Assembly (NCBI GenBank): GCA_963675595.2
Contig: CAXXLZ010000002.1
Span: 3,520,001-3,584,000 of the forward strand
Reading direction: 5' to 3'
DNA from: Thermodesulfobacteriota bacterium
GTDB lineage: Bacteria; Desulfobacterota; Desulfarculia; JACQYL01
DNA: 64,000 bases
The notes below the pieces were generated by a model. That model did not search any database and was not told where the DNA came from. It saw only the letters and a program-made list of their open reading frames with translations. A program made the translations under genes and the position numbers. Of the stretch, positions 1 to 64,000 are shown piece after piece (positions within the stretch are counted from its first letter, which is position 1; every line of letters starts with the position of its first letter).

Positions 1-785
1 ACGTCTCCAAATTCGTCCTGCATGCCCACCACAAAGGTGTGCAGGTTGGGAATGTCCTCCGCGGCGATGGCCGCCACCAAACTGCTGTCCAATCCACCGC
101 TGCAGAAGGATCCGACCGGAACCTGAGGGTCCGCCAGCAGCCTTTTCTTCACCGCCCGGATGAAGGTCTTGCGGATTCGTTCGCGCGCTTCCTCGATGTC
201 GGTGAGCAGATGGTCTTCCACCGGAGGCACCGAGTAATATTTCACGAATCCTTCTTTGGGGGTGTAGTAGTGGCCGGCGGGAAATTCGTGAACCTGATCG
301 AGCCCCGCCAAGGTCATGGCCCCCAGTTCCGAGCTGAAATAGATTTGGTCGTTGTGGTGTCCGTAATAGAGCGGCTTGATGCCGATGGGATCGCGGGCCA
401 GGAGATAGTTTTCACCGTCGAACAGAGCAAAGGCGAACATGCCGTCGAGCTCTTTTACGGCGGCGGCTCCTTTTTCCCGATACAGATGGAGAATGACCTC
501 CGAATCGGAAGAGGTCTTGAAGCGATACTGTGAAGTGAGCTTGGAGCGCAGCTTCTTGAAGTTATAAATTTCTCCGTTGCAAATGATCCCTTTGGATCCG
601 CCCTCGGCCAGAATGGGCTGATGGCCTCGGGCCACGTCCACAATGGAAAGGCGGGTGTGGCCCACCACACCGTTGGAATGGGAGTGGATGCCCCTGTCAT
701 TGGGTCCTCGGTGGCCCATGGCGTCCAGCATCCGATTGATGGTCTGTTCGTCCTTGACTCCGAAGCATCCGGCTATGCCGCACAT
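1..785 (-). CDS. Asparagine synthetase (glutamine-hydrolysing)-like Ntn amidotransferase, 3' end runs off the window
   Basis: Manual translation from ATG at 785: MCGIAGCFG...MGHRGPND...GHTRLSIVD...GHQP...NGEIYNF...SDSEVIL...LDGMFAF...ARDPIGIKPLYY...LSGGLDSS. N-terminal Cys nucleophile and AsnB motifs. Absent from the ORF track because it has no stop in the window. Confidence 0.92.
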   Translation of the reverse strand, partial: MCGIAGCFGVKDEQTINRMLDAMGHRGPNDRGIHSHSNGVVGHTRLSIVDVARGHQPILAEGGSKGIICNGEIYNFKKLRSKLTSQYRFKTSSDSEVILHLYREKGAAAVKELDGMFAFALFDGENYLLARDPIGIKPLYYGHHNDQIYFSSELGAMTLAGLDQVHEFPAGHYYTPKEGFVKYYSVPPVEDHLLTDIEEARERIRKTFIRAVKKRLLADPQVPVGSFCSGGLDSSLVAAIAAEDIPNLHTFVVGMQDEFGD

Positions 786-939
786 GTGTAACTCCTAACG
801 TTGGGGTTCTTTCCGGTTTCGAGGGGAGTATGCGCCACCCGATTCTCCAACCGGAAAACAAATATCTTCGTTCCTGTAACTTCTCGGAGAGAGGGAATAC
901 TCAGGAAAGTTTCGTCTGAAATGATCTCAATGCGAATTA

Positions 940-977
940 TTTGAATTCAAAATACATCGTGACGGATGTGTTGTCAA
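940..977 (-). promoter_or_regulatory. sigma70-type promoter (TTGACA-N17-TATTTT) with palindromic operator TTTGAATTCAAA overlapping the -10
   Basis: Minus-strand TTGACA at 977-972, -10 at 954-949, perfect 12-bp palindrome at 940-951. Confidence 0.6.
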
Positions 978-1075
978 GCAACAAACTCTTTTTTTGTCGT
1001 TGCCGATTTTCAGGGCAATCAGGGCGGATTGAAAACGGTTTGGATGCAATGGAAAAAAACGGGGTCAAAGATTAT

Positions 1076-1087
1076 TTTGTATACAAA
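1076..1087. promoter_or_regulatory. Second palindromic operator candidate TTTGTATACAAA
   Basis: Perfect palindrome related to the one at 940-951 (consensus TTTGWATWCAAA). Confidence 0.45.
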
Positions 1088-1212
1088 TTATTCCGGAAGT
1101 GCGGGAAAAGTTTTACAAGGGGCTGTCGGGAGCACTTGGGAGAGGAAACAGGGTAACGGATTCCGGTGGGAAACCCTTCTTGTACAAGGAAGTGCGGTCT
1201 TCGGTAAAGCCC

Positions 1213-1698
1213 TCAGGCCGATCCTTCCGTTTCCATGAGGCCGGTCAAAAGCTTCAGGCCTTCCGATATTTTGATCAATTCTGCTTCGGGAAGTTCCGAA
1301 AGGCCGTTCATGACTTGAGTCTGAATGGGGGGAGGTGCGTCGCGAGCGAGCGTTTCTCCCGCTTCCGTGAGTTCCACCACCACGATCCTGCGGTCCGGCG
1401 ACGTCCTGGTGCGTCTCACCAAATCTTTTTGTTCGAGTCGATCGATAATGCCCGTTACGGTGCTTGATTTTACCAGAACCTGACGCGCGATCCCGGACAG
1501 GGACAGGGGCCCGTTTTCGTATAGAGCCACTAGGCAGTTGAGCTGCGGTACGCTGATCTGGTATTTCTTGATGAGTTCTTTGGTGTAGTGGCCCCTGGCC
1601 TGAAGAAGCCGCCGAATATGGTAAATGATTTCGCGGATGAGGTCCGGTTTCACCGTGGACGACGTCTTCTGCGCGAAAGTCGATCTCTGATCGTACAT
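1213..1698 (-). CDS. MarR-family transcriptional regulator (EctR/CosR-like)
   Basis: wHTH segment ISVPQLNCL...LSLSGIARQVLVKSSTVTGIIDRLEQKDLVRRTRTSPDRR and C-terminal APPPIQ, as in EctR-type MarRs. Confidence 0.88.
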   Translation of the reverse strand: MYDQRSTFAQKTSSTVKPDLIREIIYHIRRLLQARGHYTKELIKKYQISVPQLNCLVALYENGPLSLSGIARQVLVKSSTVTGIIDRLEQKDLVRRTRTSPDRRIVVVELTEAGETLARDAPPPIQTQVMNGLSELPEAELIKISEGLKLLTGLMETEGSA

Positions 1699-1945
1699 AT
1701 TTCTTCTTACCCGAATTCAATGAGATGCCCGAAGAAACGGGATCAGACCCTTTACCAGATTCCGGCGGATTGATCAATGATGGAAAAGCGGCATTTCGGT
1801 ATCGGGTTCCCGTTTATTGAACGGTAGGCCGACCATACCGGCGAGTTTTCTTAGAAGGGAACGGGCATTATCCCGAGACGCTTCCGGAAAGGAAAAGGGC
1901 ATCCAACGACCGGGTCTCGGATATTCCGGGGAGGGGGAGTTTCGC

Positions 1946-3298
1946 ATGAATCATCGGATCGCGGTCATCGATGAGGAAGAGGTCATCGGTCAATGCCGTC
2001 GTGAACTGCCCGATCCCCCTTATCGTTTGGAAGGGTTCGACTCCATGGGACGGGCCGCCGCAGCCATCGAGGCCGATCCCCCCGACGTGGTTTTACTCGA
2101 TACGGCACTGCTGCGAGGAGCGCGGTCGGCCGATGTGGAACGTATTCAATCTTCCGCTCCCATGGCGGACCTCATTCTTACGGGGACGCGGGAGAGCATG
2201 GCAATTTCAGGGCGGGCCGAGAGCGGCTTGGCCTGTGACTCTCTGCTGAAACCTTTTCATTCCGAAGAGCTGAGAATGCGGATTCGGAGCTCGTGCGAGT
2301 CGATCCGTCTGCGCACGGAACTGCGGGACCTTCGGGAACGGATGCTGAAAGACCTGCTTCCGTGTATCGAAACGGACCGTGGGACTCTTCTGGACACCGG
2401 CCATGCGGTGAAAGCTCTGGCGGGAGACTCGGGACGATCCGTATTGATTCTCGGCGCGGCCAAATCGGTTTCCGAATTAATGGCCGCCGGCATTCATTCT
2501 CGAAGCCCCGTTCATCGATCCCCGCTGGTTTCCCTGGACTGTTCGGCGTCTCCTCGTCAAGACCTGGAAAGTGCCTTGTTCGGAGAGCACGGGACTAGTG
2601 TGTCGGGACGAAAATCCACCGGCCAACGAGGCTTAATCGCGGAGGCTTCGGGAGGCACGCTTTTTCTTGATGAGATCGGCGAGCTGCCTGAGAGGACTCA
2701 GACACGGCTTCTTAAGTACTTGGATTCGGAAGATTCTTCTTCGAAACGACCTCGGTTCATCTCGGCGATCCGGGGGAATGTGCGTGAACTTCTGGAAGGC
2801 GAGCTGCTCCACGGAGATCTCTATCGGCGGTTGGCGGAGAGTACGGTTCGAGTGCCGTCGCTCACCAAACGAGGTGAGGTGATATCGCGGATCGCGACGA
2901 TGCTGTTGACTCACTTTTCGGAGAAGCACGGCAGGGCGGTGCGGGGCTTCAGTTCGGAAGCCGCCCTGTATCTCGCCGGCCGAAGCTGGAAAGGGGGGAT
3001 CGAAGAATTACGAAACTCCGTGGAGCGCGGTGTGCTGTTGAGTTCGGGTCCCCTGGTGGATAGGAACGACCTGTTTCAGGACGACGTCAAAGCTCTTTGC
3101 GCCAAAGGAGGATTGGTGGACCCCAGGGGGGGCTTTCCGCCGCTTCCCAGGGAGGGAATCGACTTGGAGGCGCTGGAAACCCACCTCATTCGCGAAGCGT
3201 TCCACCAAGCGGGAGGAAACGAACGCAAGGCCGCCCGCCTTTTGGGGATGGGATATTATGCTTTCAGATACCGCCGGAGGCGGTTGGAGCGTCGCTGA
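1946..3298 (+). CDS. NtrC-like REC-AAA+-HTH(Fis) regulator with a degenerate ATPase/sigma54 module
   Basis: REC domain (DVVLLD...LLKPF), GGTLFLDEIGELP, WKGGIEELRNSVER, C-terminal GGNERKAARLLG. Walker A and GAFTGA are lost. Start chosen after a GGAG RBS. Confidence 0.8.
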   Translation: MNHRIAVIDEEEVIGQCRRELPDPPYRLEGFDSMGRAAAAIEADPPDVVLLDTALLRGARSADVERIQSSAPMADLILTGTRESMAISGRAESGLACDSLLKPFHSEELRMRIRSSCESIRLRTELRDLRERMLKDLLPCIETDRGTLLDTGHAVKALAGDSGRSVLILGAAKSVSELMAAGIHSRSPVHRSPLVSLDCSASPRQDLESALFGEHGTSVSGRKSTGQRGLIAEASGGTLFLDEIGELPERTQTRLLKYLDSEDSSSKRPRFISAIRGNVRELLEGELLHGDLYRRLAESTVRVPSLTKRGEVISRIATMLLTHFSEKHGRAVRGFSSEAALYLAGRSWKGGIEELRNSVERGVLLSSGPLVDRNDLFQDDVKALCAKGGLVDPRGGFPPLPREGIDLEALETHLIREAFHQAGGNERKAARLLGMGYYAFRYRRRRLERR

Positions 3299-3478
3299 CG
3301 CGCCGCGAATATAATATATTCGGCAGGTATCGTAATGCAGGGGGAAAACGGCCGAGGTGGCCCTCCTCCGCTGAGAAGGCCCCCCGGCCTTGTGATCCCC
3401 GCGCATTTCGTACGCCGTTTCTATCCGCATCGCCGTCGTCCTTCAGGAAGGATCAAGTCCGCGGGACGGCGACGCCGG

Positions 3479-5284
3479 TCAGTCGTCGAAACACGACTCC
3501 TCCGCTTTGGCGGTTAATCCTTCGCTCTCCGTCAATAGCCGCACCAGCCCGTCGGCCTTGGGAAGCTCATACCGATAGAAGTAGTCCATGGTGCGCAGCT
3601 TGCCCTGATAGAAACGGGTTTCCGCTTCGGACAGGCCTTCCGATTGCACCCGGAAGGCGGCCGAGCCCTGGAGGAGCCATTGCCACGCCACGGTGACGAT
3701 GCCGAACAATTCCAAATAAGGGACGGCGTCCGCAAGAAAACGTTCCGTTTCTCCGGAATCCGCGATCCGGAGGAGGTGGGCGGTCACATCTCGGAGCCGC
3801 TCAAGAGACTCTCGGAGCCGATGAGCATGAAACTCGAGTCCTGGGAAGGTTTCCGCCTTCCGCACGGCTTTTTCGACTTCATCGATGTACAACGAAAAGG
3901 CGCGGCCGTTGTTCATGGTGACTTTTCGACCCAAGAGGTCCAGCCCCTGAATGCCGGTAGTTCCCTCGTGGATGGGATGAATGCGGACGTCTCTGTAATA
4001 CTGTTCCAGCGGGAATTCGTCGCAATACCCGTAACCTCCCAGGCATTGGAGTCCCTGGCTTACGGAGAGTACGCCCATTTCCGAAGGGTAGGTCTTGGCC
4101 GCGGGCGTGAGGATATCCAGCAGCATTGAGTAGCGCTCCTTTTCTTCGCCCTCCGAAACCTTGATCATATCCACATACTTGGAGCACTGGAGCAGTAGGG
4201 CGACGGACCCGTCCACCACGGCGCGCTGGAAGAACAGCATGCGTTTTACGTCGGGATGATTGATGATGGGCACGGGCGGGGACGTGGGGTCTTTCGCCGA
4301 AAGCTTTCTTCCCTGCGGCCGGGTCTTTGCGTATTCCAGGGAGGCATAGTAGGCGGCGGACGCGATGCCCGCGGCTCCGATCGCCACGTCGATTCGGCCC
4401 TCGTTCATCATCTGGAACATGTACGAAAGGCCCTTGTTGGGTTCGCCTACCAAGTAGCCGCGGCAATCATCCCTTTCGCCCAAACTTAGCTGCACGATGG
4501 GAGAACCGCGGTAGCCCAGCTTATGATAAATGCCCGCCGTGTTGACGTCGTTGCTCACCAAGCTTCCGTCCTTTTCGATTCTCTTCTTGGGCACCACGAA
4601 CAGGGAGATGCCCTTCACTCCCGGAGGCGCTCCCTTGATCTTGGCCAACATCAGGTGCACCACGTTTTCAGTCCCCGTGTGGTCCGCGGCGGAGATGAAT
4701 ATCTTTTGCCCGCTGATCCTGTAGTAATCCTGATCCGTAGGAACGGCCCGGGTCGATATGTCCGTGAGGGAGCTTCCGGCCTGCGGCTCGGTCAGAGCCA
4801 TGGTCCCCTGCCATTCTCCCTCGAATATCTTGGGAATGTAGGTATCGATAAGTTCCTGTGAACCGAAGGACTCGATCAGATGAGCCGCTCCGGTGTTCAG
4901 AAACGCGTACACGGAGGCCGAATAATTGGCCGCGCTGAAGATGAATCGGCATGCGGCCGTGAGCAGATGAGGAAGCTGCTGGCCGCCTAACTCGAAGGGC
5001 GCGTTGGCGGAAATCCATCCCCCTTCTCCCAGCTGCTTCAGAATCGTGGAAACCATGGGATGGACCTTTACCTCATTGTCGGAGAACTCGGGAGGATTCC
5101 GGTCCATCTCGGCAAAACAGGGGAGAAAGAGGTCGTAAGCCATCTTCACGGCGGTTTCAAATACGATCTCGAAGATTTCTTTGTTGTGCTCTTCGTACAT
5201 CGGACAATGGGTGAGTGATTCCAGATCGAACACCTCATACAATAAAAACCGCAGATTCCTTTCGCTTACCAGCTTATCTCCCAT
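3479..5284 (-). CDS. Acyl-CoA dehydrogenase (~600-aa type)
   Basis: GTMALTEPQAGSSL, ISGQKIFIS, GVKGISLFVVPK, QCLGGYGY, IHEGTTGIQGLDLLGRK. Confidence 0.95.
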   Translation of the reverse strand: MGDKLVSERNLRFLLYEVFDLESLTHCPMYEEHNKEIFEIVFETAVKMAYDLFLPCFAEMDRNPPEFSDNEVKVHPMVSTILKQLGEGGWISANAPFELGGQQLPHLLTAACRFIFSAANYSASVYAFLNTGAAHLIESFGSQELIDTYIPKIFEGEWQGTMALTEPQAGSSLTDISTRAVPTDQDYYRISGQKIFISAADHTGTENVVHLMLAKIKGAPPGVKGISLFVVPKKRIEKDGSLVSNDVNTAGIYHKLGYRGSPIVQLSLGERDDCRGYLVGEPNKGLSYMFQMMNEGRIDVAIGAAGIASAAYYASLEYAKTRPQGRKLSAKDPTSPPVPIINHPDVKRMLFFQRAVVDGSVALLLQCSKYVDMIKVSEGEEKERYSMLLDILTPAAKTYPSEMGVLSVSQGLQCLGGYGYCDEFPLEQYYRDVRIHPIHEGTTGIQGLDLLGRKVTMNNGRAFSLYIDEVEKAVRKAETFPGLEFHAHRLRESLERLRDVTAHLLRIADSGETERFLADAVPYLELFGIVTVAWQWLLQGSAAFRVQSEGLSEAETRFYQGKLRTMDYFYRYELPKADGLVRLLTESEGLTAKAEESCFDD

Positions 5285-5569
5285 GGGAAGCACCTCCGAT
5301 GCCGTTGAAAGAGGGACTCGGGCTGATGGATCAGCCTGACCGGCGCCCCGGTGAAACAGACAATGATGTTTCTTTATGTAGGGTGGTAACGAGCGCGTCA
5401 AGTCGCTTGTACACAAGATTGCTTCAATGGTGAAGCCGTGAGCATGAAGTAGGATTCCTTGTGGGCTGTTTCTCGGCTGTGATATCTTCAAACGAATGAA
5501 AGGGGGGGCCGCCTGAAGGACGCGGCGGCGTTCTTCCGATGTGCGTTTCGAAAGGGAAAGGAGGATGTC

Positions 5570-6373
5570 ATGATCAGGAATCCCGCGGTTGCCGACCAAT
5601 TTTACCCCGGCGAACCCTCGGTGCTGTCACGAGAAGTGAAGGGTTATCTGGACCGGGAGGCGGAAAAGAGGGAGGCCCTGGCTGTGATCGCTCCTCACGC
5701 GGGGTACATGTTTTCCGGGAAGGTCGCGGGAATGGCCTTTGCTCGCGTGAAGATTCCAGGTCGAATCATTCTGCTTGGGGTGAATCATCGGGGCATCGGA
5801 GCTCCGGTTGCCGTCATGGCGGATGGAGCCTGGGAAATGCCCAACGGCCGAGTCGGGATGGACGGGGAAACGGCACGAGCCGTTATGAAGCATTCTCGAT
5901 TGGTGAAAGACGACGCGGCCGCTCATCGTTACGAGCATTCCCTGGAGGTGCAGGTCCCGTTTCTCCAGGCACTCCGGAGCGACTTCCTGTTGACTCCCAT
6001 TGCGTTGTCCTTTCTTTCGTATGACGATTGCGAGGAATTGGGCTCGGCCGTTGCGGCGGCGATCCGAGAAGTGGGGGAACCGACTCTCATTGTGGCGAGC
6101 ACGGACATGTCGCACTACGAGTCTCAGATGTCGGCGAAGCGCAAGGACGAAATGGCCATTCAACGGATTGAGGCGCTGGACCCCGCCGGTTTGCATCAAA
6201 CCGTGGTGCAAAATCGCATTTCCATGTGCGGAGTGATTCCCGTGGCGGTGACGTTGGTGGCGTGCAAGGCTCTGGGCGCGTCCCGGTGCGAACTGATCGC
6301 CTATGCCACCAGCGGAGATGTGACCCGTGACTACGACCAGGTGGTCGGGTACGCGGGGTTCGTGGTTTCCTGA
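5570..6373 (+). CDS. amrB: AmmeMemoRadiSam system protein B (MEMO1 family)
   Basis: IRNPAVADQFYP, IAPHAGYMFSG, EHSLEVQVPFLQ, VASTDMSHY, SMCG, VVGYAG. Confidence 0.93.
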   Translation: MIRNPAVADQFYPGEPSVLSREVKGYLDREAEKREALAVIAPHAGYMFSGKVAGMAFARVKIPGRIILLGVNHRGIGAPVAVMADGAWEMPNGRVGMDGETARAVMKHSRLVKDDAAAHRYEHSLEVQVPFLQALRSDFLLTPIALSFLSYDDCEELGSAVAAAIREVGEPTLIVASTDMSHYESQMSAKRKDEMAIQRIEALDPAGLHQTVVQNRISMCGVIPVAVTLVACKALGASRCELIAYATSGDVTRDYDQVVGYAGFVVS

Positions 6374-6375
6374 AG

Positions 6376-6492
6376 GACGGTTTGGAAACGCGATCCGCGG
6401 CGTTGCGCTTCATCCTTCGTCACTGCGACGCGCTTCGCAGGCATTGTTCCTCGGGTTTTGCTCGCCTTGCATGCCCTCGCTTTTCAGCCGTC
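6376..6492. repeat. MITE/REP-like non-coding element with GACGG...CCGTC ends
   Basis: Inverted ends gacggtttggaaa / ttttcagccgtc. Core GCGGCGTTGCGCTTCATCCTTCGTCACTGCG resembles a repeat I recall from deltaproteobacterial genomes. Confidence 0.6.
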
Positions 6493-6545
6493 TGCAATAA
6501 TCCGGCTTTGTCCACGGGCTGTTGAGGAGCCTTTCAAGAGCAAAC

Positions 6546-6580
6546 GGGAAGGGAAATCCGCCGCCGGCGGACTTCCCCCC
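6546..6580. terminator. GC-rich hairpin between the convergent amrB and lipoprotein genes
   Basis: gggaaatccgcc-g-ccggcggacttccc imperfect stem-loop. Confidence 0.4.
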
Positions 6581-6599
6581 GTGGGTCGATTCTTGCTTC

Positions 6600-9536
6600 C
6601 TAATCGTGCGTGGAAGTGATCAAAGCCGCATCATAGGTGGGATTCCCCACGTAGTTGTCCACACCGTAGGAAGCGCCCATGAGCAAGGAGCCGTAACCTC
6701 CGTTTACCTTGCTGTAATCGATGGGAAATAAGAGGAAGAATCCCGCCTTTACGGCTTGAGTTGACCCGTCCTTCACTTTGACGATCTGTCCGATGGTCTT
6801 GCCGGTATCGTACTGATCCACCAGTGCGCTGTAGATATCCGTAAACGCGTAGCCTTTGTAGTAGAAACTATCGCGCCCGTCCGGCAACGTGGGTCGGAAC
6901 TGATCCGAGGTGACGCATGTCGTCGTTTTGTCGGAAGAAACGGACACCCTCATGATCCTATTCGCTTCCCAAAGATCCTTGGTTTGGGTCTTGTCCGGAA
7001 AGTACAACGCGTGGGTTCGGTCGAGGGAATCCACGTCAAACCCCTCACAATATTCCATCAACAGATCAAAAGTTGTGGGATGTATGTCCGCCGCCATATT
7101 GGTGTAGATGGTTTCTTTGATATTTTGTTCTTTGACCTGGAAGGCGATGGCGCTGTTCCTGAGGTCGATGGGATCCACTCGTAGGTCCGGGTAGTACGGC
7201 GTCCGATAGTAAGGGGCGATCATTCCGTTGCTGCCGAAGATCAGTTGGAACCGACCGGCAAGCTGCAGGAATAATAACTTGGGGTCATGTTTCAGTTCGT
7301 AACGGAAGATCGGGAAAAGAGGAGATTCGCTGCGTCCGTCATATAAATCGACCGGATTCGGTGTGTCTTTGATCCGCATACCGCGATTGCTTACAATCTT
7401 GTACAAATGCTGGTTGCAGTGAACATCCTGCGTATAGCCATCATAATTGACCATATCCGCCAATTGATCCAAGGCGGCGAACACCAGATTCTGATTCTTG
7501 AAAACAAAGGGAGCGTACCCTCCGGGAGCGTCCCGCCACACGTGCATGACTTTGGGATTACATAGATATTTCACGTAATTGAACTTATCTCTATCGGATC
7601 CCAGGGACTTGTATAATTGGGAATTCTCCACGTCCCCATTCTCGGCGTCTCCGTACATGTCTACGGCGAAGTGATGCAACAGATCGACTTCGATATCCTG
7701 ACCGGACGTCATATGCGTGGTAGCCAAATCGTAGGCTTTGTCCGAGAATGCTTCATAGAAGTCCTGAATCTGAGCATTGAATGATTTCGATACGTTACTT
7801 ATCACAAAATTGCTCATGAATTGCGTGTAGTCGGCCAATTGCCTGAATAGATCCACAACCATCAACAGCTTGGTTGCATTGGCATAAGAATCGGCCCGGT
7901 CGGCCCGGTCGGGCAGGACGATCTTGCTGGTTCGGAGTGCGGAGATGACGTCTTCATAAGGAGTCGTCTCAAAGCCGCTGACGATCATGTCGTCGATTCG
8001 TAGAATATTGGAGCCTTGCTCGACAATATCGCCGTCGTCCCGGTCGCTTTCCTGTAGCAGCAGCTCCAATTCTTCGGAAAAGCGGTGATATAGCGTAGTG
8101 CCGTTATTGTCCGGCTCCGTTGGGTCCTCATCCAGGAGAGAATCCAGTCCTTCAACGTCAAGCTCGTCACTGATGTCCTTGATCTCGGTATCCACTTCGC
8201 TTCCGGCTTTCAGGTCTTTCTGGTACTGCTTCCATTCTTTGTAACTGGCGAATACGGAGTCCGGAGGCGCGCTGACTTCCTTTTTCAGTGCGGGCGTATC
8301 GAGCACTTCCACCGTGGGGGAAGTGGGTACTTTCAGAGTGGGCACGTAGAGGGGCGTGCCTTCGTCACTGAGAATCGACTTGATTTGCGAGGCGAAGGAG
8401 CCCAGGTCCATGCCGCCCGGGCGCGAATGGGCTTCTATGTGAAGATTCTTCATGGCGCCCGCCCACCCGGATTGTTGGGCGAAGGTGGCGGATGACGCGC
8501 TTTCCGCGGAGAATTTGGAGGGAACGCCGCCTCCCAGCGAAAGGGCCACGCCCACCCGCGCCTCTTCATTACCGCTGTTTTCGTCGAATTGAAGGGTGCC
8601 GTAGCCGTAGGCATAATTGGCGAAATAGAGTTTGCTCACGAAATGAGTGCCCACATGGGAATAGAAGTCCTGCACGGCATGGCCGATCTTTTGTTTCAAG
8701 GTCATCATGTTGGTGTACACAATGTTACGGACGGTCTCATTGTCCGCGAAGGTGTCGTATTGCGCTCTCAATATCCCGAAAATTTCTTCCATTTCCGATA
8801 GGAGCTGAACGTTGCCGTAGACGTTCCGTTGACTCCAGTCGACCTGTCCATGTCCTTGGTTTTTTTGGAAAATCAGCTCGTGGATATAGGTACCTTTGGA
8901 CACACCGGCGCTTTCCTCGGTGTAGTCCACATATTGCTTGATTTCACTTTCCGAAAGCGGCGTACCGATGAGATAAGGGGTCAGGTCGAATCCGGAGGCG
9001 AGATCAGAGGTGTTGAATTCATAATACGAGCCGTGCTTGCCTCGATTCATGGAAACATAGATGCTTCCGTCCGAGTTCGCCAAGGCCATGGAATGATCGG
9101 CGTGAATAGCGGCCCCCAGGCTGAACAACCCCCCGAAATTGGCGGAGGTCTTCGAGTCCGCGGATACCGCGTAGGAGAAAGACGTGGCGTTCTTATTGCT
9201 GGTCATGATGATGGCGATGTCATCTTGTGAAGCGCTCTGAGCGTTGAGATCGAGCAGAGATTCGTCGTCGATGAGTTTCAGGTTGAAAATAGGGGTGTTG
9301 TTGTATGTGGAGTCGATTACGTTGATCACCGTACCCACCACGAAATTGGATATGGAGTCGCTGTCGATCTGTTTACGCGTATTCGGGGCGGACAAACGAG
9401 CGATATCTCTTTCGTGGAATCCCAGTTCATTGATCATGGTGTCGTACTGCTCAACGCTTTCGGTTGAGCCTCCGCACCCGGCCAGCAGAAACGCTGAAAA
9501 CAAGAGTCCGATGCCCAATAAAATATTCCGCCGCAC
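6600..9536 (-). CDS. Large orphan lipoprotein with a MACPF-like N-terminal half
   Basis: AGGAG RBS then GTG at 9536. Lipobox LLAG-C. Motifs VGTVINV...PIFN, DFYSHVGTHFVSK, two Gly/Ser/Ala-rich hairpin-like segments, PYEDVI. CDS is clear; the MACPF call is inference. Confidence 0.65.
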   Translation of the reverse strand: MRRNILLGIGLLFSAFLLAGCGGSTESVEQYDTMINELGFHERDIARLSAPNTRKQIDSDSISNFVVGTVINVIDSTYNNTPIFNLKLIDDESLLDLNAQSASQDDIAIIMTSNKNATSFSYAVSADSKTSANFGGLFSLGAAIHADHSMALANSDGSIYVSMNRGKHGSYYEFNTSDLASGFDLTPYLIGTPLSESEIKQYVDYTEESAGVSKGTYIHELIFQKNQGHGQVDWSQRNVYGNVQLLSEMEEIFGILRAQYDTFADNETVRNIVYTNMMTLKQKIGHAVQDFYSHVGTHFVSKLYFANYAYGYGTLQFDENSGNEEARVGVALSLGGGVPSKFSAESASSATFAQQSGWAGAMKNLHIEAHSRPGGMDLGSFASQIKSILSDEGTPLYVPTLKVPTSPTVEVLDTPALKKEVSAPPDSVFASYKEWKQYQKDLKAGSEVDTEIKDISDELDVEGLDSLLDEDPTEPDNNGTTLYHRFSEELELLLQESDRDDGDIVEQGSNILRIDDMIVSGFETTPYEDVISALRTSKIVLPDRADRADSYANATKLLMVVDLFRQLADYTQFMSNFVISNVSKSFNAQIQDFYEAFSDKAYDLATTHMTSGQDIEVDLLHHFAVDMYGDAENGDVENSQLYKSLGSDRDKFNYVKYLCNPKVMHVWRDAPGGYAPFVFKNQNLVFAALDQLADMVNYDGYTQDVHCNQHLYKIVSNRGMRIKDTPNPVDLYDGRSESPLFPIFRYELKHDPKLLFLQLAGRFQLIFGSNGMIAPYYRTPYYPDLRVDPIDLRNSAIAFQVKEQNIKETIYTNMAADIHPTTFDLLMEYCEGFDVDSLDRTHALYFPDKTQTKDLWEANRIMRVSVSSDKTTTCVTSDQFRPTLPDGRDSFYYKGYAFTDIYSALVDQYDTGKTIGQIVKVKDGSTQAVKAGFFLLFPIDYSKVNGGYGSLLMGASYGVDNYVGNPTYDAALITSTHD

Positions 9537-10248
9537 AATTTCTCCTTTGTTCACCAGGGATTATGATTTCAAGCCAAGTCGGGCCATGGTTGCATGGCTG
9601 AAGGTCAAATGACTGTGCCGACACCTCAGGTGAACCGAGGTGTGCCTTCGTCGCGAGCATTCGGGGGGGACTCCCGATTCTAAGAGTCCGCCTCGGCTCC
9701 GCCGGCAGGCCGAGTCCATGTTGGGTCGACATAGGTGAGGAATTCGCTGGAAGCTTACACGGGTTTGCAGCGGAAACACCGATGGACGAAGCGACGCTCA
9801 AGCAGTTTTCGACACGGTCGAAAGGGAGAGCACTCTTCTTCAATTCGCTTGTCGGAGTCTCCGGAACGGAAACGGCTTGCCGCGAAATGATCCGTGCTTC
9901 AAGAAATCGATGGCCACCGGTCGGTTAGGAGCGGCCGAACAGCCTCATTCCCCCTCTGCGGATCCCCAACACGGCCACGTTGCCGCTCAATACAAGTTTT
10001 CGTCCCTAACAGATGGGAGGGAGATGCTCAAGTGTTTTATGTAATCTTGTTATGGATTTTGTTTTGGGGATTGGCGGGCGGGAAGTCACTTTTCCGTACA
10101 CCCGGAGTTCGTTTCGGCCGGCCCTTCAAAACCGAGGGAGGGACTTTTTCTTTCCATCCACGACGAAATCGGGGTATAAGTTCCAACCGTTTCAGGCCGT
10201 TTGCTTTGAGAAGAAGCGGACGGCAAAATCAATAAAGAGGATGGCAAC

Positions 10249-11649
10249 GTGGAAAATGTAATCACTCGGTTTCCCCCGAGTCCTACGGGATATCTGCACA
10301 TCGGCGGCGCACGCACCGCTTTGTTCAATTGGCTTTACGCACGCCGCAACGGCGGCAAGTTCATTCTTCGCCTCGAGGATACGGACACGGTCCGGTCTTC
10401 TCAGGAGTATGTGGACGCCATTATCGACGGCATGACGTGGCTGGGGCTGGATTGGGATGAAGGCCCCCACTATCAGAGCCGTCGTTTCGATCTTTACAAC
10501 GGATACATCGATAAGCTGCTGGAAACCGGACGCGCCTACTACTGTAACTGTCCCCCCGAAGAGCTGGAGGCCAAACGCAAAGAGGCCCTGGCCCAAGGCC
10601 GTAAGCCCATGTACGACCGGAAGTGCAGGGAGTTGGGATTGGGACCGGGCCCCGGCACCGTGGTGCGCCTCAAATCGCCTCTCGTGGGAGAGACCCGGTT
10701 TGAGGATATGATCAAGGGACATATTTCCTTTGAAAACAGTGAATTGGACGATCTGATCCTCAAACGGAGCGACGGGAGCCCCACCTATCACATGGCCGTG
10801 GTGTGCGACGACATCGACATGAAGATCACCCACGTGATCCGTGGGGACGACCATGTAAACAATACGCCTCGACAGATACTGATCTATCAGGCTTTGGAGG
10901 CCCCCCTGCCCAAGTTTGGACACGTTCCCATGATTCTGGGATCGGACAAGACCCGGTTGAGCAAGCGCCATGGCGCCACCAGCGTGCTTGCCTATCGCGA
11001 AATGGGGTATCTCCCTCAGGCGCTTCTCAACTACCTGGTGCGCCTCGGCTGGTCCCACGGGGACGAAGAGGTCTTCTCCAAGGAGGACCTGCTGGAAAAA
11101 TTCAGCCTGGAAAACGTGGGGAAATCCGCCGGTGTGTTCAACCCGGAAAAGCTGCTCTGGCTGAACAGCCATTATATCAAGGAATCCAAGCCGGAGGACC
11201 TGGTGGGTCCGCTGAAGCCTCTGCTGGAGAACCTCGGCATCCAAAATCCGGACCCGAACATCACGGCCGCGGCCGTGCCCACGCTCCAGACCCGTTCCAA
11301 GACCCTGGTGGAAATGGCGGAAGGCGCCGCCTTCTATTTCTTGGAAGAAGTGGAATATGACCAGGCTGCCGCGGACAAATTCCTGAAACCGGATTTCGTC
11401 GCTCTGTTCGAATCCATGCATCGGGGCCTTTCCGACCTCGCGGAATGGAAAGAAGCGGACATGCAGCCGGTCTTCGAGAAGCTCATGGAGGAACAGGGCC
11501 TCAAGTTCGGCAAGATCGCCCAGCCCCTGCGCGTGGCGCTTACCGGAAAGACCGTCAGTCCGGGCATCTTCGAAGTTCTCGAAGTGTTGGGCAAAGAGAA
11601 GAGCCTGAACCGGATCCAGCGGGCCCTGGACCGGATGCGCGGCGACTGA
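10249..11649 (+). CDS. gltX: Glutamate--tRNA ligase
   Basis: TRFPPSPTGYLHIGG (HIGH), IRGDDHVNNT, RLSKRHG (KMSKS). Confidence 0.98.
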   Translation: MENVITRFPPSPTGYLHIGGARTALFNWLYARRNGGKFILRLEDTDTVRSSQEYVDAIIDGMTWLGLDWDEGPHYQSRRFDLYNGYIDKLLETGRAYYCNCPPEELEAKRKEALAQGRKPMYDRKCRELGLGPGPGTVVRLKSPLVGETRFEDMIKGHISFENSELDDLILKRSDGSPTYHMAVVCDDIDMKITHVIRGDDHVNNTPRQILIYQALEAPLPKFGHVPMILGSDKTRLSKRHGATSVLAYREMGYLPQALLNYLVRLGWSHGDEEVFSKEDLLEKFSLENVGKSAGVFNPEKLLWLNSHYIKESKPEDLVGPLKPLLENLGIQNPDPNITAAAVPTLQTRSKTLVEMAEGAAFYFLEEVEYDQAAADKFLKPDFVALFESMHRGLSDLAEWKEADMQPVFEKLMEEQGLKFGKIAQPLRVALTGKTVSPGIFEVLEVLGKEKSLNRIQRALDRMRGD

Positions 11650-11670
11650 ATCAAGGAGAGGTAATCATTC

Positions 11671-11702
11671 ACGGGGGGAACTTCTAAAAAAGTCCCCCCC
11701 GT
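11671..11702. repeat. REP-like hairpin / terminator downstream of gltX
   Basis: acggggggaactt-ctaaaa-aagtccccccc-gt; related hairpins near 12526-12553 and 56440-56469. Confidence 0.45.
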
Positions 11703-11826
11703 ACGGCCTCACCGCCTTCGGCGGAGAGGCTGAGAAAGAGGAAGTTCCCATGCCCCGGTGAATCTACGGGAATTTTTCTTGACAACGGAACGCATCACTG
11801 GTACCTCTCCAATCTTCATGCACTAG

Positions 11827-11901
11827 AGGCGCGTAGCTCAGGGGGAGAGCGCTACCCTGACACGGTAGAAGTCAAGGGTTCAAATCCCTTCGCGCCTACC
11901 A
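11827..11901 (+). tRNA. tRNA-Val(GAC)
   Basis: AGGCGCG/CGCGCCT acceptor stem, anticodon arm CTACC-CTGACAC-GGTAG, T-loop GGTTCAAATCC, encoded CCA. TTGACA at 11779 upstream. Confidence 0.97.
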
Positions 11902-11926
11902 CGGAAAATCAATGCGTTCGCATGAA

Positions 11927-11962
11927 AAACGGGGCCGCCGGCAGGCCCCGTTTCGTTTTTTT
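11927..11962 (+). terminator. Intrinsic terminator of tRNA-Val
   Basis: aaacggggcc-gccggca-ggccccgttt followed by a T-run. Confidence 0.75.
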
Positions 11963-12084
11963 CCGTATTTTTTTCTCAGCCGCGTTGCACTCGGTTTCGT
12001 CCAATGACCCTGTCTCAGCCGATTGTGAATCCGTGGCACCGTACGACGCTGCTTCGTAGAAACTCCCGCTCCTCCGTCAGCCGA

Positions 12085-12453
12085 CCGTCAATCGTTTTCA
12101 GAAACGGCCGCAGAAAAGCATCAAGCTGATGTCGCCTCTCGCCGTTACCGCCGTACCCTCCCGCAAACTCTTGATCGTGTTCACGAGCGCCCCGTCTCTC
12201 GGGCGATCTCCTTGACTTCTTTGCCGTACACCAGATTGTCGTCCGAACGTAACCGTAAACACCCGATATCCCGGCAACGACACTCTTCCATTCGGTGAGG
12301 ATACGTTCCAGCCGGCGAAGGACGTGCGTGGTGATCTGAAAGGAATCGACAAGGGCGACGAATCCTTCATGTTTTCCGGGCTTAGCCGGATCCGGATTCG
12401 GCGGGTATCATCGGTCGGGACCCTGCCGAAATCATCTTCGATCGTGCGATCAT
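12085..12453 (-). pseudogene. Decayed ECF sigma factor remnant
   Basis: Fragments in alternating frames: TDDTRRIRIRLS/GKHEGFVALVDSFQ (start of region 2), SLPGYRVF and VYGKEVKEIARETGRS/VNTIKSL (region 4 HTH). Frameshifted and internally deleted; boundaries approximate. Confidence 0.5.
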
Positions 12454-12582
12454 GCGATCGCCCTTGCTCCGAGGAACTTGACGCGCCTGGGCGACGAGGT
12501 CTGTTCGAGAAGCGTTGCATGGGGCGGGGGAAACTCTTTCGAAGGCTTCCCCCGCGAACCCCCGCGAACGGACGTACGTGTT

Positions 12583-14835
12583 CTATTTCGTATACCCTGC
12601 AATGAAGGCTACGTAGTCCTGATTCCCCGTGTTGGCCGTGACATCCGTGTAGCTTTTGTTCGAAGGCTCGAACACGTAGCCGCTGAGGGAAGGCGTCACG
12701 GTGCCGCTCCACCCGGCCGGCACGCCGTAAGCGTAGTCCCCGTTGGCGTCGGTGGTGGTACTACCGGCGCCGTCGCTGAAAGTGACCGTCACGCCCTGCA
12801 TGGGGCTCCCGCCCAATACAAAGCTGATGTTTCCCGAAATGAAGACCATGATTTGGGCCGCATAGAAGCCCGTATAATCCTGGTTGTTCACACTGGAAGT
12901 CAGGTCGGTGTAGCTTCTGGAAGTGGGATCAAAGGTGTATCCGCTCAAGGAAGGCGTTACGGTGCCGTTCCACCCCGCGGGCACACCGTAAGAGTATTCT
13001 CCGTTGGCATCGGTGGTGGTACTACCGGCGCCCCCGCTGAAGGTGACCGTTACGCCCTGCAGGGGCGTGCCTCCCAAAGTAAAGGAGATCGTTCCGGAAA
13101 CGAATACCGTGGCTTGTGCCGCCACGAAGCCGGTAAAATTCTGATTCAGGTAATCGAATACGACGTTGGTGTAGGAGCGCGACGTGGGGTCGAACGTATA
13201 ACCGCTCAGCGAAGGAGTCACCGTTCCGGACCAGCCGTCGGGTACCTGCATGCCGTAATCCCCGTTGGCGTCGGTGGTAACGGAGCCTAGTCCACCGCTG
13301 AACGTCACAGTTACGTTTTGCATGGGGGAGCCGCCCAGCACGAAGATCACCCTGCCGGAAACGATGTGGCCCGAACCGCCCGTGGACGTGCCTTCAAAAT
13401 TCTGGTCGATGAGGTTCGTGTTCACCGCGCCGTAGCTAAGGGACGGGGGGACGAAGGTCCAGCCGCTCTTGGAGGGGGTGGCCGTTCCGGTGTAGGGTGC
13501 GGTGAGCTGCTTGCTGTAGTGGCCCGAGGCGTCGGTGGTGGTGGTGCCTCCGCCGTTGGTATAGCTGATTGTCACGTCGGGGATGGGGTTATAAGGCGGG
13601 GAATCTTCCACCACGATTCCGGAGAGCGTTACGGTCTGTGGGGAAGTCGCTGTAGCTTCGTAGTCTTCTCCGGTCACGTCGGCCGTGACGTTGGTATAGC
13701 CCTTGGAAGACGGCGCGAACGTGTACCCGCCCAGTGAAGGCGTGATGGTGCCGCTCCAGCCGTCGGGAACCGGGAGACTGTAATTGCCCGACGCGTCGGT
13801 GTTGGTCGAGCCCGCGCCGTTGTCGCCGGAAATCGTTACGCCCGAAAGCGGAGTCCCTCCCGGTGCGACCGTCACGGCGCCCGATATCGCGTGCGTCCCG
13901 GACGAAGAAACCGAAATGTATTCCGTGCGCAGGGAAATGAATGCCACGCCGTTATATACTACGGTACGCCAGACGTCATAAGCGCCCGGAGATGCGTAGG
14001 TGTGTTGCGGGTTCTGGTCCGTGCTCATGCCGCCGTCGCCGAAATCCCAGTCGTATGCCGAAAGCATGACATTGGACGTATCGGTGAACTGCACGGACAG
14101 AGGCGCCGCACCGGACGTCGGACTTGCCGTGTAGTCAATGTCCAACGGTGCGGGCGGGTACAGCTTGAACACCTGATAGCCGAAGTTGTTGGCCTGCGGA
14201 TGGAGCGGGTCTGCCGAGACGGAATGCACGGTGATCACGCCCTGGCCCGCGCCGCTGAATTCCATTTCGATTTCTTCCGAACCGTCGCCCAGACTGGGGG
14301 CGACCAAGGTGATGTCCGTGGGATCGCCCACAAAGGCCTGAAAAGTCTCCGCATCGAAGGTGTAAACCACCACCATGCCTCCGGCGGCGTATTCCTGAAC
14401 GTACAGGTTCACCGAACTTGATGCGTCTTTCCAGATGCCCGAGTGGTCCGTGCGGATGGCGTCGAAGATCTTCTCGATTTCCTCTTCGAAAAGGATCTCG
14501 GGCGATCCGGTCGTCAGGTCCCACAGTGTGGCCACGGCTTCGGCGTCGCTCGAGAATTCAATGCGCAAACGACGATCGGAATCCGGGTCCAGTGAGTCCG
14601 CCTGGAAATTGTTCAGCACGATATCGGCTTGAAATGCGTAAAACGTAAGGCCGTCCGGAGTATAGATGACGATGGTGGATCCGGTTTCGTAATTCTGGAT
14701 ATAGAAGTTGTGCGTTGTGCCGGTGGGCGTATCCTTCCAAATACCCTGGGTTTGAGCCCATCCCGGGGCCGTATGGAGCCAAAGGATCAGTAAACCCGTC
14801 AATAGAATCCAAAGCTTGTAACGTGCCGAACGCAT
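12583..14835 (-). CDS. Secreted surface protein: 2x GIWKD domain + PKD + 5 beta-sandwich (carboxypeptidase-regulatory-like) repeats
   Basis: GGAG RBS and signal peptide ending GWA-Q. PKD motif PTSGAAPLSVQFTDTS...WDFGDG...QNPQHTY. Repeats SG.V...GVTVTFS.G.GSTTTDANG.Y...VP.GWSGTVTPSLSGYTF.P. Confidence 0.88.
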   Translation of the reverse strand: MRSARYKLWILLTGLLILWLHTAPGWAQTQGIWKDTPTGTTHNFYIQNYETGSTIVIYTPDGLTFYAFQADIVLNNFQADSLDPDSDRRLRIEFSSDAEAVATLWDLTTGSPEILFEEEIEKIFDAIRTDHSGIWKDASSSVNLYVQEYAAGGMVVVYTFDAETFQAFVGDPTDITLVAPSLGDGSEEIEMEFSGAGQGVITVHSVSADPLHPQANNFGYQVFKLYPPAPLDIDYTASPTSGAAPLSVQFTDTSNVMLSAYDWDFGDGGMSTDQNPQHTYASPGAYDVWRTVVYNGVAFISLRTEYISVSSSGTHAISGAVTVAPGGTPLSGVTISGDNGAGSTNTDASGNYSLPVPDGWSGTITPSLGGYTFAPSSKGYTNVTADVTGEDYEATATSPQTVTLSGIVVEDSPPYNPIPDVTISYTNGGGTTTTDASGHYSKQLTAPYTGTATPSKSGWTFVPPSLSYGAVNTNLIDQNFEGTSTGGSGHIVSGRVIFVLGGSPMQNVTVTFSGGLGSVTTDANGDYGMQVPDGWSGTVTPSLSGYTFDPTSRSYTNVVFDYLNQNFTGFVAAQATVFVSGTISFTLGGTPLQGVTVTFSGGAGSTTTDANGEYSYGVPAGWNGTVTPSLSGYTFDPTSRSYTDLTSSVNNQDYTGFYAAQIMVFISGNISFVLGGSPMQGVTVTFSDGAGSTTTDANGDYAYGVPAGWSGTVTPSLSGYVFEPSNKSYTDVTANTGNQDYVAFIAGYTK
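12600..13370 (-). repeat. Intragenic tandem repeat, 261-bp period, three closely related copies
   Basis: The anchor aaggcgt/aaggagt recurs at 12690, 12951 and 13212. Confidence 0.85.
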
Positions 14836-15217
14836 GGAGGACTCCTTTCACCGCTTGTCGCCACCGCGCCGCAACTACCGGCGACGCCGACCGTTGTTTG
14901 GGTATATGGGCCACTCTACGGGTCGGGAACGCAACCGATCCGTAGTTCGTCGGCTGATGGGATTCACATCGGGGTTTCCAATCCAATATACACTTTCGCC
15001 TTTACGATTCGCAATATCAGGCTCCGCGATCATTATCATCAACTTTTTCCGATCATTGAGTGAGCCATTGGCTCTTTTGGCCTTGGGAACTTCTGCAAAA
15101 TTTTTCTCAGGATTCCGAAAATCCGAAGGGTTTTCGAGAGGGGCTCGTGAGGGCTCTTGATGTTTTTATGGACCGTAACGTATTGAGATTCAACGGGTTG
15201 TGGTTGCCTGATCAGCT

Positions 15218-15321
15218 TGACACGGTAGATGTCGCGGGTTCAAATCCCTTCGCGCCCACCACGGAAAATCAATCCGTTCCCATGAAGAACGGGTCCGCCG
15301 GCAGGCCCCGTTTCGTTTTTT
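15218..15321 (+). repeat. Displaced 3' half of tRNA-Val plus terminator copy (att site)
   Basis: TGACACGGTAGATGTCGCGGGTTCAAATCCCTTCGCGCCCACCA lacks the 5' acceptor strand and D arm. Confidence 0.88.
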
Positions 15322-15498
15322 CCCACCGTCGTTTTTCTGCTCAACCACGCCGCATTCAGGCTCGACGCCTAATCATTGCAGCCCCTTTTTTTAAAAAAAC
15401 CGTTCGATTTCGAGTCTCCCGAACCCTTACAATGAGGCGGCGCGCCGGACGCGCGTCCGGTCAATTCCAGGCGAGGATTGGAAAGCGGAGGTTCCCGG

Positions 15499-16560
15499 GT
15501 GATTCGATATGAAAACGTAACCAAGATTTTCGGAAGCGGCGCCAAGGCGGTCACGGCGGTCAACAACGTGACCATGCAAGTGGAAGCCGGGGACTTGGTT
15601 ACACTGCTGGGGCCTTCAGGCTGCGGAAAAACCACCCTGCTCAGGCTGACCAATCGTTTGATCCCCTTGACAAGCGGCAGGATCACGGTGGACGGCCGTG
15701 ACATTCTGTCCGAAGACCCGGTGAAGCTGCGCCAATCCATGGGTTACGCCATCCAGGCGGTGGGACTTTTCCCCAACAAGACCATCTATGAGAACATCGC
15801 CACGGTGCCTCGTCTGCTCAAATGGAAAGAGGACCGGATTCGGAGCCGGGTGGACGAGCTGCTCACCATGCTGCGTCTGGACCCGGAAGCGGTCGGACGA
15901 CGCTATCCCGTGGAACTTTCCGGGGGACAGCAACAGCGCGTCGGGGTGGCGCGTTGCCTGGCGGCGGATCCCAAGCTGCTGCTCATGGATGAACCCTTCG
16001 GAGCCATCGATCCCATCAATCGCGAGGTGATTCAAAACGAATTTCTGCGCATCCAGGCGAGGCTCAGGAAGACCATTATCTTCGTGACCCACGACATCCA
16101 CGAAGCCGTCAAGATGGGGGATAAGATCGCCATCTTTCAGGCCGGGCGTCTGGTTCAGTACGACACGCCGGAAGCCGTGCTTACACGGCCCAAGAACGAT
16201 TATATCGCCGATTTCGTGGGCGCGGACCGGGCACTCAAAGTGTTGGGGCTGCTCAGGGTGAGGGATGCGCTGGGCAAAGCGGGACACTCCTCGGTTCACT
16301 CCCACCGGGAAACACCAAAAGCCGGTTCCGGTCCGGAGGTGGAAGGCGGTGGACCCGACGCGGCGAGGAAAGAGGCGAAGAGCCGCGTCGAAACCGCCGA
16401 GATGGGCGATACTTTGAAAGACGTGCTTTCATCCATGCTCATGTCGGACGTGCGTGAACTCAGCGTGGTGAACGATCGCGGAGAACCTGTGGGATCCATC
16501 ACCATGGACGACGTGCGGCGGGCCATACGTGAGATGTACGCCGAAGCGGAGCCGGATTGA
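15499..16560 (+). CDS. Osmoprotectant (OpuC/Osm-type) ABC transporter ATPase with C-terminal CBS remnant
   Basis: GPSGCGKTT, LSGGQQQRV, LLMDEPFGAIDP, FVTHDIHEA. Confidence 0.92.
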   Translation: MIRYENVTKIFGSGAKAVTAVNNVTMQVEAGDLVTLLGPSGCGKTTLLRLTNRLIPLTSGRITVDGRDILSEDPVKLRQSMGYAIQAVGLFPNKTIYENIATVPRLLKWKEDRIRSRVDELLTMLRLDPEAVGRRYPVELSGGQQQRVGVARCLAADPKLLLMDEPFGAIDPINREVIQNEFLRIQARLRKTIIFVTHDIHEAVKMGDKIAIFQAGRLVQYDTPEAVLTRPKNDYIADFVGADRALKVLGLLRVRDALGKAGHSSVHSHRETPKAGSGPEVEGGGPDAARKEAKSRVETAEMGDTLKDVLSSMLMSDVRELSVVNDRGEPVGSITMDDVRRAIREMYAEAEPD

Positions 16561-16561
16561 A

Positions 16562-17236
16562 ATGGGCGTTTACCGTTTTATTGCGGATCATTTCGACCAA
16601 TGCCTTTACCTGGCCTGGGAGCATGTGACCATTGTGGGGTTGGCTCTGTTCTTGGCGATACTCATCGGGGTCCCCACGGGAATTGCGATCACCCGAAACG
16701 AGGCAACGGCCCGCAAGGTCATCGGTGCGGCCAATGTGCTCATGACCGTGCCGTCCATCGCTCTGTTCGGAATCATGCTCCCGGTATTGTCCTTGATCGA
16801 TCAGGGATTGGGTAAGGTGCCGGCCGTGGTCGCCCTGGTGCTTTACAGCCAGCTTCCCATTATTCGAAACACCTATACGGCCGTGAAGAACGTGCCTCCG
16901 GAGCTGGTTGAAGCGGGAAGAGGCCTCGGCATGTCCCCATGGCGGCGTTTGTGGGAAATTGAAATTCCCCTGGCCGTTCCGGTCATTTTGGCGGGTCTGC
17001 GCACCGCCGCGGTCATGAACATCGGGATCGCCGCCATTGCCGCGTACGTCGGGGCCGGCGGCCTCGGGGTGCTGATCCAGCAGGGGATCGGGCGAGTCTA
17101 TGAGGAGATGATCGTGGCCGGAGCCTTGCTGGTTTCTTTGCTGGCGATCTTTGTGGACGGGGCCATGGCGCTGCTGGAACGCCTGGTCACGCCCAAAGGC
17201 ATCAAAGTGGCGCGAGGAACGGGCAGGCAGGGATGA
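16562..17236 (+). CDS. Osmoprotectant ABC permease
   Basis: TVPSIALFG, LPIIRNTY, EAGRGLGM (EAA loop), GAGGLG. Confidence 0.92.
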   Translation: MGVYRFIADHFDQCLYLAWEHVTIVGLALFLAILIGVPTGIAITRNEATARKVIGAANVLMTVPSIALFGIMLPVLSLIDQGLGKVPAVVALVLYSQLPIIRNTYTAVKNVPPELVEAGRGLGMSPWRRLWEIEIPLAVPVILAGLRTAAVMNIGIAAIAAYVGAGGLGVLIQQGIGRVYEEMIVAGALLVSLLAIFVDGAMALLERLVTPKGIKVARGTGRQG

Positions 17237-17351
17237 TCATTGGTTTTGGTACCCGCGGACGGAAGGCTGTTTCGCGAGTGATGGAGAATGCACTCCCGTC
17301 TCGGAGCGTTTCGCGAAAAGCGGCATTGTGTGCCGCCGAAGATAGCGACGG

Positions 17352-18092
17352 ATGACGAGAATCTTGAAAAGAATTCCCCGACTACTCCTAGTACTCCTGC
17401 TTCCGGCAGTGGGCGTTGGGATCGATCGCTCCGGCCTCATCGACTATCTGTCCGATCCTTATGAGCTGCAATATACATGGGAGCTCATCGTCCAACACTT
17501 GATTCTGGTCGGGGTGAGTATGCTCGGCGCCGGGGCGGTGGGTTTGAGTATAGGCATTCTGCTTACACGGCCTCGCTTTCGAAGGCTCACGCCATTTATC
17601 ATGTATGTGGTCGGTCTGGGACAGACCGTCCCCTCCCTGGCCGTCATCGCGCTGGCCATGAGTTTTATGGGAATCGGATTCAAACCGGCGGTTTTCGCCT
17701 TGTTCGTTTATTCGATTCTGCCCATTGCCCGCAATACACTGGCGGGAATTACCGCCGTTCCGGCCTGGATGGTGGACGCGGCCAAAGGAATGGGCATGAG
17801 CGACCTCCGGATATTGTGGCATGTGGAGCTTCCCAATGCCATGAAGGTCATTCTCACGGGTTTTCGCATCGCATTGGTGATGAACATCGGTACGGCGGCC
17901 CTGGCCTTTCTGATCGGCGCAGGAGGTCTGGGAGAACACATCTTCACGGGGATCGACCTCGTGAGGGCGGACAAGTTGCTCGCGGGCGCCATTCCCACGA
18001 CCTTGCTTGCCCTGGGGGCGGATTACCTGGTGGGATTGGCGGGCCTGCTGCTGATTCCCAAGGGGCTCAGGCTACAGGACGGAGGATCGTAA
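17352..18092 (+). CDS. Osmoprotectant ABC permease
   Basis: QTVPSLAV, LPIARNT, DAAKGMGM, GAGGLG. Confidence 0.92.
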   Translation: MTRILKRIPRLLLVLLLPAVGVGIDRSGLIDYLSDPYELQYTWELIVQHLILVGVSMLGAGAVGLSIGILLTRPRFRRLTPFIMYVVGLGQTVPSLAVIALAMSFMGIGFKPAVFALFVYSILPIARNTLAGITAVPAWMVDAAKGMGMSDLRILWHVELPNAMKVILTGFRIALVMNIGTAALAFLIGAGGLGEHIFTGIDLVRADKLLAGAIPTTLLALGADYLVGLAGLLLIPKGLRLQDGGS

Positions 18093-18184
18093 CTCGGGCC
18101 CTGATCGCATGCGCTCGTTGATCGGGAACGACTTTGAAGAAGCGGAGGCCGGTGCGGGGGCTAAATTTAGACCGGGAGGGCTGT

Positions 18185-19093
18185 ATGAACATGAAGAACC
18201 TGATTTTGTCGATTTTCATTCCGGTGTTGCTCATTGCCGGGTTTTCAGTCGCTTCGGAAGCTCGCGACGCCGTCGTTGTGGGTGGAAAGAACTTCACTGA
18301 GCAATACGTGCTCTCGGAATCGGCCAAGATTCTGTTGGAGAAAGGGGGGCTGGAGGTCCGTCTGAAAACCGGAGTCGGCTCAGCCGTGATCCGTCGCGCT
18401 CTGATGAACGGCCAGATCGACCTTTACTATGAGTACACCGGCACCGCTTATAATGTGTTCTATAAGGAGTCGAATCGCGAGATTATGACCGATCCTTTGA
18501 AGGTATACCAATGGGTCGCGAAAAGGGACGCCGCGGAAGGCCTGGTCTGGCTTGAGCCCGTGCGGTTCAACAACACCTACACGCTGATGATGCGAAAAGA
18601 CGATGCCGTCCGGCTGGACATCCAAACCATCGGCGACTTGAGTGCCTATGTGAACGAAAATCCGGATGACCTGGTTTTCGGAGTGAACGCCGAGTTCTGG
18701 GAGCGTCCGGACGGGTTCAAACCTCTGATGAAGACCTATGGATTCCGGGTACCCTACGGCAATATCCGCAAGATGGAATCCGGGCTCGTGTACAAAGCAC
18801 TCAAAGAGAAAAGCGTGGATGTTTCCATGGGCTTTGCCACCGACGGTAGAATTTCGGCTTTCGGTTTCATGATTCTGGAAGACAACAAGCACTATTTTCC
18901 GGTGTACAATCCGGCTCCGGTGGTCCGAAAAGAAGTGCTCGACGCCCATCCGGAGATTCGCGAGATTCTTCAACCCCTGGCGGACAATCTGGATACGGAG
19001 GCCATGCGAAAGCTGAACTCCCGGGTGGACGTGGAACACGAGGACGCGGCTTCGGCCGCTCGGAGCTGGCTAGTGGAGAACGGCTTGCTCTAA
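18185..19093 (+). CDS. Glycine betaine/choline ABC substrate-binding protein (OpuCC/OsmX-like)
   Basis: Signal peptide, GGKNFTEQ, YEYTGT, FNNTY, RPDG, TDGRI, YFPVY. Confidence 0.92.
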   Translation: MNMKNLILSIFIPVLLIAGFSVASEARDAVVVGGKNFTEQYVLSESAKILLEKGGLEVRLKTGVGSAVIRRALMNGQIDLYYEYTGTAYNVFYKESNREIMTDPLKVYQWVAKRDAAEGLVWLEPVRFNNTYTLMMRKDDAVRLDIQTIGDLSAYVNENPDDLVFGVNAEFWERPDGFKPLMKTYGFRVPYGNIRKMESGLVYKALKEKSVDVSMGFATDGRISAFGFMILEDNKHYFPVYNPAPVVRKEVLDAHPEIREILQPLADNLDTEAMRKLNSRVDVEHEDAASAARSWLVENGLL

Positions 19094-19142
19094 TTCCATC
19101 CGCTGCCGCAATCGAATGTTTCCTGCTAAGGGTCTGAGAGAC

Positions 19143-21377
19143 TCACGTGCCGGGAATGCGGAAAGGCAGGGAACGCAACGGTTTGCCCGTGGCGGACAGG
19201 ACGGCGTTGGCCACGGCCGGCGCCACGGGCGGCACCCCGAGTTCACCCACGCCGCAAGGTTGGTTTCCGCTCGGCAGGATGTGGACTTCCACCCTGGGAA
19301 CCCGGTTCATGCGCAACAAGGGATAGTCGTCGAAATTGCCTTGTCGGACGCGACCGTGTTTGATGGTGACTTGTTCGTTCAAGGCGGCCGACAGCCCGAA
19401 CAGAATGCCGCCCGTGATTTGAGATTCCACGATACCGGGGTGGATGGTTCTGCCGCAGTATACCGCGCAGACGATACGGTGGATCCTCAATTCGCGTCCT
19501 TGCTCAATGGAAAGCTCGGCCACTTGGGCGACGATGGCTCCGTTTCCATTGGCCTGCAGTGCGATCCCCCGATGCGTACCCAAAGACGGCGTTTTCCCCC
19601 ATCCCGATCGGTGTGCCGCCAATTCGAGTACTTCCCGATAGATACGAGAGCGTGACAGAAGTCTGAGGCGCAACGTCAAGGGGTCCAACCCACCGGCCAA
19701 TGCGATCTCGTCCAGGAAACATTCGATGGCGAAGGCCGTGGGGACGTACCCTACGCCTCGATGGGGACCCAAACGAAGGAAGGGGAAAAACGATTTCTGA
19801 AATAATCGGACCGACTTGATGGGGATGTCGTAGGGCACATCGTCCACACCCAACGCCAGCGTGGTGTAGGTGCCACAGCCCGCCAGACGATGGTCCCAGG
19901 ATATGGGCAGCCCATCGACTCCGATCTCTGCGGACATGCGATGACAAGACATGGGGCGGAAGCAATCCTCTTGCAGGTCGTCTTCGCGCAGGCGGCATAG
20001 TTTGACGGGACGACCGATGGATCGCGAAATCTGTGCGGCCTCGATGAGACAGTCGGGGGATAGACGGCGTCCGAATCCCCCTCCCATGGCCACGGTTTGA
20101 AGACGAACGGATTCCTCCGGCAGGCCGGTCCATGCAGAAGCGGCCTTCCGGAAACCCGCCGGGTCTTGGGCGGCGACCTGGAATTCCGCTTGGTCCTTCC
20201 GAACATCGGCGATGCAGCTCAGAGGCTCCGGCGTGACATGGGCGAGAAACGGGAGATGGTATACGGCACGAACGGTCTTCACCACTTCGGGCTTAGTGGT
20301 CCCCACATCGTTCTTGTCCACCAGAATCTCTCCGTTCTCTTGCAGAGTCCATTCTGCGAAGACGTCTGCGAGGGCACGGCTGTCCAAACCGGCGTTGGGG
20401 CCCGGTTCCCATTCCGCGACCAGCGCCTCCCTGCCTTGGACCGCGGACCAGGTATCCACCGCCACAACGGCCAGGCCGTTGATTCCGGGTGGAACCTCCC
20501 GAGGAACCGATAGGGCGTCGGATGAGCGTTTTTGGGGAGAAGTTGACGCCGTGTCGGGCGCCGCGTTCGGGGATTCCCGCAGATAACCCCACGGTCGTCG
20601 GTGGGCTTCGGACAGGGAAAACGTCAGGGGCACCACGTACCGGACTCCGGGAACGGACAGAGCCGAATCGGCGTCGAAGGACTTGAGCGCGCCTCCGATG
20701 ACCGGGGCATAGGCGGCGACCGCGACCAAGTCGCCCGGGGGACGGGCATCCCAGCCGTATTCCGCCCTGCCTGTGGCTTTTTCCCGAACCCCGGTGCGCT
20801 CAACGGGCTTTCCCACCAGGATAAATTCGGACGGGTTCTTGAGTCGAACACGTCTGGGAATCGGCAGGCAGGCGGCTAGAGGTGCGAGACTTCCGTAATC
20901 GGCTTCCCTGCCGCTGTGTTGGTGAATGACCCGTCCCTTGCCGGTTCGGCATTGGTCCGGTTCCACTTCCCACAGTCGGGCCGCGGCTTGAACGAGCATG
21001 TGTCTCGCGGTGGCTCCGACGATGCGCAGTCGGGTCCACATCAGATTCACGGATTGGCTGCCGTAGGTGATTCGGGGGGCGTAGACGGGATCCAGCGGTG
21101 CCCATTGGGTTCGGACCCGTGACCATTCCACGTCTAGTTCCTCCGCCACCAGCATGGGGAGGGCCGTATCGACTCCCTGCCCCATCTCGGCCCTGGAAAC
21201 ACAAATCGTGGTTTCGCCGTTGGAAGCGATACGTAGCCAGGCTCCCAAGGGAACATCGCCGTCCCCCTTTGCCGGAGAGGGAGTCGGTAAGGAGATGCCC
21301 AAGGCGAGACCGGCGCCGCTCAGCGTGGTGAGTTTGAGAAAGGTGCGACGAGAGACGGAAGTGAGGTCGGAATCCAT
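19143..21377 (-). CDS. Xanthine dehydrogenase-family molybdopterin subunit (IorB-like), Tat-exported
   Basis: SRRTFLK Tat motif, RAEMGQG, VAEELD, MGGGFGRR, GVGELGVPPVAPAVANA. Confidence 0.92.
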   Translation of the reverse strand: MDSDLTSVSRRTFLKLTTLSGAGLALGISLPTPSPAKGDGDVPLGAWLRIASNGETTICVSRAEMGQGVDTALPMLVAEELDVEWSRVRTQWAPLDPVYAPRITYGSQSVNLMWTRLRIVGATARHMLVQAAARLWEVEPDQCRTGKGRVIHQHSGREADYGSLAPLAACLPIPRRVRLKNPSEFILVGKPVERTGVREKATGRAEYGWDARPPGDLVAVAAYAPVIGGALKSFDADSALSVPGVRYVVPLTFSLSEAHRRPWGYLRESPNAAPDTASTSPQKRSSDALSVPREVPPGINGLAVVAVDTWSAVQGREALVAEWEPGPNAGLDSRALADVFAEWTLQENGEILVDKNDVGTTKPEVVKTVRAVYHLPFLAHVTPEPLSCIADVRKDQAEFQVAAQDPAGFRKAASAWTGLPEESVRLQTVAMGGGFGRRLSPDCLIEAAQISRSIGRPVKLCRLREDDLQEDCFRPMSCHRMSAEIGVDGLPISWDHRLAGCGTYTTLALGVDDVPYDIPIKSVRLFQKSFFPFLRLGPHRGVGYVPTAFAIECFLDEIALAGGLDPLTLRLRLLSRSRIYREVLELAAHRSGWGKTPSLGTHRGIALQANGNGAIVAQVAELSIEQGRELRIHRIVCAVYCGRTIHPGIVESQITGGILFGLSAALNEQVTIKHGRVRQGNFDDYPLLRMNRVPRVEVHILPSGNQPCGVGELGVPPVAPAVANAVLSATGKPLRSLPFRIPGT

Positions 21378-21483
21378 GCACACTACGTTTCGGTGATTTA
21401 AAGAAAAGAGCCGACCTGAAAAAACGGGGAATCTTGGAGAGATTCCTTGGTGCGCTCAGGTGATCAGGCCCATGGGGCGGTTC

Positions 21484-21963
21484 TCAGGAACCTGTTCCGT
21501 ATTCCTGGATTGCGGCCGATCGTGCGGCACGCCGGACGGCTCGTCGGATCCGATGATACGTCCCGCAACGACAAAGATTCGAGCTCATGGCGTCGTCGAT
21601 GTCGTGGTCCGTCGGGTCGGGCGTGTTCAGGGTGAGTGCGGTGGCTGAAATGATCCGACCGGGTCGGCAATAACCGCATTCAGGTACGTCTTCCTCGACC
21701 CAGCCTGAATCACGGGTTGGCTCTTCTCCCGGACCAAACCCTCAATGGTGACCCCGGACCCTCCTTGCACCCGCTCTATCGGAACGGAGCAGGACGGCAC
21801 CCCCCCGGCGGTTGAGGAGTACGTTGCAGGCGCCGCACAGGCCGATTCCGCATCCGTACTTGACGCCTTTGAGGCCGAGGTGGTCCCTCAACAATCACAA
21901 CAGGGGCGAGTCGGGCGGGACGTCGGTCTTGACCCGTCTTCCGTTAAGAAGAAGTTCAACCAT
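21484..21963 (-). pseudogene. [2Fe-2S] small subunit (IorA-like) pseudogene
   Basis: MVELLLNG...[26 protein letters not shown] / VPSC...TIEGL / [12 protein letters not shown]...NLCRCGTY. In-frame TGA at 21895-21897 plus two frameshifts. Confidence 0.88.
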
Positions 21964-22085
21964 GAGCGGTGACGTTTCGGTCTACGATCGCTTTTTTGGG
22001 GGCGGACACAGCCCCATGCAAGGGAATTCCTCCCCGGGTTTTCGGAACGGCCCGGCGGGCGCTTCCTCCATGTCCCATGGAAGCG

Positions 22086-22724
22086 CTATTGGAACTCGGT
22101 AAGCACTTTCATCGTAGCCTGCTCCACCGGAGCGCGAAGCAACTCGGGGCGCAGGGGAGAATCGACGGCTTCCGCCTTGGCCGTCCGTCCCGTCTTGACA
22201 TTTACCAGGAACACACGGATGGTAATCCACTCGCTTGCGCCTCTATCGAAGGAGTACATCAAAACCGCGTCCACTCCCAGTTTGCGGCCCGCTTCCATGA
22301 CCAGGGCCGTGCCGGGTTCGTACCATCCCGCCATGTCCTTGCGGACCCAGTAACGATTCACGCTGTTTTTGTCCGCCACCTCCATCGGAAGGGGCCGGCC
22401 GCGGTTCTCCAAATCGTAGTAGGAAACCGTGGGCTCGAAACCTTCCACCGATCGGATGCCCGAGGCCATGCCTTTCTTGATGGCCGCGGCATAGTCGGAA
22501 CCGATCCCCACAAGCCGCCAGGGGAAGACTGCGAGAGAGAGAGGCGCCTCATGTGTTTCGTCCGGCTGCGCCGTCGCTTCGGTATTTGAAGAATTCCCCG
22601 TGCGCGCCACGGCGGCGGAGGCTTCCAAGGAGAAGCCCGTTTGGGGGAACCCCCACGCAAACAGGCATGCCAATGCGATGAAAACCATGAAACGGAGTGT
22701 GTGCGGATTTTGGGAGGAGATCAT
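22086..22724 (-). CDS. Secreted hypothetical protein, possibly TolB-N/CsgG-like fold
   Basis: Signal peptide; LAVFPW...AGRKLGVDAVL...LVNVKTG pattern; GGAG RBS. Confidence 0.6.
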   Translation of the reverse strand: MISSQNPHTLRFMVFIALACLFAWGFPQTGFSLEASAAVARTGNSSNTEATAQPDETHEAPLSLAVFPWRLVGIGSDYAAAIKKGMASGIRSVEGFEPTVSYYDLENRGRPLPMEVADKNSVNRYWVRKDMAGWYEPGTALVMEAGRKLGVDAVLMYSFDRGASEWITIRVFLVNVKTGRTAKAEAVDSPLRPELLRAPVEQATMKVLTEFQ

Positions 22725-22743
22725 GTTGGAGACTCCTTCGAGT

Positions 22744-24696
22744 CTAGATTTTTAAGGAATCGATATCCCTGAAATATTCCAATGACTCGGGATTTCCCAG
22801 CGCGTCCTTGTTGAGTACCGGTTGGTCGTGAATCATGTTCCGAACAGCCATTTCCACCTTCTTTCCGCTGATCGTGTATGGGATATCCGGGACCGCGACG
22901 ATTTTGGACGGAACGTGGCGAGGCGAGGTGTTTTCTCGGATGGCCTTCTTGATCTTCGCGGCCAGCTCATCCGAGAATTGGACACCCTCCCGCAGCTTGA
23001 CGAACAGAACGATGCGTGTGTCTCCTTCCCAATCCTGACCGACCACAATGCTGTCCAATATCTCGTCGACGGTTTCGACCTGCCGATAGATTTCCGCGGT
23101 ACCGATGCGTACGCCAGCCGGATTCAAGGTCGCGTCCGAACGTCCGTGGATGATCACGCCCCCGGTGGAGGTGATCTCGATGTAGTCCCCGTGATGCCAA
23201 ACACCCGGAAACGCATCGAAATATGCGGCCCGGTATTTTTCGTTCTTCGGATCGTTCCAGAAATAGATGGGCATGGATGGGAAAGGCTTGACGCACACCA
23301 ATTCGCCTTTTTCGTTCATCACCTCTTTGCCTTCGGCGTTATATGCTTTGACGGCCATGCCCAGACCCCGGCATTGCAGCTCACCGGCATAAACCGCGCC
23401 GATGGGGTTGCCCAAGGCGAAACACCCGATAATGTCCGTACCTCCGGAAATGGAGGACAGGCAGAGGTCCTGTTTCACTTCCCGGTACACGTACTCGAAG
23501 CTTTCCACGGATAAGGGGGAACCCGTGGACAGGACGGCGTGGAGGAATTCCAGATCGAATTCTTTTTTCGGTTTCACGACGGCTTTTTCCACAGCGGCGA
23601 GATACCGGGCGCTGGTGCCGAAAACGGTGATGCCCATATCCTGAGCCATGCGCCACATGGCTTTAGGGTCCGGGTAGAAAGGGGACCCGTCGTACAGGAC
23701 CATCGTGGCCCCGGAAGCCAACCCGCTGACCAACCAGTTCCACATCATCCATCCACAAGTGGTGAAATAGAACAGCACGTCGTTGCGCGTGATGTTGGTA
23801 TGCAGCACGTGTTCCTTGAGATGCTGAAGCAGGGTCCCCCCCGCGCCGTGAACGATGCATTTGGGGACTCCGGTGGTTCCGGACGAGTACATGATGTACA
23901 GAGGATGGTCAAAGGGGAGTTGGGCGAACTCGATGGGCTTCGCCGGTGTTTTGGACAAGAATTCGTTGTAGCCGACCCCATTGGACAGGAGGGAAAGATC
24001 CGGATGCTCTTCCGTAAGGGGAATGATCACCACCTTTTCAATGGAAGGAATCTCAGTCGTGATTTGTCGTACTCGTTCCAGGGAGTCGTGGGCTTTCCCG
24101 TTGTAATAGTATCCATTGGCCGCAAAGAGAATCTTGGGTTCGATCTGACCGAAACGGTCCAGAACCCCCTTGATTCCAAAATCGGGTGAACAGGAACTCC
24201 AGATGGCCCCGATACTCGAAGCGGCCAGCATGGCCACCACGGTTTCGAGCATGTTGGGGGTGTATCCGGCCACCCGATCGCCCGCCTTGACACCGGCCTC
24301 CCGCAGGGATGTCGCCAAGCGCGCCGTCTCGTCGTAGAGTTGGGCATAGCTCATGGTTCTGGGTTCCAGGTCTTCGCCCTGGAAGATGAGTGCCGTATGG
24401 CCATCGCGATGGCGAAGTAGATTCTCGGCGAAATTCAGCTCGGCGCCCTGAAACCATTTCGCTCCCGGCATCTTGGTGGGATCGTCGACCACTTGAGAGT
24501 AAGGCGAAGAGGCGACCACCTCGCAGAAATCCCATACGGCGGCCCAGAATCGGTCGATTTCGGTGGTACTCCATTGGTACAGCTCATCATACCCGGCAAA
24601 AGTCTTGCCCTCCTTTTCCGTGACGAATCGCATGAACCGTGTGAGATTGGCTCGCTCGATCCTTTCTTTGGACGGCTGCCACAAGAGTTTTGCCAT
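22744..24696 (-). CDS. Acetoacetate--CoA ligase
   Basis: LNFAENLL, YIMYSSGTTGVPKCIVH, TTCGWMMWNW, SISGGTD, GRSDATLNPAGVRIGTAEIY. Confidence 0.95.
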   Translation of the reverse strand: MAKLLWQPSKERIERANLTRFMRFVTEKEGKTFAGYDELYQWSTTEIDRFWAAVWDFCEVVASSPYSQVVDDPTKMPGAKWFQGAELNFAENLLRHRDGHTALIFQGEDLEPRTMSYAQLYDETARLATSLREAGVKAGDRVAGYTPNMLETVVAMLAASSIGAIWSSCSPDFGIKGVLDRFGQIEPKILFAANGYYYNGKAHDSLERVRQITTEIPSIEKVVIIPLTEEHPDLSLLSNGVGYNEFLSKTPAKPIEFAQLPFDHPLYIMYSSGTTGVPKCIVHGAGGTLLQHLKEHVLHTNITRNDVLFYFTTCGWMMWNWLVSGLASGATMVLYDGSPFYPDPKAMWRMAQDMGITVFGTSARYLAAVEKAVVKPKKEFDLEFLHAVLSTGSPLSVESFEYVYREVKQDLCLSSISGGTDIIGCFALGNPIGAVYAGELQCRGLGMAVKAYNAEGKEVMNEKGELVCVKPFPSMPIYFWNDPKNEKYRAAYFDAFPGVWHHGDYIEITSTGGVIIHGRSDATLNPAGVRIGTAEIYRQVETVDEILDSIVVGQDWEGDTRIVLFVKLREGVQFSDELAAKIKKAIRENTSPRHVPSKIVAVPDIPYTISGKKVEMAVRNMIHDQPVLNKDALGNPESLEYFRDIDSLKI

Positions 24697-24860
24697 GGTT
24701 TCCTCCTTCGGTCGAAATCGACCCGCGTCCTTGGAAGAGGAGTCCTCCCCCAGGCGATAGAGCAGTGATGGAACAGCCTTGTTCTCTTCCTTTTATGTCT
24801 GTGGGCTTCTCCGGTCAATCGCGAGAAAGGATCGGATTACGCCTGCAAGAGGAATGGATG

Positions 24861-25982
24861 TCATTTGAGCGGCGGGAGAGGCACCAGCTCGTACGTGCGA
24901 CTTCCCAATCCCAGGGATTCGGCGTAAGTCAACTGAATTTCCCAGTCCACCTTGGGGTACAAGCCCCGAAACTTGTCCTGGGCGCATTCCGTCTTTCCTT
25001 CGAGACACGAACCCGCGAGGATGCTTCTTTGGTTTACGAGGTCCGCGGAAGCCTGATCAATGGCTACCGGATCGGTGGAGGCGAGAATGCCGATATCCGG
25101 AACGATGGGCGCGTCACAATGGCCGTAACAATCGCATGCAGGCGAAATCTGGGTAAGAAAGTTCAGAAAGACGCTCTTCTCCTTTTTTCCGGCCAGCACC
25201 GCTTGCGTGTATTCCACCATCTTTTCCAGAAAGATCGGGATATCCTGGCTCCACTGGATTTGAATCGCTTGTTGCGGACAGATCAAAATACATTCGCCAC
25301 AGCCGACGCATTTCTCCGGATCGATGTAGGACTTCTTATCCTCATCGAGAGAGATGGCCTGCTGTGCGCAGTGCTCCACGCAATCGCCGCAGCCGATGCA
25401 CCTTTTTCGAGAAACCTTGGGCCCCAGGTTGGAATGTTGCTCCAGTTTTCCTTTACGTGACGCGCAACCCATTCCGAGGTTCTTAATGGTGCCTCCGAAT
25501 CCGGAGAGTTCGTGCCCCTTGAAATGGGCCAGACTCACCAGTGCGTCGGCATGAACCACTTCGGAACCGATGGACGCGCTGGTGAAATGTTTTCCCCGGA
25601 CGGGAACATCGACATACGAGCCTCCGTACAAGCCGTCGGCGATGATCAACGGTGCGCCCACCACGGAGAACGCGAATCCGTGTTCGACCGCCGTGGTCAG
25701 GTGAGATACCGCGTCGCTGCGGGTTCCCACATAGAGGGTGTTGGCGTCGGTGATGAAAGGGCGGGTCTCCAGGGCCTTCAATCGATCCACCACCTGCCGA
25801 ACGAAAATGGGACGGATGAAAGCGGTATTGCCTTTTTCCCCAAAGTGCAGTTTGACCGCCACGGCATCGCGCGGGGATACTTTCTTCTCGAGTTCAACCA
25901 TATCGAGAAGGCGGAGAATCTTGGCATAGAGATTCTCCTTGGGGTCCGCTCTCATGTCTGAAAAAAACACGCTGCTGCTCAT
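24861..25982 (-). CDS. DUF362 Fe-S protein with a 2x[4Fe-4S] ferredoxin insert
   Basis: KLHFGE, HFKGHE, CIGCGDC..C, CVGCGEC...CP, CDC, DPVAIDQA. Confidence 0.9.
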   Translation of the reverse strand: MSSSVFFSDMRADPKENLYAKILRLLDMVELEKKVSPRDAVAVKLHFGEKGNTAFIRPIFVRQVVDRLKALETRPFITDANTLYVGTRSDAVSHLTTAVEHGFAFSVVGAPLIIADGLYGGSYVDVPVRGKHFTSASIGSEVVHADALVSLAHFKGHELSGFGGTIKNLGMGCASRKGKLEQHSNLGPKVSRKRCIGCGDCVEHCAQQAISLDEDKKSYIDPEKCVGCGECILICPQQAIQIQWSQDIPIFLEKMVEYTQAVLAGKKEKSVFLNFLTQISPACDCYGHCDAPIVPDIGILASTDPVAIDQASADLVNQRSILAGSCLEGKTECAQDKFRGLYPKVDWEIQLTYAESLGLGSRTYELVPLPPLK

Positions 25983-26021
25983 GAACACTCCTCCTGATGC
26001 AGATGGAAAAGGGCTTGCGCC

Positions 26022-28214
26022 TTAGGACGAGGGTCCCGTGGGAATGAAATAGCACGGGAGCTTGACGATAAAGGAGGCCCCTTTGCCCGGCAGGTTTTCC
26101 ACAATGATGTCTCCCTGGTGACGGGTAACGATCTTGTGGACGATGGCCAATCCCAGCCCCGACCCTTGGGCTTTGGTGGTGAAAAAGGGATTGAAAATAT
26201 TGTGAAGGATCTCGGCGGGTATTCCTCCGCCCGTGTCTTGAACCACGCAGGTGATGAAATCCTTACCCTGCTCGCTTGTGGTCAGGGTCCTTATGTGGAG
26301 CACGGAGCCGGGCTCCATGGCCTGCACGGCGTTGAGGCACAGATTGAAAAACACATGACGAATTTGCCTACGGTCACCGAATGCCCGAGGCAGGTCCCCG
26401 AAATCCTTGACAGCCACAATGCGTCTTTCTTCCATGTCCAGTCGCAGATGCAGCAGCGCCTCCACAATGGTGGAATTCAGGTCGAAATACTGAAAGGATC
26501 CGGTGGAGTCGTAAGAGAAATCAAGCACGTCCTTGAGCGTGTTTTCCAGACGGCTCACCTCGTTGACGATGAGATCCGCATAATTTTTGGAATCGGTGCC
26601 GGCATCCATTTGTCTTGCCAGCCTTCGGGCAAATCCTCCTATGGAAACCAGAGGATTTCGGATTTCATGGGCGATTCCACCGGCGATTTCTCCCAGGGCG
26701 GCCATTTTCTCCGTCTCGATGAGCCGCTCCCGAGCGTCTTTCAGCTCACGGTTTACGTTTTCAATGAAGGCGTAAAGACGGCTGTTTTCAAGGGCCAGAC
26801 CCGCCTGACGGGTGAGCATGCATAGATTCTGTAATTCGTCCTCGGTCACTCGGCGGCCTGTCGGAAAATGGTCGGCCAACACGGTGCCGATCCTCTTTCC
26901 CTTCGCCCGAAGCGGCACGGCCACATAGGGTTGGCTGAGCATATCCGCCAAGGGAGCCGGCGGGGACGATACCTTTTTTGGGTCTTTTACGTTGCGGGGT
27001 TCCGGGGTGATGAGACAGGTGGCGGGTGGACCCGACTCGACGGCGTACGGGATGGTGATTTCGCCTTCCCCGCATGGAGGAAAACCCTCGGCTGATGAAG
27101 CCTCGTCTGAAGCGTTCGTTCGAACTCGGCACTGATGGAGTTTCAGCCTTTTTTCTTCGGTGTCCAGAAGGAGGATGATGGCCCGGCTAAAGCCCAGTGC
27201 TTCCGAGTGGATAATGGCGTTCAGAACGATGTCCAGAATTTCTTCGAAGTCGACCGTGGTCATCATGGCGCTCGAGATATCGTAGAGCGAACTGAGGGTC
27301 TTGACCATGACTTCGTTTCGATGGGCCAGTGTCTCCATCTCGGTGAACATGATGGATTTGTCCAGCGCACTCGATATGAAAGAGCTTACCGTCTTAAGCA
27401 GGCTCTCGTCTTCGGCGTCGAACGGTCGGGTCTCGCCGGCCTGCCAGGCGACCTTGTCCATGACGCAGAGGTCGCCCGAACAACCTTTCCGCAGATCTAA
27501 ACTTACGCAAAGAGGCGGAAGAGGGGACTGAGGTTTGCTGCCGAACGTGGCCTGCGCAATGACCTGTTGATGCTTGTCCAAGACCGTAAAGGCCGCCCAG
27601 CGGGCGCTCACGAGATGCGCACAGATGGTCACAAGGCTCCGAACCATGGGGCCCGGCGCCGTGGCGGCCGAGATGGCTTTGCTGACTTCGAACAGCGCGT
27701 TGAGCTCCATGACGCGCCGTTTGGCTTCCATGGATACACGAAAATTTTGCAGGGCCCCGCCTACCTCGACGCCGATCACATGCAGAAGTTCCGTTGTTTC
27801 GGGGGTGAGGTAGTATTCATTCGTATGGAGGAAGGTCATGACACCGTAGAGAAAGGTGTCGTCGGAAACGGGCAGGGCCAGAATTGAACGGGTGTCCTTG
27901 ACGGCGCTCGACTTCTCGGAAACGGGAGGCCCCTGCACGACCTTTCGCTCCAGCCCGGCCGTGCCCAGCAAGTCCTCCCCGAGTTTGTAGGATTTCCGGA
28001 AGGGCCAATCCTCGATTTCGTCGCCGGCAAACTGCAGGACGAGGGTATCTTGTTCCATGTTGAGTAAAAACAGAAACCCGCTTTCAAAACCCAATTCCGC
28101 AGCGGTGGTTTTGAGGATGTTCTGCAATTTCTTTTCGAAGCGAACTCTGGAGTTGGCAATACGAATCACCTTCTCCAGGAGCCCCGAACCGCGTCTATTC
28201 AGGTCTTCCATCAT
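26022..28214 (-). CDS. Cytoplasmic multi-GAF sensor histidine kinase
   Basis: H-box AHEIRNPL, NAVQAM, DTGGGI, FNPFFTTK, GSGLGL; N-terminal GAF segments. Confidence 0.93.
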   Translation of the reverse strand: MMEDLNRRGSGLLEKVIRIANSRVRFEKKLQNILKTTAAELGFESGFLFLLNMEQDTLVLQFAGDEIEDWPFRKSYKLGEDLLGTAGLERKVVQGPPVSEKSSAVKDTRSILALPVSDDTFLYGVMTFLHTNEYYLTPETTELLHVIGVEVGGALQNFRVSMEAKRRVMELNALFEVSKAISAATAPGPMVRSLVTICAHLVSARWAAFTVLDKHQQVIAQATFGSKPQSPLPPLCVSLDLRKGCSGDLCVMDKVAWQAGETRPFDAEDESLLKTVSSFISSALDKSIMFTEMETLAHRNEVMVKTLSSLYDISSAMMTTVDFEEILDIVLNAIIHSEALGFSRAIILLLDTEEKRLKLHQCRVRTNASDEASSAEGFPPCGEGEITIPYAVESGPPATCLITPEPRNVKDPKKVSSPPAPLADMLSQPYVAVPLRAKGKRIGTVLADHFPTGRRVTEDELQNLCMLTRQAGLALENSRLYAFIENVNRELKDARERLIETEKMAALGEIAGGIAHEIRNPLVSIGGFARRLARQMDAGTDSKNYADLIVNEVSRLENTLKDVLDFSYDSTGSFQYFDLNSTIVEALLHLRLDMEERRIVAVKDFGDLPRAFGDRRQIRHVFFNLCLNAVQAMEPGSVLHIRTLTTSEQGKDFITCVVQDTGGGIPAEILHNIFNPFFTTKAQGSGLGLAIVHKIVTRHQGDIIVENLPGKGASFIVKLPCYFIPTGPSS

Positions 28215-28221
28215 GGCTTTT

Positions 28222-29673
28222 CTACACCCCTTTCAGGGTGCTTTCGTAAATGCGCTCATATTCCCGCGCCGAGCTTTCCCAGGAGAATTCTTTCTCCATG
28301 GCGTTCTTCATGAGCCGTTCCCAATGCTCCTGCTCGCCATAAAATCCTACCGCCTTTTCGAGGCACGCGGCGAGTGCGCCCCCGGAGTATTCCCGGAATT
28401 TGAATCCGGTACCCATGCCGGTGTCCGGGTCGTATTCCTCGATGGTCTCGTCCAGGCCGCCGGTGGCCCTCACCACGGGGATGGTTCCGTAACGGAGTCC
28501 GTAGAGCTGATCCAGTCCGCAAGGCTCGTATTTGGCCGGGTTCAGGAATATGTCCGCCCCGGCTTGGATGCGATGGGCTTCTTCGTCGTCAAAAGGCATG
28601 GAAACGGCCAACCGGCCCGGATATTTTTCCGACATCTTTTCCAGAAAACCGTGGTATCGGTCTTCCCCTTTTCCCATGATGATGAATCGGAGGCCCATTG
28701 CGATGAGTCGATCGAAGACTTCGGCCAACAGATCAAAACCTTTGCGGTTTACCAGACGTGAGATCATGGCCACCACGGGTCCGGAGTCTCCGGAATCCAA
28801 GCGGTGCCTTTTCACGAGAGCCTCTTTGCAGAGAGCTTTGGGTTTCGAATCGACAACACCGTAGTTGGCCGGGATACAAGGATCGTTTGAAGGATCCCAG
28901 CGTTCGTAATCAACACCATGGAGTACGGCGGACAGGTGGCGTCGTCTGCTCGTGACGACACCGTCCAGGCCGAATCCCAATTCAGGGGTAAGAATCTCGT
29001 CCGCGTACTTGTGACTGACGGTGGTGATTCGGTCGGCGAATATGATTCCGGCCTTCATGAGGTTGATATGGCCGTGAAATTCGATGCCGTCGATGGTGAA
29101 ATATTCCCATCCCAGGCCGGTAAGATGCATGTCCAGGCTCCAGAAGATTCCCTGATTTCCCAGGTTGTGGATGGTGAACACGCTCCGTGCTTCTTTGAAC
29201 CGGGGTACATCGCGGTACAAGCTCTTCAGGTAAAGCGGCGTCAGACCCGTCTGCCAGTCGTTACAGTGGATGATTTGGGGATTGATATCCAACTCGAGGC
29301 AAAGCTCCGGTACGGCTCTCGAGAAAAAGATGAACCGCTCCGCGTTGTCTTCATAATCCCCGTATTCGTTTCCGTAGAGACCGCTCCGGTTGTAGAGCTC
29401 GTCCTTTCGAATCAGATGGACGGTGACCGAGTCTCCGATTCGGGAGCGGTACAGTCTCGCCTCCTCCGTGCGATGAGAGATGGGTACTCGGACGGTTCTG
29501 CCCGTGAACTCGGAAAGTATCCCGCACTTTTCCGCTTGGCGGTACATGGGTGTGACCACGTGCACCTCGTGACCCAAAGCGGCCAAGGCCTTGGGGAGGC
29601 AATGTGAGACGTCGGCCAGCCCACCTGCTTTGGCGAAAGGGGCCACCTCGGATGAAACGAAAAGAATGCGCAT
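28222..29673 (-). CDS. glgA: Glycogen synthase
   Basis: EVAPFAKAGGLADV, HCNDWQT, EPCGL, TGGL. Confidence 0.96.
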   Translation of the reverse strand: MRILFVSSEVAPFAKAGGLADVSHCLPKALAALGHEVHVVTPMYRQAEKCGILSEFTGRTVRVPISHRTEEARLYRSRIGDSVTVHLIRKDELYNRSGLYGNEYGDYEDNAERFIFFSRAVPELCLELDINPQIIHCNDWQTGLTPLYLKSLYRDVPRFKEARSVFTIHNLGNQGIFWSLDMHLTGLGWEYFTIDGIEFHGHINLMKAGIIFADRITTVSHKYADEILTPELGFGLDGVVTSRRRHLSAVLHGVDYERWDPSNDPCIPANYGVVDSKPKALCKEALVKRHRLDSGDSGPVVAMISRLVNRKGFDLLAEVFDRLIAMGLRFIIMGKGEDRYHGFLEKMSEKYPGRLAVSMPFDDEEAHRIQAGADIFLNPAKYEPCGLDQLYGLRYGTIPVVRATGGLDETIEEYDPDTGMGTGFKFREYSGGALAACLEKAVGFYGEQEHWERLMKNAMEKEFSWESSAREYERIYESTLKGV

Positions 29674-29999
29674 AATCCGGGCTCTGCTAAGCGTTTATTG
29701 TCGTTACTTTTTACAAAGTAAGAAATTCTATCTCAGTGGTCGGGAAAAAACAAGGAGGCGGTCTTCCACAGGAGGCGGTCTTCCACGGAGTCACGACGTT
29801 CGGCGCATCCATGACCGACCGCATGGCCCGAAATACTCCTCACTTTGCGGGTTGGATGAGAATTCTTTGAAGAAGGGCCCCTCGGGCAAGAGACTCCGGA
29901 GGCTGCGGGCGGTGCGGTGATGGATTTTGAAGGCAGTGGAGACTGAACGGGATGGTCGCGTCCCCGTTGGTGCTCGGTCTTCTCGGTGGGACCGGCCGT

Positions 30000-31784
30000 C
30001 TAGAACATCGGGGTGCCGTCGGGAGCGAATTCTTCGGGAAAGCGTTTGGTCACCACATGGGTCAGGTAGGATTTCACCGCATTGGCCGTGCTCAGGTTGA
30101 AGGTGTGGGCCAGGTAGCCCCGACACTCCTCAAGGGTGGACATGCGGATGAGACGCTTAATGGATGGAATGGAATGAGGGTTCATGCTGAGTTCGTCCAA
30201 ACCCATGGCGAGAATCAGCGGAACGCAAAGAGGATCGCCCGCCATCTCTCCGCACATGGCCACGCGGATGCCTTCTCTCTTGGCGTTGGTGAGCACCTGC
30301 CGAATCATCCTGAGCAGCGCCGGGTGGTAGGGCATGTACATGTGAGCCACGGATTCATTTCCTCGATCCACGGCCAAAGAGTATTGGATCAGGTCGTTGG
30401 TGCCGATGCTGAAAAAATCCACTTCCCTGGCCAGTAGATCGGAGACGCTCACCGCGGAGGGTACCTCCACCATGATACCGACCTCGAGGTCTTCATCGTA
30501 GGGAATGCGCTCCAGGGAAAGCTCTCCCATGACCTTCCGCAGAATATTCTTCGCTTCGACGATCTCGCTCACTCCGGAAATCAACGGGAACATGATCTTC
30601 ACGTTGCCGTAGTGACTCGCCCGACAGATGGCTCTGAGTTGCGTCTCGAAAATATGCCGCATTTTCAGGCAGAAACGGATGGCACGGAGCCCAAGGGCGG
30701 GGTTGATCTCTTCACTCATCTCGATGCTCGACGCAAATTTGTCTCCCCCGATGTCGAGCGTGCGGATCGTCACGGGTTGCGGAGCCAGAATCTCCACCAC
30801 CTCCCGGTAGTTTTCGAAAAGCTGTTCCTCGTCGGGCACTTCCTTTCTGCTCAGATAAAGAAATTCCGTTCGGTAAAGTCCCACTCCTTCGGCGCCGTAA
30901 TCCAGGACCGCGGTGACTTCTTCAAGAAGCTCGATGTTTCCTTTAATGGCGATACGGAAGCCGTCGATGGTTTCAGCCGGCATGTGGGCACAGCGGACGA
31001 TTTCCGCCTGGTGTTTCTCGTATCGGACCTTCTTCTGGCTGTAGGCCTGGATGGTGGCTTCCGTGGGATTGAGGATGACCTCACCCTTGGTGCCGTCCAG
31101 AATGATCAACCGGTTGTCGCCGACCTTGTCCGTGGCTTTTTCAAGGCCCACCACGGCGGGGATTTGCAGGGATTGGGCGATGATGCTGGTGTGGGAAGTC
31201 TTGCTTCCCATATTGGTGATGAAGCCCATGACCCGTTCGATGTTCATCTGGGAAGTATCCGCGGGAGAAAGGTCGTGGGCCACGATGATGACGCGGTCGT
31301 GAATGGTGGTGATGTCCTCGAGACCCTTTCCCGCCAGATTCCGCAGGATCATGCGGGCCACGTCTTCAATGTCTTTGATTCGGGCTCGGATGTACCCGTC
31401 TCGAATCCTGTTGAAAGCGGTTCTGGCCTTGTCCAGGGACCTCTTGAGCGCCCATTCGACGTTGATTCGATCTTCCTCGATGGCGCGGCGAGTTTCATCG
31501 TAAATCAGACGGTCTTTGAGAATCAGAAGGTGCGCATCGAGGATGTAGAACTGCTCCTTGAGTTCCTCGGGAATTTCTTCCTTGACCTGCAGAATCTGAG
31601 CCCGTGTCTTGCCGATGGCTTCTTCAAACCGCGTGAGCTCCCGCTGAACCTGATCTTCGCTGAGTCGGTCCTCATAGATGATCTTCACCTCTCCCCGGTC
31701 CACATGATAAGATCTGCCGATCACGATTCCGGGAGAAGCGGCGATGCCGCGGAGTACGATATCCTGGTTCGCTTCGTCCGCCAC
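30000..31784 (-). CDS. ptsI: PEP-protein phosphotransferase (PTS enzyme I)
   Basis: TSHTSI, GLYRTEFL, RTLDIGGDK, DFFSIGTNDLIQY, CGEMAG. Confidence 0.96.
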   Translation of the reverse strand: MADEANQDIVLRGIAASPGIVIGRSYHVDRGEVKIIYEDRLSEDQVQRELTRFEEAIGKTRAQILQVKEEIPEELKEQFYILDAHLLILKDRLIYDETRRAIEEDRINVEWALKRSLDKARTAFNRIRDGYIRARIKDIEDVARMILRNLAGKGLEDITTIHDRVIIVAHDLSPADTSQMNIERVMGFITNMGSKTSHTSIIAQSLQIPAVVGLEKATDKVGDNRLIILDGTKGEVILNPTEATIQAYSQKKVRYEKHQAEIVRCAHMPAETIDGFRIAIKGNIELLEEVTAVLDYGAEGVGLYRTEFLYLSRKEVPDEEQLFENYREVVEILAPQPVTIRTLDIGGDKFASSIEMSEEINPALGLRAIRFCLKMRHIFETQLRAICRASHYGNVKIMFPLISGVSEIVEAKNILRKVMGELSLERIPYDEDLEVGIMVEVPSAVSVSDLLAREVDFFSIGTNDLIQYSLAVDRGNESVAHMYMPYHPALLRMIRQVLTNAKREGIRVAMCGEMAGDPLCVPLILAMGLDELSMNPHSIPSIKRLIRMSTLEECRGYLAHTFNLSTANAVKSYLTHVVTKRFPEEFAPDGTPMF

Positions 31785-31786
31785 CT

Positions 31787-32059
31787 TCAGTCCTCTCCGA
31801 ATCCAGACTGGATCAAGTCACCAATCTCTTTGAGCGCTATGGAAGCATCCGGACCGGACACTTCGACGCGGATCCTGGACCCTCTTGGACAAGCCAGGGT
31901 GAGAATATCCAGAATGCTCTTGCCGTCCGCCTCGTCGCGGTCGCGGAAGAGACGGATCGTGGCGTCGAATTGCTCCGAAAGCTGCACGAGCTTGGCCGCG
32001 GAACGGGCGTGCAGGCCCAGCTTGTTGACGATGCTGAAATCTTTGGTAAGGGTTTCCAT
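31787..32059 (-). CDS. ptsH: Phosphocarrier HPr
   Basis: NKLGLHARSA, DGKSIL. Confidence 0.95.
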   Translation of the reverse strand: METLTKDFSIVNKLGLHARSAAKLVQLSEQFDATIRLFRDRDEADGKSILDILTLACPRGSRIRVEVSGPDASIALKEIGDLIQSGFGED

Positions 32060-32068
32060 ATATCGAAT

Positions 32069-32836
32069 CTACTCCGAAGGAAGTACCATAAACATGAGTA
32101 TGAAAAGGGACAGTGCAACCCCGAGAATCATCGGAACGGGAATTCGCTTTGACAGAAAGAAATGAAAAACGAGTACGATCGGGAGGCAGAACCACTCTCC
32201 GAATCCCTCCAAATGGGCGTCGATTCCGAAGTTCAGTGCACATTTTGCGCCGACAAGTCCCAAAACTATGGGCAGGATTCCTTTAAGGAGGACGACTCGG
32301 GAGGGAATGTCCCAAGTCCTCAGACTCTCCAGTATCCCGATCCCTTTGAAGTAAGCCACATGAAGGCCGTATGCGCGAATAAACAAATGTACTGTATTGT
32401 AGAAAAACAGGAAAATCAACGGAGCCCAAAGGGATTCTCTAAAGACGAAAAATAAAGCCGAGGCCGCGCAAAGCGGTCTAAGCGTGTTCCAGAAGAGGGC
32501 GTCTCCCATCGCGGCGAAAGCCGTCATCGCTCCGGTCCTGAAATCGTCTATGAGAGATACGGGAATGTTCTTCCGTTCCCGATCTTCCTCCAGGCGAGCC
32601 ACGGTGCCGATGATCAACGCCGCCATATAGGGCTGAGAATTGAAGGCTTCCATGTGTCTTCCACAGGCGTCCCGCAATTTGTCCGGGTGTTTTCCATAAA
32701 CACGTTTGAGGGCAGGCAGAATGCTGAAAACAAAACCCAGATTCTGCATTCGCTCCAGATTCCAGGCTGCCTGCAGAAAGAAGGAGCGAAAAAAAAGACG
32801 AAGCGGCACCAGGTCACGGCTTGGGATCATGTTCAC
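32069..32836 (-). CDS. PTS mannose-family IID component
   Basis: QAAWNLERMQNLGF, FNSQPY, GDALFW. Confidence 0.9.
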   Translation of the reverse strand: MNMIPSRDLVPLRLFFRSFFLQAAWNLERMQNLGFVFSILPALKRVYGKHPDKLRDACGRHMEAFNSQPYMAALIIGTVARLEEDRERKNIPVSLIDDFRTGAMTAFAAMGDALFWNTLRPLCAASALFFVFRESLWAPLIFLFFYNTVHLFIRAYGLHVAYFKGIGILESLRTWDIPSRVVLLKGILPIVLGLVGAKCALNFGIDAHLEGFGEWFCLPIVLVFHFFLSKRIPVPMILGVALSLFILMFMVLPSE

Positions 32837-33755
32837 CTCGGCGCAAATCTTCCGGAGCCGGAGAGTCGTCCTCCAACTCTCGTTTGAGTCTGAGACCTTC
32901 CTCGTAAACGATTCGTTTGGGGATTCCTCTGCTCGCAGCGACCTGCTTCACAAGTTCTCCCATGGGCTTCCCCGTTTCCTCCAGAAGAAGTTTCAGCTCC
33001 TCACCGATGGAAAGGGACGGCGTCGGTTCTCCTTCGAAGCCCCTGATGATCAGGGTGATTTCTCCACGGATTGCTTCTTGATCCAGACGCTGCAGAATGT
33101 CTTGTGCCGACCCCCTGAGGAACGTCTCGTGGATTTTGGTCATTTCCCGGGCAAGAACCATCGGGCGGTCGCCGAAAAGGTCGGCGATGTCCGAGAGGGT
33201 GTCCACCAACCGATGCGGGGCCTCGAACAGCACCAGAGTATAAGGGGTCCAGGAAAGCTCTTCGAGACGTTTGCGCCGTTGTCCGGCTTTGGAGGGGAGG
33301 AAGCCCTCAAACAAAAACGGAACCGAAGGAAAACCCGCGATGGAAAGGGCTGCCGTGGGCGCGGAAGCGCCGGGTATGGGGATGACTTGAACACCGGCCT
33401 CGAGCGCTTCAGTTACGAGTTCCATTCCGGGATCGGATACCACGGGGGTGCCGCCGTCGGTAATCAGTGCGACGGAGGCCCCGTCCCTGAGAAGTTCCAG
33501 GAGCTTGGCTCCCGCCTTGGACCGGTTGTGCCTGTGGTAGGCAACCAGTTTGGCTTTGATGCCGTAGTGCGAAAGCAGAATGCGACTTCTTCGGGTATCC
33601 TCAACGGCTAGGTAGTCCGCCTGTCTGAGTACGTCCAAGGCCCTCAACGTGACGTCCGCCAGATTTCCTATGGGGGTCGCCACAAGGTACAGCCGGCCGG
33701 TTACGGTTTCAGCAAGCTTCGAAGGCATTTTGGAAGTGTGTGACTTTGGGATCAC
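32814..33755 (-). CDS. rsmI: 16S rRNA C1402 2'-O-methyltransferase (start uncertain)
   Basis: LYLVATPIGNL, EDTR, SDPG, PIPGASA, REMTKIHE. Confidence 0.95.
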   Translation of the reverse strand: MIPKSHTSKMPSKLAETVTGRLYLVATPIGNLADVTLRALDVLRQADYLAVEDTRRSRILLSHYGIKAKLVAYHRHNRSKAGAKLLELLRDGASVALITDGGTPVVSDPGMELVTEALEAGVQVIPIPGASAPTAALSIAGFPSVPFLFEGFLPSKAGQRRKRLEELSWTPYTLVLFEAPHRLVDTLSDIADLFGDRPMVLAREMTKIHETFLRGSAQDILQRLDQEAIRGEITLIIRGFEGEPTPSLSIGEELKLLLEETGKPMGELVKQVAASRGIPKRIVYEEGLRLKRELEDDSPAPEDLRRGEHDPKP

Positions 33756-34071
33756 AACCGGACTGCAGTTCCACGGTGACTACGTCGAATCGGGACGGCC
33801 TATCGAGCATATCCTTCTCTTTGAGATAGGAGACGGCGGCCATGGAAAGCGTCCGGCGTTTTTTCAGTGTAATGGATTCCGCGGGATGCTCGCAGAAACC
33901 GGCGGATGCCGACCTTACTTCGACAAAAACCGTAGTACGTCCGTCCTTGACCACCAGATCGATTTCGCCCAGCCTGCATCTGTAATTTTTATCAACGATT
34001 CGATATCCCAGCTTTTTAAGAAAAGACGCCGCGAGTTGTTCCGCTTGCGCTCCGGTCGCGTTGCGGTTCAT
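33709..34071 (-). CDS. yraN: YraN family (UPF0102) protein
   Basis: G..AE..A..FL...GY, NYRCRLGEIDLV, VFVEV, RFDVV. Confidence 0.92.
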   Translation of the reverse strand: MNRNATGAQAEQLAASFLKKLGYRIVDKNYRCRLGEIDLVVKDGRTTVFVEVRSASAGFCEHPAESITLKKRRTLSMAAVSYLKEKDMLDRPSRFDVVTVELQSGCDPKVTHFQNAFEAC

Positions 34072-34772
34072 GGGGCCTCAATGTTCGCGAGGCGCATGAG
34101 GGGCGGGGCGGGCGAGTCGAAGAATTCCCGGACTCCTTTGAAGGCTCTTCTATGGATGGGGCAAGGGCCTAACCGGGTCAGAGCGCTGCGGTGTTCTTTC
34201 GTGCCGTATCCTTTATTGGAGGCGAAATTGTAGCCCGGATAATTCACGTCGTACCATGCCATCATACGGTCACGCACCACTTTGGCGACAATGGAGGCGG
34301 CGCCGATGGAAGCGCTCAGTTGATCGCCTTTGACCACGGCCCGCTGGGACGTAAAGCCGGGAATGGGGAAATTGCCGTCTACGAGCACAAAATCCGCAGG
34401 CCGACGAAGTCCCTCGATCGCCCAGCGCATCGCCTGGATCGATGCGCCAAGGATGTTCAGCTTTTCAATGTCGTCGGTATGGCAGACGCCGACACCGACG
34501 GCCAAAGCTCTCGTTAGAATTTCGTCGAACAGGGTTTCGCGAAGATCCGGGGAAAGAGACTTGGAATCCCCCACCCCGGGAATCAAGTCTTCTCTGCTCA
34601 GGATTACGGCGGCGCCCACCACGGGACCGGCCAGTGGGCCGCGGCCCGCTTCGTCCGCTCCGGCAACCATCTGGAAGCCCTGGTCCCAGGCCATTCGCTC
34701 AAATTCCGTTAAGTCCGGGGAACACGAGCGAGGAATCCGCCCTCCGGATCCCTTTCCCGGTTTCCCCGCCAT
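34068..34772 (-). CDS. rnhB: Ribonuclease HII
   Basis: GADEAGRGPLAGPV, DSK, VDGN, AASIVAKVVRD, KGYGT. Confidence 0.96.
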   Translation of the reverse strand: MAGKPGKGSGGRIPRSCSPDLTEFERMAWDQGFQMVAGADEAGRGPLAGPVVGAAVILSREDLIPGVGDSKSLSPDLRETLFDEILTRALAVGVGVCHTDDIEKLNILGASIQAMRWAIEGLRRPADFVLVDGNFPIPGFTSQRAVVKGDQLSASIGAASIVAKVVRDRMMAWYDVNYPGYNFASNKGYGTKEHRSALTRLGPCPIHRRAFKGVREFFDSPAPPLMRLANIEAP

Positions 34773-34773
34773 A

Positions 34774-35124
34774 TCAGGAGCGTCTCGCTTCCTTGATGCG
34801 GGCGGCTTTTCCCTGAAGCTTTCTCATGTAGTAGAGTCGTGAGCGGCGTACACGGCCTTTGGTGACCACGTCTATCTTGTCGATGATCGGGGAATGAAAC
34901 GGAAAAATTCGCTCAACGCCCACGCCGTAGGAAATCTTCCTGACCGTGAATGTGGCTCCCATGCGCCCTTTTCGCTTGCGTAAAACGAATCCTTCGAAAA
35001 CCTGGATGCGCTTCTTTTCTCCTTCTTTGATGACCACATGCACGCGCACGGTGTCCCCCGTGGAGAAATCCGGGTGGTCCATACGCATCTGTTCCATTTC
35101 CAGTTGGTTGATAACCGGGTGCAT
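34774..35124 (-). CDS. rplS: 50S ribosomal protein L19
   Basis: [36 protein letters not shown]. Confidence 0.98.
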
Positions 35125-35217
35125 CTCGCGTTCCTCCTGATTGATTCGGACCGGCCGGTGGTTTGCTCTCACCGACGGAGCCGGACCCGCTTTGTTTCGC
35201 TTCCTTATCTTATCATC

Positions 35218-35784
35218 TCACCGGTCGACGCCCAAGAGCCGGTCCGTGATGATCGCGGCCGCCGAGCGCACTGAAAGGTGATTGTAGCCGTTTAAGCCGG
35301 GTATGGGTTCAAGGGTCACACACTCGTCCGGGAGACCTTCCCGGGCCAAACCCCATGCAGTTCCGAAAAGCAGCAACCAAGGGCCCCTCGCTCGCACCAT
35401 CTCCCTCATCGCCGCGTAACTTACGTGCGGTGAGCGGCTCGTTGCGCCGGTGAGAATCAGGTGGGGCCGTTTTCCTTCTCTATCCTCGATATCCTCGCAA
35501 GCCGTTTCCAGGGAATCCACCACGCGTGCGTGCTCAAGCGCCTTTTTGCGGTCGGGGTTCACCTGGGCCCCATAGCCTTGTGTCCAGTGACGTATGAGTC
35601 GTTTCGCGAGTTCGCTTTGATCCTCGACCGGTGTAATTACGTAAAAACCGGGGACACTATATGTGGCGGCCAGCCGGCTTAAGTCATGAATATCCAAATT
35701 CGTCACGGCGGAGGCGACGAGCTCTTTGTTGCGATTGTAGACCGGGTAGTGTACCAGTCCCAAATACAGGCGATTATTACCCAC
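35218..35784 (-). CDS. SPOUT RNA methyltransferase (DUF2168-like, TrmD-associated)
   Basis: LVHYPV, TNLDIHD, FGTAWGL, YNHLSVRSA. Confidence 0.88.
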   Translation of the reverse strand: MGNNRLYLGLVHYPVYNRNKELVASAVTNLDIHDLSRLAATYSVPGFYVITPVEDQSELAKRLIRHWTQGYGAQVNPDRKKALEHARVVDSLETACEDIEDREGKRPHLILTGATSRSPHVSYAAMREMVRARGPWLLLFGTAWGLAREGLPDECVTLEPIPGLNGYNHLSVRSAAAIITDRLLGVDR

Positions 35785-35869
35785 GTGCGTTTGCGTGTGA
35801 TCTCGTTCGGCTTGGACGTCGCCGTGACCGGGCCTTCGGAAGCGGAAGACGTTCGTTATGCCGTGTCCC

Positions 35870-36586
35870 TCATTCTTCGGGAAAGGGCTCTCCGGAATTT
35901 CCCTCCAGCCGTTCCGCCAGATCGGGCCGTCGCGTTCGGGTGAGCCTCAAGGATTGATCAAGGCGCCACCGTTTGATTTCTCCGTGATTCCCGGACAGCA
36001 GGATCTCGGGAACCACATGCCCTTCGAAGTCGGGAGGACGCGTGTATTGAGGATACTCGATCAAGCCTCGATCGAAACTCTCCTCCTCGATGGATTCGGC
36101 GTTTCCCAACACTCCGGGGACCAAACGAAACACCGTGTCCAAAATCACCAATGCCGCAATCTCTCCACCCGTCAATACATAGTCGCCGATGGAGAGCTCT
36201 TCGTCGACATAATGGATCACCCGCTCGTCCACGCCCTCGTAATGGCCGCACACCAGAGCGATTCGATCCAAACCGGACAGTTCTCGGGCCTTTGATTGAG
36301 TGAGAACTTTCCCCCTCGGAGATAGGAGCACCACATGAGGTGCCCCTGCGGAAGGATCGGACGTCAAAGAACGAATGGCTCCGACGATCGGTTCCACCTT
36401 GAGCACCATGCCGGAACCGCCACCATACGGACGATCATCGGCTTGGGCATGCTTCCCCGCGGCAAAATCACGGATGTTCACCACATTGACCCCGACGCAC
36501 CCGGACTCGATGGCTCTCTTGAGCATGCTCTCCTTGAGAGGAGAATCGAAAAAGCCCGGAAACAGGGTCAAGATATCAAAATTCAT
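35870..36586 (-). CDS. trmD: tRNA (guanine37-N1)-methyltransferase
   Basis: DDRPYGGGSGM, CGHYEGVDER, SIGDYVLTGGE, YPQYTRP. Confidence 0.98.
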   Translation of the reverse strand: MNFDILTLFPGFFDSPLKESMLKRAIESGCVGVNVVNIRDFAAGKHAQADDRPYGGGSGMVLKVEPIVGAIRSLTSDPSAGAPHVVLLSPRGKVLTQSKARELSGLDRIALVCGHYEGVDERVIHYVDEELSIGDYVLTGGEIAALVILDTVFRLVPGVLGNAESIEEESFDRGLIEYPQYTRPPDFEGHVVPEILLSGNHGEIKRWRLDQSLRLTRTRRPDLAERLEGNSGEPFPEE

Positions 36587-36604
36587 GTCCTTCTTCGGGG
36601 GAAT

Positions 36605-37126
36605 CTAAAATTCTTCAGGAAATTCAAGGCGGATCGTGCCGTTGGGCAAGTCCACCTCCCGGACGAATTCTTCTACCGCCGGGATCAGCCGTTCACCGGC
36701 CGTACTTCTCACCACCAACACGTCATGGGCTTCAGTGCGGAAAAGGGACTTCACTTCCCCCCGGAAAGCGCCCTCCGCATCCAAAACCTTTAAACCGATG
36801 AGCTCAAACCAATAGAATTGGTCTTCTCCGGCGTCCCCCAAGCTGGACCTGGGCACCAGGAGTGAAGACCCGCTCAATCGGTCGGCACGCCCCACCTCCT
36901 CGAAGCCTTCGAAACGTACAAGGAGGAAGCGACCCCGCGGTATTGCCGAAACAATGTTTAGGCGTCGGGGCACTCCTCCTTTGGGCTCGAGAAACACCGA
37001 ATTTCCCGGTTGGAAGAAGTCATGGGAGTCGGCATAAGACTCGATCTTCACAAAGCCTTCGATCCCGTAGGGCCCTAATACCCTGCCCATGGGCACGAGA
37101 TCGTCGGCCTCATTCAATGATTTCAA
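36605..37126 (-). CDS. rimM: Ribosome maturation factor RimM
   Basis: G....[22 protein letters not shown]; gene order. Confidence 0.92.
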
Positions 37127-37340
37127 GCACCGACCTTTTGCGTATCTTGGTGGAGGCGGCGCTCAAAATAGTTCGCATGGCCCTCGCCGTCCTACCTTGC
37201 TTACCGATAACTTTGCCCAGGTCTTCTTTGGCCACTTTCAGTTCGATCACCGAGGTTTGTTCGCCTTCGATCTCATTTACCTCAACGTCATCCGGACGAT
37301 CCACCAAACTTTTAGCGATAAACTCTATCAGCTCTTTCAT
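37110..37340 (-). CDS. khpA: KH-domain RNA-binding protein KhpA
   Basis: [14 protein letters not shown]...[13 protein letters not shown]. Confidence 0.93.
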
Positions 37341-37521
37341 CGAGAACTCCTCCCCGGTTGAAGTGTCATCGGTCATGTCTGCATGCTTGATCTCCCCCAC
37401 TCCCCATCGCATCTTGTCGCTGTACTTCAAGAGGAAGTTCCATGGTCCAGACAGACGAAGATTTTTTTCAATCGAACCGATCAGGAAAGGGTTCGCCCGG
37501 TCTGTAAATCGAAGGACTGGA

Positions 37522-37764
37522 TCAGAAGTATCCCCCCGATTTGCAGAGGTGCCCCACTGTGTCGGTGGGTACCGCGCCCTTCTTCAGCCAATCGTCCAGT
37601 CGATCTTTATCGACTCTGAACTCGGAGGGTTGTTTTCGCGGGTCATAGGTCCCCAGGACCTCAATGAATCTTCCGTCCCTGGGCGCCTGAGAATCCGCTA
37701 CAACCACTCGATAAAAGGGTCGTTTTTTAGCTCCCATTCGAGCCAACCTGATTTTCACCGGCAT
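37522..37764 (-). CDS. rpsP: 30S ribosomal protein S16
   Basis: [31 protein letters not shown]. Confidence 0.98.
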
Positions 37765-37941
37765 TTCGACAATTACCCCTTTCTTTACGTTGCTGAAAAA
37801 CTCAGCAGTTTGGTTCATCCCATCGGCGCGGTTTCTTCAATCTGCTTTTCCGAGCAACCAAGGATCCGACATGGCCAAAAAAGTCCCAATGTGAATCATT
37901 TTATTTACAAACGAATGATTTAGCAATGGCTTCGGTTCATT

Positions 37942-39276
37942 CTAAAAAGGAAAACCGCCTTTAAGCAAACCTCGCTTCTTGCCGCCTTTTCCCCCGAACT
38001 GGCGGAGCATCTTTTTCATCTGTGCGAAATTTTTCAACAGCGAGTTCACGTCCTGGACGGTGGTGCCGCTCCCACGCGCGATTCGTTTGCGTCGGCCGGC
38101 ATTGATGATCTGGTGGTTGGCCCGTTCCTCGAGAGTCATGGAACTGATGATGGCTTCCACCCTTACGAGTTCGTTTTCGTTAAGATCCAGTCCCTTATTC
38201 TTGAGCTTGCCGAAACCGGGGATCATTCCGAGAATCTGTTCCAGAGATCCCATCTTCTTGATCTGCTTCAATTGGTCGCGAAAATCTTCCAACGTGAACG
38301 CGTCTTTGCGTATTTTCTGTTCGAGCTCCTGAGCCTGCGTTTGGTCGATGGCGGCCTGCGCCTTTTCCACGAGGGTCAGGACGTCTCCCATCCCAAGAAT
38401 CCTGGACGCCATTCTTTCGGGGTGGAACACCTCGATGGCTTCCAGCTTCTCACCCATACCGACCATCTTGATGGGTTTCTGAGTGACGGCTTTGATGGAA
38501 AGAGCCGCACCGCCTCGGGCATCGCCGTCCATCTTGGTCAGGACGACGCCTCCGATGTCGAGCATCTCGTCGAATTTAGCGGCTACGTTCACAGCGTCCT
38601 GGCCCGTCATGGCGTCCGCGACGAAAAGTATTTCCGAAGGGTGCACCGCCTTTTTGATTTCCTGGAGCTCGTTCATCAGCTCCTCATCAATGTGCAGTCG
38701 ACCGGCGGTGTCCACGATGAGGACGTCTTTGTTCTTTTCGACGGCCGCCTTCACGGCCTGCTGAGCGATCTGAACCGGAGACTCCCGTGCGTCCGAGGGA
38801 AAAGTATCGACGCCGATCTGGCTGCCCAGCCTCTCCAACTGGTCAATAGCCGCGGGTCGATACACGTCGGCGGAAACCAAGGCGCAGGAACGACCGTGGG
38901 CTTGCAGGTGCAAGGCCAGCTTACCCGCGGTGGTGGTCTTGCCCGAGCCCTGAAGTCCGACGAGCATGAGCACGTGGGGCCGGCTTCCGGTGAGGTTGAG
39001 CTCCTGGCTCTTGCCCCCCATCAGTTCGACGAGTTCCTCGTTGACGATCTTAATGACCTGCTGGGCCGGGGTCAGGCTTTTCATTACCTCCGCGCCGACG
39101 GCCCGTTGGCGCACGGTCTCAATGAAATTCTTGGTGACCCGATAGTGGACGTCGGCTTCGAGCAGAGCCATTCGCACTTCCCGCAGTCCGGCCTTGATGT
39201 TCTCTTCGGTGAGTTTTCCCCGAGATTTTAGGGCCTTGAATGCGGAGTCCAGTTTGGCGGTCAGGCTGTCGAACAT
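37942..39276 (-). CDS. ffh: Signal recognition particle protein
   Basis: LLEADV, GLQGSGKTT, DTAGR, TKMDGDARGG, M domain. Confidence 0.98.
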   Translation of the reverse strand: MFDSLTAKLDSAFKALKSRGKLTEENIKAGLREVRMALLEADVHYRVTKNFIETVRQRAVGAEVMKSLTPAQQVIKIVNEELVELMGGKSQELNLTGSRPHVLMLVGLQGSGKTTTAGKLALHLQAHGRSCALVSADVYRPAAIDQLERLGSQIGVDTFPSDARESPVQIAQQAVKAAVEKNKDVLIVDTAGRLHIDEELMNELQEIKKAVHPSEILFVADAMTGQDAVNVAAKFDEMLDIGGVVLTKMDGDARGGAALSIKAVTQKPIKMVGMGEKLEAIEVFHPERMASRILGMGDVLTLVEKAQAAIDQTQAQELEQKIRKDAFTLEDFRDQLKQIKKMGSLEQILGMIPGFGKLKNKGLDLNENELVRVEAIISSMTLEERANHQIINAGRRKRIARGSGTTVQDVNSLLKNFAQMKKMLRQFGGKGGKKRGLLKGGFPF

Positions 39277-39475
39277 AATAAGACCGTTTCCTTAATGAAC
39301 CGGGACGTAAAGCGACATCGATTACGGGAACGACATCTGAAGTCGGAAATTGTCAAATATATTTAGGAGGCATCGAGATGTCAAGAGAATAAGGGAAGAG
39401 GCGGAAATGAAGCGCTGTACGGGTTGGACGCCCCTAACCGCGAAGGAAGGCTTTCGGAAAGGGGTGCGATGAGAC

Positions 39476-39796
39476 TTAAGAGAATGCCTTGACCGGAAGT
39501 CGTTCCACACAAACCTCCATGAGGACCGTGCCGCCCCTTGGACCCCTGCACGGGTCGGGGCACTGGATCAAAGCCACCTCAGGCGCGTGCTCCTCGGCAA
39601 GTCCCAGATGTTCCGCGAGAACACTCTTGCTTAATGCGGCGTAGAAAGGAAGAAGGGAAGCCAGCGAATGCATGCAGACGGCCCGTCCATTGCTCGGCCG
39701 CAGCATGAATCCTCGTTCGATCCGGAAAGTATCCCCGATTTCATAAACCGGACAGTGACCTCGGATCTCTCTGATTGTGACCCGAAGTGTGTTCAA
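39476..39796 (-). CDS. TIGR04076-like small Cys-containing protein
   Basis: I.G.CPVY..GD, CMHSL, QCPDP. Confidence 0.7.
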   Translation of the reverse strand: MNTLRVTIREIRGHCPVYEIGDTFRIERGFMLRPSNGRAVCMHSLASLLPFYAALSKSVLAEHLGLAEEHAPEVALIQCPDPCRGPRGGTVLMEVCVERLPVKAFS

Positions 39797-40394
39797 ACCA
39801 TCCTCGCACGGTCTTACGGATCTCGGTTTCCCTGCCGATATAGAAATGATCCCCCTGCAGAATTTCCGATGCGGCCAAGTTGGTCAGGGATTCCAAGAAC
39901 GGCTCGAGTTGGGAAAGGGGGCAAACATCGTCCCTGTTGGTGGCGACGATATAAACCGGGGTCCGCGATTCTTCGACTTCATGGAAATCCCAAATGGACA
40001 GTGGAGGTGAGATGAGAATCACGGCGGAAGGTTTGAGTTCGGCAGCCGTTTTTGCTGCAATCCATGCGCCGAAAGAGTACCCGGCGATCATCCGGTCGGT
40101 ACAACCGACGGTCGCCAGATGTTGGTAGGCCGCAGCCAAATCTTCTTCTTCTCCCTTTCCGCGGTCGTAATTTCCGGAGCTGCCGCCCACGCCCCGGAAA
40201 TTGAAGGCCAGTGCGCCCACATCGGCGTCAAGCAAGCCTTCAGCCGCGGCCCGAACCACGTTGTTGTGCATATTTCCCCCGTAAAGAGGGTGCGGATGGG
40301 CCACGACGGCTCCCCGGTTTCCCGGGCCCGGGCTCCATAGACCTTCCAGGGTCAATGTGCCCGAAAGAATACGAATTTCTTCGGTTGACTTCAT
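39741..40394 (-). CDS. Alpha/beta hydrolase
   Basis: HPHPLYGGNMHNNVV, FNFRGVG, GYSFG; ATGA overlap with the upstream gene. Confidence 0.9.
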   Translation of the reverse strand: MKSTEEIRILSGTLTLEGLWSPGPGNRGAVVAHPHPLYGGNMHNNVVRAAAEGLLDADVGALAFNFRGVGGSSGNYDRGKGEEEDLAAAYQHLATVGCTDRMIAGYSFGAWIAAKTAAELKPSAVILISPPLSIWDFHEVEESRTPVYIVATNRDDVCPLSQLEPFLESLTNLAASEILQGDHFYIGRETEIRKTVRGWFEHTSGHNQRDPRSLSGL

Positions 40395-40942
40395 TGGGCG
40401 CAACTTCCGACGTAGGCGGCTCCCGACTCCAATGCCTCGCAATTGAGGCGGAAAAGGTCGGGATTCTTGCCTCCCATGCCGGTTTCCAGGGCCTCTTGAA
40501 TGCTCTTCAGAGAAACTACACCGCATGTTTCCACAAAAGCCCCGAGGATGACCATGTTGGCAAGTTGTTCCCTGCCGACTTTGGACGCCAGTTCCAGCGA
40601 GGGCACGGCCAGACTGCGGATACCGTCGAACACGACCTCTTTCATGTCGATCAAGGAACTGTTCACAATGAGTAATCCGTCTTTTCGAACCCTGGGACCG
40701 AATTTCAACAAGGACGGGAGGTTCAGGACGATGCTGGAACGAGGGCTCTGAATGATGGGTGAACCGATCTCACGGTCCGAGATAACCACCGTGCAGTTGG
40801 CCGTTCCCCCCCGCATCTCGACCCCGTAAACGGGCATGTAGGTGGTGTTCTTGTCTTCCAGCATTGCGGCCGTGGCCAACAGGTTCCCTATGAACATGAC
40901 CCCTTGTCCGCCGAATCCCGCTATGATCGTGTCGTAATACAT
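40391..40942 (-). CDS. 2-oxoacid:ferredoxin oxidoreductase gamma subunit
   Basis: AGFGGQG, YGVEMRGGTANC, NMVILGA. Confidence 0.94.
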   Translation of the reverse strand: MYYDTIIAGFGGQGVMFIGNLLATAAMLEDKNTTYMPVYGVEMRGGTANCTVVISDREIGSPIIQSPRSSIVLNLPSLLKFGPRVRKDGLLIVNSSLIDMKEVVFDGIRSLAVPSLELASKVGREQLANMVILGAFVETCGVVSLKSIQEALETGMGGKNPDLFRLNCEALESGAAYVGSCAQ

Positions 40943-40943
40943 A

Positions 40944-41696
40944 TCAACTCTCCAGGCCGGCGGTGGCGTCCTTGAAGACTCCCAACGGAAAAATCGGGAT
41001 CATAACGTCCTGGACGTGTTTCTTCGCCTTCAATGGGGGCATTTTCCAGTTGGTGGGGCATGCGCTGAGGAATTCGACGAAGCCGAACCCCACGTTCTTT
41101 ATCTGGACCTCAAAGGCCTTGTCCAATGCTTTCTTCGCCTTCATCAAGTGCTTGGGATCGTGTACCGATACCCGCGCGGAATAGGCAACGCCGCCGAGTT
41201 GGGACATAATCTCGCTCATGAGGATGGGGTGCCCCGCTTCTTCCGCCGACCGTCCGTAAGGAGACGTGGTGGTGGTCTGGCCTATGAGCGTGGTGGGCGC
41301 CATCTGCCCCCCGGTCATTCCGTAGGTCGTGTTGTTCACGAAAACTACGGTGAGTCGCTCTCCTCGGTTCGCGGCATGAATGACTTCCGCGGTACCGATG
41401 GCCGCAAGGTCGCCGTCGCCCTGGTATGTGAAAACGAAGTTGGAGGGACGTGCGCGTTTCACCCCCGTGGCCACGGCGGCGGCCCTTCCGTGAGGTGCCT
41501 CCAGGACGTCCACGTCGAAATAATCGTACATGAAAACGGAACAACCCACCGAGGCCACACCGATGGTGTCCTCTCGCAGATCAAACCGGTCCAAGGCCTC
41601 GGCCACGAGCCGGTGAATGATACCGTGATGACACCCCGGACAGAAGTGCATGGGCACGTCTATGAGGGACCGGGGCCGCTTGAATACCTGCTTCAT
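40944..41696 (-). CDS. 2-oxoacid:ferredoxin oxidoreductase beta (TPP) subunit, VOR-like
   Basis: FCPGCHHG, HGRA, YQGDGDLAAIG, NNTTYGMTGGQ, CPTNW. Confidence 0.94.
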   Translation of the reverse strand: MKQVFKRPRSLIDVPMHFCPGCHHGIIHRLVAEALDRFDLREDTIGVASVGCSVFMYDYFDVDVLEAPHGRAAAVATGVKRARPSNFVFTYQGDGDLAAIGTAEVIHAANRGERLTVVFVNNTTYGMTGGQMAPTTLIGQTTTTSPYGRSAEEAGHPILMSEIMSQLGGVAYSARVSVHDPKHLMKAKKALDKAFEVQIKNVGFGFVEFLSACPTNWKMPPLKAKKHVQDVMIPIFPLGVFKDATAGLES

Positions 41697-42751
41697 ACTT
41701 TCCTCTCGAGGGATTGCTTGATCTCCTTGAAAAGTTCGTCCGGCGTGGGGATGGACCCCGGCGGCTTACCATAAAAATCCACGTCCGCCTCTCCCAGAAG
41801 GCTCAGGCGTACGTCTTCCACCATCTGACCGGTGTTGAGTTCGATGGTGAGGAACCGGCGGGTGTTTCTCGCCGCGTCCCGCAAAGCTTTGGCCGGAAAA
41901 GGGAACAGTGTGATGGGCCGGATGAGACCCACCCGGAGTCCGGCCTCCCGAGCCATCTCGATGGATGTTTTGACGATGCGGGCTACGGAGCCGAAGGCCA
42001 CGACGATCAACTCGGCGTGGTCGATGCCGGCGATCTCACACATCACATCATCTTTCATCCGCTCGTATTTGGCGAAGAGCCGCCAGTTATGGTCCGTGAG
42101 CTCTCCGTCGGAAAGGTAGAGGGACTTCAGTAAGCGGGCTTTTCGGTCCCGACATCCGGTCAACGCCCATTCCTTCTCCGACGTTTTGACGGTTCCCGGC
42201 GGGTTCAGCGCCACGGGTTCCTTGATCTGACCCAAGATGGCGTCCCCCAAAACAACCACGGGGTTACGATACTTATCCGCCAAGTCAAAAGCGTGGATCG
42301 TCAGGTCGTAATTTTCCTGCACGGAATGCGGGGCGAGGACCAGAGTACGGTAGTCGCCGTGGCCCCCTCCGCGAGTGGCCTGAAAATAATCCCCCTGGGA
42401 CGGAGCGATGCCGCCCAAGCCGGGACCGCTTCGGCTCATGTTGACGATGACGCCGGGGATTTCACTCCCCGCCATGTAGGAAATCCCTTCCTGTTTGAGG
42501 CTGATGCCGGGGCTCGACGAAGACGTCATCACGCGGACTCCGGTGGCGGCGGCCCCCATGAGCATGTTGATCGACGCGATTTCGCTTTCGGCTTGAAGGA
42601 ATACGCCGCCGACCTTGGGCAACTGGGCGGCCATGAACTCCGGAATCTGGTTCTGGGGAGTGATGGGATAGCCGAAGTAGAACCTGCACCCCGCGTCGAG
42701 AGCTCCCATTCCGATGGCTTCATTGCCGTTCACGAGTTTTCTCTTAGACAA
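41693..42751 (-). CDS. 2-oxoacid:ferredoxin oxidoreductase alpha subunit (VorB-like)
   Basis: GNEA, YPITPQ, QAESEI, TSSSSPGISLKQE, GGGHGDY. Confidence 0.94.
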   Translation of the reverse strand: MSKRKLVNGNEAIGMGALDAGCRFYFGYPITPQNQIPEFMAAQLPKVGGVFLQAESEIASINMLMGAAATGVRVMTSSSSPGISLKQEGISYMAGSEIPGVIVNMSRSGPGLGGIAPSQGDYFQATRGGGHGDYRTLVLAPHSVQENYDLTIHAFDLADKYRNPVVVLGDAILGQIKEPVALNPPGTVKTSEKEWALTGCRDRKARLLKSLYLSDGELTDHNWRLFAKYERMKDDVMCEIAGIDHAELIVVAFGSVARIVKTSIEMAREAGLRVGLIRPITLFPFPAKALRDAARNTRRFLTIELNTGQMVEDVRLSLLGEADVDFYGKPPGSIPTPDELFKEIKQSLERKV

Positions 42752-42762
42752 ACTGCTTCCCC

Positions 42763-42966
42763 CTATTTCCAAACTTCGATGACGACGTCAGGGCACATTT
42801 CAGCGCAAAGGGCGCAGCCGGTGCAGTCTTCAACCCGCACACATTCGGCAACGGGGTAGCCCTGACGGTTGAATCTCTGGGACAAGACCAAACAATTCTT
42901 GGGACAGGTCTCGACGCAGATGCCGCAGCCTTTGCACCTTTCTTCAAAAAACTCCACTTTTGCCAT
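42763..42966 (-). CDS. Ferredoxin-like delta subunit (2x[4Fe-4S])
   Basis: CKGCGICVETCP, CTGCALCAEMCP. Confidence 0.93.
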   Translation of the reverse strand: MAKVEFFEERCKGCGICVETCPKNCLVLSQRFNRQGYPVAECVRVEDCTGCALCAEMCPDVVIEVWK

Positions 42967-43054
42967 GATTTTCACTTTCTTCTTTGCCGGCCGGATCCTG
43001 GACGGAGGCATGAGCCATCGCCCGGAACCTATGGAAATGCGCCGGTTTCCAGCA

Positions 43055-43993
43055 TCAGGCGAACCGGGACGCCAGTTCTTCCACTCCGGCCGGGTCTTCA
43101 ACCTGGTATGCTTCGTAGTGCGTGTCACTCTTTACGGTGCGCTTGAGCAGGTTCGTGAGCACCTTCTTGGGTCCCACTTCCACGAATCGTTCGGCTCCCG
43201 AGCGGAGCATGGTTTCCACACACGAGGACCAAAGTACGGGCTCGGTGATCTGGCGGACCATCAAATCTCGGATAATTTCCGGGTCCGTTTCAAAGGAAGC
43301 GGTGACATTGAAAGGAACGGTCAGGCCGGGTGCGCGAAACTTAGTGGCGGCCACCCGCTCGGCGAAACGTTGCCCGGCTTCCTTCATCAAGGCGCAATGC
43401 CAAGCCCCGCTCACCTTCAGGGGCACGGTTTTCCACCCCTTTTCCTTGAAGGCGGAGGAGGCTTTTTCGACGAGTTCTTTCTCTCCTGAAATCACCACCT
43501 GCTCCGGCGAATTGAAATTGGCCACACTGATGACGCCCGAGGAACGAAAAGGTTCGATGCCTGTTCGAACTTCGTCCAGGCCCACTCCCAAAACGGCGGA
43601 CATACCGCCGGCGCAGTTGTGGGAGGCGGCATCCATGTATTCTCCGCGCAGGTTCACCAGGTTGAGGGTGTCTTCAAGGGAAAGCACTCCCGCCGTGTGC
43701 AAAGCGCAATACTCTCCCAGGCTGTGACCCGCGGCGAAGTCGGGTCGTACACTCCTTTCCAAGAGGCTTCTCAGCAGCGCCAGGTTCACCGCGGTCAATG
43801 CGGGCTGAAGGTTCACCGTCAGGGTCAACTCTTCCAGTGGGCCTTCGAAACAAAGCCGTTTGATGGGCTTCTGCGTGATCTGTTCCGCCAGGTCGAACAC
43901 TTCCTTGGCCGAGGCGTTTGCATCGTAGAGAGTCTTGCCCATTCCCACGAACTGTGAGCCCTGACCGGGAAAAACAAAGGCGACTTTTCCCAT
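43055..43993 (-). CDS. fabD: Malonyl-CoA:ACP transacylase
   Basis: FPGQGSQ, GHSLGEY, VSGAWH, EVGP. Confidence 0.95.
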   Translation of the reverse strand: MGKVAFVFPGQGSQFVGMGKTLYDANASAKEVFDLAEQITQKPIKRLCFEGPLEELTLTVNLQPALTAVNLALLRSLLERSVRPDFAAGHSLGEYCALHTAGVLSLEDTLNLVNLRGEYMDAASHNCAGGMSAVLGVGLDEVRTGIEPFRSSGVISVANFNSPEQVVISGEKELVEKASSAFKEKGWKTVPLKVSGAWHCALMKEAGQRFAERVAATKFRAPGLTVPFNVTASFETDPEIIRDLMVRQITEPVLWSSCVETMLRSGAERFVEVGPKKVLTNLLKRTVKSDTHYEAYQVEDPAGVEELASRFA

Positions 43994-44201
43994 GTGCGCC
44001 TCCTTTTCACTATTCGGAGGGTAGTATATAGTCAGTAGATTCCCATGATTGCAAGTAGAAACTGGCCGGGCCATTCCCTGCAGAAAGCGGTGAGCGGCGG
44101 GGCGGCTTTTTTATTGCCGCGTGGCGGACAAGTCACTATGATGCCTCACACGGTTCGGGCAATGCTCGTTTACCGGTTTCCATCACGGGGAGGTTTTAGG
44201 C

Positions 44202-44378
44202 ATGAAGGAAGAGACCCAAGAGAAAGACGAACGGGAAGTCGATGCGTTATGCCCCGAATGTGGGCACGGCTTCAAAGCGTTCGTTGATCGGCTTCTGCCC
44301 CGCGCCGGAGATGCGCCGGAAGAAGTCGCCGTACATTGTCCGGTCTGCGGATGCAACGACTGCAAGATCGGCAAATGA
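44202..44378 (+). CDS. 58-aa zinc-ribbon-like protein (below the ORF-track cutoff)
   Basis: GGAGG RBS; MKEETQEKDEREVDALCPECGHGF...HCPVCGCNDCKIGK*. Confidence 0.75.
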   Translation: MKEETQEKDEREVDALCPECGHGFKAFVDRLLPRAGDAPEEVAVHCPVCGCNDCKIGK

Positions 44379-44544
44379 CGAACGGATCGGCTGGGGGACG
44401 ACGTCTCGTTACGTGGGAGAAAACACGGCGATGACCGCAAGGCCCGCAGGCTTCCCAGCAGACTTATGATTGCAGAAGGTACCGGCGAGGCGGGATCATG
44501 GATGTGGATAGGTCGATTATTTCGATGAAGTGGGAGCTTCGTTG

Positions 44545-45621
44545 ATGGAAAAGAAGAATATTCTGGTCACGGGCGGCTCGGGATTTATCGGCACCAATTT
44601 CATCCGTTTCGTACTCGAGGCGAGGCCGGGCTGGCGCGTGGTCAATTTGGATGCACTGACTTATGCGGGAAACGCGGCGAATTTGGACGATCTTCCACCG
44701 GGTTTGGCGGAGAGGCTCTCTTTCGTGCACGGGGATATACGTGACGGGGCTTTGTTGGAGCGTCTGTTTTCCCAAGAGGAATTCGACGGGGTCATTCACT
44801 TGGCTGCGGAAAGCCATGTGGACCGTTCCATATTGGGCCCGGAGGCGTTTCTCGAAACCAACGTGCTGGGAACCTTCCGTCTGCTGGATGCGAGCAAGGT
44901 CCACTGGGAATCCAAAGGTCGCCCCGACGGCTTCAAATTCCTCCACATCTCCACGGACGAAGTATACGGCAGTCTTGGGCCGGAAGGGCTGTTCACCGAG
45001 CATTCCCGCTACGATCCATCGAGCCCTTATTCCGCCTCCAAGGCGTCATCGGATCATTTCGTCCGGGCGTTCTTCAGGACCTACGGTCTTCCGGTCAATA
45101 TCACCAACTGCTCCAACAACTTCGGACCCTATCAGTTTCCGGAGAAACTGATTCCTCTGTTCCTGCTGAACATACTGGACGAGAAACCCCTTCCTGTTTA
45201 CGGCGACGGAAAGAACGTCCGTGACTGGCTGTATGTCTCGGACCATTGCGAAGCCCTGCTGACGGTGTTCGAGAACGGCGGGGCCGGCGAGACGTACAAC
45301 GTGGGCGGGAACGCGGAAACTACGAATCTCGCTTTGGTGGAGACTCTTTGCAGAGCCATGGATCGGAAGCTGGAGCTTCCCGAAGATCGATCAAGCGAAC
45401 GCCTGATCCGGTTCGTGAAGGATCGACCGGGCCACGATCGGCGCTACGCCATCGACGCCTCCAAGATTCGAAACGAGTTGGGATGGATTCCCAAACATGA
45501 TTTCGGGTCGGCCCTCGAAGAAACCGTGGACTGGTACCTCGGACACATGGAATGGGTCCGTTCCATCCAAACCGGTGAATACCGCAAATGGATCGAACTG
45601 AACTACGATGATCGAGCCTGA
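44545..45621 (+). CDS. rfbB: dTDP-glucose 4,6-dehydratase
   Basis: TGGSGFIG, AAESHVDRSI, HISTDEVYG, PYSASK, DRPGHDRRYA. Confidence 0.96.
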   Translation: MEKKNILVTGGSGFIGTNFIRFVLEARPGWRVVNLDALTYAGNAANLDDLPPGLAERLSFVHGDIRDGALLERLFSQEEFDGVIHLAAESHVDRSILGPEAFLETNVLGTFRLLDASKVHWESKGRPDGFKFLHISTDEVYGSLGPEGLFTEHSRYDPSSPYSASKASSDHFVRAFFRTYGLPVNITNCSNNFGPYQFPEKLIPLFLLNILDEKPLPVYGDGKNVRDWLYVSDHCEALLTVFENGGAGETYNVGGNAETTNLALVETLCRAMDRKLELPEDRSSERLIRFVKDRPGHDRRYAIDASKIRNELGWIPKHDFGSALEETVDWYLGHMEWVRSIQTGEYRKWIELNYDDRA

Positions 45622-45672
45622 CCGGACGAGTGGTGAAGTACAACGCCGCAGACCGGGTTCTTCGCCGGCCTG

Positions 45673-46716
45673 CTAAACGTTGAATCGAAAATGGATGATG
45701 TCCCCGTCTTTTACGGGGTAGGTCTTGCCCTCGAGACGCACCGTGCCTTGTTTCTTGGCCGCCGCGTAGTTTCCCGCCTCCATGAGGTCTTCATAAGCCA
45801 CCACTTCGGCCCGGATGAAGCCTTTCTTGATGTCCGAGTGGATTTCCCCTGCGGCCTCCAAAGCGGGGGAGCTTTCCCCGGTGGTCCAGGCCTTGACCTC
45901 GTCTTCTCCCACCGTGAGAAAGGTGATCAGCCTGAGCAGGGCAAAGGATCGCTCAATGACGCGATTGACCGCGGATTCCTGAATTCCGAAATCCTCCTGA
46001 AAGCTTCGCGCTTCCTCCTCGGAAAGCTGGGCCATCTCCATTTCCAGCCGACCCCGCACCACCATGGCCTCGGTTCCGGCCAAGTCCCCTTCCGGCAGGT
46101 CCGGATCCTCGTCGTCGTTGTTGAAGACCACCAACAGAGGTTTTGCCGAAAGAAAGGTGAATCCGCGGAGTTCGGGAGCCTGGGAGACTTCGGGGTGAGC
46201 CCTTAAAGGCACGCCTTCGTTGAGCAGTGTCAGGCATTGTTCAAGGAGTTGCTGTTCCGTGGCGGAGACGTCCTTTCCTCTTTTCCGATCCACGGCCAGG
46301 CGTTCCAGGCGCTTCTCCACGGTAGCCAGATCGGAAATGAGAAACTCGTCCTCCAATTCCGATACGTCCTGCAAGGGATGGGGGTCTCCCAGGACGGGAT
46401 GCGGAAAATTCCGCGCCGTCATGAGGAAGGCATCCATGGGGCGCATGTGGTTCAGAAGCAGCGCCATATACTCCTGTTTATTGTCCGTGCTCCCGGGGTT
46501 GCCCTGCAAATCGAGATAGGTCACCTGGGCGAAGGTGGTCTTCTTGGGATTGTACATCGCCGAGAGGCGAACCACTCTATCGTCCGGCACGGGAACCGCG
46601 CCCAGGACGGGGACCGGCTGGCCGCCCGCGGGGACCGATTCTCCCTCTCTCCGGGTCAAGGCGTTGAAAATGGTGGTCTTGCCGGCTTGAGACAGACCGA
46701 CGATGCCGAGTTTCAT
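45673..46716 (-). CDS. YchF/OLA1-family NTPase (divergent)
   Basis: GIVGLSQAGKTT, AGEIHSDIKKGFIRAEV, EGKTYPVKDGDI..FRFNV. Confidence 0.9.
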   Translation of the reverse strand: MKLGIVGLSQAGKTTIFNALTRREGESVPAGGQPVPVLGAVPVPDDRVVRLSAMYNPKKTTFAQVTYLDLQGNPGSTDNKQEYMALLLNHMRPMDAFLMTARNFPHPVLGDPHPLQDVSELEDEFLISDLATVEKRLERLAVDRKRGKDVSATEQQLLEQCLTLLNEGVPLRAHPEVSQAPELRGFTFLSAKPLLVVFNNDDEDPDLPEGDLAGTEAMVVRGRLEMEMAQLSEEEARSFQEDFGIQESAVNRVIERSFALLRLITFLTVGEDEVKAWTTGESSPALEAAGEIHSDIKKGFIRAEVVAYEDLMEAGNYAAAKKQGTVRLEGKTYPVKDGDIIHFRFNV

Positions 46717-46973
46717 GATGCTCTCCAGCGATCAATGATTGGTTGGATGGATTCGTCCTGCCGGAACCTTGCTCTTCCCATCGGCATGCGTCGGACGAGG
46801 AGAATGGGGAGGGCGCTCCGTTCGATGTCCCTTAGGTTCGGCGTGCTTCTCCGTTATCGCTCGGGCGGGCGACCCTTGCGAATGTGCGCCCGGAGAGTTT
46901 CGACGCCGGAGCTTTGAGGCGTGTTCCGCCGACAAGCCGGTCCAGCGAAAGCCGTACCCGGTCATCGTCGGGT

Positions 46974-47585
46974 CTACAAGTCGTTTTCAGTTTCAGCCAG
47001 GGAGGCTTTGGGGATGGTGACGCTGAATATCCCCCGCAGATCCCCCGGTCTGTAACCTACGGCCTCGTCGGCGGGATAGTACGTCTCCAAAGTCCCGGCG
47101 ACACTTCGCGCGATTCGGTCGACGTCTCCGTGGCACAACACACAGAGGCTGCCTACACGGATCGGTGAAAAATATCGCCAAACCAATCCGGCGTCCACGA
47201 TCCGGGGCTCCAATGCCAAACCCTGTGAGTCGGACTGGGCGTATTCCCGAAGAATGTCCTTTTCCAAACCGTCCGGGCGATTTCTGGCGTTCCTGATTCG
47301 CAGGCTGGTGCGCTTGATCTGCAGTCCTGAAACCCCGAGTTCGTCGGCGACTTGAGAGGTAATGTCAAGAGCCTTGCGAGAGCAGATTTCAACGGCGCCC
47401 GCGGGTCCACCGGCTTTCATGGCCGTATGGAGTTCCGCCTTCAGGGACGCCGTCACGGTTTGCGCCGCCAGAGCTCCGATTTCCCAGACTCGTTTCGGAG
47501 GGTCCTCGGCCCGGAGGTTGGAAGCATGGGCAAGGCAAACGACCAGCGCCAAAAGCAACGCTTTGATCATAGAAGCGGCCATCAA
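46974..47585 (-). CDS. DUF3365 (Tll0287-like) periplasmic c-type heme protein
   Basis: Signal peptide, RTSL..RN..N.PD, CVLCHG, YP.D.A.GY..GDLRG. Confidence 0.88.
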   Translation of the reverse strand: MMAASMIKALLLALVVCLAHASNLRAEDPPKRVWEIGALAAQTVTASLKAELHTAMKAGGPAGAVEICSRKALDITSQVADELGVSGLQIKRTSLRIRNARNRPDGLEKDILREYAQSDSQGLALEPRIVDAGLVWRYFSPIRVGSLCVLCHGDVDRIARSVAGTLETYYPADEAVGYRPGDLRGIFSVTIPKASLAETENDL

Positions 47586-47609
47586 AGAGCCCCCAAACAG
47601 CGTAAAGGG

Positions 47610-48702
47610 TCAATAACTCAGAAGATAGGCCTGGATGAAGTCGTCCAGATCGCCGTCCAACACCGCGTCGACGTTTCCTTTTTCCGTGTCGGTGCGATGG
47701 TCCTTCACCAGCCGATATGGCTGCAGTACGTAGGACCGGATCTGGCTGCCCCAGCTGATTTCTTTCTTGTCTTTATGAATCTTCTCCATTTCCTCGGCCT
47801 TTTTCTTCTCTTCCATTTCGTAGAGTCTGGCCTTGAGGACCTTCATGGCGGATTCCTTGTTCCTGTGCTGGGACTTCTCATTCTGGCACGTAACCACAAT
47901 GCCCGTAGGGTAATGGGTGATCCTGATGGCGGAGGAGGTCTTGTTCACGTGTTGACCGCCGTGGCCGCTCGCTCGGAACGTGTCGATGCGGATGTCCTCG
48001 TCCCGAACTTCTATAACGATCTCGTCGTCGATTTCAGGGTACACGGAAACCGATGCAAAGGACGTATGGCGCCGTCCGCCGGCATCAAAGGGAGATATCC
48101 TGACCAGACGATGAATTCCCGCCTCGGCTTTGAGGAAGCCGTAGGCGTTCAATCCTTTGACGATAAACGTGGTGCTTTTCAAGCCGGCTTCGTCGCCGTC
48201 GAGCATGTCCAGGATTTCCGTGGCGTATCCGCGTCTTTCCGCCCAGCGGAGATACATACGAAGGATCATGGAGGCCCAGTCCTGGGCTTCCGTACCCCCG
48301 GCTCCGGCGTTGATCGAAACGATGGCGTTGCGGAAGTCGTCTTGCCCCCGCAGCATGCGCTGCATCTCAAGCTCTTCCAGCTTCCCGTCGAGCTTCTTGG
48401 CTTGGCCGGCGACTTCGGAAAGGGCGTTGAGATCGTTTTCTTCCTCGGCGAGTTCGAACAGGACCTTGGCATCGTCGAACAGTCGGGCGGCTTCGTCGTA
48501 TCCTTCAACGCAGGGCAGCAATTGAGCGCGGATTTTCAGTATCTTTTTGGCTCGATCCTGATTGCCCCAGAACCGCTCTCTGGCCATGATCGAGTCGATG
48601 CGTTTGAGCTTCTTCTTCAGGTCATCGACTTCAAAGACGACCTCGTAAGGAATCAAGACGTTCTTCGATGTTGGTCAATTCGGCTTTCGTTTCAAGAAAC
48701 AT
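47610..48702 (-). CDS. prfB: Peptide chain release factor 2 (+1 programmed frameshift at 48636-48631)
   Basis: ATG at 48702, MFLETKAELTNIEERLDSLRGRL, then CTT TGA A with internal SD GAGGT; continues EVDDLKK...SPF...GGQ. Confidence 0.96.
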
Positions 48703-48970
48703 GGCTTTCCCCTCCTTGAATGATTCTCATGTGCCCCGACGGGCGAAACCGCCGGCGAAGGTCGATGGATCACGATCGGGACTTCAACCCGATGATCGGC
48801 GGTGCCTCGAACTTTCGCGGGACCGCGATTCCACGAAATGGAACGGAGTCCCGAAGACCGCAACGCGCGTCCTGCAATACGAAACGCAGCGGCCGGAGAC
48901 GGTTCCGGCCGAAGTGCGGTCAGGGTTCAAACTGTAAGGCGGAAGATTCATCTCACCCCTCCGACGGGAG

Positions 48971-50512
48971 TCAGGTCGTATCGGCTCTTCCTTTCCGGAT
49001 CGCCTCACGGACGATCAAAATTACTATAACAAAAATGCAGGAAAAAGCAAAAACATCACCGAATCGGGAATAGAAGGTGCGGGATTCCAGAAGGGGCACG
49101 GACGCGCACATGTGCGCGGGAACGAAAATGGGACCCGCTTGAAGCACGCGACCGGAAGCGTGAATGACTCCGGATATCCCCGTGTTGGCCGCCCGAACGG
49201 AAAAACGGCGGTTTTCGATGGACCGAAAGGTGAGCATGGAGAAGTGTTGATAGGGTGCGCTGGAACGCTCGAACCAGGCGTCGTTGGTCATGTTCGCCAG
49301 GAGGTTTGCCCCTTTTTGAGTGGCCGTTCTGGCCAGATAAGGGAAAATGGACTCGAAACAGATCAATGGGCCGACGCGCACGTTGTCGTACTGGAGGACG
49401 CCCCCTTTCTCACCGGAAGCGAAGTCCCCCACTTCCGCAACGATCTTTCCCAGGAAAGAAAACCATTCCTTAAAAGGCACGTATTCGCCGTAAGGCACCA
49501 GGTGGCTCTTGTCGTAGTATCCGAGAATCCGGGATTCCGGACTCATAAGATAAGCTCGATTATATAATCGGATGTGCCCCTCGAGGTCTACGGCCATGGC
49601 CGGACTGCCGAAGAGGAGGTAAACGCCGGTGCTCGCGGCTATCCTGTTGAGACGAAGGCTCAGGCCCTTGTCACGTCCATAATAGAAGGGCGCCGCGGTT
49701 TCCGGCCAAACCACGAGTTCCGCTCCGAGCTCCGCCGTCTCACGGGTAAGCTTTTCATAGATATCCAGTGTCGAATTCTGGAATTCGCGGGCCCACTTCC
49801 GGTCCTGCTCGATGTTGCCCTGTGCGATGCCCACCGAAACACGGGGGGCGGAGAGAGAGGACTTCTCGATCGAGGCGAGTCTGAAGTGGCCGTAAATTGA
49901 AAAAGCGAGAAGCACCAGGCAGGCCGTGATGATTTCTTTGGCGAAGAAACGTTGCCTCAAGGACTCTTTTGAAAAGATAAGATGGTATACGGCGAGATTC
50001 ACCGAGACAATCATGAAAGACACCCCGTAGACACCGAAAATGTCGGCAACCTGGATCAGGGTGAGGCGTGTATAGAGCGAATAACCCAGCAGCTCCCAGG
50101 GGAATCCGGTAAGGAAGTGGGTGCGAAGCCATTCCAGGGACACCCAAGCGGAGGGCGCCGCCAAAACCAGTCCGATTCCGTGAGACGAGGCCCATCGCGA
50201 CGCGAGGCAGAACAAGGCGATGAAGAGGGCAAGGACGGACACCAAAAGCATGAGAATCACGATGCTGAGCAACCATCCCAGGCCGCCGAAATGGCTCACC
50301 ACATGGTAGATCCAATAGAGCAGCGAGGTGAAGTGCACCAGACCCGCCATCCATCCCACCAAAAAGGCCCTGCGGAGAGAAAGCCCTTCCAGAGACTTGA
50401 ACAGCGGGACCAAGGCGACAAAAACAAGAGGATACCATTCGACCTTTGGAAAGGAGAGGGTAAGAAGGACCCCGGACACGGCCGCCAAGAATAGGGAGTG
50501 CATGAGTATCAA
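48971..50512 (-). CDS. lnt: Apolipoprotein N-acyltransferase
   Basis: TGFPW, QGNI, WPETA, KSHLVPYGEY, ICFE, NDAWF, ANTGIS. Confidence 0.96.
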   Translation of the reverse strand: MILMHSLFLAAVSGVLLTLSFPKVEWYPLVFVALVPLFKSLEGLSLRRAFLVGWMAGLVHFTSLLYWIYHVVSHFGGLGWLLSIVILMLLVSVLALFIALFCLASRWASSHGIGLVLAAPSAWVSLEWLRTHFLTGFPWELLGYSLYTRLTLIQVADIFGVYGVSFMIVSVNLAVYHLIFSKESLRQRFFAKEIITACLVLLAFSIYGHFRLASIEKSSLSAPRVSVGIAQGNIEQDRKWAREFQNSTLDIYEKLTRETAELGAELVVWPETAAPFYYGRDKGLSLRLNRIAASTGVYLLFGSPAMAVDLEGHIRLYNRAYLMSPESRILGYYDKSHLVPYGEYVPFKEWFSFLGKIVAEVGDFASGEKGGVLQYDNVRVGPLICFESIFPYLARTATQKGANLLANMTNDAWFERSSAPYQHFSMLTFRSIENRRFSVRAANTGISGVIHASGRVLQAGPIFVPAHMCASVPLLESRTFYSRFGDVFAFSCIFVIVILIVREAIRKGRADTT

Positions 50513-51363
50513 GGGTTCGGGGAGCGCGGGGAGAGGGGGCGTTCGATACGTACCTCTTCGATACGACGCGGGTCCGCGGATTGGATGATGAAAGTCAGGT
50601 CCTCGTAGATAATCTCCTCATTGGAAGCGGGAACGCGCCCGAAAAGGTGGATCAGAAATCCCCCGACGGATTCGTATTCTCCCTCGGGAAATTTAACCCC
50701 CAAGGAGTCTTCCAGGTCTTCGATGTCCGTTCTGGCATCTACGAGATAAGTGTGTTCGTCGATGGAGGAAATCATCTGGATGCTGGGATCGTGTTCATCG
50801 TGGATTTCGCCGACAATTTCCTCGATGATATCCTCGATGGTCGCCAGCCCGTCGGTGCCCCCATACTCATCGCTGATCACGGCCATGTGAGAACGGGAGT
50901 CCATGAGTTCCTTGAGTAATTCGTTGATTTTCTTGCTTCCGGGAACAAAAAACGGCGGCCGCTGAACTTCGGAAACGATTTGTTCGTCCGCGTTCCTTCC
51001 CCAGCAGCTCAGAAGGTCCTTCACATGGAGTATGCCTTGGATATTATCGAGGTTTTCTCGATAAACGGGATAGCGGGAATGGCCGTACTGATTGGCCAGG
51101 TCGATGATATCCTGGATGGTGGCGTTTTCAGGTATGCCGATGATATCGGTCCGCGGAACCATGATCTCGCGGGCATCCGTTTCCGCAAGTTCAAGGACTC
51201 CATGGATCATATCTCCCTCTTGGAGGGAGATGAGGCCGCGTTCTTCCCCAGCGTCGATCAGTTCCTGTATTTCCTGCTCAATATCGGTGGATCGGTTGAA
51301 CCGTCGCCGACCCAGGTAACCAATCAAACGCTGAAATATCGAAGGGTGTCCGTCGTCGTCCAA
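50509..51363 (-). CDS. CorC/HlyC-family CBS-domain protein (start uncertain)
   Basis: REIMVPR, GHSRYPV, DEYGGTDGL.TIEDIIEEIVGEI.DE. Confidence 0.9.
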   Translation of the reverse strand: MDDDGHPSIFQRLIGYLGRRRFNRSTDIEQEIQELIDAGEERGLISLQEGDMIHGVLELAETDAREIMVPRTDIIGIPENATIQDIIDLANQYGHSRYPVYRENLDNIQGILHVKDLLSCWGRNADEQIVSEVQRPPFFVPGSKKINELLKELMDSRSHMAVISDEYGGTDGLATIEDIIEEIVGEIHDEHDPSIQMISSIDEHTYLVDARTDIEDLEDSLGVKFPEGEYESVGGFLIHLFGRVPASNEEIIYEDLTFIIQSADPRRIEEVRIERPLSPRSPNP

Positions 51364-51418
51364 CTGTGGGTCTCTCAGTATAAATTTGGGCCGATGATAG
51401 GAACAAACTATTGAGCTG

Positions 51419-51874
51419 TCAAATAATTTTGGTCGGCACGACCGATTCGAATCGTTCCAGTCCCTGGCGGATGATCTTCCGGGTGTATTCGGGCAGGGAA
51501 TATCGTTCCATGTCTTCGGGATGTGCCCACTCCGCACGATCCACGTCGTCGGCGGGGCTGGGGTCTCCGGATTCCCAGCGGGCGACGAATTCGGCGATGA
51601 CGTAGTGAAACTGAATCCTCCCGACGGGGTCCCGGAGAATTCTCTCCACGAAGGTGAGGAGTTCCAAAGGACGAGCGATCACCGAGGTTTCCTCCAGAAC
51701 TTCCCGCGCCAACGCTTCCGAGAGGGTTTCCCCCAGCTCGACGGCTCCCCCGGGGATGGACCAAACGCCCATGGAAGGCTGCTTGCCTCTGCGAACCAGG
51801 AGCACTCTGCCGGCAGGCTCCACAACGACGCCCGCCACGGATACAACGGGTTGATCGGGATATTCTCTCTTCAC
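51419..51874 (-). CDS. NUDIX hydrolase
   Basis: Nudix box GGAVELGETLSEALAREVLEETS. Confidence 0.92.
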   Translation of the reverse strand: MKREYPDQPVVSVAGVVVEPAGRVLLVRRGKQPSMGVWSIPGGAVELGETLSEALAREVLEETSVIARPLELLTFVERILRDPVGRIQFHYVIAEFVARWESGDPSPADDVDRAEWAHPEDMERYSLPEYTRKIIRQGLERFESVVPTKII

Positions 51875-51895
51875 TCCTTCACCTCTTCTTTCGAG

Positions 51896-52939
51896 CTAGG
51901 CTTGGACCGCTCTGCGCACATCCTCCACGTCCCCCATAACAATCAGTACATTGCCCGCCTCAAGCGGAGTGGAACCCGGCGGGTTGAAATCCATGCTTCC
52001 TCCCCGATTTTTCTGGAAAGCCAATACCATGAGCCGATAATTCTCGGAGAAGGCACACTCGGAAATGCGCTTGCCCTCGAAGGACGAGCCCTCCTTGATG
52101 GGGACTTCCTCGATCCGAACGGTCCCCTGGGCGCTTCGGATCATCTTGTCGATGAAATCCACGGCGGAAGGGCGGATCATTTCCGAGGCGATGCGTAATC
52201 CTCCAATGGTATTGGGAGAGACCACGGCATCCGCTCCGGCTCTCCTCAGTTTGGGCTCGATACCCCGTTCGGAGAATTTTGTCACGATGCGCAACTGTGA
52301 ATTGAGCATGCGAGCGCTCATGGTGACGAAAAGATTGTCCTTATCCGAGGGCAGGACGGAGATCAAGCCGGAAGCCCGCTGAACCCCGGCCTGGGTGAGA
52401 ACGTGATCGTCCGTGGCGTCTCCCCGAACGTACCGAAAAACCGCCTTGCCCGCGCTTGTGTCTCCGTGCTCTTCTCGATAAATTTCTTCCACGTTGCGTA
52501 ATCGCTCTTCGTCCAGGTCCACGGCCACCACCTCGTTCCGGTTCTTCAACAATTCCTCCAAGGCCCTGACGCCCGTGTCCCCCAGTCCGCAAACAATGAA
52601 ATGGCGGTTCATCTTGTCGATTTGCTGTTGCATGCGCTTTCTCCGAATGAATCCCGAGAAGTGGCCTTCCACGATGAATGCCGTGAAAGTGCCGGCGGCA
52701 TAGACCAGGATCCCCATGCCGAAAACGATGAGCACCATGGTGTAGATTACGGCCGGTACGCTGCCGGTTACCGGAACCACCTCTCCATAACCCACGGTGG
52801 TCAGTGATATCACCGTCATGTACAGACAGGCCAGGAAGGACTGCTCCCCCCGGAAGAGGGCGAAGTACCCCGCGGAGCCCAGCAGTACCACAAGGGCCGG
52901 CCACATGAGTACGCGGAAAAGCTGCTTTCGATGGAACAT
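51896..52939 (-). CDS. Potassium channel with RCK (TrkA-N/TrkA-C) domains
   Basis: Selectivity filter TTVGYGE, CGLGDTG, GDAT, RRAGAD. Confidence 0.92.
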   Translation of the reverse strand: MFHRKQLFRVLMWPALVVLLGSAGYFALFRGEQSFLACLYMTVISLTTVGYGEVVPVTGSVPAVIYTMVLIVFGMGILVYAAGTFTAFIVEGHFSGFIRRKRMQQQIDKMNRHFIVCGLGDTGVRALEELLKNRNEVVAVDLDEERLRNVEEIYREEHGDTSAGKAVFRYVRGDATDDHVLTQAGVQRASGLISVLPSDKDNLFVTMSARMLNSQLRIVTKFSERGIEPKLRRAGADAVVSPNTIGGLRIASEMIRPSAVDFIDKMIRSAQGTVRIEEVPIKEGSSFEGKRISECAFSENYRLMVLAFQKNRGGSMDFNPPGSTPLEAGNVLIVMGDVEDVRRAVQA

Positions 52940-53059
52940 CAGGGACCGTCCCCGGGCAAGCCGAAGGTTCCGAATCGTTCCGAATTCGTCCGACAGGGAA
53001 TCCAACGAATGCGGGTGGTTGAATTCTCCCTTTTGCAGAGCAAAGGGAGGAACGGCATG

Positions 53060-54187
53060 TTAACGGGGATCCTTTCGGTAAACACCCATGATCTCATTCA
53101 AAGCTCTGCCCGGAGTCAAAGGAGTGAGCCCAGGGTAGTCCGGGACAATACGATCCAAGCCGTATACGAGGAATACAGCGTCCTCTTTGGCCGATTTCGC
53201 GATTTTCTCGGCGAAAACGTCGTGGAGAGTGAAATGCGTGTAAAAGAGGTCCACGTCTTCGAAGGCATACCCTGTTTGAGCCTTCATCCGCCGGTAAGTG
53301 TCGTCCGCGAGTGAGTCTCCGGCCAGCAAACGGATTCTTGCCGGTGGGAGAGGGAGTCCCTTGGCCTTCAGCGTTCGGGAGACCTCTTCGAGCAGGTGTT
53401 GATTCGTCGAGAGCAGATCTTCGTCGATCTCAACGCCCAGAGACGCTCGGGTCCAGTAACTCATGAGCACATTCACCCTACCGTCGGCGCAACCGAGGTC
53501 GCAGAAGACGGTGCGCGACGGTGTCAGAACGTCCATCTCCACCAATGCGGGCAAACACTCCGAAAGTCTGGCGAGGTCGGTGGATTTGTAATTGCCCAAG
53601 TTTCCGCTGGTTCCGACCTTTTTCCCATCGTAGAAATTCCGGACGGCTTCCAGCGCCTGGGGAAGCAGCCTTTCTTCCAGGAGCTTGAGCCGTCGAACGA
53701 GTTCTTCGTGAATCACAAACTGGAGGTCGAGCTCGCGTGACGTGGTTTCCTGCAAGTGAACGAGGTCATGGTGGCTGAGGGCTTGCTTGATTCTCTCACA
53801 GAGATAGTTAACGCAGAGCACCGCTCGAGCCGGCAAAGTGCAGCCGGAAGCACCCAAGAAACGACAGGACCTGGAGTCGGGGGGGGCCGGCGTGGGAGTC
53901 GTTCCCATGAGGAGGTTGAGCAAAAGCAGGATCGAATCGTACTTGTTCTCAATACCGTCTCCGCAACAACTGCCGCCCAATTCGGCATCGCATTCGGCGC
54001 AGATCCGCGACACGCCGAGTTCACGCATGGTGTCGGAGGAGACTTGAACGGCGGAGCGATAGGTGTCGATCAGTGCGGACAATTTCGGGTCCGACAAGAA
54101 AAAATCGCCGTATCGTTCCCAAAGGTCCAAGGCCAGGGAGGTCTTGGATTCGATGGAGCCGCTGAATTGATTTCGATGAAGGACCAT
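53060..54187 (-). CDS. Fusion of a Cys-cluster (YkgJ/CxxCxxCC-like) domain and a class I SAM methyltransferase
   Basis: CAEC-x6-CCG...CRFL...GC-x8-C-x4-C, then FCDLGCADG, GVEID, AGDS. Confidence 0.65.
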   Translation of the reverse strand: MVLHRNQFSGSIESKTSLALDLWERYGDFFLSDPKLSALIDTYRSAVQVSSDTMRELGVSRICAECDAELGGSCCGDGIENKYDSILLLLNLLMGTTPTPAPPDSRSCRFLGASGCTLPARAVLCVNYLCERIKQALSHHDLVHLQETTSRELDLQFVIHEELVRRLKLLEERLLPQALEAVRNFYDGKKVGTSGNLGNYKSTDLARLSECLPALVEMDVLTPSRTVFCDLGCADGRVNVLMSYWTRASLGVEIDEDLLSTNQHLLEEVSRTLKAKGLPLPPARIRLLAGDSLADDTYRRMKAQTGYAFEDVDLFYTHFTLHDVFAEKIAKSAKEDAVFLVYGLDRIVPDYPGLTPLTPGRALNEIMGVYRKDPR

Positions 54188-54303
54188 TTGGAATTTGCTC
54201 GTTTATTCGGATTCCATCGGAAGAGGAAAAGGAGTGATGGAGATCGAGAGATTTCGTCGGAATAACAGTCCTGAGCTTCTCCGTCGGGCTCGAACGCCCG
54301 GTT

Positions 54304-54849
54304 TCATTTGGCGCCGGATTTCTTCTTCAGGTCCGATTTCAAGAGGTGGACACCCGCCTTATTCCAGAAATCGTACACACAGTGGCGCAGTACGGTGACC
54401 GGTGCTCCGTTCTTCAGCTTGACGACTATTTCATATCTGCTGAATTCGTCCACCAACCCACGTATCAGTTCCCCTTCCAGTGTTTGCAGGAAGACCACTT
54501 CACGGTTTTTCATGAGTGGAAACAGCGTCTTGTTCTTAATGTGGCGGCGGCGCGCCTTTTCCTCGATGGGGGGATGCAATATCTTCTCATCTCTTTTGAT
54601 GAGTTTGGTCACCAAAGACTCTTTGGATTCGGGGTACAAGTATTTGATTTCGACTTTTCGGATCCCTTGTTCGCCCAGAGAAACGTCCTCGACGGTCACA
54701 TCGTACTTCTCATTTTTTTTGATGATCCCGCGAAACGTTTTGAGTCCGTGGCAATACAGAATCCAAACCTCGCCCGAGGACAACGCCTGATCGAACGCGG
54801 AAGCCTCGTAGTGAGATTCCAGGTATGTTCTCAGTTCTCCGACATCCAT
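54304..54849 (-). CDS. Hypothetical protein with two tandem Sm/Hfq-like domains
   Basis: The second half aligns by eye with Hfq Sm1/Sm2; the first half is a weaker copy. Confidence 0.6.
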   Translation of the reverse strand: MDVGELRTYLESHYEASAFDQALSSGEVWILYCHGLKTFRGIIKKNEKYDVTVEDVSLGEQGIRKVEIKYLYPESKESLVTKLIKRDEKILHPPIEEKARRRHIKNKTLFPLMKNREVVFLQTLEGELIRGLVDEFSRYEIVVKLKNGAPVTVLRHCVYDFWNKAGVHLLKSDLKKKSGAK

Positions 54850-55122
54850 TCTCGGTTTTCCCCGCTTGTTTGTGTATTCTATGCATAGAGAATTCTTCGC
54901 CGCATTTCAAGCGCCGTGGGATTCTATGGTCGAGGCGTTGCCTTAGGGGTTTATCCTCCTTGGAATTCCTGCTAAGAGATTCCCGGTCCGGATGAGGTCG
55001 GAGACACGATGTCCGCTTGCTCGGCGGATCGCCTCCCGGTGAGATCGTTACTTGGGTGGAGACGTTTGGGAGATGCCGGAGGGCGGAACCCCGGACGTGA
55101 AATTTCGAGAAAGGAATCGGCC

Positions 55123-56409
55123 ATGGACGACTTGAAAAAGGCTTACCACACTATTGTTAAGGATCATTTCCCCGACCGTATCACCATGGAGTTCGGAGGT
55201 AAGACCCTGGTTTATGAGAAGCACGTGTGGAAGATCAAGGATGAGTCCACCGGGGAACTGGTGCAAAGAGGATTACGCTACGGGGAGAACCCGGGGCAGG
55301 AAGCGGCCTTGTATCGTCTTGTCAACGGCAATCTGGTCTTGGGGGACTGCGGTTTCATCGGGCCGGGGAGGGGACTGGTCAGCGACATCTCCGAAGAAGA
55401 CATGCTCCAATTCGGCAAGCATCCGGGCAAGACAAACCTGACGGATATAGACAACTCGTTGAATATCCTGAAGTTCTTGATGGATCGTCCCTGCACGGTC
55501 ATCGTCAAGCACAACAACCCGTGTGGAGTGGCCTGGGGCGCCGATTTGGCCGAATCCTACGAAAAGGCCAACATGGCCGACAGGATCGCGGCATTCGGTG
55601 GGTGCGCGGCGTTCAATCGTGAGGTGGACCGGGAAACCGCCCGTCTGGTGGCGGAAAACTACCTTGAAGTGGTGGCTGCGCCCGAGTTCAGTGGAGACGC
55701 CTTGGACCTTCTCAAGAAACGTCCCAATCTGCGCATCGTCCGAATCGGAAGGATCAATGATTTGAAGGACTACGTGACAACGCGTTTCCTGGATTTCAAG
55801 AGCCTGATGGACGGGGGCGTCATTATTCAGCAATCGGCTGTGAATACGGTCCTTTCGGCTTCGGATTTCAAGCCGGCCCGGGCCGCTCATGAAGGGAAGG
55901 AATACGGTATCGCGCGTCAACCCACCGAAGAGGAGCTCTCGGACCTGCTCTTCGGTTGGGCCGTCGAGCAGGGAGTGACCTCCAATTCGGTGCTCTATGT
56001 GAAGAACGGAGTCACCGTGGGCATCGGAACCGGGGAGCAGGATCGCGTGGGAGTGGCGGAAATCGGGGTGTTCAAGGCCTACACCAAGTATGCAGACGCC
56101 CTATGTTTCCGGACGTTCGGCATTCCCTACAAGGACCTCGAGCTGGAGGTCGCTCGAGGAACCCGAGCCAAGACGGATCAGGAACGAATCGATGCCGAGA
56201 CGCGTGAACATCGGGGAGGCTTGATCGGTTCTTCGATGGTGTCGGACGCGTTTTTTCCTTTTCGGGACGGTGTGGACGTGGGCCTAAAGGAAGGAGTGCG
56301 CGCCGTGGTACAGCCGGGTGGATCGCTGAGGGACTACGAGGTGATCGAAGCGTGCAACGAGGTCGGTGCGACCATGGTGTTTACCGGTCAACGGGCCTTC
56401 AAACACTAA
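55123..56409 (+). CDS. PurH-like AICAR formyltransferase/IMP cyclohydrolase (short form)
   Basis: LRYGENPGQ, VKHNNPCG, SNS, SDAFFPFRD, QPGGSLRD, FTG.R.FKH; no N-terminal MGS-like domain. Confidence 0.9.
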   Translation: MDDLKKAYHTIVKDHFPDRITMEFGGKTLVYEKHVWKIKDESTGELVQRGLRYGENPGQEAALYRLVNGNLVLGDCGFIGPGRGLVSDISEEDMLQFGKHPGKTNLTDIDNSLNILKFLMDRPCTVIVKHNNPCGVAWGADLAESYEKANMADRIAAFGGCAAFNREVDRETARLVAENYLEVVAAPEFSGDALDLLKKRPNLRIVRIGRINDLKDYVTTRFLDFKSLMDGGVIIQQSAVNTVLSASDFKPARAAHEGKEYGIARQPTEEELSDLLFGWAVEQGVTSNSVLYVKNGVTVGIGTGEQDRVGVAEIGVFKAYTKYADALCFRTFGIPYKDLELEVARGTRAKTDQERIDAETREHRGGLIGSSMVSDAFFPFRDGVDVGLKEGVRAVVQPGGSLRDYEVIEACNEVGATMVFTGQRAFKH

Positions 56410-56439
56410 CGGCCGATACGCGGTCGCCCGTTTTTTGGG

Positions 56440-56478
56440 TCGGAGGGAACCCTGTAAGGGTTCCCTCCGTTGTTTTTT
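56440..56478. terminator. Hairpin terminator between the convergent purH-like and ctpA genes
   Basis: cggagggaaccc-tgtaa-gggttccctccg followed by a T-run. Confidence 0.7.
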
Positions 56479-56496
56479 GGATTGCGATCCTTCCGA

Positions 56497-57870
56497 TTAC
56501 TCGTGAGGTCTGTTCTCCAGCTTGCTGAAGATATTCCACGCTCTGAGCAGTTCCACGGCCCTAGAAAGCTGGTTGTCCTCCGCTTCCTCGGCTTCCGGTT
56601 GAGGAGACGCTTCCTCATCCGATAGGTTGGAGTCTTCTTCTTGGACGTCCTGCTTCTCCGGCTGCTCGGATTCCGTGGAATTCTCCAGGTGCCTGAGCAA
56701 GTCCTTTTCCCGAATGAATTTCCGTTTCTTCTCGGCTTCCTGGTCCGGAGCTTTTCGGATCATTTCCACAAACACATCGGGCGTAATTCCTTTCGCCTGG
56801 ATGGAACGATCGCCCGGGGTATAGTACAGAGCGGTGGTGAGGCGTAATCCGGAGTCGTCGTCCAATGGAATGATGGTCTGCACGGAGCCTTTTCCGAAGG
56901 TCGAAGTCCCCATGATAATGGCGCGCTTATGATCCTGCAGGGCGCCGGCGACGATTTCGGAAGCGCTGGCGCTGCCTTGATTGACCAGAACCACTACTGG
57001 AAGGTGCTTGGGAACCAGGATTTCTTCATCGGCGTAGAAGTGAACATTCTGATTCTGAACGCGGCCTTTCGTGTAGACGATGACCCCGTCCGAAAGAAAC
57101 GCGTCGCTGACCTTCACCGCCTGATCCAACAGTCCACCGGGGTTGTTTCTCAGGTCCAGGACCAAGCCGTTGTAGAGCTTTTCATCCAGCTTGAGTTCCT
57201 TGACGGCCTCCGCCAACTTGTCGTAGGTGCGGTCTTGAAACGCCAAAATCCGGATGTAGGCGATGTCGTCGCCGACGGTTTTCCACTTGACGCTTTGCAC
57301 ACGGATGATGTCCCGTACTATGGGAATCGTCAGCAGTCGGGTTTCCCCTTCGCGGAGAATGGTCAGGACCACCTCTTGCCCGCGCGGACCTCGAATGAGT
57401 TTCACCGCATCGGTAAGGCTCATATCTTTGGTGATCTTTCCGTCGATTTTGATGATCTTGTCTCCGGCTTTCATTCCGGCTCGGAAAGCGGGAGTGTCTT
57501 CGATGGGGGAAACCACGGTGAGCACCCCGTCACGGACGGTGATTTCGATCCCGATGCCCCCGAACTCCCCTTTGGTTTCGATGCGGAGTTCCTTATATTC
57601 GTCGGGAGGAAGAAACGCGGAGTGGGGATCGAGTATTCGCACCATACCCTGGATCGCCCCATATATGAGATCCTCGGGCTTCTCCTCGTCCACGTACTTC
57701 TGCTCGATCTCGTTGAGCACCGACGTGAATATCTTGAGCTTTTCGTAGGTATCGTCGGACCCGGAGCCGGCTCCGGACACCCCTCCTTCGGGTATGGTGA
57801 GGAAAAAGGCCAGAGCAATGACCGTGGCGATCACCGGCGTTACGATTTGCCAGAGTTTTTCAAACTTCAT
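56497..57870 (-). CDS. ctpA: S41 carboxyl-terminal processing protease
   Basis: LDPHS, PDZ GIGIEI, DLRNNPGGLL, SASASEIVAGALQD, TFGKGSVQ. Confidence 0.95.
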   Translation of the reverse strand: MKFEKLWQIVTPVIATVIALAFFLTIPEGGVSGAGSGSDDTYEKLKIFTSVLNEIEQKYVDEEKPEDLIYGAIQGMVRILDPHSAFLPPDEYKELRIETKGEFGGIGIEITVRDGVLTVVSPIEDTPAFRAGMKAGDKIIKIDGKITKDMSLTDAVKLIRGPRGQEVVLTILREGETRLLTIPIVRDIIRVQSVKWKTVGDDIAYIRILAFQDRTYDKLAEAVKELKLDEKLYNGLVLDLRNNPGGLLDQAVKVSDAFLSDGVIVYTKGRVQNQNVHFYADEEILVPKHLPVVVLVNQGSASASEIVAGALQDHKRAIIMGTSTFGKGSVQTIIPLDDDSGLRLTTALYYTPGDRSIQAKGITPDVFVEMIRKAPDQEAEKKRKFIREKDLLRHLENSTESEQPEKQDVQEEDSNLSDEEASPQPEAEEAEDNQLSRAVELLRAWNIFSKLENRPHE

Positions 57871-58062
57871 GTCTTCCTCTCGGCATGCGGTTGAGATGGT
57901 AGCGGTTGAAGATCGACAGAGAAAAGCTCATTGCCCGCGGGTCCGGGACAACGGTTCGTCCTCGACCTGCTTTCACCGTCCGGCGGGCCGACGAAGGCGG
58001 TGCGCCCCGGCACCTCATCTACTCCCGACGTCCCACCGTCGGCGCCGCTCCCGCCAGGGCGG

Positions 58063-59463
58063 TCATTCGAGCAGGCCCATGGCGGCCTTCAACTGAGCGA
58101 GTGAGATGTTGTAGTCGTACAGCGCATTATAATAATTGTCCTGAGCCTGGGACAACAGCGTCTGAGCATCCAGAACCTCGGTGTTCGTGGTCACCTGCTC
58201 CTTATATCGTTCCGAAGCCATACGCAGGTTTTCCTCGGCCTGATCAATCGTGGTCTGGGTGACGGGAATGTTTTTTTCAGCCACCCTTAGATCCAGGAAC
58301 GCATTATTGATCTCGAGGGCCACGGCTTCCCGTACCTGTTTTTCGATCTCCTTGCTCTGTTTGACCCGGACCTTCTTTTCGGATGTGTCGTAGAAGGTCC
58401 GCCCCCACTCCCAGAATGTCCATTCCAGCCCCGCGATGAACGACCAGTCTTCCGCGTCTTCGTAGTCCGACCCGTCCACGGTCCACTCGTCGCCCTTCCT
58501 TACATAATCGAACATCACGGAAAGGTTGGGATAGTAATCGGCTTCAGCTAATTTTACGTTCTTCTCGGCCACATCGATTCCCAACTCCGCGCGACGGATA
58601 TCGGGGCGAAGGTCGAAAGCCTGGTCGAGGCACTCCCGGAAAGACTTGTCGAACGGGTTGTATCTCAGCAAATCCAAAACTTGGGTCTTCGCCTCCACGG
58701 GAAAGCGAAGCAGGTTGTTCAGCTGGGCCCTGCGAACCTCGATAAGGTTCTCCGCTCTGGTCAAGTTGTGACGCGCGTTGGCGGCTTCGACCTCGGCCTT
58801 CAAATAGTCGTTCTTGGGCGTCATGCCCACTTCATAGAAGTCTTTGGCCATCTTGGCTTGGGCTTCGAAGCCCTTGACGGCGGTTTGTGCGACGATGAGT
58901 CCCTTTTCGGCCCGAAGGAGATTGTAATAGACCTGTTTCGCACTGAAGATAAGTTCGAGCTTCTTAATTTCCAAAGATGCCTTGGCTACGTCGATACCGA
59001 GTTTGGCCAGATCGAAGGAGGTCAGTATGCGAAACCCGGTGAACAGGGGTTGCGTCAGGGTGGTTTCCCAATTCCAATTATTAATGGTTCCGGTTTGGAT
59101 TTCGCCCGGCATCGAAGGCAGGGAGAAGCTTTCAAGCACCGGAGTCTCATTGAGACGCGTGTAGCTGTATTGGGTTTTCGCTTTGAAAAAGAATTCGGAC
59201 CGGGCGACCTTTTTCTGAGCGTGAGCGGCCTCGATTTCGTCGCGAGCCACCAGAATGTCCGGATTACGATCAAGTACGATGCGAATGCAGTCTTGCAGAG
59301 ACAGGGGCCCCGACGTTGAAGCGGCGTCGGCCCCTGAAATACCCGGGTCCTGCTGCCGAACATCGCCGGAAGTATCCCCCGCGGGTGGTTCGATGGAAAA
59401 AACCGGTAACGGTATCAGGCAGACAAGCAGAAAAATAATCATGGGAATTCGCACGAAAGTCAC
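58063..59463 (-). CDS. TolC-family outer-membrane efflux protein
   Basis: Signal peptide, LSLQDCI...NP, QPLFTG, YYNLL, EVLDAQ OEP repeats. Confidence 0.92.
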   Translation of the reverse strand: MTFVRIPMIIFLLVCLIPLPVFSIEPPAGDTSGDVRQQDPGISGADAASTSGPLSLQDCIRIVLDRNPDILVARDEIEAAHAQKKVARSEFFFKAKTQYSYTRLNETPVLESFSLPSMPGEIQTGTINNWNWETTLTQPLFTGFRILTSFDLAKLGIDVAKASLEIKKLELIFSAKQVYYNLLRAEKGLIVAQTAVKGFEAQAKMAKDFYEVGMTPKNDYLKAEVEAANARHNLTRAENLIEVRRAQLNNLLRFPVEAKTQVLDLLRYNPFDKSFRECLDQAFDLRPDIRRAELGIDVAEKNVKLAEADYYPNLSVMFDYVRKGDEWTVDGSDYEDAEDWSFIAGLEWTFWEWGRTFYDTSEKKVRVKQSKEIEKQVREAVALEINNAFLDLRVAEKNIPVTQTTIDQAEENLRMASERYKEQVTTNTEVLDAQTLLSQAQDNYYNALYDYNISLAQLKAAMGLLE

Positions 59464-59613
59464 TCCATTGAACTCGCTGATCGCCGTAGAGACGGTGGTC
59501 CGGTCAAGCTAAATGAGAAATCGGTGCCGACTCGAAAGTAAGAAGGAAAAAAAAGGGGCCTCACGTTCCCTGATCATTTTTCTCAATTTCGCAGTGTAAG
59601 GCCGTTCGGTCGA

Positions 59614-59642
59614 ATTATGTCCGAGGGGATTTTCCCGGTCAA
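59614..59642 (-). promoter_or_regulatory. sigma70-type promoter for tolC (TTGACC-N17-CATAAT)
   Basis: Near-consensus hexamers with a 17-bp spacer. Confidence 0.55.
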
Positions 59643-60158
59643 GTCCCTTTCCCATATCCCCGAAAGTGCCGCTGCCGAGCGCAAGGAATGTCCGGTCTTT
59701 TGGGAATTCCGTTCTTTGGGAATAGAAGTCGGTTCCGCGTCTTTGACGGATGCACGAGGTATCGCAGGCCGTGCTCGACTCCAGTTAAGACCGGCATAAG
59801 CCGTCATGCGGTGCGCCGGCGGGGAAGCGCGGGCCTTAATTTGGTGTCGAGTAGGCTCCGGGTATTGGATTTGCTTTGACGACGGCTTGGGGTGAGTGTA
59901 ATTTTGAGAAATGTAAAGTTCCCGCTCTTTTTCGGATACCTCTAAAAAAATAAGAAGCCTGAACACATACTTGAGCCGGCTCCGAATCGATTCGGCTTTC
60001 AGCTGGGTTTCGTTCGAATCGACGGAGTCGTCTTGGATTGAGAGGGAAAATAATTCCTTCATACTTCACAAATTCATGAATTTTGGTGGGCCGGCATGTA
60101 AGGACCGAAAATCATAATAGGGTGAGTGATGCCAACGCAAGAGGGCAAGGGGGACGCC

Positions 60159-64000: not shown

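Follow-up and report, generated by a model that had tools for sequence, protein, structure and literature searches.

A gene between memo and gltX-like genes that belongs to a rare, unannotated bacterial protein family with a divergent MACPF-like N-terminal half

The window (the whole 64,000-nucleotide stretch of DNA analysed) contains a long minus-strand gene lying between a Memo-family gene and a gene that we take, from its HIGH/KLSKR-type motifs, to encode a glutamyl-tRNA synthetase-like protein. The open frame spans 6600..9554 (P0001), so that initiation at the upstream GTG at 9554 would give 984 aa. An AAGGAG site is located directly 5′ of the GTG at 9536, and this is therefore the likely translation start, giving a protein of 978 aa. 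A lipoprotein of about 980 aa had been predicted here, and a single open frame with a lipobox is indeed present. Residues are numbered below as in the 984-aa frame (i.e. six should be deducted for the 9536 start). The features are:

5570..6373, plus strand: Memo-family gene, left border, convergent (PF01875, E 4e-71)
6386..6527, no strand assigned: dispersed repeat (about 140 bp) lying between memo and the stop codon of the MACPF-like gene (111 blastn matches in the genome, E<=1e-5)
6600..9536, minus strand: MACPF-like lipoprotein gene, 978 aa from GTG 9536
6603..7922, minus strand: C-terminal half, residues 545-984 (440 aa), no family or structure match
7932..8009, minus strand: conserved block RID...GFETTPY..VI..LR, residues 516-541 (conservation 0.56)
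8010..8363, minus strand: insert 2, residues 398-515, no MACPF match (E 0.34)
8364..8702, minus strand: MACPF-like block 2, residues 285-397 (hhalign E 5e-4, 0/60 shuffles)
8451..8585, minus strand: TMH2-like segment, residues 324-368, alternating polarity with small residues
8598..8663, minus strand: altered MACPF signature, residues 298-319 (44-row conservation)
8703..8963, minus strand: insert 1, residues 198-284, about 87 aa, placed by alignment between the two MACPF blocks
8964..9362, minus strand: MACPF-like block 1, residues 65-197 (hhalign E 8e-7, decoy ranks, 4wvm_A)
9066..9194, minus strand: TMH1-like segment, residues 121-163, rich in small residues with alternating polarity
9474..9536, minus strand: predicted lipoprotein signal peptide and lipobox LLAG-C27 (sequence)
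10249..11649, plus strand: gltX-like gene, right border, divergent (sequence motifs)

The memo and gltX genes are adjacent in five relatives, spaced by 125-444 bp compared with 3,878 bp in the window, so the MACPF-like gene has been inserted between them. This supports its acquisition at the memo-gltX site. No intergenic sequence is common to the junctions of the relatives and the window, and no contig joined across the MACPF-like gene was found in four runs. No co-oriented partner or immunity gene lies beside the window copy, promoter and terminator scans around the gene were at chance level, and there are no Rfam matches within 6300-10300. Upstream, 694 bp separate the gltX-like gene from position 9554 (712 bp if counted from 9536), agreeing with an earlier estimate of about 700 bp, and the MACPF-like gene is more AT-rich than its neighbours as had been noted (GC 0.517 vs 0.599 and 0.582). 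GC3 falls at the 31st percentile among 1,707 ORFs of the genome, and the codon usage is nearer to the genome mean than that of 86% of 246 ORFs of similar length. Both are native, with no foreign signature, and recent transfer as judged by base composition was rejected. The original prediction of horizontal acquisition is thus upheld by synteny and patchy spread, but not by composition.

The protein had been described as an orphan, yet 12 relatives share 30-57% identity with it across 79-100% of its length, and there are 61 related cluster-level representatives at E<=0.001. A second word-index search with A2 gave no additional relatives, and none was found in plasmids or viral contigs. The spread is thin and patchy across Pseudomonadota and Desulfobacterota, the named matches being to Desulfuromonas, Desulfobacterales, Desulfobacterium, Enterobacterales, Ottowia and Pigmentiphaga. 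Members are 860-1,280 aa in length with 20-57% identity between them. The long members form an alignment of 44 rows on which the conservation counts below are based; a FastTree tree was used solely to see clades. The gene is present as a single copy in the source genome, and it was found in 0/40 relatives, 0/400 genomes of the phylum and 3/301 genomes of one betaproteobacterial family. L002 and a strain of 98% identity carry it in interrupted form. Given its rarity, insertion and interruptions, it behaves as an accessory gene. The 44 long members have no meaningful match in Pfam (0/44), NCBIfam or PADLOC, PHROGs matched 0/3, and PDB sequence-profile searches with A1, A3 and A4 returned nothing significant. 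No description of the family was found in the open-access literature, where a listing in a supplement is possible. This is a rare, unannotated family, with a front half that is perforin-like in sequence.

In all four betaproteobacterial genomes (L003, L005, L017 and L018) a gene for a second lipoprotein lies upstream of the family gene; it is missing from the source genome and from five non-betaproteobacterial loci. Its matches to PF16483 (E 0.053 and 0.013) are at 13-15 bits, below the cut-off of 27, and 0/5 genomes have a match above it. Alignment by hhalign with eight GH64 sequences gave E 0.0027 and 0.044, in order, with a score of 32.5 compared with 24.7 for the best of 40 shuffles. The motifs compared included the N-x-x-x-V-D acid and the AYGF-x-x-DD block, which have a catalytic role in GH64; a literature search gave no useful description of GH64 catalytic residues. 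A sequence-profile search of the PDB found nothing significant. The partner is thus weakly indicated to be a GH64-like (beta-1,3-glucanase) lipoprotein.

The window protein carries a BSAP-type lipoprotein signal in which C27 is the predicted lipidated cysteine. By the E. coli +2 rule the residue after this cysteine is used to predict outer-membrane sorting; here it is Gly, so such sorting is predicted. A heuristic finds a lipobox in 22/44 rows. The further motifs of the original prediction were all found in the checked translation, in the order claimed: VGTVINV...TPIFNL (73-92), a small-residue segment (126-155), DFYSHVGTHFVSKLYFAN (296-313), a second segment (334-381) and TPYEDVI (531-537).

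The family profile was aligned by hhalign with seven bacterial MACPF proteins (a comparator alignment of seven rows only), giving two blocks in order with E 8e-7 and 5e-4. The uncharacterised PF01823 proteins L010, L021 and P0085-P0088 stand for proteobacterial Mpf-type MACPFs. No composition-preserving shuffle (0/60) reached the score of either block, and the controls gave E 0.021 and 0.32 (reversed profile), 0.62 (C-terminal half) and 0.91 (GH64 alignment). A global hhalign was set aside, its second half being mis-registered across insert 1. A family HMM of residues 65-197 placed MACPFs at ranks 2, 3, 4 and 5 of 7,766 sequences, with three more at ranks 54-171 and 2/9 unlisted. Reciprocally, a MACPF HMM placed 16/44 family members within the top 100 of about 7,800, none of them at E<1, whereas five decoys reach E<1. 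Since the shuffles fail and the decoy ranks are high, the likeness goes beyond chance. All five neighbour sets listed in the ESM-Atlas have scores of 0.91-0.92; four of them are clusters of MACPF or CDC proteins, including PF01289 (0.91), and one is unnamed. The recognition value is low (1796) and the 155-169 shared features are below the 170 typical of true family matches. The top PDB match of the 44-row profile, stonustoxin alpha (4wvm_A) over β1-TMH1-β2, is weak (E 0.019); a 15-row N-terminal profile retrieved neither this nor any MACPF. PF01823 matched 0/44 members at E<=0.5 and nothing in the source genome, and the family profile fails against a single MACPF sequence (E 0.56). Taken together, the alignments, decoy ranks and Atlas neighbours point to MACPF/CDC homology over the core, in order, and with the weak PDB match they support the divergent MACPF-like domain that had been predicted for the front half.

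The likeness might alternatively have arisen by convergence, from amphipathic hairpins, rich in Gly, Ser and Ala, in a different kind of beta-pore or beta-sheet protein. The lack of Pfam or significant PDB matches, the small comparator set and a last MACPF strand that was not placed (see below) are in keeping with this. Yet anchors outside the hairpins (G..., PIFD, helix-G-x-x-F-V and the post-β4 W helix) occur in the correct order, the two blocks adjoin in the template and the shuffles fail, so we regard convergence as very improbable.

Block 1 would comprise the first strands, β1, the TMH1-like hairpin with its turn at G142 (G in 40/44) and β2. Block 2 would contain the signature, β3, the TMH2-like hairpin, β4 and a helix with an aromatic residue (W/F/Y387) in 44/44. 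The TMH2-like segment has the highest Gly/Ala/Ser/Thr content in the family, and both TMH segments appear amphipathic across the 44 rows. PMC2954219 gives the MACPF signature as Y/W-G-T/S-H-F/Y-x6-GG. The family departs from this: G302 is found in 44/44 and F305 in 42/44, T-H is confined to the clade of the window (13/44), and the GG at 312-313, already noted as missing from the window protein, is present in 0/44. The hinge glycines are described as more than 95% conserved in MACPF/CDCs (PMC10344926, in part), so their complete absence counts against a MACPF pore former. Residues 317 and 319 are small in 44/44, and at the second glycine pair, after β4, there is P379 in 44/44, G380 in 3/44 and G381 in 26/44.

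In the comparators one block follows directly on the other (template 22-135 and 137-252). In the family the core is interrupted by about 200 aa of inserts. Insert 1 is partly helical by periodicity, while insert 2 comprises a Pro-rich linker, a conserved PPDSxFxSYxxWK helix and a variable acidic region. Residues 516-541 are a candidate for the last MACPF strand. Comparison with that strand gave E 0.8 for 505-575, and E 0.044 over just five columns around 940-944; TPYEDVI, proposed earlier as a MACPF element, thus finds no match there.

Loss of the GG (44/44) together with the inserts could mean that the fold is locked, and that this is a non-lytic surface protein acting in adhesion, contributing to the structure of the envelope or scaffolding partners, among them the GH64-like enzyme, which is likewise a lipoprotein. 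There is precedent in the non-lytic and transport-linked MACPFs discussed for Bth-MACPF (PMC2954219, in part). However, the membrane-type alternation of both hairpin segments is kept across 20-57% identity, the small residues at 317/319 and the proline at 379 are invariant, and at least five members that have no signal peptide fit a surface structure poorly. We consider this unlikely.

The C-terminal half is predicted to contain a helical bundle (about 556-665), a W..APGGY motif and a mixed region. It has variable patches at about 691-720, 781-840 and 871-930, and is otherwise conserved family-wide, with G678 and G679 in 44/44. It has no usable match in the ESM-Atlas and aligns with the MACPF comparators only at E 0.62. 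The C-terminus had been called unrecognised, and all 440 aa remain so in the families and structures searched. Its designation as a novel targeting domain is doubtful, as it is conserved throughout the family, whereas BSAPs have receptor-binding domains that vary. By sequence, the family shows three departures from known MACPFs: the absent GG, two long core inserts and this conserved, unmatched half.

A MACPF-like front half, an unmatched back half of 440 residues and the rarity of the family suggest that this is likely an acquired weapon, predicted to perforate microbes nearby. We tentatively favour a MACPF-like protein bearing a lipoprotein signal, whose gene was inserted between memo and gltX and which likely serves in pore-forming antagonism, with eukaryotic microbes (grazing protists, fungi, algae) as its predicted target. 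The protein would be exported and lipid anchored, by analogy with BSAPs and Mpf2Ba1, and then released via vesicles or by proteolysis. It would bind the target through its C-terminal half, probably the variable patches, and monomers would assemble into a ring. The bent sheet would straighten, with G317-x-G319 and P379-x-G381 replacing the usual glycine hinges, and TMH1 (121-163) and TMH2 (324-368) would insert as a β-barrel. Both inserts would hold the monomer inactive before it binds or is cleaved.

Of all the steps in this mechanism, the target is the least secure. A eukaryotic one is suggested by the lack of an immunity-like neighbour here and by the GH64-like gene upstream in 4/4 betaproteobacterial genomes, and also because non-BSAP MACPF/CDCs generally act across kingdoms (10.1101/2025.01.06.631476, in part). 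Against this, the GH64 assignment is below the Pfam cut-off, the partner is missing here and at five loci, and BSAPs require no eukaryotic target. The same pore former could instead be antibacterial in the manner of BSAPs, killing related or co-occurring bacteria via a surface glycan or an outer-membrane protein absent from the producer. The shared layout (lipidated Cys, linker, MACPF domain, C-terminal domain), the strain-level loss of the gene and its stand-alone insertion beside housekeeping genes agree with this. BSAP genes are linked to replaced outer-membrane protein or glycan genes, but none adjoins the gene in the window or the loci read. Moreover PF01823 fails, and the C-terminal domains of BSAPs vary greatly whereas that of the family is kept across phyla. 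We therefore think an antibacterial role rather unlikely.

At least five members (L001, L002, L004, L007 and L008) lack a signal peptide, and their reading frames are closed by stops a short distance upstream. The gene in L007 is directly behind the RdrA/RdrB (RADAR) pair on the same strand (E 1e-30 and 2e-33), and matches to HEC-05 and PDC-S60 lie 3-5 kb from that of L004. Such proteins might be self-killing defence effectors like bacterial gasdermins, perforating the membrane of their own host after phage or stress signals, and this is most plausible for the signal-less members. But the window copy carries a lipobox and has no defence genes beside it, inspection showed no defence-like neighbours at L001 and L008 either (one neighbour only was scanned against PADLOC), no member has a meaningful PADLOC match (0/44), and defence islands gather any mobile gene. 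We judge this quite improbable.

Work on bacterial MACPFs has centred on Bacteroidales and a few insecticidal Proteobacteria. A Pfam-invisible family that is GG-free yet keeps both putative membrane hairpins offers a natural test of whether the hinge is required for pore opening, and its C-terminal half would be a large domain without a detected match. If the glucanase link is true, the favoured pore former would be a model for reaching a walled eukaryote; if the protein is non-lytic, it would be a bacterial example of a locked MACPF fold. A more ambitious reading, which we hold to be doubtful, is a new MACPF/CDC branch with GG-free pore opening and a new 440-residue domain, in which the betaproteobacterial glucanase-like pairing would be a two-part wall-breaching weapon against fungi, oomycetes and algae, and the signal-less copies suicide effectors in defence islands.

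Stonustoxin alpha (PDB 4wvm), which we take to be a MACPF/CDC member with a helical bundle after its pore domain, resembles the family in that such a bundle is predicted here also; it is a two-subunit protein of animal venom whose other domains are unmatched in the family. With the BSAPs and Bth-MACPF (PDB 3kk7) the family has in common a lipobox, linker, MACPF-like domain and C-terminal domain (10.1101/2025.01.06.631476; PMC2954219; both in part), as well as a β2-β3 insertion and the aromatic residue in the post-β4 helix; the TMH-like segments are about 43-45 aa, compared with 48 and 57 in Bth-MACPF (PMC2954219, in part). The combination typical of BSAPs (PF01823 and a variable C-terminal receptor domain, in Bacteroidales) was not found. 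Unlike BSAPs the family fails PF01823, lacks the GG, has much longer inserts and has a conserved C-terminal half of 440 aa where theirs are variable (10.1101/2025.01.06.631476, in part); its named matches are outside Bacteroidota, and some members are signal-less. The Mpf-type MACPFs (Mpf2Ba1, Mpf1Aa1/Plu-MACPF), represented by L010, L021 and P0085-P0088, give a colinear profile match over β1-TMH1-β2 and signature-TMH2-β4-helix, with a TMH1 of nearly equal length (PMC10344926, in part). They are described there as two-domain proteins of about 500 aa that have the GG and end in a small tail of beta-prism or Vps62-like type, and no such tail was detected in the family (860-1,280 aa). The F/Y-F/Y-Xn-YGR motif and GG pair of CDC and CDC-like (CDCL) proteins are both absent from columns 285-420, with no YGR on the predicted β3. 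The CDCLs are a bacterial MACPF/CDC branch overlooked by sequence searches (PMC7527733, in part), and the family, which has PF01289 among its Atlas neighbour sets, has in common with them that it is a bacterial branch missed by such searches.

The gene for P0001, the window protein studied here, is a single open frame of 984 aa (6600..9554, minus strand), and residue numbers throughout refer to that frame. An AAGGAG site lies just ahead of a GTG at 9536, so that this start, giving the 978 aa originally predicted, is probably right. Every motif quoted in the original prediction was found, in the stated order. The gene is single-copy in the genome and stands alone, as proposed, with no co-oriented partner beside it in the window. 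Its flanking genes are:

Memo-family gene (assigned by Pfam), convergent with the P0001 gene
gltX-like gene, divergent; the gap, predicted to be ~700 bp, is 694-712 bp depending on the start

A dispersed ~140 bp repeat at 6386-6527 gave 111 blastn matches in the genome, 83 of them longer than 100 bp. The copies listed are ~70-88% identical and MITE- or REP-like; there is no Rfam match, and the first 45 bp also match contigs of other sequencing runs. Separately, the window encodes paralogous secreted proteins at 12583-14835 (minus), 60126-62372 (plus) and apparently from ~62400 to the window end (plus), which have an N-terminal repeat in common and contain a PKD domain and multiple CarboxypepD_reg-like repeats (Pfam was run on the 12583-14835 protein).

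P0001 had been described as an orphan, which it is not. The first homologue search gave 12 relatives, 30-57% identical over 79-100% of the length, and a wider search gave 61 representatives at E<=0.001. The family alignment (A2) has 44 rows, i.e. the window protein, the first 12 relatives and 31 of 59 new ones; 27 proteins of <=573 aa and P0068 were omitted. Carriers include Desulfuromonas, Desulfobacterales, Desulfobacterium, Enterobacterales, Ottowia and Pigmentiphaga. The family is rare; among the 301 genomes searched from the family to which Ottowia belongs, 3 carry it, and none was found among 40 relatives' genomes or 400 phylum genomes. None of the 44 members has a meaningful Pfam, NCBIfam or PADLOC match, and no published description was found among the papers listed by full-text searches of open-access articles (main text). 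Three members (P0036, P0037 and P0068) have ~190 additional N-terminal residues past the lipobox, while P0048-P0053 form a distant clade of ~1,180 aa with N-termini not of lipoprotein type.

Nine comparator bacterial MACPFs came from PF01823 genome searches and a further homologue search, and seven were aligned; L019 and L020 failed to align, P0084 was omitted as a near-duplicate, and P0089 carries no PF01823 label on record. In profile-profile comparison residues 60-545 matched this alignment with E 1.1e-5, against 0.62 for the C-terminal half and 0.048 for the reversed alignment. Tested separately, residues 60-200 gave E 8e-7 and residues 280-400 E 5e-4, and none of 60 block shuffles reached the score of either block. 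The two blocks map to template positions 22-135 and 137-252; they are therefore contiguous in MACPFs, with ~87 extra residues between them in the family. Among 7,757 genome ORFs plus the nine MACPFs, a family HMM of residues 65-197 ranked the P0001 gene first and MACPFs second to fifth; three more ranked 54-171, and two of the nine were absent among the matches listed. An HMM of residues 285-400 placed MACPFs at ranks 3, 5, 24, 34 and 36. The reciprocal MACPF HMM put 16 of 44 members within the top 100, none at E<1. ESM-Atlas neighbours of P0001 are MACPF and CDC clusters (0.91-0.92, of low recognition value). The best PDB match of the A2 profile is stonustoxin alpha (E 0.019), which a smaller 15-row N-terminal profile did not reproduce. 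Taken together, these profile, shuffle, decoy, ESM-Atlas and PDB results indicate that the family very probably descends from the MACPF/CDC superfamily; that the front half is not MACPF at all is highly improbable. At the sequence level the predicted divergent MACPF domain is supported by the two-block match and decoy ranks, but the family is not a member of PF01823, which none of the 44 matches.

Ordinary PF01823 MACPFs are scarce in these phyla too, with 2 carriers among 401 genomes searched and 2 among 351. Examples are L010 856-2370 (with a Vps62-like tail), L019 2009-4708 and L020 3074-5995, all minus strand.

The MACPF signature as set out in PMC2954219 is half retained: G302 is present in 44 of 44 rows and F305 in 42, and the glycine pair at 312-313, correctly predicted to be missing, in none. 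Since the text of PMC10344926 gives MACPF hinge glycines as >95% conserved, this loss is a real departure. Positions 317 and 319 are Gly, Ala or Ser in all 44 rows, and G317-x-G319 may take over the hinge role. P379 is invariant at the expected site of the second glycine pair, and the helix after beta4 retains its aromatic in 44 of 44. Polarity alternates in hairpin segments 121-163 and 324-368, where small-residue content is the highest in the family. The last strand completing the domain could not be placed by profile or alignment-column tests. Two inserts are present:

Insert 1, ~87 residues between blocks 1 and 2
Insert 2, residues 398-515, after block 2

The gene is relatively AT-rich, as predicted (GC 0.517, 5th percentile among 1,707 long ORFs), but its GC3 lies at the 31st percentile and its codon usage is nearer typical than in most ORFs. 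The low GC therefore arises from amino-acid content, composition gives no sign of recent transfer, and that reading was rejected. What stands of the proposed horizontal acquisition is insertion, shown by synteny. A close memo orthologue occurs in 5 of 6 relatives searched, 125-444 bp from gltX in all five, against 3,878 bp in the window; the gene was thus inserted between the two. In X3, a sequencing run of a ~98%-identical strain, the gene is present with the same gltX flank, and the contig differs from the window past the stop codon. A break interrupts the X3 gene at 8225-8230, and its 6-bp overlap is of the kind expected from an insertion; 12 of the 18 differences listed within the gene are synonymous. 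The L002 homologue is split, close to the 5' end, by an IS3-like transposase frame (8206-9375, named by inspection). Such a history fits an accessory gene that is old or adapted and frequently lost.

In four betaproteobacterial loci a ~700-aa lipoprotein gene lies upstream of the family gene on the same strand, 69-76 bp away in L005, L017 and L018 and 1.1 kb away in L003. Because the partner proteins share 70-75% identity with each other, the four loci are not independent. Neighbours of family members are:

L003 4518-6719, Cys-rich partner lipoprotein
L005 4632-6731, the same
L017 ~9420-11400 (minus), the same
L018 3263-5437 (minus), the same
L007 402-5572, RdrA/RdrB (RADAR) pair immediately preceding a signal-less member
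L004 1591-4929 and 10978-12216, PDC-S60 and HEC-05 matches near a signal-less member

The partner matches GH64 below threshold in Pfam, and in comparison with eight GH64 sequences two motifs aligned in order, with E 0.0027 and E 0.044; this is no more than suggestive of a GH64-like protein. It has one unannotated relative, on a cyanobacterial plasmid. It was not found in the window's genome, nor in L001, L002, L004, L007 or L008, where the family members are without signal peptides. Inspection found no defence context at L001 or L008; a self-killing defence role is improbable. At L004, IS and RT-like fragments surround the homologue, and an unannotated 412-aa secreted protein lies ~55 bp 3' of it.

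The C-terminal 440 residues are conserved across the family (G678-G679 in 44 of 44) and carry three variable patches; residues ~556-665 look helical by periodicity. This half has no match in ESM-Atlas or PDB.

Our leading but tentative reading is a secreted latent pore former. A eukaryotic target, the least certain step, is favoured because there is no immunity neighbour, the C-terminal half is conserved and the partner is glucanase-like; an antibacterial role is unlikely, a non-lytic one slightly more so.

The defining motif of CDCLs, as described in PMC7527733, is absent from the family, and Pepco barrels, as presented in 10.1101/2025.11.14.688446, are unrelated to it. The proposed mechanism is drawn from the BSAPs (as portrayed in 10.1101/2025.01.06.631476) and Mpf2Ba1. 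By analogy with these, the protein would be exported and lipid-anchored, then released, and would bind its target through the C-terminal half; subunits would assemble into a ring, whereupon the sheet would straighten and two hairpins per subunit insert. Bacteroides protoxins are, in the account of PMC8406203, activated by protease.
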